Source of the DNA: Obrimoposthia wandeli
Lineage: Eukaryota
NCBI GenBank assembly: GCA_977020255.1
Contig: CDROCS010001315.1
Span: 62,001-126,000, forward strand
DNA length: 64,000 nucleotides
Direction of reading: 5' to 3'
Shown here: in pieces, positions 1 to 64,000 of the stretch
Position numbering within the stretch: position 1 is the stretch's first letter
Layout of the letters: each line of letters begins with the position of its first letter
Program-made: the position numbers and the translations under genes
The notes under the pieces: model-generated
What the model saw: the letters and a program-made list of their open reading frames with translations, nothing else
Told to the model about the DNA's origin: nothing
Databases searched by the model: none

Positions 1-7
1 ATTTAAA

Positions 8-361
8 ATGATCATACACCAACAGAACCAAACAATAACATCACTTACAGAAAAGATCGAAAAACTTACAACGACCTATACACAACACACCACCAACAGA
101 CACAGATCACCATCACTAAATTACGACAACAGACAACAACATACCACCAACATATACAGATCACCATCACCATATTACGACAATAAACGACAATACACTA
201 ATAACAGATACAGATCACCCTCACCATACAATAACGATAAACAACCCAATCCAAACTACTGCTATTACCACAATACATACGACATCAAAGCCATCAAATG
301 CACACCTTGCCATACCAAAAAAACGGCTAAAATCAACAGTAAACGCACCAATTACCGTTGA
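8..361 (+). pseudogene. gag: Gag C-terminus with CHCC-type zinc knuckle and three RSPS-x-Y repeats
   Basis: NYCYYHNTYDIKAIKCTPC resembles the C-x2-H-x9-C-x3-C gag motif of CsRn1-clade Gypsy elements. Confidence 0.75.
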
Positions 362-380
362 TTGCTCCAACATATTCACG

Positions 381-2945
381 GTGCACTCAAAAATCAACAA
401 CATTCATTTCCTCATAGACACTGGCTCTTCAGTATATATAATCCCATACACCAGCATGCCAACACCCAGACAACACACTACACCTACCACACTCATGGCA
501 GCGTACCACACACCAATAAAAACTTTCGGTACGACTAACCTAACAATAACCTTAGACAACATCCCCTACAAATAGGATTTTGTCATAGCAGACATAATAC
601 AGCCAATCATCGGAGCTGACTTTCTAGCCAATTTCAACCTAATCATCGACTGCAAAAATAAAAACTTATACGAAACAAAACACCAACACATACAAACCTC
701 CACACCCATACCACAAACTGGACAACACATAACCAAAAAGTATTAAGCACAATATATACAAAAACAGACGCGACCAAAACACTACAACCAACTATACCAC
801 CCCAAAAACAAAACAACTTCACTCACAAAATAATTACAAACGGACGACCATGCCACGCCAAAGTAATGCAACTTCCATCAAATAAGCTAGCAGCCGCGAA
901 AGACACATTCACTAAGTTAGAAAAAAAGGCATTATTCAAAAATCCAACTCACCTTGGTCATCAGCTCTCATGATGCAACAACAAAAAAATCAAACATGGA
1001 GATGCTGCGGAGACTACCGAATGTTGAATGCTATGACAACACCAGACTCGTATCCACTTCCACTCATAAGAGACATCATCACACGCCTAATTCACGCAAC
1101 AATCTTCATTAAAATAGATCTCACATCAGCCTACCACAACATTCCTATACACACAGATGACATCAACAAAACAGCAATCATTACACCATTCGGACTCTAT
1201 GAATACATCAAAATGCCATTCGGTCTAAAAAATTCCACCGCCACATTCCAAAGGTTCATGGATCACATATTCACAAACACAAACATTGTAAAGTACATAG
1301 ACGACATCCTAATAGGGAGCAACAACCACGCCGATCACATCAAAGACATAGAAAAAGTAAAGACATACTAAAAATCACAACCTCGAGATCAACACCAAAA
1401 ATTGCCTTTATCACCAAGTACAAATAGAGTTCCTAGGACATACCATATCACATAACCAAATCAAACCTCTATCAAACAAGACAAACACGATAAACAACAT
1501 GCCAATACCAACCACAGTCAAATAAATCAGAAGCTTCCTAGGAATGATGAATTTTTACCACAGACACATACTAAACTGCGCAGGAACACTAGCCCCTCTA
1601 CACGACTTAATCAAAAACACGGACAAACAAGCAAAGATCACACTAACCGACATCGACATAAAACATTTCAACACAGCTAAACAAGCACTCACAGATGTTA
1701 CAACCTTAAATTTCCCAATTCCAAACGCGCCACTTACGCTCACCACAGATGCTTCAAATTACGCAATGGGAACAGTTTTAAACCAAACAACAGAAACCAC
1801 ACTACAACCAAATGGAATTTTTCTCAAAGAAACTGAAAATACACCAGACCAAATACTCAACATACGATCAAGAATTACTGGCCATATACGAGGCCATAAA
1901 ACATTTAGAAACGCATCTAGAAGGCAACACTTTCACAATTTACACAGATCATAAACCCTTCTACACATCATCACCATGAAAACACCCTCACCACGCCAAA
2001 TCAGACAGATCAACTACATCTCGCAATTCAATTGTACTCTCAAACACATCGCAGGAGACACAAACATCGTAGCAAACACACTCTCACGCATACCACAAAA
2101 CAACAACATCATAACGCATAAATATTTTCTCATACGCAGACATCAAACACAAACAAGACATGTCCGAATTCACACGAGAGAACTTACATCTCACAAAAAC
2201 AAACGACATATGGTACGAAACCACTACTCCCGATTTAACTAGAGTCATATTCACAAAACCACTACGCACGACATGCATAAAACACATCCATGATTTCCAT
2301 CATCCCGGCATAAAAGCAACATTTTACATAATCAAACAAACTTACATATGGCCATGCATGTGCAAAGACATCCAAACATTCGTTAAACAATGCATCAAAT
2401 GCAACAACAACAAATAACAAAAACATTACAAAACAATTCCACTCACCGTCACTAGTAAAAACGCATTCCACACAATTCAAATTGATTTCGTCGGACCACT
2501 ACCTTCAAACAACTCGTTCACACATCTCCTGACAATAATAGACAACAACACAAGCTGGTTTTCCGCCATACCCATCAAAGACACATCATCCGCATATATA
2601 TGGAACAAAATATACAAACATTGGTTCACCACATACGGTTTCCATTCAAAAATAATCACAGATCAGGGACAAATCATCAGCAAAACATTCAATGACTGCT
2701 GCAACAATAAAAACATCAAACACACAACCACGATCACATACAACCCACAATCAAATGGTAAAATAGAACGACTACACGAATGAAACCCAAATCTATCACA
2801 ACACACTCACAAGCATACATAAAAGTACACAACCATCACTCACTAGACCCAAAATACGAGGTTCCATACGCCATCATCCGACACAATATCAACAATACAA
2901 CGCTCATTAACAGAAACCAAAAGTCAACGCTCATCAATAACTTGA
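381..2945 (+). pseudogene. pol: Pol polyprotein (PR-RT-RH-IN), broken into several ORFs
   Basis: ORFs 381-575 (DTG protease), 970-1371 (RT), 1544-2100 (RNase H) and 2160-2945 (integrase) lie in Gypsy order. Confidence 0.9.
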
Positions 2946-3557
2946 ACAATTGAAAAATATTTTGAGATTTTACATACCTGATTATATGAAGAAAATTCTT
3001 TCCAGCTTGAAACTGATCCCAGTCTGGCTTTTAGATATGATCTAGGATATTTGATTACTTCAATTTTAAATGAAAAACTATGGAATATTTCAATACGTCT
3101 GAATAGATATTTCGATAATGACGGGAAAATACACCCTCTTTAAACTTTGAATGAAGCCAATATGGTGTTTTATGTTTGATTTAATAAATATTTTGAAAAT
3201 AATTTTGACTCGTATTTTGTATTTTCTCTTATAAATTATAAAACTGACTTAGATAAAATAAAAAAATAAAAACTGACTATATATTTAACAAACATGTAGT
3301 GATTTATTAATCTAAAATCTTTCTTAAAAATAGTAGTGATATAATCACATAAACATATTATTTGAAATCTCGTCTGCGATAAGCCGTCTGGGTCAATATG
3401 GATTCCCGTGGTCTTCTCTAATCACTTTTGAGATTTGCAATAAAATTTAAAGTAAAATAAAAATTTAGGGGGTAACCCCACGGCCCCTTCGGGTGAGATG
3501 GAAACACATGGAAAAGATTTCACTCCTCACACACGCATGCAATTCCACTCCACACAC
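2941..3557 (-). mobile_element. Polinton left-arm fragment (3' part of gene A plus subterminal region; terminal ~60 bp missing)
   Basis: 2941-3179 aligns with 25870-26107 and with the reverse complement of 37337-37570 (FYIPDY...QLETDPSL...WNISIRLN). 3370-3557 aligns with the subterminal CACTCCACACAC repeats. Confidence 0.85.
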
Positions 3558-3589
3558 TGCGGAGGAGAGAGGGTGAATAATACTGGGAA

Positions 3590-4000
3590 TATTCACCTAC
3601 TCACTGATTCAAGGAAACTAGAAATTATTATGTATGTTGAGGAAAATGGCAATCGCAATTTAGGTCAATTATTTAATGTAAGCAATTGCAGTATCTGCGA
3701 GTGGTGAAACAAAATCGCATTTGGACGGAATGAACCGAAAGAAAATTGCTACAAATCCGGTACGCACATTGACCCATTCCTGAAAGGGAGCTAAACGAAT
3801 GGGCAATGGGACTAAGAAGGATTGATAGAAGAGTACCTTCCACGAGCATTAAGCTTAAGACCAAATCAAGCACAGTATAACTGGATATTAAGTAATGGAT
3901 AGCGCAACCGCCATATGCATTGCCATTAGCTTTGCATTAGTTGTCCAATTGTTCCCAAAGAGAAGATTACAAACTTTGAAATCTTCAGGGATCAAGCTTA
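3590..4000 (+). pseudogene. Pogo/POGK-like DNA transposase N-terminal remnant (Brinker-type DBD plus CENP-B-type HTH)
   Basis: RKLEIIMYVEENGNRNLGQLFNVSNCSICEW resembles the Brinker DBD pattern. PIPERELNEWAMGLRRIDRRVPSTSIKLK resembles the CENP-B HTH pattern. Stops present. Confidence 0.55.
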
Positions 4001-5811
4001 ATTACCAAGTTTAATGTTGTGATTAAATCTACAAAGCATGAAAGTACATGAATAATCAATCACTTATAAAGACTAAAATGATTCCGACTACCGCAAATGA
4101 AGAAGATAATTCAATTTATTATGAATCTACGGGTGAGGAAGAAGAAGAGAATGATGAATTTCTGCTACAATTTTAGATTTATTGAAAATAGCAAAGATTA
4201 AACGTTTTAAAGTTCCATCTATCACACATCACCAATAGGGTAATATATTGCTATTTTTTAGTACATTTTAGTACAACTTTACGATGATAAATATTAAAAT
4301 TGATAAATGGTGAAGTAGAAAAAAATCAAATTTACAAATCTGAATCAACATTGTGAGACTGATAAATTAGCCGACAGGTCGCATTTAGTTTGTTTCGTAT
4401 AAGAGTTTGCATAAAAGCATTAAAAATATTTGTTTAAAGAAAGAAGAGAAAATACCAAAGGAAATCAAGTCAGAGAAAGACAATTTATTACAAGCTTTCT
4501 TTGAATATTCTTCACGAAATTATATCGTCATAAGGTCGAAAAAAAAATCTTAGAATGTTGAGATATTATAAATATGGTATCGGGTAACATAATTTATCAT
4601 CTGACATAATAATAGTTTCCAATTTTGTTTGTACTAAATAGCTTTAGAGATAACAGAATTGAACAGGTATTTTAGTGAGACTGTTCTAAACCATGGCAAA
4701 ACTTTGTTTTCCCTCTTCTGTAAAAATACATTTGACGTATTCGATCTTTAGCCATAATGTTATATATATCAAGATCAAGTTGGGGAATGACAAATTTATA
4801 TACCCTCTTCAGTAAACTGAGTAAATGGAAGTCTTTTATATATTCTTTCAAGCATCCGCAACAGTTTAAGATCAATTAATTGGATATTTAAAGAAGGCAT
4901 TTTTATATATATTTTATATATTATCAAAATAATACAGAATTCAAAATTATAATTAGTTATGTAAATACAAATATATGACAATGCAAATCATATGATTTAT
5001 GTAAATTGCTGAGATGGTGACATTTAGAAATATAAATAGAATGTTGACAGTTTTTTTGTGAAGTGGACTTAAAGCGATTTTAAAAAAAAATATGGTAAGA
5101 TAAGTTAAGTAAACTGCAGAGATGACGATGTTTAGAAATATAAATAGAATGTAGACAGTTTCGGTGATGTGGATAAATGGTAAGATAAGATAGGCCGCGT
5201 ATAACATTTAATTGTTTTCTGTATCTACATTTCAGTTTGGATTGTTACAGATAAATTTGATAAGAATTATTATGGTTTTTTCAAGATTTATTATTTTTTT
5301 AGTTATATAATTTTTTTTAAAAATCGCTTTAAGTACTTTAAGAACTGGTATTGTTTGTAGTGTTGCAAAATGGAAATTGACCTGATTGCTCTGGTACAAC
5401 CTTGATGGAAGACATCGTTATCTTAATATTGATATGTGATATAAAAATTGAAGATGTGCAACATTTTTGTTTCTTGACAGTCAAGTAATAATATTTTGTA
5501 CATACCGTGGTAATTAAAAGCTTTTGATAAAATTTATTAATAATGATTATCTTTTATTTTGGGGATACTTTATTTGAATAATACATTTTTAGGAAGATGA
5601 GGAAGAAATCTACTAGACAGATTTGTTTTGAAATAATAAAATTAATTGAAGATTTGAGTATCAATGTACCATTTAATATAATTTCAAAAATATATTAGTC
5701 AGAAAATTGTACATAAAATAAAAAAAGGGTTTTAAGTATATGGTGTGGTGACTTCGACTCAAGACAATAGATCTCCCCAAGAAAGGAAATATTCTCCCAA
5801 GTACGTAGACT

Positions 5812-5892
5812 GTTGCCATGGAAACGCCACGTGCGTCACAGTGACAACCAACAGGCGCCGTTGTCATGATAAGTGAGTGTTACCATGGCAAC
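5812..5892. promoter_or_regulatory. Cluster of RFX X-box-like palindromes with an E-box; probable promoter
   Basis: GTTGCCATGGAAAC (5812-5825), GTTACCATGGCAAC (5879-5892), imperfect GTTGTCATGATAAG (5860-5873) and CACGTG (5828-5833) in a local GC-rich island. Confidence 0.6.
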
Positions 5893-7299
5893 TAAATTTC
5901 TCCCGACTACGTCAAGGTCATTTGACAGTCATTTGAAGGAAACTCTTTTGTTTAACAGCATCAATTTTGTTCAAGGTTATTTTTGTCTAAATGCATCAAT
6001 ATTTGTGTGCCCCAATTTCAAATTTTCCAAAAATTATTATTGTAAAAATTTTCAAAAAATAAATTTTGTATAAATTTTTAAAACTTTCAAAATTTTCAAA
6101 AACTCACAAACTCAAAAATTTAAAACTTTCAAATATTTATATTTTGTAATACCTTTAATCACAAGTAACAAAATTCAATCTTAGTGTTTTATATTATTAT
6201 CCAAAGGGAACAAAAGATCATTTCATTATAAAGACATTTTGTTTATATACATCAATTTCATTAATATATTATTTTAAAAAATGTGATCTAACTAAATGAT
6301 AATGCATAATATAATTTTATTCAGGTTATTATATACCATGTGCATTTCATTTTAATATAAATTTTATAATAATATCCATTCTTTTTTTAAAGAAAATTTG
6401 TTTTAACTCATCAATGAAATCAATTAGGCCGGGAAGAGTATATAAGATAATTTTTTAGTTTCATTTCAGTATTGATAAAATGGAATACAAGATAGAAATA
6501 TTATTGAACGAGCTCCAGAACAGCCATAAGCACTCTCTAGCAGAAGGATTGATGCTCCAAAAGTCTCTTGAAGTAGAGAGATCCCGGGCTTCATTAGTTG
6601 GTCTCTAAATGGCCAACCACTCATACTGCCACATAAAGACTGACAGTGATTCCTTCGCATGTATTCACAAACTTGTATGCACGATTTCAAGACCATTTTC
6701 AAATATGGCGCTATATATCTTACTGCTTAAAACAAAAGTAGATTAAGTAGATTTTAAGTGACCAAATTCTCCCTGGCAGAGCCTCATAAGAGGGGAGCCC
6801 TCCATCCGAAGACCGGGCAGCACCTTTGGAAAAGATTATAATTATATTACTTTTGTTTATAATAAACATTTAATCTTGAAAGAATAATAAGTAATAAAAA
6901 ATCATTTATTCATGTGATACTTTGATGGTAATGATATTGGAAAATTTATTCTTCAAGGTTGGTGCGAAGAGCACATAACATATCCAAAGTACTTAGAGTC
7001 ATAATGATGAAATGATTTTAAAACTAAAGTGTTTCGATTATATAAAAATCTAACTTCAATATAATTGGTCAACTAATCAAAATAATCCTATATAATAAAT
7101 AAAATGATTAAACACAAAAGTTGTATTAATATATACAAGTGAATGAGTGTGTGTACAAATGATGACATTAAATAATAATAACAATAACAAAACTATATAT
7201 CTTAAAAAAAATAAAAAAATATTAAGTTAAATTAAAATGACCGTTAGCAAGGCTTTTATTCTTACTAATTCTTTCATGTCTATGGAAATAACAAATTTG

Positions 7300-8450
7300 T
7301 TTGTAAGTGTAAAAGTTTTTTAAAATTTATTTAGAAAAGTTCTGTAAAATTCTAACGAATCTAAATTATCAAATTATAAGTTTAAATATTATATTTTTTT
7401 ATATTTCTATATAAATTTCAGATTCAAAAATGTAAGAAATTTATTTTTCTAGTTTTATTGTTTAATGTAATTTAGTATGATCATACAGTATTTTTAGAAT
7501 TTTTCAATTTTTCAAATAAATTTTTTTAAAAGATTTTATATTTTTCATAAAAATAATTTGAAAACGATTGTAAAACATGTAATTTATAAATGTATTTAAA
7601 AATTTTGTTGAAATTATTATTTATAATCTATATAAATCTAACTTTTATAAAATCTATTTTAAATCTATGATGTTTAATACTTTTATTTAATGTTAAATAG
7701 TTTTTTATCTTTGTATTTATTTTAAGAATGTTTTTTTTATAAATTTTTAAATATATTTATTTATTTGTAAGTGTAAATGTTTTTTGAAAATTATTTTAAT
7801 CACTTTTATTTATAAAAGTTTTTGTAAATATTTATAATGAATCTAAAATATTGAATTTTAAGTTTAAACTTTTTTATATTGGTTAACATTTAACTTAAAA
7901 TATATATAATATTTTATATTTTAAAACTATTATGATAAATACCTTTATTTAATTTAAAAAAACTATGATGTTTAATACTTTTATTTTATGTTAAATAGTT
8001 GTTATCTTTGTATTTATTGTATGAAAGTTTTTTAATTTTGAAATATATTTTATTTATTTTTAATTAGGAAAGTTTTAAACTATTTTAATTTTGAAAAGTT
8101 TTGTGAAAATTCCAATGAATCTAAATTATTGAATTATAAGTTTAAACATTTTATATTGTTTAACATTTATTTTCAAAACTATATGATATTGTTTTTGTAT
8201 TTTAATTTTTAAACTATAATGTTAAATATTTTTTTTTAAAAAAACAATTTTCGTTAAAAAATTATAATATTTTTTGTATTTATTACAAGTAATGTTTTAA
8301 TTTTGAAATATTTTTAAATTTATTTGTAAGTAAAATTTTGTAAACTAAAAATGTTTTGTTACAAATTTATTTCCAAGTGTAAACGTTTTTTGAAATTTAT
8401 TTTGAAAGTTTTTATTCAAATTCTAACGAATCTAAATTATGGAATATTGA
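7300..8450. repeat. Degenerate AT-rich tandem repeat, unit roughly 290-310 bp
   Basis: GAATCTAAA(T/A)TAT...TAAGTTTAAA recurs near 7358, 7838, 8118 and 8428. CTATGATGTTTAATACTTT...GTTAAATAGTT recurs at 7666 and 7962. Confidence 0.55.
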
Positions 8451-10332
8451 AAATTAATTTGCAAACAGATGTTATTCAAAGTTACTGAAAGTTTTGTTTA
8501 TAAATTAGAATACTAAATCTTTAATTATATTGTTTTATATGTAAATAAATAAAATATTTGATTATCAACTTAGTATTCCTATTTATTATTCGACTTACTA
8601 AAATATTAAAAAATATCTTGTGACAACAAATAAAATTAATTATCGATTGTATGAATTAATTCAAGTGTAAATGTAAATTAAAGCAAGTACGAATGTCAAG
8701 TACAAGTATGAATGAACATTAGTAAAAATATTAATGAATTTGAATGATAGTTTGAATAAATGAGAATTATAATGAATGCAAGTATGAATGCACGTGAATG
8801 CAAATACAAGTAAGACTCTTAGCAAGTGAATGTAAAATTGCAAGTATGTACTAGCTAATTATTAAATGAATACTATCAATCAATGAAGATTATGTAACAA
8901 TATGATGAAAAATATAATAATGAGGATGTGAATTTTCCCATTTTATTTTTCATATATTTTACTTTCATATACTCTAAGTTAACAGTTTATACACACTTAT
9001 ACAAATAATTAATTAAAATTTCTTATCTCGTTTGATAACATTCCTTAATTTGAATATTTTAAAATATTTAGATAAATTTGAATTCTTTATTTTCAAATAA
9101 CTTGGTTATAAATATATATTCATAAATATAATTTAAAAATTATCATTATTCGTTTCTCATTTTAAATATTTTAAAATATATTTATATATACAAATTTTAG
9201 TAAATTAACGCAACAAAACAATTTTATTCTCTGTGTATCGAATATTGCAAAATTGTTTCCAAATACATGAAAATAATAGCAAACAAACTGAAGGCTTTGT
9301 CAATAAATTATAATGCCGAATCTTTAATCAAATTGTTTAAATAAAACAAATAGTTCAAACATATTAGATAATCAACTTAATACCTACATATTTTATTAAA
9401 ATTTCTAAATAATTTTTAAAATGTATTTCATAAAATATTGAAATTAAGAGTCTCGAGTGAATACGAGTTAATAAGAGTTGAACAGTATGGTTTAAAATGA
9501 TACTTAGTGATAACAAGTGTAAGTAAAAAAAAGAAGGTAGTATTATCGAATGTGTAAAACGTTATAGAGTATGACTGAAAGTGTAACTGAGGACGTTAAT
9601 TAGTATAATAATAATCTTCACAACAACAACAAAAATACATATATATATATATATATATTTAAATTACTTGATATTTTTGCCACTGTCTTTTGAATATTCA
9701 ATTTATTTCTACAAAATTCATTTTATATATTAAACAATATTTCTTTATCACATTATTATAGTTTTTATCAAGTGATTTTTTCTTTAAACTATAATAATAT
9801 ATTTAATTATAAAGTTAGTAGCTGTATCACGCCGACTGTATTTAATCTAAATCTCAAATATAAGTTACTATTAAGTTTATTCTTTCAAATATTAAAAGTT
9901 ATTGCATGTTATTTAATTTTGTTTTGTTTACTAGACATTCAAAAATTACTTTTAAACAAAAACATATTTAGCATATATTTAATTTATTATGTTGTAAACA
10001 GTTGACTTTTTACTCCTACTTTATTCTACTCCCAATTATTTCAAGCAAGATGTTGACAAGGTGATGAAGAGCTTCATTTCGAAAAATCTTATAGACGAAA
10101 ATATTTTGAGACTCATCGAAGCAACATATCTGCTTCTGGAGGAGCATGTAAGAAGAATGATTTACAACAAGGCTATCGATGGTCTCATTTTGGGTTACAA
10201 TAAGAGAGCACGTCCAAGAAGAGCTTTTTCTGGGAGAATAGTTTTTGTATTGTTTGATGTTAGATGTATCATAATAAAATATTTTAAGTAACTTTGTCTA
10301 TTAAATATTATCACAACACTAATATATTTAAT

Positions 10333-10704
10333 ATGGACTTTAAAAATAATCCAGTTTTTTTTATTTGCAAGTTACTACAAAATAATAAATACTTTAGATT
10401 TAAGTTTAATAAAGTATATTGGCATCAGGGAGGAGATAGAAAAGCGGGTTTAACTAGTAAAGAGTTTAAGAAAATCAAAAATATTAAAGTCATTTATTGA
10501 TTCGACGATACTTGGTCTGAGCAATTACAGTGACATGATGTTATTGTTATTGATGACTTGTATCAATAAGCAAATAAAGAGAGTGATTTCAATAATTTAT
10601 TAACTAAAATAGCAAGACATCGTGAAGTAACTGTTATCTTCATTACATAAAATATATTTCACCAGGGTGGAAATCATAGAATTTTTAATTTAAATGTAAA
10701 TTAA
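10333..10704 (+). pseudogene. Older Polinton packaging ATPase remnant lacking Walker A
   Basis: Aligns to the 39437 ATPase: YWHQGG, IVIDDLY, ESDFNNLLTKIARHREVTVIFIT, HQGGNHR. Stops present. Confidence 0.88.
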
Positions 10705-13376
10705 AGTTATTAAAACTGAAGTCAAGAAATTGATTATATCTGTTTTAAGTGCAAGGAAAATGGTGGCTCATAAATAAAATAAGAAATTATGTTTTGTAGT
10801 AATAAGAAATCTAGGAGTATTGCTTATTTCAATTATCTTAAGCGGGCACTAGTTATTCGTCGTCCAAATATTATTAAATATTCTAAAATGTTAACATAAA
10901 TTGGTTTTAAATTTCCTCGTTGATAAAATTTTAGAAATTAAATTTGACTGATATTTTGATTTTTTTTTTGAAGGAGAAAAAAGGAAAAAAATCAAACTAT
11001 TCAACTTTTTGTAAGTTTTAAATTATATAATAGGAAATAATTGTGAAAATATAATAAATTTAATTTTTAAATATTTATTCAGGATTCACAAATTAATGCA
11101 TAAATAATTATTATCAAAAAGAATTGATAAAAATTGAACATTGGCAAAGAAAATAAAGATAATTGAAGAAAGAAATCTTCAACATTTTCACTTTATTAGG
11201 AAGAATTAATGAAGCAATTAGATTGATATTAAATAAACCATAAAGTTGTAATTAAACAAATTCAATAATTCACAAATGCTGATTTTTATAAAAGATAATG
11301 ATAAAACTATTGTAAATACATACAGCAAATATTTGTTAGAAATAAATTGTTCAATTCATCGAACAAGTTGAACAAATTTGTACTGATTTAATTTCCGAAT
11401 TGACTAAATTAAGGAAATAAATACGACGATGAAATTGAAGCTACTCGAGATAATATGTTAAACAAGAACCCGGGAATAAGTTTTGTGAATAAGCATGATT
11501 CTAAAATTTAAGCTGAGTAAACAATTTCTGAACTTTTCGATGGTTATTTAATTCTGCTGTGTTCAAAAAAACGTGTTCATATTACAAAATAAATTTTATC
11601 CATGATATATATAGTTTTGGTAAGGAAAGCCTCAAAGTGATGTTGCGTTTTAAGTAGTACTAAGATGATTATTTAGTTAATTTAGAACATTTTAAAGACT
11701 TTTTATTATGCTCCTAGAACTAATAATTAATTAGAATATTTGTTTAATCTTTATATAATGTATCGTAAGGTATAGTATAATCATTTATATTTATTGAAAA
11801 GTTGAAATGCTTATATAAGTTGAATTCATAATAAATCGAATTTTATTGTATTTCGTTGTAATATAATTAAGACTATTTGATTCCTTGGATGAAAATTATC
11901 TCTAATTAATATTAAAATTATACTTTTATTAGACTATTTTAAATAAACTAACACAAAATTAATGTTTACTTTGAAATTTAATGTGATTTTGAGTTTATTT
12001 GTATTTATACAGATATGAATATAAAATGTATTTTTTAAGTAATGCTGACTACTTACATATTATATCAGTATATAGTGATATAAATTGTAATTACAAAAAC
12101 CAAGAATTGAACATACATAATTTTAATTTATTTAAATAATGTAAAATCCAATGACTTGGTTTTTGTAATAGTCGAAATATATGTACAGTTCTGGAAATGA
12201 AGGGTGGGTATGCAATGTATTTTGGCATAAATTAATATGTAAAATATATTTTTTATTTACTTTTTAGATTAATAAAATATTTCCAGTATGACTTAAAAAT
12301 CATATCTTTAAACTCTTATTGTTATTCTTTTTATTTATAATATAAAAAAATTGTATTTAGTAAAAAATAATTTTGATTTTAAACTGAATTGGACTTGCTG
12401 TTTTATGTTTAGTGGGAATGTAATGGTAGATATGAGCGTGATTAATTTGTTTGTTAACACATTTTAAACCGAATAGGATCGCCGTTCATTGGTCAAATTG
12501 ATATTAAAGTGACGATCAAGTAAACATTATTGTCAAAAATCGATTTTATTTTAAAATTTCAATAAAAAAACAAATGTTTGCGAATATCCAGTTTTATTCA
12601 AATCTACGTCAATAGTTATTAAAAGCACGTAAGTAAATAAAATATATTTCAAATGACTTTTTAAAACGTTTTTTACAGAGTAGATTAAAAATGTAAAATA
12701 AGTTGAACCTGTAATTGAAAAAATCAATAGAAAAACATTATTTTAATATAAAATAATAAAGTTTGTAAGTTTCCAAATATCGATTTATTAAAGTTTGATG
12801 CTCATCAGAAAATGTTTGATTGTTTATTACTGTTATTTTTCAAATAAGTCTTTTCCCATAAATATACCATATATTTTACCATAAATCAACACTGTTAAAA
12901 AGTAAAATAATATTTTTGGACAATTAAAAATTATAATAATTTTAATTGAATACTTAACTACTTAAAAAGATCAGTAAACGATAAATATTAAAATTTTGAA
13001 CATTATATATTTCATATTTTAATTTTGTACATTTCTTTTCAGGAAATATTAAATAAATTTACATTATTTTAAAAATGAAATCCGTAACAGGCACATTTTT
13101 AACAATATTATAATTCTATATATCAAAAGGTATTTGATAATTATTTTTTATCCCATTATTTTTTTTTTTTTTACATTTTAAGTAAATTAATTTTATTTTT
13201 GTCAACAATAAAATTACAAGATATGTTACTTTCTACTGTTAAGGATGTCTCATACATATCCTTGTACTGAATGATAAATTTTAAACATATTATGAAGATA
13301 TTGGTAAAAATCAAAACTGAGCATACAAGAATATATTTAGCTGTTATGTAAAATGAACTTATCATTCTCCATACAG

Positions 13377-13553
13377 ATGTTTGGGGTTTTATCCCAGGCT
13401 TGGAGAGGTCTCATAAACCTTCTGTACCTCCTACATCGACCTCCAAGGATGGCCACCGTGGTTCAAGAAGAGATGAGTGTGCACAGAGACCTCATCAATA
13501 TCGGACAGAATCAAGTTGTCATGAATGAGATTCTAGATGATGTTTGTGTATGA
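13377..13553 (+). CDS. 58-aa short ORF, member of an unknown three-copy family
   Basis: ATG directly follows TTCTCCATACAG. C-terminal IGQNQVVMNEI matches IGENIHVMDEI of ORF 30033-30260. Confidence 0.45.
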   Translation: MFGVLSQAWRGLINLLYLLHRPPRMATVVQEEMSVHRDLINIGQNQVVMNEILDDVCV

Positions 13554-15299
13554 ATGAATGATCTCATTTTAAATTTTATATACTTTCTACACATTCCACA
13601 ACTCACTTTGTTGTCGTAAAAAAGAATTAAAAACGATAATTATTTGTTTCACCTAGAAAAGGAGAATCCACATTGGAAAGAAAACTCAAAGCGAATGCAT
13701 CGACAATTTTGGAGAAGATATCAATGGATATTGGAAAAGAACATAAAAATAAAAATTGAATCTTGTTTTTCAAAAGTCTGACTTCATATTGTGGGGACTT
13801 TAGTGGACACAGATATGGAAACAATAAATATTATCATCCAATTTTCAAAGAGCTTTGATGCTTTAACAGTTATAAAAATATTTAAGCACTGTTTTCACTG
13901 CGATTTTGCTTCTCTAATGTGACACCGTAATTTCACTAATATTTGTTTGGTACATGTACATTTTTGTGCTAATAAATATTTATTTAAATTATTTTTCTTT
14001 TTTTGTTTGTAAAATTTAAATTCTCCAAAATTCTCGTTCAGTACAAAATCATTATATGTTCATTTTTGTGAGTCATACTGTTATACTGTTTGATTGGAAT
14101 TTACACTGATTCCTGCACGTAGCCAGGATAAATATCTGGGATCGGAGTTCAGAAATTTAATTAAAAGAGTAGCCACCAACCCGTTACGGTAATCTTCATT
14201 TGGCCATTTCCGCTAACAATGAAGTATTTTAGGACAAGTCTTTGTTTGCAATATTCAATTCCTTGATACACCAGTACGGCGGCAGAACATTGAAAGACTT
14301 AAACACTTCGATTAGACAAAACTCACATGGGGAAATACGTTTAATATGAAGTTCTTCAACTGTTTGTGATATGAAATATTTCTAAATATGTTGAAAATTC
14401 ATGTAAAAATAAAATTATGTATGATGACAGATATTGTTTTAATTGGATTAATTAACTTTTATTAGTTCTAATAGTGCTACTTTTGAAATTATTTTCATTG
14501 TTTTAATACATTAATTGTAAACAATACATACACTTAATTGTAAACAATACTTACACGTAAATCTTTAGAATAATTGTATTACTCTTTCAGATTAATGTCA
14601 ATGGAGCCGATAAAACTTGTAGTAAGATAAATATTTATCAAAATAGTTTTTTATTGCAGTCTTTTTTCTTTTTTGTTAAATTTTACTTTTGTTTTTATTT
14701 AAAATTTTGTTGTATAATTAACATATGTTTGAAATTTATATTTAAAATCAAATTTGTTTAAATACATCATTAGAAACAGTAAACTTTAAGTAAATTTAAA
14801 TATTCACAAAAAATATGTTTATATATGTTTAATCATTTTGATTAATTTTGTTGGAGGTTTGTGTTTTAAGCCAATTTGTCTAAACACATCAATAAAATTA
14901 ATGAAAATATTCCATAAATTTTAAATAATTGCGACAAAATAGTTAAATATTTTGAGTTTTTATTTATCATTTTGCTGAATTTTAATTTTAAATAACAATT
15001 ATTTAATATTTTATTTTAAAAAATTAGTTGTAAAATTACAGTTTGTTTAACTTTAGCAAATAATTATAAATTAAATTCGATACAGATTTAAAATATTATT
15101 ATTTTTTAAATGATAAGTTTTTTTTCTACCTGGATCCATAAGAGTATGGAGAATTTGATTTTGTTAGACCAATCCAACCATGTAATAAAATAATCATGTT
15201 TGTTCTGATTCCGACGCTTAACTTGTTGACATCCATAAAATTTATACATGGTTAAACGCACAATATTATGACAATCACAACCATATACTTAAAACTTTA

Positions 15300-15725
15300 A
15301 AATACCAATCTTTTTTAACCCTTTTATTTATGGTCGATCATACCTTTATGGTTGAATTCGCATTCTGAAAATGATCCCAAGTAACGATCCTTTTTGAACG
15401 GGTTGAGTTGTTGTTCCAAGGTGCTTTTTGCTACATTTCCTCGCGTTTTATTGATTTTATCTTTTAGCTCTTTTGTTGGGTCTTTGTGGCTCAATATGTC
15501 GTTTATATCCTCCGTTATAGTTTTAATTGTTGTGGCGGGCAACTTGTTGATGATGTGCATTGTTATTTATATTTCGGTGTGTTTGTTGCTGGTTGCCAGA
15601 ATGTTGTGTGTTAGGTTAATCCAGTCTACAGGGTTTTCATTTTCTTCTACAATATATACTGGGGGTTTTATGAGTGTAAAAGTTGTCATTGTGGGTGCTT
15701 GTTCGTGTCTAGGCATTTTAGAAAT
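15300..15725 (-). pseudogene. gag: Gypsy gag N-terminal remnant, same lineage as 1-2945
   Basis: Minus-strand KPPVYIVEENENPVDW...HIINKLPATTIKTITEDINDILSHKDPTKELKDKI...LEQQL matches the Gypsy gag N-terminal pattern. It has the same A+C-rich coding strand. Confidence 0.65.
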
Positions 15726-15847
15726 ATCTTGAAAATTCGTATTATATTAAACAGATGTTGTGAAAAATAGCGAGTAATGAAAGGCAACTCAGAACACCGA
15801 CTCTTTCTTTTTAGAATGTAGGAATGTAGAAAACCGTATACAAAGAT

Positions 15848-16395
15848 TTCATATTATATTAGATGCTGATATTAAAGTGGGATCTACATAACCATGCCAT
15901 TTAACAAAGTATTGTTTATGTTTACCAGTACTCTTAGATTTTAATATTTTTTTAATACGGAAAACGCTAGGTTTATTTGATATATTTGCTCGTAAATTTT
16001 ACCCTGAATATTTATTATTGTCAGCATCTTTAATAGTATACATTACTCATTTGATCAATTTTACTTATACAAAATATTTCATCGCTCCAATTCTGATAAT
16101 ATTTTTTAATAAATGGAGTTGAGCTAATTTTAGAAATTCAAACATATTTGTTTCTCTTATATTTAACTTTTCTAACATTTTCTGTTTTATTCATGTCTAT
16201 CCAAATATCCATAGAGCTTTTATCAGTAAGATCAACAGGTCTCATTCCCTTGAGACTTCTATGTTCAGATTGATTATTTGCATGTATTATTTTATGTTAA
16301 ATTTGGATCCACTTTTTATTTCCTTCTTTTGTGAAATACTATAATATTCAATATCTTAAAGAACGATTGAATCTTTCTACTACTGCTGCTTTGTA
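15848..16395 (-). pseudogene. Duplicated, more degraded 3' half of the Polinton integrase
   Basis: Direct repeat of ~17341-17893 (YKAAVVERFNR...KQYFVKWHGY) with extra indels. Confidence 0.88.
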
Positions 16396-16400
16396 ATACT

Positions 16401-17345
16401 ATTGTTTATAGAAAAGAGAGAAACTGGAAGATACATTGGTTGATCTATACACATACCGACAGTGTCCCCATCTCTAGTTTCATTTTTAGATATCTATATT
16501 GTTCTCAAAAGTGGAACTCGCTGTCTTCCTACAAGCGTTGGTTCTATTAAATTAGTATAAATATATAAATGATTAACAGCATTTAAAAGTTTTGCCTTAT
16601 TTTTAGCTTTTATGGTTTTTATTGTATGGGTTTCAAAGGTATTTCTGTTTAAACCAAGGTTTTTAGCTAGTTTATCATCAAATGAAACTCGTTTTATATT
16701 GCTCTTTACTGTAAACGTTAATTTACCATTTAATGTTTCACATTTATCCAAATATTCACTACATTCCTTCTGTATTAATTTACAGAAATTCACTTCACTA
16801 TCTATTTTATAATCTTTTGAAAACGTTTTCAGTTCCACTACAGTCTTTGGTCTCGTTTCAAGTAACAACACTTTGGCTAATCTACCAGGAACATTTCTAA
16901 CCGAATTAGATGAGATAATATCCCGTTTATTACGAGCTACTGTTTGTTCACTATCAAAACTGAATTGAAGAGCTTCTTTTTTAGATTCAAAATTAATTTT
17001 AATAACTTGAAGAAATTTTAATCGATTTTTAAATCTGACTTTGTTATTTTCAAATATTACTTTCACTTCTTTATCTATACAATTGTAATAGAATTGTCCT
17101 TTACTATCAAACCCGATCACAACTTCAGTTGTTTTTTCATGATCAACTTCTTTTGTAAACGAAATATGTGAGTTTTTTTTGATAGTAATTGGAGAATAAT
17201 AAAAGGAAAATTCTGTTAAAGCCGCTTCCCATTCTCCTTGGAGATTTATAGAATTTTCCCAATCAATAATAAAGCTACTAGCGTCATTATCTGGTTGAGT
17301 CTTCGGACATCCGTTATTTGGTAAAACCATATACATAGAATTCAT
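16401..17345 (-). pseudogene. Polinton minor capsid (penton-like) protein, 3' truncated
   Basis: MYMVLPNN...PDNDASSFIIDWENSINLQGEWEAALTEF and LYIYTNLIEPTLVG..VPLLRTI are typical Polinton minor capsid motifs. About 5 aa differences in ~195 aa versus copy 2. Confidence 0.85.
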
Positions 17346-18358
17346 ATTATATTAGATGCTGATATCCAAGTTGGGTCTGAATAACCATGCCATTTAACAA
17401 AGTATTGTTTATGTTTACCTGTACCCTTAGATTTTAATATTTTTTGAATACGGAAAACGCTAGGTTTATTTGAAATTGCTTGTAAAATTTACCGTGAACG
17501 ATATTATTGTCAGCATCTTTAATAGTATACATTATTGGATTACTCTTTTGATCAATTTTACTTATACAAAATATTTCATCGCTCCAATTCTGATCAAAGT
17601 TTTTAATAAATAGAGTAGAGCTAATTTTCGAAATTCGAACATATTCGTTTTTCTTATATTTAGCTTTTTGAAATATTTTCTTTTTTATTCCTGTTAGTCC
17701 AAATGTCCATAGATTTTTTATTAGTAACATCAACAGGTCTCATTCCCTTGAGAGATCTATGTTCAGAGTGATTATATGCATGTATTATTTTAGGTAAAAC
17801 TTGGATCCATTTTTTATTTCCTTCATTTGTGAAATACTTTTTTATTCGATCTCTTAGAGTACGATTAAATCTTTCTACTACTGCTGCTTTGTATTGTGAA
17901 AACACAGAGTAATGATTTATATTATTTTGTTTAAATAATGATTGAACTTGCTGATTATAAATTTATTTTCCTAAATCAGTTTGCACATTTTGTGGAATGT
18001 CCTCCTTTAATATTTTTTTGATAGCTTCAAGCATAGCTATTGAAGACTTTGCTTTAACTGGAATTGCACGTGAAAATCTGCTAAATACATCAATACATGT
18101 TAAAATATACCGGTAACCCTTATTAATGGAAGAATATGAGATCATCTCCTTCAAATCTATTTGCCATAAATTATTAGGACCGCTGGTTTTGAAAGCTCTA
18201 ATTGGAAACCTTCTTCTCATCGGTTTGTGCAGACTGTAAGCTAACTGATCGCTCAGCCATTTCTGCGTTTTCTTGTAATTTTATTTTGTTCTTTTTGCTA
18301 ATTTTGAAACTTATGTGTAGTCAATTGGATCTTTTGGATTGAACCATATCTTCTCCAT
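17342..18358 (-). pseudogene. Polinton rve-type integrase with chromo-like C-terminus
   Basis: NLWQIDL, LTCIDVFSRF, QTDLGK, VVERFNRTL, KQYFVKWHGY. Stops and deletions present. Confidence 0.92.
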
Positions 18359-18493
18359 TACAACAATTTGAATATGTAGAAAATTTAAATTTAGGTAAAA
18401 AAGGGTTAGCACCCATATCTTTAGGTGATTTTTGAAATAATTGTTTATGTACGTGTCGTAGCTTTGTACGTGTTTTAAAAGCCTTACAAATAT

Positions 18494-19555
18494 TTACATA
18501 TTCTTATTAAGAAAATATAATTCATTTTCATTAATATTAAATTCCATTATATTAATTATATAATATGTATTATTCAATTGAATTTGAATTGACTTAATGC
18601 AATTTGTTGATGTTACAGGAAGAGAAGCTATATTAATTGTTGATGAAGATTGGAGAAAAAGGGAATTATTTTTTACTAAAGATATTTCAGTATCTTTAAA
18701 ACCGAGTAAAATATATCTAGGATTGTATGCAAGATTACCAATCTTGACTGAAAAGGTTGAACCAACTCCTATATCGAGTGTTGTACAAGTTCCATTTAGA
18801 TAATCTACATGTAAAGATTTATTTGAATTTAGCATTTCAAGAAGTTTTATCTCAGCTCTAGGATTTAGAGTATATTCAGGAATATGAAGTTCAAATGTTG
18901 ATAGTTTATGTTTTGCTTCAGTTCCTGCTGCTTCAAAATAAATTAGATTATTATCAACTTGCCTATTACAAATTAGTTCCAAAAAAACATTATGAATTAT
19001 GCTGTTATAATTTTGAAGAAATCCAAAAATATGTTTAAGTTTAAAAACTCCTTTAAATTTATCTTTATTATTATATAAAGATGTTCTTATTGCATAACTT
19101 GTATTTGCTGTATCTCCTTTCTTTACATCTGGAATCTATCCAGTCATTTCTCCACATTCTTTTTTATAGTCATCATCTGTAAGTGAAAATTTATGAAGTT
19201 TAGTTTAGAAGAATAAATTCCTGGGTTGAGTACATATTCAACTTCTGTTGAACCAATTTTAAGGCTCATGTTTGATAAAAGAGTTCTAAAGAAATTATTT
19301 TCAAGTGTTATTTTTCATTAACTTCCATGTCTTCTAGTTCAATTTTATAGTAAAGTTTAGCATTGCAAATATCTAGAGGATTGAAAGTTTGTAGAGATTT
19401 AAATACAATATCTTCTGATTTATTAAGATTTTAAATTGAACTTGTTGTTGAAGAAATACTCAAGACATCAATGTTCTTTATATCGTGTGAAAATGTTTAT
19501 TGTGATCGAGATTCATTTTAGATTTATCTAAAATTGAAACATTTGCACTTTCCAT
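18494..19555 (-). pseudogene. Major capsid protein of a second, different Polinton lineage
   Basis: NNFFRTLLSNMSLKIGSTEVE...NPG, FKLKHIFGFLQNYNSII, KLSTFELHIPEYTLNPRAEIKLL, NPRYILLGF, SIQIQLN fit the double-jelly-roll capsid pattern. It does not align by eye with the 43144 capsid. Confidence 0.65.
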
Positions 19556-20165
19556 TTTTAAAAAATTAAAATGAATTTATTTTAAAATTCTTGTTGATAA
19601 TATTAATCAACACACTTTCGTATTCAGAATTGTAAGCAATGAATCATTTACTGCTCATTTGATTCTAGCAGTACTTACAATAAAGTAATAATTCACTCAT
19701 TTAACTAGAGATAAAGGTAAAATGAGAGTAAAAATAAAAATGGAAAAAATATAAAATAATAATTAAAAACAAGTATTTTGAAAAATAGGTTCAGAAACTC
19801 TTAACGTTTAATACCCTTTTTGGTGTTAAAAGGGGAGAAATGAAGGCTAAACTGAAGAAGTGAAAATGGAAAAAAATACTGAAAATCAGCGATCTTTGTT
19901 GTTGTAGTTGTTGTTAGATTCAAATTTACCCCTTTTAACCTTTGAAAACACTTTTTGGAGTTCAAACAGTCAAAATGAGGGCTAAATTGAAGATGTCAAA
20001 ATGGAGATGAATATTGAAAATCAGGGTACTTCCATATTACTATTAATTGAGTGAAATAGTGATTTTAGATGGTTAAGGCTGCCAAAGTGCGGGAAGAAGG
20101 GTTCTGGTCAAGTGTGAAAAAAATGAAAATCAAGGTGCCTCTATTTTACTATTACTATTCTTATT

Positions 20166-20167
<2 letters not shown>

Positions 20168-20232
<65 letters not shown>
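20168..20232. repeat. (TA)n microsatellite
   Basis: About 32 perfect TA units. Confidence 0.97.
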
Positions 20233-20235
<3 letters not shown>

Positions 20236-20832
20236 CAAGTTTAAATTGAATTGTACATTAGAAATATCAATACCTTAACAATAATTGTTTCTTAAGTTCT
20301 TGAGTTTTAATGACCGTAATAATCGGTGATATTTTATTTGTATAATAATCAATAACATGTAGAAAATTCCTGATTGATCTATAAAAATCGTTAATTTCAG
20401 TTTAACATCTATGTAACTGAATATGTCATAATATAGTTTTGTATAAGTTTCTTTAGAAACTATATGTTTAGTCTTATAGTATGTTGAAGGAGATAAGGAG
20501 AGATGAGAAAGTTATGAAATTTATTATGAGGAAATACGATGAAATATAAAATATGTAAGATGAAGTGATGCCCACATTTTAGTTCGCTTGAATATATGAA
20601 CCTATCTTGTTATTTTATTTTATTATGCAGTAAAATCACTTTTCAAATACCATAACAAACATATATTTACAATATAAATTTTGAATTTGCGTGCATTGAA
20701 TTTGATGAATTAAAACAAAATAACGTAATATTATTTTATGATGTAGTAAAATCACTTTTCAAATCACATTATTTTAAATAATACGTGATCAGCTTTACAA
20801 ACGTAATTACATATAGTTGTACGTTTATGTAA

Positions 20833-21460
20833 TATACATACCTACATACATGATTAAGTTTTATTAAACACATACAAACACACATGCATATTATTTTGTT
20901 TCATCTTAAATACAAAAGAAATAAATTAAGTTGCAAATTTTTGCACCATGTGTGTAAGTGATGTCTTAGTTAAATATATATATATTTCTAGTAATCAAAT
21001 ACGCTCACATATATATAGATATTCTTATACCTTTCTCGCAAGGAGCAAATACAAATTTACCTTTGATTATATAAGTTTTTTTATAAAATATATTTTAAGT
21101 TACAAAGAAACTCACTTGTAAATACTTATATAACTTGATTTATTTTAGTTACTTATGAAATATAAGTAAATTATTTTTAAATAAAATTATTTTGATAATA
21201 TTTAAATTAATATTTTAAATTTTATTGAACTTAATTTAAATTTAGCTAGTTATAAAAGAAAGTAGAAAAATATTAAAAATGTTTCTCTTATAAACTCTTA
21301 CTGAATTAATTAATTTAATTGATGCAGTGAAACAAATTCTCGTTTAAAATACAATGGATAATTTTATAAAATATCTTATTTAAATAAAATATACATTAAT
21401 ATAATTTTTGTTTTTTAAATTAAAAAAAATAGTTAAATTAACCTGATTAAAATTATATTA
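20833..21460 (+). repeat. Segment shared in direct orientation with 47511-48020; probable Polinton right-arm DNA
   Basis: ACATACATGATTAAG.TTTATTAAACACATACAAAC...CAAGGAGCAAAT...GATGCAGTGAAACAAATT aligns in both places. Confidence 0.85.
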
Positions 21461-21759
21461 TATATTGTCAATTCTCCTATGAATATTAAAATAAATTATA
21501 TTAAATGTAAACATACCTAAATATTTCGAAATTAAATTACATATTTTATCTCCAACAATCTCCGGAGTCTCATTTTCTGAGAAGTAATTTTTTTTATAAT
21601 CTTCCATTAAATCTGGAAATAATTTAATGTATAATTTATTCCAATTTATTTTATTATTCATTTTACAAAAAACATTATATATAAAAAAAATTATATTTAG
21701 ACAATTATGTAACATAAAATTAATCAATAAAGACAAAAGAAAAAATTATATTCAAAATG

Positions 21760-22060
21760 TTATTTTCCGGTTTAATCTGGAGTATTCTCTTTCTTGCAGC
21801 TCGCCTATTGTCCTCCATCTCCTCCCTTCTTTTTTCATTCATTTATTTTCCAATTCAATCTTCTTTTTGTTCCATTCCACAATCCGTTGTCGTTCTGCTA
21901 GCCGCCTGTCCTGAATCTCCACCCGACGATTCCACTCGGTCGCGACAGCTGCGTAGAGATTCTGATTGAGGACCCTCTTTCTTAAATCTCCTTTCTTCTC
22001 ATTTCTTCTGATATTTTCTTCTATCTTCGTCACGAGACTTTTCATTTTAATGAATTCCAT
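21760..22060 (-). pseudogene. Charged coiled-coil-like accessory ORF
   Basis: MEFIKMKSLVTKIEENIRRNEKKGDLRKRVLNQ...RRLAERQRIVEW lies in a GC-richer block with a probable frameshift near 21840. No family recognised. Confidence 0.4.
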
Positions 22061-22385
22061 TTTTTAATTATAAAGAGGTTAATAAATTTGAACCTATATA
22101 TATAATATTAAGATATTTGTAATCCAATCACATTCAATTAAATGATGTATTTTTATTTATCAAATCACAGTTTAATAAATCTATAACTGCTAATTGCATT
22201 TCTATTTAAATTCTAAAAATTTAATGTAGAATTATTCCTAATTAATCCAATAACATTCGAATAAGTTAACTATTTTTTTCATCTTGATATTTTAATAAAC
22301 TAAAGATAGTATTTTTATATTACTAAATTTAAAATTTTTAAAGTTTTTTAAAATAAATATAAAGAAGAAAACGAAACAAATGAAA

Positions 22386-24391
22386 TTATTTTTTATAAAT
22401 TATATTTTTAAAAATCTTTACAAAGTCATCATTGGGATCATCCTCATCAAAATATCTCCGACAGCGTTTTATTGGAGAAAGCCGTACTGGCTCCTTCTTC
22501 TTTGGCCAGCCAGGTTTCTTTTTCGGTTGTTGTGCAGTAATTGCCATTTCCTGAGGTTTTGGCAGTAGTTGCCGCAACATTTTGGGAGGAGGTGCATCCT
22601 GCTGCCCTCGCAAATCTGGAAGCATAGCCGGTGTCTCCAGTTCCACCAGGAATTCGTTCAATTCAGCTTCATCCCAGGCCCTCTTCAAGTTCTGGCTTGT
22701 TGTTGGACGAGGAGAAGCAGTCTCCCAAGCCCTAGCCAAATTTTGGTTTATACTCAATGAAACCGGTGATGTCTCCTGCAGGCGTCGTTGACTGGGAGGC
22801 GGACTAATCTCGATCGGAGAGACTGGGATCCTCTCGTACAGAATTGGCCTGTAATCCACTGGATATGGGAGAATCTCCTGCCGTCTAATCACCACCTCAG
22901 AAGAATGGTGAATTGTGGTGCAACATTTTCTCAAGCGCTTCGTCTTCTTCACCTCTGCTCGCTTCGTCCGTTTCTTGGGGAAAGGAGTAATTTCCCCCCA
23001 AGTCTACTCAATTATCCAGACGCGTTCCTGTAAAAGAAACCATTAATAAAATTATAAATAAAATTGATTTATTTAAAAAATAATTAAATATCTAAAAAAT
23101 TACCTCAATAATCTGATACGGAAGTTTTTCCTGCCACTCTATCGAGAACTTTGTCGATTTGAGCAAACACGATTTCGCCTTATTAAGGCGCCTCGTCTTC
23201 CGCACAGCATCCCGCTTCGTTCGTTTCTGTGGGAAAGGAGAAATTTTGCCCCACGTCTCCCAAGTTAATTGTATTGGTTCCTGCAACAAAAAAATCAATA
23301 AAATTTAAACATATAAATAATTTACCTCAATGACAGGCAGGTTATGCTGTTTTATCAACTTGGCCTTCTTCTGATGGACCGTGTGGGTTTTGACTCGATG
23401 GTGTCAAAGTTTCTTAACCGCCTCTTGCTTCCTATCGACGGGTAGTCTGAGAGTTGCCTCCTCCCAAATTTCCTCCACCAATTCGGCTTCCTATGTGAAT
23501 AATTAAAATTATTATCTAATTTATAATAATTTACCTCAATTTTATCCGGAGTCGGTAAGTATCGCTGCTCACTCCTTGGATCCTCCTGGCTACATTGACT
23601 CACCAAGTACTGCGGTTCAATCAGCCTCTCCGCCGTGGTCAAAGACGGTGCCAAATCCAGTTGAAGTTTCTAAAAATGAAATTAAAATACATTTAAAATA
23701 AATTAATAGACTAATCTCATTCGTCGCCTTTATTCTCCTAACAGGACGTATCAGAGATTGTGGCCTTCTGAACGGATCAGGTACTGTATTGTCGGCTATC
23801 GGAGTTGAAGTTGCAGAGGGAGTGAGATCATCCCAATCGTCGGTGAACAGGTGCCACTTGTCCTCGTCCAATTGTGCAACTATCGACTCGTTGGCTCCTG
23901 GGAAATAGCTTCTCGATGAAAAGCTCCTCGTCTGAGTCTGGTGCGAGTACTATCTCCGGCTTAAACAGCAGGATCAATTTCCAGGAGCGTTTGATTGCTG
24001 CCTCAAAATTTTCGAAGAGATTGGATCTCCTTGCTGCTACTGCTGAAGTTGCTGGACGAGCAGCTTCTGGGTTCTGACGGGGATTACAGTTTTCCCAATT
24101 CTCAATTGAATCCTGACTAGTCAGGTCAATATATTGGGATCTCTGTACCCCACCTCTCACTTCCATTGGTTCTTCTCTCGGAGTTGAGCTGGCCAATGGG
24201 GCGTCTTTTTTTAACAGCTCCGTTCTTGCTGCTGCTTCTCCTTCGTCTCCTTTGCTCACCACCGACGAGTCTTGACTAAGTAAGTCAATGTACTGCGCCG
24301 GTGGTGGCATTCGCTGCTGTACTGGAGAGAGATCCCTATACAGTTGAACCTCCATATATTCGTCTAGGCCAACGTTGTTGAAAATAGGCAT
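22386..24391 (-). pseudogene. Five-exon accessory gene X with tandemly duplicated exons
   Basis: Introns at 23670-23715 (donor mutated GT>AT), 23491-23534, 23281-23325 and 23028-23103. All are phase 0 after a GAG codon. Internal exons are 135, 165 and 177 nt, all multiples of 3. Two stops and two frameshifts. Confidence 0.7.
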
Positions 24392-24834
24392 GTCTGGATA
24401 ATCCAAAATTTTCAATCCCAATATCATAACTTTACTACTGAAAAATATATTTACACATAGCGGTTTGAACTTCAAATAACTGAGAGCAGGAAATATTTCT
24501 GGTTCAAACATGCATTCTTCTTTCATTTTCTCTGCAGTTTTAAAAATATTTATCTGTTTCCCAAGATTAGCCGAAATCGTGATTGATTGTATTGCAGTGA
24601 TTTGAATTCCAAATTGTAATTCGAGCTCAAGCACAGGTATCTTGCATCCCATAACACGACAATTTCCTAAAAGAATTCAATATGAAAATTAAAAAAAAAC
24701 TAACCTGTGGGAAAAATAACAACTGTGCAATTGTCTAACCTTTTCACATATTGTGTCGGCTTCCATTCATTGAATGGTAAGTACGAAACATCATCTTCTA
24801 TTCTACCTTTATAATTTATATTTACGAGTTTCAT
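24392..24834 (-). CDS. TBP-like protein (two exons), truncated after the last beta strand and fused in frame to gene X
   Basis: MKLVNINYKG...TVVIFPTG|NCRVMGCK...FEPEIFPALSYLKFKPLCVNIFFSSKVMILGLK. A 38-nt GT-AG intron lies at 24667-24704, and the frame is open after splicing. Confidence 0.85.
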
Positions 24835-25070
24835 TAGACTAAAATTGTATTCTGTAAAATCTTCTTTATATATGTCTAAACCTGCGTTTTTGTTGCACGT
24901 TTCTTGTAATTATCTTACAAACCTTTTATAATTGTATGATATATTTCTTCAATCAAATTTGATTTTTAATATGGATTTAGTACAATCAAATTCAATGCTT
25001 TAGTTGAGATTCATCTCTTTGTTAGAAATTAGTATAAAAGAATGCACCATTGGAGGACAAATCACAATAA

Positions 25071-25545
25071 ATGCATTCATATCAAAAACAATTATCAATG
25101 ATGGTCGATAGCCAACGGATATTAAGTGGTGATGAAGATTTAGAAATGTTTGAAGAATCAGATAAGGATATGTATGAAGAAATGAAACAATATTTCAAAT
25201 ACAAAGTCAGATTCTTGAAGAAGGCTCAACTGATTGCTTTAGTAAATCCTGTGACAATTGAAAGAAGAAAGTTCAGCTATTATCTATCAAATATTCAAAA
25301 ACCAGATTTTCAATATCTTAAACTGAAAGTTGAAAAGGCAGTTCCAAACTTTACTTTCAATAAGAACAAATTTTATATCCGAGGAGCCGATGCTGCATTT
25401 CTAGATGAGTATGGAAGAGAAAAATATGTTGATGCGTTTCCGAAAAGAAGCAATGAACTGTAACAATTCGACTTTATGGTTACAAGAAAGATGAAATGGG
25501 AACAACTTTGTGGAAAATTTAACGTGCTCATATTCCTATGTTTTA
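25071..25545 (+). pseudogene. Gene B of copy 1 (putative OB-fold/SSB-like), frameshifted near 25445
   Basis: About 87% aa identity by eye to ORF 37823-38350. Confidence 0.75.
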
Positions 25546-25711
25546 ACTTTTTCTTTCATTTTGCATTTAATAAATTGTATTCATTTTTACTATGTTTCTT
25601 TCATTTGGCAATTAATAATCAGATTTATTTTTTATAATATTTGTATCTTATATGTATCTTATATGTATTTTTTTATAAACCTTGTTTTTTAATCAGTTTC
25701 CTTATTTTAGA

Positions 25712-26107
25712 ATGGACCCTCTTCTGAGATGTGTAGGAAATTTTTATTATCCAGAAAGAATTTCAAAAGGAAAACTATGTAATATATTAAAGAGGCATCA
25801 AATTATACGAGTTATGAATCCTGTGAAAATATCTAAAATGGCGAAATTTTAACAACATCTGATATTGATCAATTGAAAAATATTTTGGGATTTTACATTC
25901 CTGATTATGCATATGAAGGAAATTCTTTCCAGCTTGAAACTGATTCCAGCCTGGCTTTTAAAGATGATCTGGGATATTTGATTTCTCTAATTCTAGATGA
26001 ATAACTATGGAATATCTCAATACGTCTCAATGGATATTTTGCTGATGACAGGAAAATGCAGTCTCTTTTGGACTTTTAGTGAAGCCAATATGATGTTTTA
26101 TGTTTAA
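25712..26107 (+). pseudogene. Gene A of copy 1 (paralog of gene B)
   Basis: Aligns to the reverse complement of 37337-37740. It has an internal deletion and a stop. Confidence 0.75.
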
Positions 26108-26299
26108 TAAATGTTTTAAAAAATATTTTGACTCGTATTTTGTTTTTCTTCTCTAAATTATATAGATCTATTTTTTCTCTTATAAATCTGACCTAAATAT
26201 TTAACAAAAACATGTAGTAATTTATTAATCTTTCTTAAAAATAGTAGTAATATATTCACATATTATTTGAAATTTCGTCAGTGACAAAAAGCCAGGGTA

Positions 26300-26643
26300 A
26301 ATATGGATGCCTGTGGCCTTCTCTAATCACATTGGTATAAAATAATTGGTATCAAAATTGAGTAAAAATATACTTTATGAATTTCTAATTTATCGTAATA
26401 TGACACGAGACATACATGTGTAGTTGTCATAGTGAGAGGTAGATGGATAAAATGAAAGAAAAATACTGTAGTGCCAGAGGGAATTATTTTTTGTAGTTAT
26501 TTTCGTGTCCGAGAATAGAGCCCGCCCCGAAATTTCACTCCAGAAACATGCACGAAATATCACTCCACACACATGCATGGTTTTAAAGGACAGTGGTACC
26601 TCCCAGCGGGAGGAATGGATTAGACCGGACACATCCACCTACT
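26300..26643 (-). repeat. Polinton terminal/subterminal sequence of copy 1
   Basis: Ends in GGATTAGACCGGACACATCCACCTACT, the exact reverse complement of 36928-36954. Confidence 0.85.
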
Positions 26644-26930
26644 TAAACTCACAGCTTTAATTGACACAGGTTCAAGCATAACAGTCTTAGATGAATCTTA
26701 CTTAAAAACTCATCAAAAATTACTTCTTCTTAAAGAAAATAGTCAAGTCACTGTAGCAAACTGTCAATCCGTAAAAATAATAGTAAAAATAGAATGACTT
26801 TTTAAAATAGGAAATAAATTCATAAAAATACCTATAAGAATCATGAAAAATTGTCCTTGCCAAATGATCATAGGTATAGAGACATTAAGAATATTAGGAA
26901 ATAATTTCCATTTTGATTTCGAGAAAAATC
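26644..26930 (+). pseudogene. Retrotransposon aspartic protease remnant abutting the Polinton terminus
   Basis: KLTALIDTGSSITVLDESY...VTVAN...MIIGIETLRILG fits the D-T-G and ILG-x-D protease pattern. Confidence 0.7.
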
Positions 26931-29900
26931 AAATCAAATACATTTATAGACCTATCGCTAAAAATGAATACGAATTAGAAATAAAAGGAGATATGAACAG
27001 AAGAAATGTTACAACTAGAAACTAACATAATCACGAAAAAGAATATATTATTTGAACCTTATAACTATCAACAAAAAACGCTGAACTACGTTTTACCAAA
27101 TATAATTTGTAATATAAAAAACAACACATTACCAGACAGAATCCTAAATGCAGTAATTAATGAAATTCATCGCAAGAAAGAAGTATGCCTTGGATAAATA
27201 AGTGTTATTGAAAATATTGAATTAATAAAAAACGAAAAAATAGAAGATAAATTTACAATAAATTTTACCGATATCAAATTAAATGATTACGAAAAATCAA
27301 AACTTAAGGCTCTTCAAAATAAAATTTTTATGCTTAATTATCACAAATAAAATCATAAATGCGTTTGTTTGTAATATTTCCAAGAAACAAATTATTAAAC
27401 TATAAAATTTATTAAAAATTAAATAAATTAAATATTTTTTAAACTTTTTTCATTCTTACGTTAAGGTTTGTAATTATTTACCTATCTCTTATATTAATCT
27501 AAAATAAAAATATTCACAAAAATGAAAGTCATAAAAACATTTCCTATATTTATTTCTTTAAATAATGGCCTTGATCCACTGGATGTTGTAGGACCCTTCT
27601 CCTTTATGCCCGTTGCCTAACCTCCAAATCTACCCTTTTGTAACATTATGTCGTGATAGTAGCAATTAGCTGCTGGTTTAGGATCTTCTTTCGCAGGTCT
27701 CCGTGTTTAAAATATTTTTTTAGGCTTTCTCTGGTCTTTGCAATTGGCTCTTTCATTTGTTTCAATTTCATTATATGTAGATAATAAATTGAAAATAATT
27801 TTAAACCACTTTATATAAATTTCGAAACAATTTAGATTAAATTACATTTTATAAAAGGAATTAATTTTAAGAATTAATATATTGACTATTTTTATTTTTA
27901 ATATACAACTCAAGTATACTTTAATAATAAGTATATTTAATGATGAGTTAAAATAACCTAATTACAAGTAATAAGTATATAATTGACAAATTATTATATG
28001 ACAAAAATATATTTAAATAAGACTTTATTATTTCCACTTATAAAACATTTATATAACATTTATAATGATCAATAAAAATTGTTGTAAATTTCAGAAATCT
28101 TTTGAAAATGTATATTTAAAAATTTAGTGTTTTAGTGGTCAACATACATTTGTATTATTGACGATAACTTGAAGACAAAAATACGTTTAATAGTGGCAAA
28201 ATAAATGGCTATTATATCAAAGTAAAATGCAACTTAAATCCGTCAAAAGTAAACAATAATAAATAAAGAATAATGCAACATTAAATAAACATTAAATACG
28301 CAGGACTTGAATAAAAGATAGAAAAACGAATTGTAGCTTCAAATTAAAATGTCGTCAGTTAATTATGGCTGAGATTAAATTTAGAGTGATACGTTGACCG
28401 TCCATATTGCTAAGTTACGTTGCTGTTGTTGTTCTGTATGATTAGAATGTCTACCACTGTCCTTCAGTCTACATTTAGAACAAAATCTGCGACTGAAGCC
28501 GCTCATTGGTCTAATACACCGTAAAATAAAATTATAAAAGCACCAAGATGGAACTTTCACGATTTATAATTGTCAAATTCTTTACAGTTTAAATTTTTAA
28601 TTATCAAACTTGACGATATCTGCAAAACAAAAAGTTTTATTCAATTTCGGCGCTAAATTGTTGTGCAAAGCAAGTAAGTAAATGAGTCTATTTTCGATGA
28701 TCTTGACTTAATTCAATACAGATTAAATATCGGAAATGCATTTTAGTTGTCATGGACAAAATCGTCAGAAAAACATTGTCTCAGTAAAGAGGGCAAGTTG
28801 AATATTCAAATTGAATTATAATTTAGAGAAACCACAGAAAGCTAATAAATGTTTATCGAATTTTACAAATGAAAGGCCTCAAATATTTTGATCTTTTCTA
28901 AAGTTCAGTTTTGTTTGGAGAAATATTTATTATGAAATATTAATGAGTACAAAAAATACAAAAATATTGTTTGTCTACCTATTTGTTTAGTTCTCTGTGT
29001 GAAAAAATTCACTAGCATTAGAATGCATCCAAGATTGAAACTATTATATTTCTTTTACTTATTACACTTAGTCTCATTTATTCAAAACTATCATAACTAA
29101 CAGAAAATCTTCGCTAGTTTCTTTATCAATATTTTTAACATAAAAATAGCTCTATTTGACAACCTAAAGATCTTAAATTGAACTTTACACGATAAAAATA
29201 TTATATGATCATGTTCGAATTTTAAGCAATACTCATAGAATGGTTAAGATACATTCTTAAATATGTAATTTAATTAATAATACTTTTACATAAAATATAT
29301 CTATATTTATTTTTAAAATAGTTTCAATTTACTAACATACGTATACAATCTATATATTAATCTTGAATATTGTTTATCATATTTCTCCATGTATAAGGCT
29401 TTTTATTCAACCAGAACAAATTCTTAGATGGTTTCTTTATTAATATTTTTAATATAAAAAAGCTTCATTTGACATTGAAAAGAGCATAATTGAAGAAGCA
29501 TAAAGATGATAAAATATTTAATAAAATTATGTTTATTTTAAAAGTGATATTGTAACTTTATATTGTTTATTTCAATTTGTAATTAGAAAAATTCTTCAAT
29601 AGTAAAATTCAAATTTTAAATTAAATTTATCAATATTTCTATTGAAATTCTTTCTACTTACAAATATAAGTAGACAATCTATGTAATAAGTACATCTACC
29701 TTTTTTTTCAAAATATTTTCGCATAACTCACGTTTAAGACCTTCATATAAAAATACATTTACTTTAAAATTCAAAATATGAATCAAATACATTTTCGGAA
29801 AATATAAATTTTTATTCTTGTGTTCAATTAAATCACATTATTTATAATAAAAATTGGAAGCGGACCTTGGTAAGCTATTGAAAGAAAACTCATAAATGAT

Positions 29901-30032
29901 TTGAAACTTTTACTTCTGTTTTAAGAATATATGGAAAGGTAGTTGACAGGTATTTAGTCATTTCAACCAACAGTGGCTCCAATTAAGGTTTAAGTGTTAA
30001 AAAATAATACAAATATAGAAAAAAATAGACCA

Positions 30033-30260
30033 TCAATAAATTATTTCGTCCATTACATGAATATTTTCTCCAATTTGAATTTGATCTTCTTGTAAAGTGT
30101 TGTGGTCATTTTCTTGCTCTGCTACCTGTAGATTTTCTTCTTCTTCAGCGGTTTTGATTGAAGTTGGCCAGAATATGCTCTTATGAAATTTGTACAAGTA
30201 CGGCAATGAATCTGATATATTATGAAGCCATCTGATATTGTGCCGATTCTGAGTTGGCAT
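30033..30260 (-). CDS. 75-aa short ORF, unknown three-copy family
   Basis: TCTGTTTCCACACAG|ATG start context. RWLHNISDSLPYLYKFHKSIF aligns with DWFETIWQQLLRLHRFLKSLF of 32871-33038. Confidence 0.5.
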   Translation of the reverse strand: MPTQNRHNIRWLHNISDSLPYLYKFHKSIFWPTSIKTAEEEENLQVAEQENDHNTLQEDQIQIGENIHVMDEIIY

Positions 30261-32870
30261 CTGTGTGGAAACAGAGATCTATGTCAAAGTAGTTCAATCT
30301 AAAATAACTTTATGAGTCATCACGATAACTAATTAAAACTGCTTTGATTGGGATGTATTTATAAAGTTTATTAAATATAGTTTTATTTTGTATTGTTTTA
30401 ATATATTTATATTTATAAAATTGTAATTAAAAAATGATAGCAATTAATAAAAAAAACTTTTTTACTTGAAAAAGAAAATGATAAAATGAAAATGTAAAAC
30501 AGCTCCTTTAGGATTGAAGTTAGCTGTTGAATATGAAGTTGATACATCAACTGTTTTTGATATTAAAAAATTCAGAAAATATTAAAAATTACTCTAATTA
30601 TTTTTTATGTAAGATGAAAGATAAGAAAGAAAAGTTCTTAACATCCCTAAAAAGAATAAAGAAAATAAAAAAGAAGTTAGTGAAGAGTTGTATATGTGTT
30701 CTTTTAAAAACATTTTTCTGGACAGGTTGTTTAATCTGTTAGAAATCGATTAGGTTTCATGATAAAATAAATGAAGATTCTTTATTTGAAGCAATTGGTG
30801 TGAGATTAAAAAGTTCATATCACGACATGATATTCGAGAATTTTTAATTCTTGTGAGAACTTTCCGATGATACAAAAGCTGGGAATGATTTTATATCTAA
30901 ATGTAGTCCAACCTTTCAATAGAAAATTCTACATTTAAGTATTTCTTAGCTTAGTTCGATTACTTTAATAGTAACTTTTATTTCGTGGCCTTCACAGACA
31001 ATCTTTTCACCACAAAAGTAGTTTACATCTTTTATCTTTTCTATCTCAGAATCAATTTTGCATAATAAACTAAAACGTTTTATGCCAAAATAATAACTTT
31101 GTGCATTTTGTCATGTAACTTTAATTTTAATTTTTTAACATAATTAAATCCTTTATATTAATTTAATTGATGAAAGAAAATAATCAAAATTTCTCAAAAC
31201 CAAAAATTTCAATTAATTATGAATAACTAAATATATCCCACATTTTATAACTGAAACATTTGGTATATTATTGTTAATTATTTTAAATATCGCCATTTTA
31301 GATCAATACAAAAACGGAGAAATACTGAAATTTTTTCTAAGATTGCTTTTCAATGTTCTGCATAACGAAAGACTTTCATAAGATCATTTCACAGATGCTG
31401 CGTCAGATGGGAGAAGTTTGTTATTCTTCTAATTCTGGACTTAATCTATTTCCAGACTTTCTAAATAGTTCCTCTGATGCCTGTGAGATCGTCTTTCAGT
31501 TATTCTAGAAAAAGTAAGATGATGGGTACTCAGTTTCTTATTGCAAAAAATGTTATAAATATTTTTACGGTCCTTAAATCTGGTTAGTGGATTTAATATT
31601 TATTTTATTGTATATGATTTAAAGAAATACTATGAAATTAATAAAGTCTGCAGCCCAGATCCACAAAGGTCACAGCTTGATAATAAATACCTATGAAAAT
31701 AGTGAAATACATTAACTCTTTTCCTAGCACTCGATTTCATTTACATGGCGATTTACAGTTATATGCCACAGCAAAAATGGTGTCTTCCTAAAATTTAGAA
31801 ACTTAGAAAACATAATTTTTTGTGAAATGTTATTGATTATTTAAAAAACAAAATTGTCAAAACTTTCAAGTAAAAAGAATACATAAAATCAGAATAAAAA
31901 TTAAAAAAACATCACCATGTTTATGAATGCTATTTTCATTTCTAGGCTTCACTTTAAAATTCAGTATTGTAAAATCTTCCATATTTTTATCTAAACGGAT
32001 TACAAGTTATAATGAACAAAACAAAATATAATTTATAATGAATTATTTACATAATATCTATAAAAAATATAATGGAAGACTTAAACATTTGATTGGCATT
32101 GGCTACCTGCAAATTCTCAAATGGCTCATAAAATGGATTTTTTCAATTCAATTTAGTTTTAAAGTCAACTTCATAATTGTAGTCTTTGAAATAAATTGTG
32201 AAGAAATGAAAATTATTAAAAAAATCATATAAAAATTGGAAATATGCAACTATTACTTTTCCTGCCCATAGAAGTTAATTGTTTGAACTAATTAAAAGCA
32301 TGTAAAATAAAAAATGATACGTCATTATTTATTCTGTCAAATGTTTAAGACTTTCAACTGTCTCATGGCCTAAATATGATATTCAATACATTGATTTTCT
32401 ATAGGAAAGTCATTATGCTCGTGAAAGAAAGTTTCAAAGATAAAGAGCTATTCAAAAATTGTTAAATTAGCAGTACATAATGGGAACTCCTTTGCTCAGT
32501 AAAATATCAATCTCAGGTGACACTACGCATTTTTAAAATTTAAAATTATTTTTCTAACTATAAATTTACATGAAATCTGAATCCATTAAAGTAATTTTTT
32601 CTAGAAACTTTTCATTTTTAGATGTTGGTTCCATTAGTTGATCAAAATACTTTCTGAAATAGTTCTTTATTAACTTCCTCTATTAGATTAGAAAATGTCA
32701 ATGGAACATTCAACAGACTTAGAAGAGCTCCGTATTTGAAATATTTGGAAATTTGATATTGATCTTTGGTATAATAAATTTGTCGTTGTGGTGGGATCAT
32801 TTCCTTTGCTGTACATTTAGATTCACATTCGTGGATGAAATTATCTTTAGAATGAATCAAGAACTCAAAG

Positions 32871-33038
32871 TCATACCGATAATTGTTGAGCACCGCCACT
32901 GACGCATGGTCCACTTCCTTCCTCGGGTACGGCTACTTGCGTCTCTTTACAACAAAAGAGGCTCTTCAGAAATCTGTGCAGACGCAGAAGTTGTTGCCAA
33001 ATAGTCTCGAACCAATCTTGATTGCAGGGATTGTTCAT
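32871..33038 (-). CDS. 55-aa short ORF (not in the ORF track), unknown three-copy family
   Basis: TCTGTTTACCAACAG|ATG followed by MNNPCNQDWFETIWQQLLRLHRFLKSLFCCKETQVAVPEEGSGPCVSGGAQQLSV*. Confidence 0.5.
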   Translation of the reverse strand: MNNPCNQDWFETIWQQLLRLHRFLKSLFCCKETQVAVPEEGSGPCVSGGAQQLSV

Positions 33039-36000
33039 CTGTTGGTAAACAGAAAAACTAAATAAATTCAGAATATGGAGCTAAAATGGCACAAAATTGT
33101 TAATAAATGTGGCAAGAAGAAATAATATCGCGACATCTCATAAATATTTGGTTCTTCGCAATAAATTTGCCCTCTACAATTGAGATATTTAGCTTAATAA
33201 ATAAATATTGTGTTCCGTTTTAAAAATATATTTTATTCACAATTTCACAAATTTACTGTTCATGTGGGACCATTATTAATTTAATCAAATACACAGCAAA
33301 TTGTTTATATACAGATTATTAACACTGACATTATTATCCAACTTTGATACCTCTTTTGATTGTTCTTAACATGTTAATATAGAGTCCTGATAATGTATTT
33401 AGAGATATTGATTAATTCTGTATCTTCCATATGTTTAATTTATATAATTTTAAAGTTTGATATATTAACACAGACTATTTAAACTAGCAATATATTAATT
33501 TGTTAAGTAGTCATTATATTCATTGCAGCATAGATATTTTACGTTTTATTATTGTGCATTGAAATAAAACAGGAATTTTAATATTTTAGATTGTTTTATA
33601 GCAATTTAGTGTTTTACAAAAGCCTAGACTGGAATTAAATGGGAACTGAAAAGAAGCTTTCTATTACAAGAAATGATAAATTTATATGCTGAAGAAAATA
33701 TGTTTTCTACGCCATTTGTATTAAGCTTATCAATTCATAACTTATGATAATACATAAAAGTAACTGGAATATTGAATGGCAAATGTATTTATACGATATT
33801 TGAGAAGACTCAAAAGATAATTTACACAGCTGTATGAAACTAAAACGAGATTGACAACAAAACGTTTTATGATGGTACATTGAGCAATGGAGCGACTGGG
33901 ATCTTTTTGAAACACAACAACTCTCGCATTTAACTGAAGACTAAAGGTAAAAATTAATGAAATAATCTGAAGTTTATTTTTCATAAGGTTTCCAGTAACG
34001 ATGAGTTTATGTAAAAGAAAAAAAACGGCAAAATTAACCTACGATATTGCAATATTGATTTTTCAGCAATTAGATCAAATTTAAAATTTGAATAGGACAG
34101 TAGTACCTGCATGTGTTTACTATGAATAAAGTGTACTTATCTTATCTTATCCACATTAAAGTGCTTTGTGTGCGTATATGTAGTTGTGTATAATATAATC
34201 TAGTCATGTAATGTTGATAAAAATGATTTTAACATTATTTTTAAAACAATCCTTAAAACTCTTTTTATTTTGATAAAAAAAATTCAGCTTTCATAAAGGT
34301 GTATATGTAAATTAAAAAATATATTATATTATATGCCATTTTGATGAGAGATTTAGATACAAATAAAAGAAAGGCACATCGGTGAAATTCAGATTCAAGA
34401 GTTAGTACATTAAAGTTTTTGCTTTACCAAGTATTTTATCACACATCGTCAATTATGTTGACTAAAAAACCCATTAAGCATTCGTATTAAATTATGTGCC
34501 TTCAATGAAGGAATGCGCACATCGTTCTAATTGAATTTTACTTGACAATATCGGTATTAAAAACCGTACTTGTCACCATTTGGGAGTTTTGAAGAAAATA
34601 AATGGTGATCCATGGCTCAGGTTGCAATAATTATTACAAGAATGATTTTTGAAACTACCCATTTATACTAAGCAGGTGAAAATGGGTGGAGGGTGATGTG
34701 CTATTTATAATGATAGAAAATTTAATTTGAAAGCACAAAAAGTTATAAAAATCAATAAAATGTTTCTAAAACAGATGTAAAACCAAAATTAAATATACAA
34801 TATAACATATTCTTTATTTAGAAATTATTCCATGGATATCTGTGTGTTTTAAATATATTTATAATACTGTTATCATTTCTATTACGTTCATTTAGTTTTA
34901 ATTTTAAGTTTAATTTATATTTAATTTTATATCTTAACAAAAACCTTAAAGGATGAACTAAAGCTCAAAATTGTATTTTCATACATCTCAGAAATTTATA
35001 TCCTTCTGCTTAAAGATTTCCAAAGATTAACTTGAAGAAATATTCAAATTTTTAATAAAATATACAAGATATATACTACTGAATAATGTTTAACTTTACT
35101 TTTGAGACATATTTTATAACAAACAAAATTGAATTAGCCAAAGTTATTTAAATAATCATTAACTAATTAAGAATATTTGTTTGTATTTAAAAATATTTAT
35201 TTTTACAAATTTTCCATTTTTATATATCGATGTTTTCTTTACTTGTCTATGCATTTATCAAATTAAGAAAATCAACTACAATAATAAATGTTTCAAAGCT
35301 GCTTACCAATTTATTTAATTTGTTACAAAACACTTAATAGTTCAATGACAACAAAAAGTTATAAATTAAAAATGATTTAAAAAAAAACTTTTAAAAACAG
35401 AAATTAAAACATTAAAACAAAATAACTATTTTATTATTTAAAGAATCATAATTCGTTTATTTTTTTTACATATGACAATCAAAAATTATTCATCTAAAAC
35501 AGAAAATGAAAATCTGATTATTTAGTCATGTATTAATTAATTATAATTTTAGTGTCTGTCTGAAACATTTTTCACTATTAAATGTATATTCTCAGCATAT
35601 GAGTTGGGGTTGTGGGAAATAAGTCATTGAGAAAGTTAAGTAAATCGATAATTTGCATCTTCAGTATATGACGTTAAAATTTATAAATATGTATTTGGGA
35701 TACATCTACAGACAATTTAAATGCATATCTTTATAAAATCAATTGTTTGCAATTTTTAAAAAAATGTTAATTAATTTTGTTTTATGTTAAAAATATTTTA
35801 TTTAATATAAAATTATAAATAACAATAAAACTCGCATATGTAATCTGAATGATACATTATTATAATATTATATTATTATACAATATTGAAATTTATGTCA
35901 TGATAATTTAACATTACTGTTGAATCCCAAATCGAAAATGCAAAAACTTTCGAAGTGTTTTCTGTAAAGTTTGTAAAGAATTTATAATTACATCAAAAAG

Positions 36001-36424
36001 ATGAATTAATATCTCTGGAGTATGAAAAGTTTCTAAAGTACATAATCGTTATATGATTTCAGACAATCTAATATTTTTTGCAAAATAAATTTCTAATTTT
36101 CTTACATTATTAGGGAACTTTCAAGAGACATTTTTCCCCCTTAGATATTTTTTCTGAATTCTAAGAATTTACGAAGCTGCTTAAGAAAGAAATGTGCTAA
36201 TTAACAATACTTACATTGACATCATCAGTATCAAGTAGATTCGACAAGTCGAGGAAAAGATTTAAAATTATGATTATGTGCAAAAAAAAATCTTATTGTT
36301 TAATGTTTTATAATTAAACGCAGCTTTCCTTGGAATAAATAGTCAAATTGTTTGTTGAATTCATCTTAAATACAAAGATTATATAATTACTGTTTAGTAT
36401 AAGGCCGGGGAGCATTAATTTGCA

Positions 36425-36920
36425 GAATTACAATTATATTTCTCAGCCACATAATGCCCATTCACCGTTGTTTGGTAAGAATTGAAAAATATTACATGAC
36501 CACTTAGAGAGTCTGGAAACAGATAAAATTAGAATTAGAAGTAAAATAATATTCACCCATCATTCGTAGGAGCATGTTTTATTCTTCATACCGGAAAATT
36601 TTGAGATATATTCATCATTTATGATCCGCAAATATTATCAGAAATTTAAATAAGCACACAGCTGAGAAGCTCTGTCGCAGTTTCAATCGGTCACAGCCTC
36701 AGCAAATATGCGACATTTGATACGACCTAAATCATTCAAAGATATATTGGGTCAGATATTGTAATTATGCAAGGTGTTTCTGCGTACTTTACTGTTGTGA
36801 ATAATAAAATATTTATCTATTTTTGTCTAAAATAACTCATTGAAAGTAACACATCAACCCATCTTTGTATAGAAACAGTCTCTAACCATCCTTTTTAACA
36901 TGATTATGCAAGCGATATAG
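36425..36920 (+). repeat. Low-copy repeat; direct copy at 49190-49730, partial copies at 31370-31500 (inverted) and 58230-58290
   Basis: Shared TTTCTCAGCCACATAATG...TAGAGAGTCTGGAAAC...GCTGAGAAGCTCTGTCGCAGTTTCAATCGG...CAGTCTCTAACCAT. Confidence 0.85.
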
Positions 36921-36927
36921 CGACTAC

Positions 36928-37200
36928 AGTAGGTGGATGTGTCCGGTCTAATCCACACCCCCCTCTTGTCCTTTAAAACCGTGCATGTGTGTGGAGTGAA
37001 ATTTCGTGTAGGTGTGTGGAGTGAAATTTCGTGTATGTGTGTCTCCATCCCGCCCAAAGGGGGAAGGAAGGGGAGGGGTACCCACCCCCCACCATATTTG
37101 TTAAACTTTTACCATGAATCTCAAAAGTGGTTAGAGAAGACCACGAGAATCCATATTGACCCCGGCGGCTTTTCGCAGACCAGATTTCAAATATTACTAC
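36928..37200 (+). repeat. Left terminal repeat region with a 25-bp tandem unit and G-rich tract
   Basis: GTGTGTGGAGTGAAATTTCGTGTA occurs at 36987 and 37012. A GGGGGAAGGAAGGGGAGGGG tract lies at 37059-37078. Confidence 0.8.
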
Positions 37201-37336
37201 TATTTAGATTAATAAATTACTACATGTTAAATATCTATGTCAGTTTTAAAATTTAGAGTAGAAAAATCGGTCAGATCTATATAATTTAGAGGAGAAAAAA
37301 CAAAATACGATACAAAATTATTTTTCAAAATATTTA

Positions 37337-37740
37337 TTAAACATAAAACAACATATTGGCTTCACTCAAAGTCCAGAGAGGCTGCATTTTCCCGTCATCA
37401 GCAAAATATCCATTCAGACGTATTGAGATATTCCATAGTTCTTCATCTAGAATTGGAGCAATCAAATATCCTAGATCATCTTTAAAATCCAGACTGGGAT
37501 CAGTTTCAAGCTCGAAACAATTTCCTTCATATACATAATCAGGAATGTAAAATCCCAAATATTTTTCAGTTGATCAAAATCAGTTGTTGTTAAAATTTCG
37601 ATGAGATATTTTTTCTCCACTTTTGATATTTTCACAGGATTCATAATTCGTATAATTTGATGCCTCTTTAATATATTACATAGTTTTCCTTTTGAAATTC
37701 TTTCTGGATAATAAAAATTTGCTACACATCTCTTATCCAT
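37337..37740 (-). pseudogene. Gene A, ~134 aa, putative OB-fold ssDNA-binding protein; 1-nt deletion near 37560
   Basis: MDKRCVANFYYPER...LKNI(L)GFYIPDY...WNISIRLNGYFADDGKMQPLWTLSEA. The frame is restored by comparison with copy 1. Confidence 0.6.
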
Positions 37741-37822
37741 TCTAAAATAAGGAAACTGATTAAAAACAATGTTTATAAAAAATACACATAAGATACAAAT
37801 AAGATACAAATAAAACTGATTA

Positions 37823-38350
37823 TTAAATGAAAGAAACATAGTAAAACCGATTACAATTTATTACACACAAAAGATAAAACATAGAAATATGAGCACGTTC
37901 AATTTTCCACATAAGCAACTTAGTTCCCATTTCATCTTTCTTGTAACCATAAAGTCGAATTGTTACAGTCCATTGCTTCTTTTTTGGAAACGCATCAATA
38001 TCAACATATCTTCCATAGTCATCTAGAAATGCTTCATCGGCTCCTCGGATATAAAATTCGTTCTTATTGAAAGTAAAATTTGGAACTGCCTTTTCTATTT
38101 TCTGTTTAAGATATTGAAAATCAGGTTTTTGAATACCTGATAGATAGTAGCTGAACTTTCTTCTTTCAATTGTCACGGGTATTACTAAAGCAATCAGTTG
38201 AGCCTTCTTCAAGAATCTGACTTTGTATTTGAAATATTGTTTCACTTCTTCATACATATTCTTATCCGATTCTTCAAACATTTCTTCGTCATCGCTTAAT
38301 ACCCGTTGGCTATCATCCATTGTTGATAATTGTCTTTGATATGAATGCAT
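37823..38350 (-). CDS. Gene B, 175 aa intact ORF, putative OB-fold ssDNA-binding protein
   Basis: Open frame conserved with copy 1. C-terminal WTVTIRLYGYKK...LMWKIERA parallels gene A. The function is inferred only. Confidence 0.7.
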   Translation of the reverse strand: MHSYQRQLSTMDDSQRVLSDDEEMFEESDKNMYEEVKQYFKYKVRFLKKAQLIALVIPVTIERRKFSYYLSGIQKPDFQYLKQKIEKAVPNFTFNKNEFYIRGADEAFLDDYGRYVDIDAFPKKKQWTVTIRLYGYKKDEMGTKLLMWKIERAHISMFYLLCVINCNRFYYVSFI

Positions 38351-38598
38351 TTACTGTGATTTGTCCTCCAACGGCGCATTCTTTTATACTAATTTCTAAC
38401 AAAGACATGAATCTCATTGGTTAATATAACTAAAGCATGAATTTGATTGGACTAAATCTATATTAAAAATCAAAATTGATTGGAAGAAATATATCATCCA
38501 ATTATAATAGGTTTGCAAGATAATTACAAGAAACGTGCAATAAAAAAGCAGGTTCAGACATATATAAAGAAGATTTTACAGAATACAATTTCAGTCTA

Positions 38599-39100
38599 AT
38601 GAAACTCGTAAATATAAATTATAAAGGTAGAACAGAAGATGATGTTTCGTACTTACCATTCAATGAATGGAAGCCGAGACAATATGTAGAAAGGTTTGAC
38701 AATTCCACAGTTGTTATTTTTCCTACAGGTTAGTTTTTTATTTTATTTTCATATTTAATTCTTTAGGAAATTGTCGTGTTATGGGATGCAAAATACCAAT
38801 GCTTGGGTTCAATTTACCATTTGGAATTCAAATCACTGCAATACAATCAATCACGATTTCGGCTAATCTCGGGAAACAGATAAATCTTTTTAAAACTGCA
38901 GAGAAAATGAAAGAAGATGCATGTTTGAACCAGAAATTTTTCCTGCTCTCAGTTATTTGAAGTTTAAACCGCTATGTGTAAATATATTTTCCAGTGGTAA
39001 AGTTATGATATTGGGATTGAAAAATTTTGATTATCCAGACATAGTTGATTTGATTTTAGAAAATATATCTTATTACATCTTGTTAACCTTTTTCTATAAA
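38599..39100 (+). pseudogene. TBP-like gene (two exons), 1-nt deletion near 38915
   Basis: A 38-nt intron at 38729-38766 joins IFPTG|NCRVMGCK. The second repeat FEPEIFPALSYLKFKPLCVNIFSSGKVMILGLK resembles TBP YEPELFPGLIYRM.KP..VLLIFVSGKVVLTGAK. Confidence 0.88.
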
Positions 39101-39436
39101 CAAACCCGTTTAAACTTATTGTTTCAAATTAATAATACTATAAATAGAGACAATGAAGTGGATCGGCTTGCCGATGAATTATTTTCTGGAAAATTAGGGG
39201 TAAAGAAATTTTATCAGAATTAAAAAATAATGATATAACAAGAGATAACATTGAAATATTGGTTAGATCACACGTTATTCGAGAATTTAGAAATCGTATA
39301 CAAATAAATAAAATTATAGTCAAATATTCATTAATTAATTTTTGTATTTCATCTACAATAGCTCTAACATTGTACATTTCAATAAGGAAACTTCTATTAT
39401 AATATAAACAATATTAAAAATGAAAGAGTATATGCA

Positions 39437-40084
39437 ATGGAGCTAAATAATAATGCTGTATTTCAAATAGTTGGCCCAAGTGGAAGTGGAAAGACACATT
39501 TCGTCTGTAAATTGTTGCAAAATGAATCTATTTTCAAATCTAGTTTCAAAAATATTTATTGGCATCATGGTGGAGGGAGGGAAAGCGGGTTAACCAAAAC
39601 AGAAGTTTGCAAGTTTAAGGGTATAAAATTTATTGAAGGATTTGATGCAAATTGGTGTGAAAGATTGAAAAAAGAAGATGTAATAATAATTGATGATTTG
39701 TATGAGGAGGCTAACAAGGAATCGGACTTTAATAATTTATTTACAAAGATTGCAAGACATCGTGAAGTAACAGTTATATTTATCACTCAAAATCTGTTTC
39801 ACCAAGGAGGTCACCATAGAACAAGAAATCTTAATGTACATTACTTAGTTTTATTTAAAAATCCTAGAGATCAAACAGTTGTTGATTTTGTGGCCAGACA
39901 GGCATTTCCTCAAAATAAGAACTTTCTAGTTGATTCATTCCACGATGCTGCTAAACAAGCACATGGGTATATATTTATTGACTTTACACAAGCTTGCCCA
40001 GATGATTTACGTGTTTTAACAGACATATTTAATTCTAAGGGAGTAACTGTTTATAAACAAATAGAGAACAATTATAAAAAATAA
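39437..40084 (+). CDS. Polinton packaging ATPase (A32/FtsK-like), intact 215 aa
   Basis: Walker A GPSGSGKT, Walker B IIIDD, ARH, ITQNLF, RNLNVHYLVLFKNPRD, HGYIFIDF. Confidence 0.95.
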   Translation: MELNNNAVFQIVGPSGSGKTHFVCKLLQNESIFKSSFKNIYWHHGGGRESGLTKTEVCKFKGIKFIEGFDANWCERLKKEDVIIIDDLYEEANKESDFNNLFTKIARHREVTVIFITQNLFHQGGHHRTRNLNVHYLVLFKNPRDQTVVDFVARQAFPQNKNFLVDSFHDAAKQAHGYIFIDFTQACPDDLRVLTDIFNSKGVTVYKQIENNYKK

Positions 40085-40091
40085 ATTCGCA

Positions 40092-40232
40092 ATGCCTTTT
40101 ACAAAGTTGATAGTAAAACGTAAAGTAAAATCTAAGAAATCAAAAAAAAGAATCATTAAGAAAAAAGAAGTGAAAAAATTAATCAAATCTGTAGTTAAAA
40201 ATAAAAAAAAACTTAAATGGCTTCGAATATAA
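40092..40232 (+). CDS. 46-aa lysine-rich micro-ORF, candidate DNA-condensing core protein
   Basis: MPFTKLIVKRKVKSKKSKKRIIKKKEVKKLIKSVVKNKKKLKWLRI*, with 22 of 46 residues K/R. It sits between the ATPase and the next virion-like ORF. Confidence 0.45.
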   Translation: MPFTKLIVKRKVKSKKSKKRIIKKKEVKKLIKSVVKNKKKLKWLRI

Positions 40233-40263
40233 ACAATATTTAAATTAAACCTTTTTTATTAAA

Positions 40264-40594
40264 ATGAAGAAAATACATAGAAGCATACCCTATTTTAAAG
40301 CTTTAGTCAAAGCCTCTTCTAATAAGAGAATGATTATTCTTAAAGCATTTCCATCCTTTGTTGTAGATGATTTATTGGAAGTTTTGTATAATATAGTTTT
40401 GGGTCGAGTAAAAGTTGGAAATCGGAAAAATATATTAAAGAAATATATAAAAACTCTTCTAGATATTGTTAATGTAAAAAGTAACAAAAAGGAAACGAAA
40501 TATTATTCTTAAACATAATGGTGGTTTCATAGGGGCTGTTATTCCAGTTGTTGCTTCAATTATCAGTAGTATTATAGCTGCGACACGTTCATAA
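40264..40594 (+). pseudogene. Small conserved-type Polinton ORF ending in GG|F hydrophobic helix; frameshift near 40490
   Basis: LLEVLYNIVLGRV...KHNGG|FIGAVIPVVASIISSIIAATRS*. Confidence 0.6.
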
Positions 40595-40680
40595 ACAATT
40601 ATTTCTAAAATCAGCTAAAGATATGGGTGCTAGCCCTTCTTTACCTAAACTTAAATTTTCTTTCTATTCAAATTGTTGTA

Positions 40681-41709
40681 ATGGAGAAGATATGGTTCAA
40701 TCCAAAAGATCCAATTGGCTACACAGGAGTTTCAAAATTAGCAAAAAGAACAAAACAAAATTACAAGAAAACGCAGAAATGGCTGAGCGACCAGTTAGCC
40801 TACAGTCTGAACAAGCCGATGCGAAGAAGGTTTCCAACTAGAGCTTACAAAACCAGCGGTCCTAATAATTTATGGCAAATGGATTTGATGGAGATGATCC
40901 TATATTCTTCCATTAATAAGGGATATCGATATATTTTAACATGTATTGATGTATTTAGCAGGTTTGCTCGTGCAATTCCAGTTAAAGCAAAGTCTTCAAT
41001 AGCTATGCTTGAAGCCATTAAAGAAATATTAAAAGAGGACATTCCACAAAATGTGCAAACTGATTTAGTAAAAAAAATTTATAATAAGCAAGTTCAATCA
41101 TTATTTAAATAAAATAATATAAATCATTACTCTGTGTTTTCACAATACAAAGCAGCAGTAGTAGAAAGATTTAATCGTACTCTAAGAGATCGAATAAAAA
41201 TGTATTTCACAAAAGAAGGAAATAAAAAATGGATCCAAGTTTTACCTAAAATAATACATGCATATAATCACTCTGAACATAGAGGTCTCAAGGGAATGAG
41301 ACCTGTTGATGTTACTAATAAAAGCTCTATGGACATTTGGATGAACAGGAATAAAAAAGAAAAAATTAAAAAAGCTAAATATAAGAAAAACGAATATGTT
41401 CGAATTTCGAAAATTAGCTCTACTCCATTTATTTAAAACTTTGATCAGAATTGGAGCGATGAAATATTTTGTATAAGTAAAATTGATCAAAAGAGTAATC
41501 CAATAATGTATACTATTAAAGATGCTGACAATAATATCGTTCACGGTAAATTTTACGAGCAAGAATTACAAGTAATATCAAATAAACCTAGCGTTTTCCG
41601 TATTCAAAAAATATTAAAATCTAAGGGTACAGGTAAACATAAACAATACTTTGTTAAATGGCATGGTTATTCAGATTCAACTTGGATATCAGCATCTAAT
41701 ATAATATGA
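40681..41709 (+). pseudogene. Polinton rve-type integrase with chromo-like C-terminus; two premature stops
   Basis: DDE motifs WQMDL, QTD and VERFNRTL. Stops at 41110 and 41434. Confidence 0.93.
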
Positions 41710-42793
41710 ATTCTATGTATATGGTTTTACCAATTAACGGATAATAAAGTCAAAAGACCAGGGAATCCGTTCGTTAAAAAGTGTTCCAGATAATGACGCT
41801 AGTAGCTTTATTATCGATTGGGAAAATTCTATAAATCTCCAAGGAGAATGGGAAGCGGCTTTAACAGAATTTTCTTTTTTATTATTCTCCAATTACTATC
41901 AAAAAAAACTCACATATTTCGTTACAAAAGAAGTTGATCATGAAAAAACAACTGAAGTTGTGATCGGGTTTGATAGTAAAGGACAATTATATTACAATTG
42001 TATAGATAAAGAAGTGAAAGTAATATTTGAAAATAACAAAGTCAGATTTAAAAATCGATTAAAATTTCTTCAAGTTATTAAAATTAATTTTGAATCTAAA
42101 AAAGAAGCTCTTCAATTCAGTTTTGATAGTGAACAAACAGTAGCTCGTAATAAACGGGATATTATCTCATCTAATTCGGTTAGAAATGTTCCTGGTAGAG
42201 TAGCAAAAGTGTTGTTACTTGAAACGAGACCAAAGACTGTAGTGGAACTGAAAACGTTTTCAAAAGATTATAAAATAGATAGTGAAGTGAATTTCTGTAA
42301 ATTAATACAGAAGGAATGTAGTGAATATTTAGATAAATGTGTAACATTAAATGGTAAATTAACGTTTACAGTAAAGAGCAATATAAAACGAGTTTCATTT
42401 GATGATAAACTCGCTAAAAACCTTGGTTTAAACAGAAATACCTTTGAAACCCATACAATAAAAACCATAAAAGCTAAAAATAAGGCAAAACCTTTAAATG
42501 CTGTTAATCATTTATATATTTATACTAATTTAATAGAACCAACGCTTGTTGGAGGACAATGAGTTCCACTTTTGAGAACAATATGGATATCTAAAAATGA
42601 AACTAAAGATGGTGACGCTGTCGGTATGTGTATAGATCAACCAATGTATCTTCCAGTTTCTCTCTTTTCTATAAACAATATTGAAGTAAATATTAGAGAT
42701 GATTCCCGACAACTAATATATTTCACGTACGGGGCCAAGACAAGTTTAACAATACATTTAAGAAAACAAAATGACGAATCCAGCAATAATTGA
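41706..42793 (+). pseudogene. Minor capsid (penton-like) protein, disrupted
   Basis: Near-identical to 16401-17345, with an insertion at 41743-41785, a frameshift and a stop at 42560. Confidence 0.88.
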
Positions 42794-43106
42794 AGCTTAT
42801 AGTCAAAGCCAACAAGGTGGAGAATTACCATATTTTGTTGGTAAACAATACGGATCTGGCTGGCTTAGAACATTAGGTAGATTTGCCTTTCCTCTTTTAA
42901 AGAGACTCGGGCGATTTATATCAAAATTAGGAAAGGATTACCTTTCATGAAAGGACAACAAACTAATACCAACTTTTAAGAAGCATGCGCTTGATGAACT
43001 TGATAATGTTTTACCTGAAGTTGCTAATTTGATTAGAAAACGTAAATCAAATATAAGCCAAGGAGGTAGTGGATTTAAAAGTAAAAAGAAGAAAAAATTA
43101 ATATAA
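42771..43106 (+). pseudogene. Core-protein-like (pVII-like) ORF with GG/GxG protease-site motifs
   Basis: MTNPAIIEAYSQSQQGGELPYFVGKQYGSGWLRTLGRFAFPLLKRLG...QGGSGFKSKKKKKLI*. Frameshift near 42945. Confidence 0.7.
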
Positions 43107-43143
43107 ACAAACGTAAGAATGTTGAAGGAACAATATTTGCAAA

Positions 43144-44366
43144 ATGAGTTGCGCCAAAACTGAATTGTGTATTTTTGATAAACCACTTCCACAAGTAGTT
43201 GTAGATAATGCTTCCTTTGAAGAAATATTCCTAGTTAACTCAGTTTCAGGAACCACTTTAACCGATTTAGAATTTAATATTAATGGTTCCAATAGCGAGT
43301 ATTTAGATTTGAATGATACTTTGCTTTATGTTCAAATAAAAGTATTAAATCGGGATGGTACTAATTTAGATGAAAATACCGATGTAACACCTGTAAATTA
43401 TCTCTTTAATTCTTTATTTAATGATGCCATTGTTACTCTTAATAATGTCAAAATTGAAGGTGGAAATTCTTCCTATGCTCATAAAGCTTTGATTGAAAGT
43501 CTTTTGAATTATAGTACTGATACTCAAAATACTAATTTGGCAACCATTGGTTATGATAAAACAGTTGCAACTCGCAAAGAATGGATTGCAGGTTCTAAAG
43601 CTTACGAAATGTGTGGGTCTTTATGATTGAATTTCTTTGAACAACCAAAATATTTAAATCCCGGTGTTAATGTACATCTTCGTTTGAAATCTAATAAATG
43701 GAAATTTCTTTGATAAGCACAGACGTTCTAAAACCTAGACTTGATATTTTGGATGCAAAATTCTATGTTCGAAGAGTTAAAACCAAGCAATAAGTTTTAA
43801 TGGCACATAATATAGGAATGGAAAAAAACAATGCTTGTTATCTATCATATTAGAGAAACTAAACTTATATCTTATTCTTTAGGTACGGGTACACAAGGTT
43901 TTAATAAGGATCAAATTTTTGGTGATGTAAGATTACCGAAATTCATTTTAATTTCTTTTTCAAAAACTGCAAAGTTTCTAGGAAATTATACGACAGATAC
44001 AACTCAATTTGACAATCTTAATGTTGGTTCAGTGACACTTTCAAGAAATACTGATTATCGCGAAACATATAAAACAGATTTCGAAGGTAACGCTTATGCT
44101 TTGGCTTATACGCAATCTATTATTCGGAATTTGGGTCAACTAGATAAAAATATAAACAATGGTATTTCTTTAAAAGCATCTGCCCGTTCTTCACATTTGT
44201 TTTGGCACCAGACTTTGATATAAACCAATGTCAACTACCAAAGGATGGAAATTTACGACTAGAAATTAAGTTCAATGCAGCTTTAACAAATCCTACTACG
44301 GTGCTTATTTACGGAGTGTTTGATTCCGAAATACAAATCAATAAAAACAGAACTGTCATATTATAG
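43144..44366 (+). pseudogene. Polinton major capsid (double jelly-roll, hexon-like) protein
   Basis: KTELCIFDKPLPQVVV, LDLNDTLLYV, PVNYLFNSLF, YAHKALIESLLNYS, GNLRLEIKF, YGVFDSEIQI. Stop at 43624 and frameshifts. Confidence 0.9.
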
Positions 44367-44367
44367 A

Positions 44368-44741
44368 ATGAAGTAAGACATTTTTTAAATTTATATTTAT
44401 TAATTTTTATTTAGTTCAAAACAAGTACAAGAATCAGCAGAGAAGGTCTTGGGTGATAAATTTAATGGAGTTTATCCTATTGATATGATTCCATTTTTTC
44501 AATCTGGAGGTTACATTATCAATACTCATACTTCGAATTTACCAGGAGAACATTGGATAGCTATTTATGTTAGAGAGTGGACAATACATGTATTTGATCC
44601 ACTTGCAATGTATTATCCACACAAACTTGTTTCAACTATTCAAAAAGGACGAAGAAGAGTATTTTACAACAAAATAAGGATCCTGCGACGAGAAACTGTG
44701 GACATTTATGTATTTTATGGTTATCGTTGCAAAACAATTAG
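44368..44741 (+). pseudogene. Adenain-like cysteine protease, two exons; frameshift before the catalytic Cys
   Basis: ATG AA|42-nt intron 44373-44414|T gives MNSKQV...FNGVYPID. Triad motifs IINTH..NLPGEHW, FDP and, in the shifted frame, RNCGHLC. Confidence 0.88.
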
Positions 44742-45016
44742 TGTGTTATAAAAATAAAAATTTTAAATGTTTTATTTTGAAATATGTTTTAAATCTCTAA
44801 AAATATAAGGGTAAAATAATAAAAGACATAAGACAATTTTTTTTAATACATTTATTAATCACAACATCACAATGAGATATGTCAGCAAAGATAAGGCATA
44901 ATAAATAAGGTCCATCCTAAAAAAGTATTGAAATAACAAATAAGTTAGAGTCTAGGTGCCATAGGGATCTAAAATTTTAAAAAACTAAACTAAAAAAATC
45001 AAAAAATGAAAACCGT

Positions 45017-46790
45017 TTAAATTCTGAAGTGTCCATAAGCCAGGCTAGCGTTCTTTTTTACCCAAAAGCGCTTGTCGTCATTACTACTCAAAGCGATTTT
45101 GGTTGATTTATGGGAATACAGTTGATGGGCTCTTGAAATAAATCTAGTTTGCTCAACGCTTTCAAGACACCCAGTATCATAAACTTTCCGGTAGGCCTCA
45201 TGTGTAAGATTGTTTCTTCCCACACCCTTTGCTCTCATTGAACATGTATTATTAGATGCATGTAAACTGTAGCATTTAGGGCGTAGGAAAATACAATCAT
45301 CATACGAAACCTGTCCCTCGCTTTCATCCTTAAATTTCCCGATAATGTCCTTTAAACTCATAGAGTGTAGAGGATGGTTAGCGAGATATTTATGGGTATC
45401 TAGTAAGTTGTCCCTAAACATTGCTGGTAATAATTGATTATTTAAACTAACATTCCTACATTCTAAAAAGAAAGAGTTAGTGTCCCCAGCTGCGATTTTA
45501 ATCTCACAATTAAATTCTTGTCGGTATTTCTCCAATTCTATGTATTGAAGCTCATACATTCTGAGTTTAGAAATGTCTAAAACCGTTTGACCTATATAAC
45601 TCGGTCGATCGAGACAAATACTCTGTTTTCCTATTAACACTGCTACCAAGTCATCTGCAATTGTAAAACTACGCTTGAAGTTTTACTGGCTAGTATATGT
45701 TGTTAGTTTACACTCACCATTGCAAAACCGTAGACAAATACGTTTCCGCAAGTCCTCTACAGTTTTTCCAAAGAGACTATTACTTTTTAACTTGTAAATA
45801 TCTCGATCGAATTTGCTAGTGGCTAAATTACGTTTTCTTGAATTCTTCTCAATATAGTCTTTAAACCCAAAGTTTTGACTGAAGCTTATAGCACGATGAA
45901 TTCGAGTAACTTTCGCTCCCAACTTTAAGTAGAATTGAAGAAGCCGCCAATGCACAACATAATTCAACTTGTCTTCATGGGTTAACAATAATTTCTTAAC
46001 CTTTGAATTAGGTGGACATTGATAAACAGGCGCTACTGGAAGATCATCTAATTTATAATGCACATTGGGAGGGATTTTTATGTCCACCTCAACCAAATAG
46101 CCGACGTCGGATGAAACTGTATCAACAGTAGCCAAATCTGTCATCAACTTATTCAACTGATCCACATCATAAACCCACTTAAAGTTGGCATGAGGTTAGA
46201 GGTTGAGTAAGCGCCCACCCATACAAATTATTAATATCGATGTACAGAATCTCCGTGGATTGATTTTTGACATCTTGATGTTTGTTGACAAAAGTCATTC
46301 CACCGCGTATACCATAATCATACATTTGATAGATCGCAGGATCTTGCAGTAACTCGATATTAATTTTAAGAGTTTTTATTGCTGTTGCCCATGAAAGACC
46401 AGATAAACTAAAGAAAGGCATGGGATCTAGCCCATCTTCTGCTAAAGACTGTACACGAAAGGACTCAAAAATATCAGCTAAAAGATAAATGTCTAACTTC
46501 ATATAATAAAGCATATATTCGAGAAGATTTCGACAATTATTCACCCAAAATGTACGGGGCTCATTATAGTCTTGAAGACTTACACCCTCAAATTCAGCTA
46601 TGGGTGGGATTTCAGTTGTATTTTCTAAATCTGCGAAAGTTTTCGCAAATTTATACGGAAAAAATCCCCTTATCGTTAACCGAAGCTGGGAACACTGACT
46701 GTGTAATTGGCCATGCATTTAAAGATGCCGTTAAATTTTTTAAAGACCCGCTCAAAAACTGCAGAGAATCTTTTTAGTTGTGCTGTCTGG
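45017..46790 (-). pseudogene. Protein-primed family B DNA polymerase, N-terminal half missing, disrupted
   Basis: KDSLQFL, DIYLLADIFESFR, GIRGG, YIDINNLYGWAL, KLKSNSLFGKT, GDTNS (catalytic DTDS changed to DTNS), RPKCYS, AKGV. Confidence 0.93.
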
Positions 46791-46799
46791 GACAATCGA

Positions 46800-47330
46800 G
46801 TAAGTTCGCCTTTCAATTATTTAGTTTCATCTTCTTCTTCTTTTTTCGTTTCTATCTCCAATTAGCTTCGGTGCTTGGATTTTATCGACGAGTCTTATAT
46901 TCTAATTTTCTGGCCCTCACTTCTGGATTTCTCAATTTATATAGTTAAATTTCTATGTGGTAAATTCCCCTCTGTTTCTTCGCTCAATTTATGTGTGGCA
47001 ATTTCCCCTCTGCTTTTCTTGCACGAGCTCAAATTGCGGGCCGGTTTCCTGTAACGCGATTAATTTATAAGTAATTAGCTAAGTGCTTCTTACCGAATCC
47101 TGGACGGCTGGTTGAATTCCCAGCGGTTCTTCTCGATCTACGGCTCCAATATCTGGAAAAATGTATCAATTTGCACTTAATATAAGTGCTCTTACTTATA
47201 GACAGAGCAGACAGAGGCATCTGTGATTGTTGCGATATTCTTCTTTCCTTCTTAATTTTTTCTTTAATTGAGCTTTCTTCTTCTTTTTCAATATTTTTCT
47301 AACTTCTTTTTTGGGGCCTTTTGCTTTAAT
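46800..47330 (-). pseudogene. Spliced accessory gene Y replacing the pPolB 5' region
   Basis: GT-AG introns at 47153-47195 (43 nt) and 47049-47093 (45 nt) give the open frame KERRISQQSQMPLSALSI|NIGAVDREEPLGIQPAVQDS|ETGPQFELVQEK. Confidence 0.55.
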
Positions 47331-47510
47331 TTTAATATCTATATATATACTACACACGCTTACATATGACCTTCGTGGTCCTAATATTTTCCCAATGGTT
47401 TTATTTTTATAATTTTAATTTTATAATAATTGTAACCTTGCTTTCAAGGATTTTTATTTTAGTATAAAACGATTAATTATTTTAAATTAATCAAAACCTA
47501 ATCCTAACAT

Positions 47511-48020
47511 ATACATGCATACATACATGATTAAGCTTTATTAAACACATACAAACGCACATACATATTATTTTGTTTCATCTTAAATACAAAAGAAATA
47601 CATAAAGTTGCAAAATTTTGCAATATATGTGCAAGTGATGTCATGTGATGTCTTAGTTAAATATATATATTACTAGTAATCAAATACGCTCACATATATA
47701 TATAGATATTCTTATACTTTTCTTACAAGGAGCAAATGCACATACATTTACCTTTGATTCTATAAGTTTTTTTATAAAATATATTTTAAGTTACAAAGAA
47801 ACTCACGTGTAAATCTTGAAGAGAACTTGATTTATTTTAGTTACTTCTCTCTCTTATATACTCTTTCTGAATTAATTAATTTAATTGATGCAGTGAAACA
47901 AATTATCTTTTATAAAACAATGGATAATATTATAAAATTTCTTATTTAAATAAAATATACATTTATATAATTTTTTAAAAAAATTTAAAAAACCTAGATA
48001 CAGATTATATTATATATTAT
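47511..48020 (+). repeat. Direct copy of 20833-21460
   Basis: Manual alignment, with small indels. Confidence 0.85.
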
Positions 48021-49189
48021 GCATTTAGTTAAATGACTTTTGTTTAAATAATATATTATGAAATTTATGTTTTTAAACCAAATGACTTTATGATGAAAGG
48101 ATCCTTTGTTTCCTTTAGATATTATTATGAATTGTTTAAAATATACTTAAAGTCTTTATATTCTATTTTTAGAAACACTATAAAATATTTCGAGTCCAAG
48201 TATTTGTTAAATTAATTTTAGATTTTGATAATATGTATCCAAGTGGAAACATCTGCTTAATTATTTACACATACAAGTGCTTGAGTGATGTATACAAGTG
48301 AAAACATATTTCTAATTACATAGAAACATATCAGATGGAATTTTCATTATCATCAATAGTGATAAAGTTAATAATAATAATAATAATAATTTACAATATT
48401 TAGTATTAATACTAATAGTATTTTTTATATATATTAATTTATTAAAAATACATACATGATTAAGCTTTATTAAATATAATTAAAGGATTTAGAATTGATA
48501 AGAATGCATCGGAAATGTGGGGATTGGTTATTGATCTATTTATCATTATGCACAATCTGTAACAAAAGATATAACATTTTAAAATTATAAATATTTAATT
48601 TATCACGTGATATTATAAGAAAAGTAATAACATGTTTCCGTATCATTCAATCTTAGTTCAAGAATCAATTATTTTAAAAACGTAAGTATTTTTATTTTTT
48701 ATATTTTAAATTAAACCTGTAAATAATATATTCACATATTGCCTTATTCACAAGGTTTTTGATCATTTACGTTGATACAGTAGGAAAGTTATGTAAAAAG
48801 TGAACTAATTCAATCCATTAACATATCTTTTTTTTAATACTTGTTTGTACAGATTAAGAATCACGTTTTTAAATGATCTATAAACATCTAGATCTATCTG
48901 CAACACTGGACTTTGCAATTCACGATAAATTCAATTAAAGGACTGATTTATGACTTTTTTATAATTATACTTAATGTGTAACAATTAATAACACTGTCTA
49001 AAATACTGAATATTTAAAACGAGGCATTCTCTATGGTTCAATTTTTAGTTCAAATCTCGTTTTTTTGTTTACGTTTTAAAACTCACTAAGATTAAAAAGA
49101 ACTTTAAAATCTTTTTCTAATTTTGTGCGGCTAACACTCAGCCTCAGCACTTAGATGATAACATAATGTCAGAGAGATTTTATTTGCTA

Positions 49190-49730
49190 ATTACAATTAT
49201 CTTTCTCAGCCACATAATGGAAAATCACCGTTTAGTTCGTGGGAACTCAAAAAATCGAATGACCATTTAGAGAGTCTGGAAACGGATAAAACTAGAATTA
49301 GAAGTGAGACTAACTTTTCCCATCTGACAAAACATCGATGATACAGTCATTGGTAGGAGCATGTTTACTCTTCAGGGAGTACAGAAATGTTATTCTTCAT
49401 ATCGGAAAATTTTGAGATATATTCATCATTTATGATCCGCAAATATTATCAGAAATATTCATAAGCACAGCTGAGAAGCTCTGTCGCAGTTTCAATCGGC
49501 ATCACAGCCTCAGCAAATATGCGACATTTGATACGACCTAAATCTTTCAAAGATATATTGGGTCAGATATTGTAATTCTGTAAGGTGTTTCTGCGAACTT
49601 TGCTGTTGTGAATATTAAAATATTTCTCTATTTTTGTCTAAAATAACTCATTGAAAGTAACACATCAACCCATCTTTGTATAGAAGCAGTCTCTAACCAT
49701 TCTTTTTAACATGATTATGTAAGTGATATT
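49190..49730 (+). repeat. Direct copy of 36425-36920
   Basis: Manual alignment. This copy has about 50 extra bases near 49330-49390. Confidence 0.85.
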
Positions 49731-51799
49731 AGGGATATTAGTTTAAATTGGCATTACTAAATCTGCCAATAAAATATGTCTCTAAAAATAACTCAATGTG
49801 TCAATATTACCATTGTCTAACTACAGTTCCCAATACGACTGCCAGTTAGTTTTACTTCCCATTTACCAATGTCAAAGTTATATAACAGATTTCCGAAAAT
49901 TTCAAAATTTCAAAACAAAATTTGTATAAAAAATTTAACAATTACTTCTATTTTAAAATAAAGTATTTTAAAGCAATTTTACAAGGATTTGTCTATCAGA
50001 CCTAATTAGTTTTTGCTAAACTATTTCTCAGATAAAGCAAAATCTCAGGATATAACCACTGATTCATTTTAACGCATTTATGAAGTTCGCCTCTTGTTCG
50101 CTTGGACGAAAGCCAATATCAATTTGCAGATAAAGGCAAAAGAGGTGGACTATCCAAACACATTTTGTTATATATATTGAGCACTGATTAAGTCAAATTA
50201 GAATTAAATTAAATTTTGTGTTTTTATTGTAAATTTGAAAGGTAAATCTGTTACAATTTTATATTTTTTATAATTCTTTAAATATAACTTGTAATTCTTA
50301 AATTATCACTTACACACTTTTAATAATACATTTATGATAAAACTAAATAAAGGGATTCTTTGCAATATTGTCAAATATCAATAGATGTTCAAGAAACCAT
50401 TGGAGATTTTTCAAGCATATTAAAATTGTTTAAATAAGTAAATTGTATCGATTGCGGAGTTTTGGTTAAAATAATGTAATACGATTTAAAAATATATTTT
50501 GCAACGTAACACGAAAATATTCAATATACTGAACACATGTTTTCAGCCTTAGTTTTGTATTTGCATTACAATATAAATAATCATTATCCAGCCTCACAAA
50601 TTTTAAACAATTATTTTATGTCTATAAAAGGCATTTTTATTACATTTATCCTTTTTTAATTACATTATGTTTCTAATTTGTAAGATTTTTCTATCAGATG
50701 TGTATACTGGAAGGATAAATTTAGAAAATAAAGTTACTGATAAAGATTTAGAATTAGAGTATACAAATATACATTTCATTAAAAGGGCAAAATACCATTT
50801 GTTACGCAGTGTTATTTTATAATTAATTGATTTTGTTTAAAATGTTTATTGAAGTACGTTTAACTGACATTACGGTTTAGAGGTCAAGTAAATATAAGTA
50901 TGAAAGCAACTTTGTTCTATTACTAAAACATAAAATTGCGACAATTTTGTAAAATGATAGCTCAAAATTTAATAAGTGGTTAAAGAATAATAATATTTGA
51001 TATTTATTTAGTAAGTATGACTTGTTGGACGAATTGAAATAATACCTCATGTTAATTAAATTATAATGGTTACGTTAAAGTTCAGTTTATTTAATTTAAC
51101 GATATACAATCAAACCTCTCGACAATGAATCCTCTTTAAACGAAAATCAACTTGAAATAACTACAAAATGTTTTTTTCTGTGTTTATATAGTTCAGTAAC
51201 AATCAGTACAATGCAAGTTATCCATAAATATTGTCAGCCAAAATTGATTATCAAAACTAACATATCACCATTCTAAAAAGAAAGAGTCAGTGTCTTCATC
51301 AGGAATTTTGAACCCACAATTGAATTTATGTGGATATTTTTTAAAATGAATGTTTTTTGTTGGTGTTAAGAAAATAAAATCCCATTCTTTATTTTATGTA
51401 AACTTTCCTGACTAACATTGTTTAAAAAATATATTTTATATAACATTGATACTTAAATCTCTTCGAATTAATTTTATTATTCCCTTACAAAATAACCTTC
51501 TCGAAATTCAGCGTAGAATATCATTTATGGGATTGAGTATTGTTGGGGCCGTATAATCTTGGTTGAATAGCGGGTAAAAATCATATTAACTCCTAACTAT
51601 CGACTATTGATTTTTTAATATTAATTTTATTGTTTTATTTATGAAATTATAAATTTTAAATCTGACACCGCATCCTGACGTCGTAATAAGTAAAATAACG
51701 ATCATACCAATAGGCATAATTCTTTGCCTAAATCAGAGCCGTAGCTAGAGTTGGGAACTTCTAATAAAATATGTCGACCGAGAAATACTCCAAATCTTA

Positions 51800-52400
51800 T
51801 TCAAGACACCGCAATAAATTACACTTCCTCAATTAATATCAGAGGGGTGTTAATCCCAGTTACGGTACTGGCTGAATTAGAGGATGCACATATAGCTTGA
51901 ATTAGAAGAAAGTGTACTGAAGTGAAAATTTGTTAATTTTTAGAAGTTATATATTGAAATACCTTTTACAGAACTTCAGGTACAGATTTATTGACAAAAA
52001 CTCTCAAATGTGTATTTAAATAACGTTTAATTGAGCTGCTATTGAATATGAACTTCTCCTTCTCCATACCGATGTTTTGGGATGTTGTATCACAGGCGTG
52101 TTCATCTACTACCGGACTCGTCAATCGGTTGGCTTTGCAATATCTCCTTTTTTGCAGGAGTTCAAATATTTCGCAAAGTCGGAGATAATATAAAAATAAA
52201 TAGCGACACAGCTGATAAATTCATTCTTACATACATACAACAAGCAATCACAAGCAATCACATATCTTTCAAAACCAATTTCAAATTAAATGAAGAAATA
52301 AAAATGAGAGTATTATAAAACAAATCTTTATAGCAGAAAACCCGATTATCTTATCCCGACACAGAAACGTCTAAAAGAAAGCATCCTGTGACGCTGGGTC
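51800..52400 (+). pseudogene. Highly degraded Gypsy integrase remnant
   Basis: RGVLIPVTVLAELEDAHI resembles the zinc-binding domain start. FIYYRTRQSVGFAISPF resembles LxAYRxxPxxxTGxSPF. Confidence 0.35.
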
Positions 52401-55400
52401 GAGTTGTCTCAATCCCTAAGTGCACTGAGGTCCTTTAATCTGGATTCACATGCTGTCGTTGTCGACTATCTCCTTCTTGGTCAAATCTCCATGTGATTTG
52501 CTTCCCAACAGTGGCAGGCAGCAAAAGCAGTTATCTTTCCCCTGTCTACCAACAACAATCTATCCCTGCCGTCACCCGCCACCAGACACTTCTCACATGA
52601 TAATGAATTACTACAAGAAAAAATGACAAGAAGAAGTGATGGTATAATTTCAAGAAAAGGAAAAAAATATAGTACTGATTGCCGAACAAGAAGACTACAC
52701 AAGAAGAGAAACAGTAATTACTGAAGAAGAACTGAGAAAGCGCAATTATCACGGATATAGTTACAGCGCAAGGATACAGCTGCAGTAGATATATAAAAAC
52801 AATTATCTTCCAGGAAACCGCGATTGTAAGAATCGAAAGAAATATGACATTTTGAGCAAGGACCATGAGACGCGACAAAACGTCAAGAACCACGATATGA
52901 ATTTTCACTGACCAGGAAATTTGTAAGACCGATAAATACACGTGTATTGTTAATAAACTCAGATAAACTCTAAGTCCATTTCGCATAAGTGAGGGAATAT
53001 ATATAACCCCCTGATAAATACCGATAACCACTGCTTTGAAATAATTCCTGAGCTGATTTTGTAAAAATTTGGAACTAAATATTAGGAGGTAGTTTTCTGA
53101 TTACTAATTGTAAAATTGTAGATCTAAGTTATTTTGTTATTTGACTAACCCAGCGTATAGAAATTAAACATCTAACTAATTAGGAATTAGATTGTTTCAC
53201 ATAGGAAGGGTCACGACTCTCCGGATTCGATGTGTAAAATATTCTTAGGGTTTCAACCTTCCCAAACACTATCCATATCGCATATCAGAAAATTTGTGTG
53301 ACAGCAGAATCATCCAGCTTATAAATTGTAAAATTTGTTGGTTTAGGCTTAGCCAGACATTTTAGGAAGGAATTATTTCGATTGCTCAACCAATTACAAA
53401 TCCGTCTCACATGACACTATACTAGTTTTGGGGAATAAATATCTGATAACTTGTACACAAGTCAACATAATAAAACATTCAGAACATTAAGACTAGGTAG
53501 GACACAAAGACCTCGAAGACCTACCAGTATAGAACTCATGTTTGGGGCTTCCATGCAGGGATGCTAAAAGGAGCTTTTAAAAAAACCAACACCTGAAATA
53601 TCTTTAAAAATCAAAAATTGTATATTAAATGAATAATGAAAGTCTGACATTGAATTCAATTTTATTGGACAGGGTTTTAAATATATTGAAACTCCACAAT
53701 GTAATTTTCAAAAAAATTAAAGTATTAAATTCAAGTCGATTTAAATCGATGTTTTACAATAATGAAAATACATCAAGGAAATAAACAACATTAAATAAAT
53801 AAAAGTTTATGCTTAGTAAAATGGTGACATCTGGAAAAAAGGTTCAACATAGTTTAACTTTAATAATTTTTTTTTATATTTAAAACTATTTCTACGACTC
53901 AAGTAAGAGTTTCGAACGCTAAAAGTTAACTAATTAAACATTTATAATTTTTTTGAAACGAAAACTCAACATAAAATAATTGTAAGATTTGTGTCTTTCA
54001 TATGAAGCAAACACAAATCTAATAAACATTATTATATAAATTTTGTTTGTAGAAATGTATCTTGGTATCATAATTATTTCCAAAATTTGTCATGAAGTTA
54101 ATTTTTTAGTTACATTCAACAATTTTTTTTTATAAATACAAAAAAAGAGTACTAAATAATTATTGAAATGAAGTTAAAAATACTTAAAATATCATGCTAT
54201 TGTATAATAAATATTATAAATAATAGAAAAAATCTAGACTAACAATCATTCTCTAATTAAAACTAAATCATAAAATTTAACTTTGCATAATATTAAATAA
54301 TTTTAAACATATGACTAATGTAATTTTAATACTTATTTTTATTTCACCAATATAACAAAAGAAAAAACAAGGAAAATTCGAGTGCTGACTTTAAGTAAGT
54401 TCTCTTTGACCGTTTAAAATGTTCTTTCTTTGGTGATTATTTAGTTATAAAATATTTTCATTAACCCTCATTCTTATATTAATTTTAAATAAACCGAAAT
54501 GTAGGAAAATCAAGTTTTATTTGTTTCATTTGCATGTTTTACTTTCTAGTTTAAATTTTTCAATTAATCTTTGCATTATATATCAGAAACTATTTTTATA
54601 CAAATTGCAGCCTGGTCCTGAAATTGTTAATTTTAGTGATTTTTGTTGGTATAAGCAAACCTGGACGTATTTTATTAAATGAAATATTATTTTTCTTTTT
54701 GTCTTTAAAAGATCTTTCTAATTATTAATGAAATATGAGTTTACAATGAGTGCTCGATCATAAAAACACCGTATTCCTTAACGTTTTGTCTAAAGTCTGG
54801 AAGATCACTGTTGTTAAATCGACGCGTGGAAACCATCTGATTCTTTCACCTTTCATCAATCCTAAAAATATAAATTGTAAACACACGAGAACAATTAATC
54901 ATTATCTATAAAACCATTTAAACATTTTTAAAAAGTTTTAAAAAGTTTTAAAAAATAATAAAAAATAATAAAAATAAACAATCTAAAATTTTTAAAACAA
55001 AATATATTTAAAATCATTTTTGATTTAAAAAAGCTATTCACATTATTCAAGGTACTTTAATTACTTTTATTTAATGCTGTTTTATAACAAATCGAGATTT
55101 TTTCATTCATTAGCCGTATTTTGGGTATTTAGATTAAATTAAGATTATCGTTAATTATCGTAATTTGTTAAATTTCTAAATGTATTTTAAAAGTATGAAC
55201 TTTGAGTTTGAAATATTAATTTTTGTACATTAGTTTACATGAATAAGGATAAAATAACCTTAAATCAAAGGCAATAAAAACATTATTTTGATTTTCATGT
55301 TACTATTTCATTGTAAAAACCTTTTAAGATAAATAATGAAAATAACAACATTTCACAAAAAGACAATTACAACTCTTTCGATTTTTCTAGACCTTATTTT

Positions 55401-56852
55401 GTACCTAAAGTTAAATAAAATAATAAAAACACTAATATTTAGAGTAGTTTCAGAAGTAATTATCAGATTGAATATATAATGTTTTACGAGAAACATAGAG
55501 GTGATACAGAGTTTAAAGTGGTTTTATTGAAATAAGCATAAAATATTTCTAGATATCCATATTTCTGTTACAACATCAATAAATTTGGTGCTGTACAGTA
55601 TTATTAATCAGTTGATGTAAAAGTGAACAATATGTCTCGTGTATTTTACCTGAATTGCTAAAAAAATAATTGAAATGAAAATAACTGTTAAAGGAACAAA
55701 GTAATAAATAAGTTTAATTATTCTTAGAATAAAATGTAATCGACTAAATTTAATTAAATTTGTCAAACATTATATAATTATATGTTTTTATTAAATAAAA
55801 TGGAAGACGTAGAAATAATATACCAAATAGATAATTCTTCTCAACGTTCTTAAATTATTATTTTTAAAATTTTTATTTAATAATTATATTAAGTTTACAA
55901 TTTCTTATTTTTTCGAGTATTTATAATAAAAGCGTTTTTATTGTACCTTTAAAATATCCACAGCAATTGGGCACCAAGGGTGTGCGCCAAGGTTATTTGA
56001 AGCCAAAAGGTTTTGTAAACTTTAGACAGTTTTTACGAGTTATTTGATGAGATTGGAATACTTTTGATTGTATTTGCTTCTCAAACAAATCATTAATTAA
56101 TTCATAACGATTCGATTGTCATGCAGATGGGGAGCTGTCTTTCTATATGGAAAAGGTTTAAAAATGTTACCCACGAACAATTAAGCGAGCCTATTGAAGA
56201 GTATTCCTCCTCCGATATTGGACAAAATGGCCTTGTTGTCAATGAGGTTTTGGCTGAAATTTGGATATGAAATTTTATCAATTGGTTTTAGGAAGTTGCA
56301 GTTCTGACTTTGATATTCACAATTTTTTAAATACATAATACAAATAATTTATTAAATTTTTATTTTGTTTAAATGTTATTTATAACGATAATATTTCAGT
56401 AATTTGGGAAAATGTTCAATAAAAATCATCTAAAATCAAAACTCAAACTTTATATTAAAATATTTTTTTGTAATTGCATCTTGATTATAATTTTATTAAG
56501 ATTCAAGAACTACAAAAAATTTATAATGCTCATTAAAATATAGATACCGTGGAAATCTAGATAAAATCATTACTACAAAAGAAGATCCCATAAAAATTGT
56601 AAATTTTATTAATAAATAAAATTGACTCAATAATATTTAACTATGTTCTAAACTTTTATTACCTTAGATATTTATCACACATGGAAAAATAAATTAAATA
56701 TGGAATTTAATAATGTATTATTTTAAAAAATTGGAATTTAATATCGCTGATATAGCTAAAGAAGCCGGTAAGATAGCAGGTAACCTTATAAAGCTTAAGA
56801 ATTAGATAAATGTTTGTAATTTAATTAAGTCAAACTTTCTATTAACACAAAA

Positions 56853-57636
56853 ATGAGGCTCGGAGTGACTTTGCAAACTGCCAGAAATGATCGAAAAATA
56901 ATAAAAAGTGCCGGTTGTAATTCTCAAATCACATCAGAATAAATTGTGAACAGTTGGGATATAAATATTTCAGATATAGCGTCCGTCGTCGATTAAAATC
57001 ATTTTGTTGTAAAGAGACAAAGAGACAAAAATCTTAAATTATTCTTTCGCAAGCTCAAAATGAATACAGACTAAAATGGTCCATGCGACATTGCTTGTGG
57101 AGCCTAAGGTCAAGAACTGTGTGGTCAGATGAGAGCAGTGTTTATAAATCTCAAACAGACGGAAGAATCCAAATTTAAGTAAGACATAGAGAATAGAATA
57201 TTGAAAAAGCATTTGTACCTTGGGAAGCAATTTGGTTTGGTGTGTGCTCAGAAATTTATATCTCAGAACAAAATATAAATGAAATAAAATCTCCTAAAAA
57301 ATCTTCTTATGATCCTTTCTGTATTTTTAAAGGAAACCCGGAAAAATATTGGTTATTTATGGATGATACTGCAACTTGTTATCGAAGGATTTAAACAAAA
57401 TGTTTTTAAAATTCAAATAAGGCTGAGAGAAACAAAATGGCCAGAAAGGTTCCCATAGAAAACATTAGGTCGTTAATGATAAAAGTATTTATATCAAAAT
57501 TAACTCTTGAACACAATGTAAGTAAATTAAAAGGCATAATCCAAGAAACCTGACGAGATTTATCCCAAGACACAATCAACTTCACCCTTCGAAGCTTGAC
57601 AGAAGTAATCCGAAATAGAGGAGATACAATTAATTA
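56853..57636 (+). pseudogene. Tc1/mariner-superfamily (Tc1-like) transposase remnant
   Basis: TARNDRKII..VRRRLK (HTH), VWSDES (57119), FMDDTATCYR (57356), KWP...IEN (57435), TEVIRNRGDTIN* terminal motif. Confidence 0.8.
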
Positions 57637-60600
57637 ATAATATTTATGTTAGGTTGTGTATACAATTCCGATTAGTTTAATACTCATGTCTTATATATTT
57701 TTAAGTATTTTATGGCTACTACTACATGTGTGATAATAAAATTACAAAATAAATTCTCATCTATTTAAAATTTCTAAAGTATGAAAATTTAGAAAAAATA
57801 CTCTTTATATGGTATAAATGTAAAAAAGATAAAGAAAAGTAATTAGATACAAAAACGCTTAAGTCAATTATCAAATTTATTTGTTCACGTTTCTTATCTC
57901 TTTTAAGAGTCTAATTTTTATTTGGAATTACTCTCAGTACGGAGATCTTTATTATGCATATCGGCTAACAGAAGTTTACAAATATTTAATTATATTATAA
58001 TGTACACATTGTTCGGTTTGGTTCTCGTACAAGATTTTGATTATTTGTTCACCTCTCAAATTATTGACCCTATCAATATTTCACAAATAATAAATGTTAG
58101 AAAAATATTGACCTCTTTCCAGAATTCAGCATCATTCAGATAAAATTTACGCATTTCTATGCTTCTTCAGCCTCATAAAAGTGACTACACCGCCATTTGC
58201 TACATCACAAGAACCATTTTGTATCTGCAAATAGATTACAGTTGAATTAGAAGCAAAACAAACTTCTCCCTTCTGAGGAAATGGTTATTACATTCAGAGT
58301 TCTTTACTGTTCTGAAAAGGTTTGGAGGAAAGATAAAAATTGTGATAGTAAAATATGTAAAATATTAAATAATAAGCTTTATTTTATGTTGATTCCTCTA
58401 ATAATTTATTTTGCTATCAAGAAAACTCTTTCTTTGGATATTTCTAAAACAATTATTTTAGTTGGAAAGAAGTGACTCATAAAAATAATTACATTTAAAT
58501 ATTTATAACTGTAAATTGGCATAATAAGAAGAAAAAAAAATAAAAACCCTTAAGAAACTATTGCTTGGAGAAGCCGATGAATCACCCTTTTAAAACTGGT
58601 GGTCTTTAAAGTATACTAAAAAAAGAAAAAAGCAATTTATAATTATTATTTATATTTTTTGTTTCTTCCGCCCAGTTTCCTTAAACATTTACTTGCATAA
58701 TATAAATGTAGCAACCTTTCTTTGACTAAATTTTCTTGTAAAAACTTTATTATTAATCTTCTTTACTTTTACTTTAAACAATGTAGATGAATTTAAGATG
58801 TTTAATGTTTGAATTAGAAAATTAAAAATGAATGACAAAATTTAACTATCAAATATTTATTTATACCACATTGTATACTTAATTATGTTTATGAAATGTT
58901 TATAGCATCAATAGTTAAAATTTGAATTGGATGGGTACCATTTATTTATTTTTGTGATTTTATCTGGTAATATGATAAATAATATTTTATACAATATATC
59001 TCGTCTGGTATTTGATTTAGGCGACTGTTCAAATAAACAATATAAAACTTGTAATTTATCTGACCATTTAATGTACAACATTTAAAACAACAACTGCTGG
59101 TTACAACCTTACAACCTTACAACCTCGAATAAAAGTTTAGATAAATAAGGCCTATTCAGTTGAAAATGTAAACCTTAAATTGATTCCAATTTCTATTGAG
59201 GGTCGCTGACAGTGTAGTTTATGCTGTGTGGAATTGTTCTCTTGACGATTTTCTGAAAAATATTAATAAAACTAACTACCATTATTTCAGATTCCAGGAA
59301 AATTCTTTAGAAAGTATTTAATCATTACTATTTATATTATTTGTCAAATTAGTTTCAGAATAATTTTTAAAAACTTACCTATGTTTGAACATTGTATTTA
59401 CAAGTGATGATTTTGGAAATTTTATATGGAAGTATTTCTAAATGGAATTATTATAAGAATATTTTAAAATAAAAGAGTTACTCACTTAGACTAACCCTGC
59501 AAGCAATTATAGATGATATCATACGCATTTTCCATAAAGATTAAGCCATTCAATGCTATAATGAGATTAATTTATATTGAAATGCTAGTGATGAAAACAA
59601 TTTTTTCTCTCTGAAATAAGTTTCCCCAACATGTTGTCAGATTTCTAAGTAAATTGTCAATTGCAATTGTAGAAGAGGTAAACCAAACGAAATAAGTCAT
59701 GCGGAAGTACATATTTCATAATTTCAGTCTACAAAAAGCAATTACCGGTTATATTGTTTGATATAATTTCCATTGGTCTGTCTACAGTTATATAAAACAC
59801 GACTGCTAATGTAACACTGGAACACTAAAGATATTGAATAAAGTCCCGTCAACTCTTCAAATTTGGTAGTCTGTGTTGCTACAGGGTCTATATATACTCG
59901 AATAATTCCAAGAACTATGTAATGTCAATCTTTGTTGATACATAGTCAACCAATTACAAAATATGAATAATTTAATTAGGTGAATATATGGCTAAAACGT
60001 TTTGCCTACGTATCGATGTTTGACACGCATCTTATAATTCGTTTTGCAGCAAATCCTGTTGTAGCATTCTTACAATGAAATAACGGAGGTATTTCACATA
60101 ATAGAAAGAGAATAAATAAGACTTAAGAATCTAAATATTATCATGACACTTTAATGTGACCTTCATAATCTTCCATATCGTTTTTATGTTTATTTTCCAA
60201 ATCTGTTTGTTTCAAATCTTTGGATTTGAATAAATAGTTTCCGATATTTTCCTTTTGAAAACTTGCCTATAGCAACATCTTTGTATTGAGGGAAGAGATG
60301 ATGATCTCTTCTGATAAAAACCGTAGAATCCAGAATTTTTATATATAATTTGAGTCCATCTTTGAAATGATAAAAATTTTGATTTTGCTAGAATAATATG
60401 AATCTGGAATTTAAAGAATTTGGGAATTTTGAGAAAGTTCAATGTATGAACAAATTTTGAATCTAAACATATTGATTAATAAAATTTCATAAATTTCCGT
60501 ATAATTAGAATCAATATTTACATTATCATCATCAAGATCCTTGTTCTTCACTCCATTTGACGATGAGCTCTTCTTCATTAATACGTTTTGAAAACTGAAC

Positions 60601-60879
60601 ATTTGAAAAACGAAAAATGTGTTTATACATATAGTTATATAATTGAATATTATTGGTTGAAAATTCTGATGTGTTATATGTAACTATATAAAGTGATGAT
60701 TTCATAAATGATTACTATTACAACAAAAATAATCAATAATAATTAAAAAGATACAGTTAACATAAGTTATATTCATTTACAAATCCAATACAAAAAAACA
60801 GTACAATATGTTCTAAAAATGAAAGATTATACTTTAGTTATATTTTCAACTGGCATTTTTTATAGACATTAACATTTTT

Positions 60880-62170
60880 AATAGTCTTTGGGTGTATGTA
60901 GGATAATATGTTGTATGCCAATAATGTATATTAATAGCATGCAAAATGATATTCGCAAATTATATTGTTGAATCTTAATACAAATATCAATTTATATAAA
61001 TTGATTGTTAAAATGAAAAGAAATTGTATGTTTGAACCCGAACTGTTTCCTGCTCTTAGAATATTAAAGTATAATTCGTTGTGTATTATGTATCATATAA
61101 TCTTGGCATTAGAGACTTGCAGTTTCATTTTCAAGTAGAATCGATTGTATATTTTATTATTATATTTTTATAAACAAACTCCCTTTGAATTTATTTTTAC
61201 TAGGCATACACTAATAGACAATATTATACATCACAGAGCTGTAAATGGATTTTTAGTTAAGATAAAAGTGAATTATTCTAAAATAAAAGTTAAATATCTT
61301 AAATATAAATATGAGTTCAATAGATTAATGTTGATGTGTCTAAATTTTAATTGAGATAATTGTGAAGAAAATTTAGCTAAAGTAGGATTTTTGTTAAACA
61401 TGAAGATGGCTCATCTAATAAAGTTACATGTATATTTTGTCATGGTGTATTACTAGATTATGAATTGAATCTATAACCTTTGAAATAACATAAGAAATAT
61501 TTTCCAACATTACCATTCCATTCAAACTAAATTTATCATTTCATTCAATGAAAAATTGTAAATAAAATTAATTTTGATACCTTTTTAAAAAATCAAAGAA
61601 AACTGTTGAAAATGGTTGTGAATTACCCGTTCATTGGAATCACGTGAACGTTGATGATGATATAGCTAAGAAATCGAAAACCATACGTATTAGAGAATAT
61701 CCAATAACTGAAAAAGAAAATGGTTGTAGAATTGATACTAGAAGTGTTTCAATGATGAAAAGTATTTTAGAAAGATAGAATAAGATCAGTTTTAAAATAT
61801 AGTTTAACTCAAAATTGAGATTATAAAACGATATTTGACATGGTTCATGACTTTACTAATTCGAAAGTAGATGTAGCGGACTCATATGTATATATATTTT
61901 CATACTTATTAGAAGATTCTGAGTGTGAAGTATCTTTAAGTGAAAGTATTGAAGTAGCATTTCTGATTTGTGGAAACATGATACTTGTTCAAATTGTTCT
62001 AAAATGTTTTAAAAAACATGTTCTATATGCAGATGTTTGATTGATCAAAAGGTTTGACTTTAAAACATGAAAAAATTAAATTATACATTTGTAATCCAAA
62101 ATAATACCAATGCTTTAATAGGCCGTGCATTTGATGAATTTATGACTGGTAAAGTAAAGAGTATATAATA
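60880..62170 (+). mobile_element. Old Polinton-related remnant carrying a third TBP-like fragment and a RING-finger fragment
   Basis: MKRNCMFEPELFPALRILKYNSLC at ~61013-61084. TTTTATAAACAAAC matches 39090. A RING-like string lies at 61924-62033. Confidence 0.6.
61924..62033 (+). pseudogene. C3HC4 RING-finger remnant
   Basis: CEVSLSESIEVAFLICG-(frameshift)-HDTCSNCSKMF*KTCSICR. The second Cys codon is TCT, one change from TGT. Confidence 0.6.
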
Positions 62171-62421
62171 TTTTTTCTGATTTAAAATATTTCAAGCGTG
62201 ATAATGTCAAGTAAATTGTCGTTCTCGTGTATATCGTGATTTTAATATGAAAACGGATTTTGAAACATTTGTCAAACCAATAAACTCAATGTTATTGTTA
62301 GATCAAAAATATTAATGATAAGTACTTAACCTCAAAATGTTCAAAGTTTAAATAAATAAATAAAATAAAAGTATGTTTGAAATAAATTGAATCCTTGGAG
62401 AGGTCATGGAATGCGCATAAA

Positions 62422-63026
62422 TGTAAGGGACAAGTATAAAATATGTGGCGGAAAATTGAGATATAAGACGCTATAAAGAATTGTTAGAAAAATGCAATAG
62501 AAACAGAAAATAATTATATATTTAGAATTATTGAAAAAGTGATGAATTATCGCACTATAACATTCTGCCATTCCGATTGGTTAGCGCGACGATATTTGGC
62601 CTGACGAAATACCAGATGAATTTCATATATAAAATTGTTTATCAGTAACGACAGACATAGCAGAAAATTGTATAGATAGCGGAAAGTTGTAGTGATCGCA
62701 GAAAATCGAAGCACATGTGATCTGAGAAGAAGTTGTAGAGAAGAAGCTGAATCAAGTTAATCAAATAAATACATTGATCGGAGTCTGGATTTCGTGTGGA
62801 AAAGCGACGAAAATAATCGGTGAGATAATATTATTATCATAAAGTGATTTTAGTAAATTGATAACCCAGTAGATTGAATCAAAGAGACCGATGGGTATTA
62901 ATTAAATAGTGATTTCACAAGTTATAGAGTGCCGCCCTACTGTTGTGTAACGTTTTAGATAATAACATAGTGGTTTGACAAGATTCCATACATGTGTGTT
63001 TGAAATAAATAAGGTTTAAATTAACA
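62422..63026 (+). mobile_element. Probable solo LTR
   Basis: TGTAA...TTAACA ends, internal GATTGG, a TATATAAAA box, AATAAA near the 3' end, and flanks TAAA/TAAC (3 of 4 match). Confidence 0.4.
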
Positions 63027-64000
63027 TAACTACACGAATTTATATTCTGACATTAACAACCCTTTGAGTAACTTTCAGAGCAACTAAAAAATTGTTCAGC
63101 CAAGAATTAACCAACGAAACGGTAGTCCAAGCCCTAAGATATTCAAAGAATTCTAGCCAACGTCAATTAATTCCGGCTTAATTTTGCCTATTTCTTTTCT
63201 TGGTTTAACCCAACCATTTTTGAAGTAAAATCTAAATCGGCCTTACCGGGTTATTACATCAGACCTACACAACACAACAATAGTTTTAAGGACCCTCCAG
63301 TTATCATAAACACATACTCTACAACAAACTTAATACCACTAACAAAGTTTGCTTTAAATTTTGTGAAAATTTTAATACAAACAATACATTTAATATTTAT
63401 CTAATATTTAACGAATCTATGATTTATTACTCATAAACACTTTGTGTTTTCCATTATTCTTCATAATATTTTCTGAATAGAAAACCTTTCAGCTGTTTCC
63501 CGAATTTTTCAACATTATAACTTTGAGATGGTTAAAATAAAATATAATCACACTTAAATATTATATTAAAATATCATATTTATTTTATGATTCTTGTATA
63601 TTTGCAAGAGTGGTTGAATGAATCTATGATATACTTAATAACTAAATTATCACAATGACGAAGGAAAAAACAATAACTATATTTTATGTGTTTTATTGAA
63701 AATAAAATGATGATATAAATTTGTTGACCCGAAACAAATCTAACATGGTGACCATGTTAGTTCAATTTGTCAAGCCCCAGAGCAGTACCTCTAAGATATC
63801 AAAAGATTCTTCGAATTGACCCAACTGGAATATGCAAAGATGCAGCAAATTTAGGTAAAAATATTTTTATCAACTTAAGCAGCGAATAAATTTGACGTAG
63901 TAGAACCAAAAAAGACGTATCAAGGATATAACAACGTTAGAACAGGATTTGACAACTGCAGTAGAGTTTAGGAAGAATACAATTTCAGAATATTTTGAAG

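Follow-up and report, generated by a model that had tools for sequence, protein, structure and literature searches.

A reduced, intron-containing TATA-binding-protein homolog encoded by a Polinton of Obrimoposthia wandeli, and a TATAAACA box upstream of packaging-ATPase and putative core and capsid genes

The stretch of DNA analysed here (hereafter the window) comprises 64,000 nucleotides of the genome of Obrimoposthia wandeli (contig CDROCS010001315.1, positions 62,001 to 126,000 of the forward strand) and holds a Polinton that extends from its left terminal inverted repeat (TIR) at 36928 to 46771, where it is cut within the gene for the protein-primed DNA polymerase B (pPolB). A copy elsewhere in the genome (L082-L083), 95.6% identical over 9.9 kb, is 11.9 kb long and has both TIRs, AGTAG termini and ATAATA on both flanks, i.e. 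a 6-bp target-site duplication; the copy in the window retains the left TIR only. The gene order is two SSB-like genes on the minus strand, a gene related to the TATA-binding protein (TBP), a small ORF, the ATPase, a small basic ORF and a putative core gene (core1), followed by the integrase, a putative minor capsid gene, a second putative core gene (core2), a putative major capsid protein (MCP) gene and the protease, with pPolB on the opposite strand (Table 1). The marks of a Polinton, namely pPolB, an rve integrase, an A32-like ATPase and an adenain protease, are present, and the TBP-carrying Polinton is very abundant in this genome. Parts of it also occur as large inverted duplications with arms of 2-3 kb (L074-L075, L078-L079, L088-L089, L142-L143), which include head-to-head TBP-ATPase-integrase blocks. 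The window further contains LTR-retrotransposon fragments (120-2783, plus strand; matches to retroviral protease, RT and RNase H).

Several of these gene labels need qualification. The protease was recognized in locus L051 (Peptidase_C5, E 1.1e-7) and tied to the window ORF at 44404 by tblastn. The core1 product is presumably a core protein, a label taken from its position and resemblance. The MCP candidate is named for synteny and size, with one weak DJR-like match (E 0.039, in 1 of 4 members) and no match to the PDB by sequence; the minor capsid candidates, named on the same grounds, gave no jelly-roll match. In the case of orfA, the predicted model of its relative L037 (pLDDT 93.7) has a fold resembling T7 gp2.5, the phage Enc34 SSB and ASFV CP312R, with structural matches (VIA) at Z 8.1, 7.5 and 7.2 (rmsd 2.9, 2.9 and 3.7 over 102, 104 and 111 residues) and the next row at a Z of only 5.3; an Atlas search with orfA gave scores that were all under 0.9.

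Table 1. Features of the TBP-carrying Polinton and the three TBP-like gene copies in the window
Feature	Position	Strand	Basis or remark
Left TIR, begins AGTAG	36928..37004	.	Comparison with the L082-L083 copy
orfB, paralog of orfA	37474..37857	-	phmmer E 3.2e-8
TATAAACA box 5' of orfB	37770-37777	-	
orfA, predicted ssDNA-binding protein of T7 gp2.5 / ASFV CP312R type	37826..38350	-	Fold of relative
CCAAT boxes (four) within the 248-nt spacer that separates the divergent SSB-like and TBP-like genes	38416..38502	.	Sequence
Canonical TATA box TATATAAA, 38 nt 5' of the TBP-like ATG	38561..38568	+	Sequence
Copy 2, exon 1: 43 codons + 1 nt, most of the N-lobe	38599..38728	+	ATG at 38599; aligns to the N-terminus of intron-free P0001-P0006
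Copy 2, intron: 38 nt, GT-AG, phase 1, splits a Gly codon	38729..38766	+	
Copy 2, exon 2: last N-lobe strand, linker and C-lobe	38767..39099	+	Frame shifted by a 1-nt deletion
TATAAACA box before the small ORF 3' of the TBP-like gene	39095..39102	+	
TATAAACA box, 34 nt 5' of the packaging ATPase start	39403..39410	+	
A32-like packaging ATPase	39437..40081	+	Pfam Pox_A32 E 1.3e-6
TATAAACA box within the terminal Y-K-Q codons of the ATPase, before the small basic ORF	40052-40059	+	
TATAAACA box, 36 nt 5' of the putative core-protein gene core1	40228..40235	+	
Retroviral-type integrase, interrupted in the window copy	40681..41436	+	Pfam rve E 2.3e-8
TATAAACA box, 42 nt 5' of the putative MCP gene	43102..43109	+	
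Putative MCP gene, interrupted in the window copy	start 43144	+	Synteny, size
pPolB, 3' part; element truncated there	45017..46771	-	Pfam DNA_pol_B_2 E 5e-8
Copy 1 of the TBP-like gene	24390..24834	-	Intron 24704-24667; C-terminus replaced by foreign sequence
Copy 3 of the TBP-like gene, decayed, other family of the same gene	about 60740-61120	+	

An earlier reading of the window, made from the sequence only, had counted three copies of the TBP-like gene and overlooked that all three are broken. Copy 2, which lies in the Polinton described above, had been presented as a full spliced protein of about 165 aa; a 1-nt deletion near 38935 puts its exon 2 in two frames, so that this copy is unable to yield the full protein, and the commonest open form elsewhere in the genome has 153 codons (43 + 1 + 109). 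Copy 1 belongs to an element with its TIR at 26546-26645 and stops at 24390, the last helix being swapped for unrelated sequence. Of the positions equivalent to the DNA-intercalating Phe residues of TBP, three had been said to look retained, and three are indeed kept; at its end copy 1 has FSSK in place of SSGK. The place of this end is taken by GC-richer low-complexity ORFs without a Pfam match (22386-24389, minus strand), and 'YIDLLSQDS' ORFs like these also occur in L132-L133. Copy 3 is the same kind of gene, as had been stated, but it is of another family and decayed (stops, deletions, GC at the donor position), and it has near-identical duplicates on the same contig. Against the Pfam TBP profile (PF00352, curated cut-off 22.9 bits), copy 1 scores 33.2 bits (E 4.8e-8) and the distal frame of copy 2 29.8 bits (E 5.4e-7), both above the cut-off, and copy 3 remains under it with 15.2 bits (E 0.019); exon 2 matches TBPs in the PDB with a best E of 8e-11. 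In open copies the stop codon of the TBP-like gene falls within the next TATAAACA box.

The proposed intron of copy 2, preceded by an exon 1 of 130 nt, and its counterpart of equal length and site in copy 1 both stand. A genome search with exon 2 listed at least 150 matches among 30,586 candidates, a figure that does not give the copy number. Among the best 30 loci, 28 could be parsed; all of their introns are GT..AG and 34-44 nt long, with a length independent of the frame, and exon 1 measures 130 nt in 26 of the 28. Both exons are open in 25 of the best 30 loci, a figure that is biased because the loci were chosen by similarity to exon 2. Environmental homologs that are 50-53% identical to exon 2 run through the junction uninterrupted and have the same start. 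By comparison with these homologs the intron is real, its splicing being predicted, and the sequences of these intron-free relatives bear out the junction as well as the short N-lobe (short in them too, and recognized as such in the earlier reading) as family traits. An extra upstream coding exon that would complete the N-lobe was considered and is ruled out, because the intron-free homologs begin at the same position.

Introns at the same site recur in other families. A second family in the host genome has one of unrelated sequence (39 nt in 2 of 4 loci parsed), family C (L118-L123) has another of unrelated sequence (29-41 nt in 5 of 5 loci parsed), and further cases are one locus from the search with copy 3 (28 nt) and 1 of 29 environmental loci (L048, 40 nt). 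The family C intron consists almost entirely of a TAT/TAC triplet repeat, its length varying from 29 to 41 nt. Neither of the host's two canonical TBP genes is interrupted by an intron at the shared site. When contigs of four runs (of unspecified kind, from one sample) were aligned to a family-A locus, the intron was not skipped at any of 15 of the 231 joints, which speaks neither for nor against splicing.

The protein is predicted to have the whole two-lobed TBP fold without the helices of the N-lobe. The AlphaFold2 model of the intron-free homolog P0002, built with 76 sequences, has a pLDDT of 96.7 and contains both β-sheets; its N-lobe is all-beta, residues 1-85 being free of helices, and the two helices of the C-lobe are present. 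All 44 PDB matches of this model at E≤0.001 contain TBP, and it superimposes on yeast TBP with Z 13.3 and an rmsd of 2.8 A over 152 aligned residues. The helices H1 and H2 of the canonical N-lobe, with their basic regulator surface, are absent from the model, and the linkers are 9 and 12 residues shorter than those of the host TBP (family median against host: 38 versus 47 for the span N69 to F116, 21 versus 33 for G125 to Q158; we take the residue numbers to be those of yeast TBP, and host residues were read from L092).

The same 76 homologs show which residues are kept and which are replaced. Kept are E186 (75), E188 (74), F190 (76), F207 (76) and F116 (75), as well as N69, P191 and K211; replaced are V122 by R (75), T124 by M (76), V71 by N (72), L205 by N (76), N159 by S (74) and I194 by R (71), as well as V203 by C and T215. 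The position of F99 is occupied by Pro, in an alignment register that is inferred. Three of the four intercalating Phe residues are therefore kept while several minor-groove residues are replaced, and the acidic C-lobe stirrup for TFIIB is kept as well (E in 75/76 and in 74/76). According to the accessible part of Ravarani et al. (PMC7221094), TFIIB binding sits on two C-lobe Glu residues of TBP, and TFIIA, TAF1, Brf, BTAF1/Mot1 and NC2 bind the N-lobe, partly at helix 2. With the C-lobe Glu residues kept and the N-lobe helices gone, the TBP-like protein would thus retain the TFIIB surface and be devoid of the regulator surface. Host TFIIB itself was found only in part, in one exon.

A profile search recovered 391 proteins at E≤1e-15, and 53 clusters at 50% identity and E≤1e-30; among the 120 proteins listed of these 391, one has NCBI as its source. 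The TBP-like family is thus large and almost absent from annotated collections, partly because the intron hides the gene in genomic copies. The gene has a fixed place in the element, with an SSB-like gene on one side and the ATPase on the other in 10 of 10 family-A neighbourhoods. The 29 environmental loci of the family are mostly 1-5 kb long, and 19 of them have a match to another gene of the element (ATPase in 8, SSB-like in 12); one, L044, contains a complete gene module. Related environmental elements also carry a ubiquitin-conjugating E2 gene and a dual-specificity phosphatase (L044:225-719, minus strand, and L033:4008-4316, plus strand). In L044 there is in addition an unnamed ORF of 154 aa, accompanied by a TATAAACA box (9591-10052, plus strand), and minor-capsid-like genes are present as two tandem paralogs. 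Scans of IMG/VR gave one cellular-like TBP locus, and further scans of this set with a larger alignment, cellular TBP, MCP and ATPase gave nothing.

In a careful tree (35 rows and 180 columns; the bootstrap had not fully settled, and genomic copies were represented by exon 2 alone) the family is split from cellular TBPs and from host TBP/TRF with support 100/99, and a quick tree of 144 rows has the same split at 99. An AU test rejected a tree in which three element proteins were constrained to group with the two host TBPs (p-AU 6e-51). The rows were picked by similarity to the family profile, and TBPs of giant viruses are poorly sampled in them. As judged from these alignments, the family is a separate and old clade, and a recent capture from host TBP is rejected. 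The host has two canonical TBP genes, which lie head to head in L092/L093, and intron-free divergent TBP paralogs (L094:1336-2028, L095:1306-2028; 35-38% identical to a cellular TBP) that group with the cellular TBPs; about 1 kb downstream of the L095 paralog there are pPolB and integrase fragments, perhaps by chance.

Pairs of environmental relatives have dN/dS values of 0.13-0.34 in 7 of 9 cases; of the remaining two, one has a value of 1.14 (2 synonymous and 9 nonsynonymous changes) and one is without synonymous change. Among the genomic copies, pN/pS in exon 1 (small counts) is 0.87 when computed from singletons and 0.33 from shared variants; the corresponding values for exon 2 are 0.29 and 0.43. 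By the dN/dS values the relatives are under purifying selection. The main claim of the sequence-only reading, i.e. a Polinton-encoded, intron-containing, two-lobed TBP homolog, is upheld by the Pfam and PDB matches, the predicted fold, the gene order and a tree that sets it apart from host TBP; we conclude that it is a real, conserved and under-annotated Polinton gene.

Some longer relatives (in alignment A5: P0102, P0104, P0107, P0109, P0111, P0114, P0118 and others) have N-lobe segments of helix length and share the R and M substitutions (21/21) and the N substitution (20/21). This suggests, on the evidence of the alignment, that the DNA face was altered before the helices of the N-lobe were lost.

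The promoters of the element provide a second line of evidence. We compared nine TBP-carrying elements, three of them host families and six environmental, with ATPases 64-80% identical to that of L044. TATAAACA precedes 17 of 18 starts in the classes ATPase (8/8), core1 (4/5) and MCP (5/5), which were chosen after the motif had been seen, at a distance of -33 to -48 with one exception at -84. Counted in -70..-10 only, it is present in 16 of 18 windows; 1000 shuffles gave a mean of 0.32 (max 3), and 3% of random windows have it. It also supplies the top 7-mer, which exceeds the best shuffled one (max 8). Because the nine elements are related, the promoter windows are not independent. Positions 1-8 are invariant in 17/17, the flanks vary, the sequence never reads GTAAACA, and the box is oriented on the strand of the gene cluster. 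In family A, the box precedes the ATPase in 23 of 23 loci that reach its start.

Within 90 nt of other starts the box is absent, namely from integrase (0/6), minor capsid (0/6), core2 (0/4) and protease (0/2), one of the two protease starts being probably false; 3 of 6 minor capsid windows carry CATAAACAA, several of the starts without a box abut the preceding stop codon, and a box lies about 100 nt 5' of core2 in family A and in L044. Where the box overlaps coding sequence, the codons fit it: the last Y-K-Q of the ATPase is encoded as TAT AAA CAA in 7/7 (0.48 expected per gene; the genes are related).

The region upstream of the TBP-like gene itself contains TATAAACA in 1 of 21 cases, a canonical TATA box in 8 of 21 and TTGTTTWA in 10 of 21. 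Directly 5' of the ATG, nearly all copies have TTT(C/T)AG (38590-38598 in the window), which from its sequence could be an initiator or a splice or trans-splice acceptor in the 5' UTR; the initiator TCAGT occurs there in a minority of copies only. The spacer with the CCAAT boxes may be a putative host-driven early promoter. Across families, however, CCAAT boxes do not separate early from late (TBP windows 3/7, late windows 5/18), so that this reading is limited to some families.

For comparison we used a Polinton family of the same genome that is without a TBP, where TATAAACA precedes 0 of 27 starts; this control is a single distant family, with no match to the TBP profile in 5 of 5 20-kb regions. 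A fragment of the MCP of this second, unrelated family lies in the window (18497-19135, minus strand; loci L130-L139; Pfam DJR-like, E 3e-11), and its 5 copies have no TBP-like gene within 10 kb on each side. A close TBP-less Polinton was found neither in IMG/VR nor in the genome contigs, which gave one short ATPase contig. Among host actin and histone windows (29, one false H2A match having been dropped from 30), the box in sense orientation occurs in none; 9 of 11 actin windows carry a canonical TATA box. Among the host H3/H2B windows, 13 of 18 carry TGTTTA, the reverse of the core TAAACA, between about -36 and -68, and 4 of these have the full reversed box. In the histone loci (L187-L210) it mostly takes the form TTTGTTTA[A/T], always in one orientation and mostly without a canonical TATA box, and it may be a core-promoter or cell-cycle element of the host; many environmental TBP-like genes have a similar word upstream. 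Taken together, and against the reading preferred below, TGTTTA in the histone windows and TTGTTTWA upstream of TBP-like genes imply that a host factor for the word may exist.

The box departs from a canonical TATA box by the C at position 7. In Table 5 of PMC10005294, transcription from TATATACA relative to TATATATA amounts to <7% in Drosophila, the values for tobacco and HeLa being >7% and ~50%, and a structure of TBP bound to the C(-25) variant exists (PDB 1qn3). The accessible part of the same paper places the kinks that TBP makes in the box at steps 1-2 and 7-8. By analogy with these systems, C at position 7 is weak for host TBP, not dead.

The reading that we prefer, with a probability of roughly 0.6, is that the TBP-like protein is the Polinton's own reduced TBP, a late-gene factor that would read TATAAACA in front of the genes for the packaging ATPase and the core and capsid proteins, and would bring in host TFIIB and Pol II. 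Host factors would initially transcribe the divergent SSB and TBP pair early, from the CCAAT/canonical-TATA promoter; the reduced TBP would then read TATAAACA, its kept acidic stirrup would bind host TFIIB, and the packaging and virion genes would be driven. Loss of the N-lobe helices would remove the docking surface for TFIIA, TAF1, Mot1/BTAF1 and NC2. That the protein reads TATAAACA we infer because the N-lobe carries new invariant residues and the box is off-consensus at position 7. The N-lobe of TBP contacts the 3' half of the TATA box, so protein and box would depart from the norm at the same end. If so, the TBP-like protein would prefer TATAAACA over TATAAAAG. We extend this only tentatively, and at somewhat less than even odds, to the statement that a large Polinton clade runs a two-stage transcription cascade by means of one 150-residue, helix-stripped TBP of altered specificity that takes TATAAACA as its private late box, recruits TFIIB and escapes TFIID, Mot1 and NC2.

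The earlier reading had offered two possibilities, an own promoter-recognition factor or a decoy for host TBP. The former obtains indirect support from the box together with the remodelled DNA face as they appear in the sequences. A decoy or repressor, which would occupy TATA-like boxes or titrate TFIIB and so damp host transcription or time the element's genes, would agree with a TFIIB stirrup that is almost invariant while the surface for activating partners is lost, and with the fact that the ORFs of the elements read encode neither a TFIIB nor a Pol II-binding extension. We nevertheless regard it as quite improbable, because the surface bound by host regulators is the very part lost: a decoy for TAF1, Mot1 or NC2 would keep the N-lobe helices, and it would need neither a conserved remodelled DNA face nor a matching private box. 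It is also conceivable, if unlikely, that TATAAACA is read by host proteins (TBP, a paralog, or a forkhead/HMG-type factor) and that the element's protein is an unspecific general initiation helper, resisting for instance eviction by Mot1/NC2. In favour of this, there are two host TBPs and, besides these, divergent paralogs; host histone genes are often preceded by the reversed core word (13/18); and the forkhead and Sox consensus sequences are matched by ATAAACA and AACAAT, respectively. Host TBP is about half active on a position-7 C in HeLa extract (PMC10005294), which counts against our preferred reading. Viral TBPs have been proposed, in the accessible part of PMC7221094, to evade host regulators by divergence of the N-lobe. 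Against a host reader stand a box of exactly 8 bp that starts with TATA, is always in sense, has TATA-like spacing and is never GTAAACA, its absence in sense from all 29 host windows, and the new DNA-face residues that are invariant in the family and argue for a changed specificity.

Two further explanations fare worse. The fold might have taken on a role in replication or packaging, where, along with the neighbouring SSB, it would bend DNA at termini or origins or bind ssDNA; an adjacent SSB-like gene is indeed seen in the host families as well as in 12 of the 29 environmental loci, and a divergent Giardia TBP binds ssDNA (accessible part of PMC12209930), but a kept acidic TFIIB stirrup, three kept Phe residues and a box that lies before genes and not in the TIR examined make this a very improbable account. 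That all three window copies are broken would fit a recently captured host TBP/TRF pseudogene, carried passively. This idea has next to no probability left and is refuted by the selection among the relatives, the tree split and the AU test, which rejects a single clade of host TBP and element proteins; the host TBP genes are, moreover, without an intron at the shared site, and both exons are open in most of the best loci (the choice by similarity biasing that count).

Compared with cellular TBP (PF00352; PDB 7o4i_O, 1cdw, 1mp9), the element protein shares the two-lobed saddle over its whole length (Z about 13), the C-lobe with both helices, the EPE(L/I)FP stirrup and three of the four intercalating Phe residues; it differs in its length of about 150 aa, its helix-free N-lobe, the many replaced DNA-facing residues and its separate clade. 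The reading that the protein is the element's own late-gene factor has a functional parallel in the vTBPs of beta/gamma-herpesviruses (KSHV ORF24, EBV BcRF1, HCMV UL87), which pair with TATT late promoters in a virus that depends on Pol II (accessible part of PMC7498053). Both are virus-type TBPs with a non-canonical TATA-like late box, a pairing shown there and inferred here. The herpesvirus vTBP, however, forms one domain within a large protein that contains a Pol II-binding part of its own and has five partner proteins, and the word it reads is TATT, whereas the element encodes a stand-alone mini-TBP with the TFIIB stirrup kept and the word TATAAACA. The element protein consists of the TBP core only, with no Pol II-binding N-terminal domain, no viral partners were identified, and its structural match to BcRF1 is weak (E 5e-3); it would, by analogy, work like a herpes vTBP and is not a member of that family. 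In the case of Nucleocytoviricota and mirusviruses, which often carry their own polymerase, the TBPs (ASFV B263R; Heterosigma akashiwo virus TBP) share the viral TBP fold, with BFVD matches down to E 1.9e-8. Their N-lobe signature residues are likewise not conserved, but they often come with an own TFIIB (both from the accessible part of PMC7221094), their identity to the element protein is 20% or less, and none of the carriers was seen as a 12-kb integrating element.

The element agrees with adintoviruses, Polintons and Mavericks (Starrett et al. 2021, PMC8502044, as far as its accessible parts go) in TIRs, target-site duplication, pPolB, integrase, ATPase, protease and capsid-type genes. An SSDBP is labelled in some Fig. 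S2 maps of that paper, the text layer of which has no TBP label for animal adintoviruses; 'TBP' stands as an abbreviation in the legend of Fig. 5, in the non-animal section on MELD viruses, and the accessible text describes no such family, reduced fold, intron or promoter word. The figure and the GenBank files may show a member of the TBP-like family. With subscription papers and Repbase outside the scope, this legend label is all that turned up in the literature searched on TBP in Polinton-like elements: the accessible parts of 10.64898/2026.06.19.733378, PMC10748475, PMC12220804 and PMC11161782 have no passage on TBP or TATA on Polintons, the TBP in PMC10675990 belongs, in its accessible text, to mirusvirus-like elements, and the accessible supplements of PMC7221094 do not contain the terms Polinton, Maverick or adinto.

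How Polintons/Mavericks transcribe their capsid genes, and whether they go through a true viral cycle, is an open question that a dedicated TBP with a matching word addresses. With one small protein and one 8-bp box it is accessible to direct biochemical tests, and TATAAACA would be a sequence mark for late genes among the many unnamed ORFs of these elements. In this family one can also see, in a natural setting, how far TBP can be reduced and in what way its specificity can shift. If our main reading is true, a Pol II-dependent DNA virus that serves its late genes with a TBP of its own would be known for the second time, the first being the beta/gamma-herpesviruses. The two-stage cascade, if true, would provide a natural minimal TBP of altered specificity as well as evidence for a regulated early-late virus cycle in the host nucleus.
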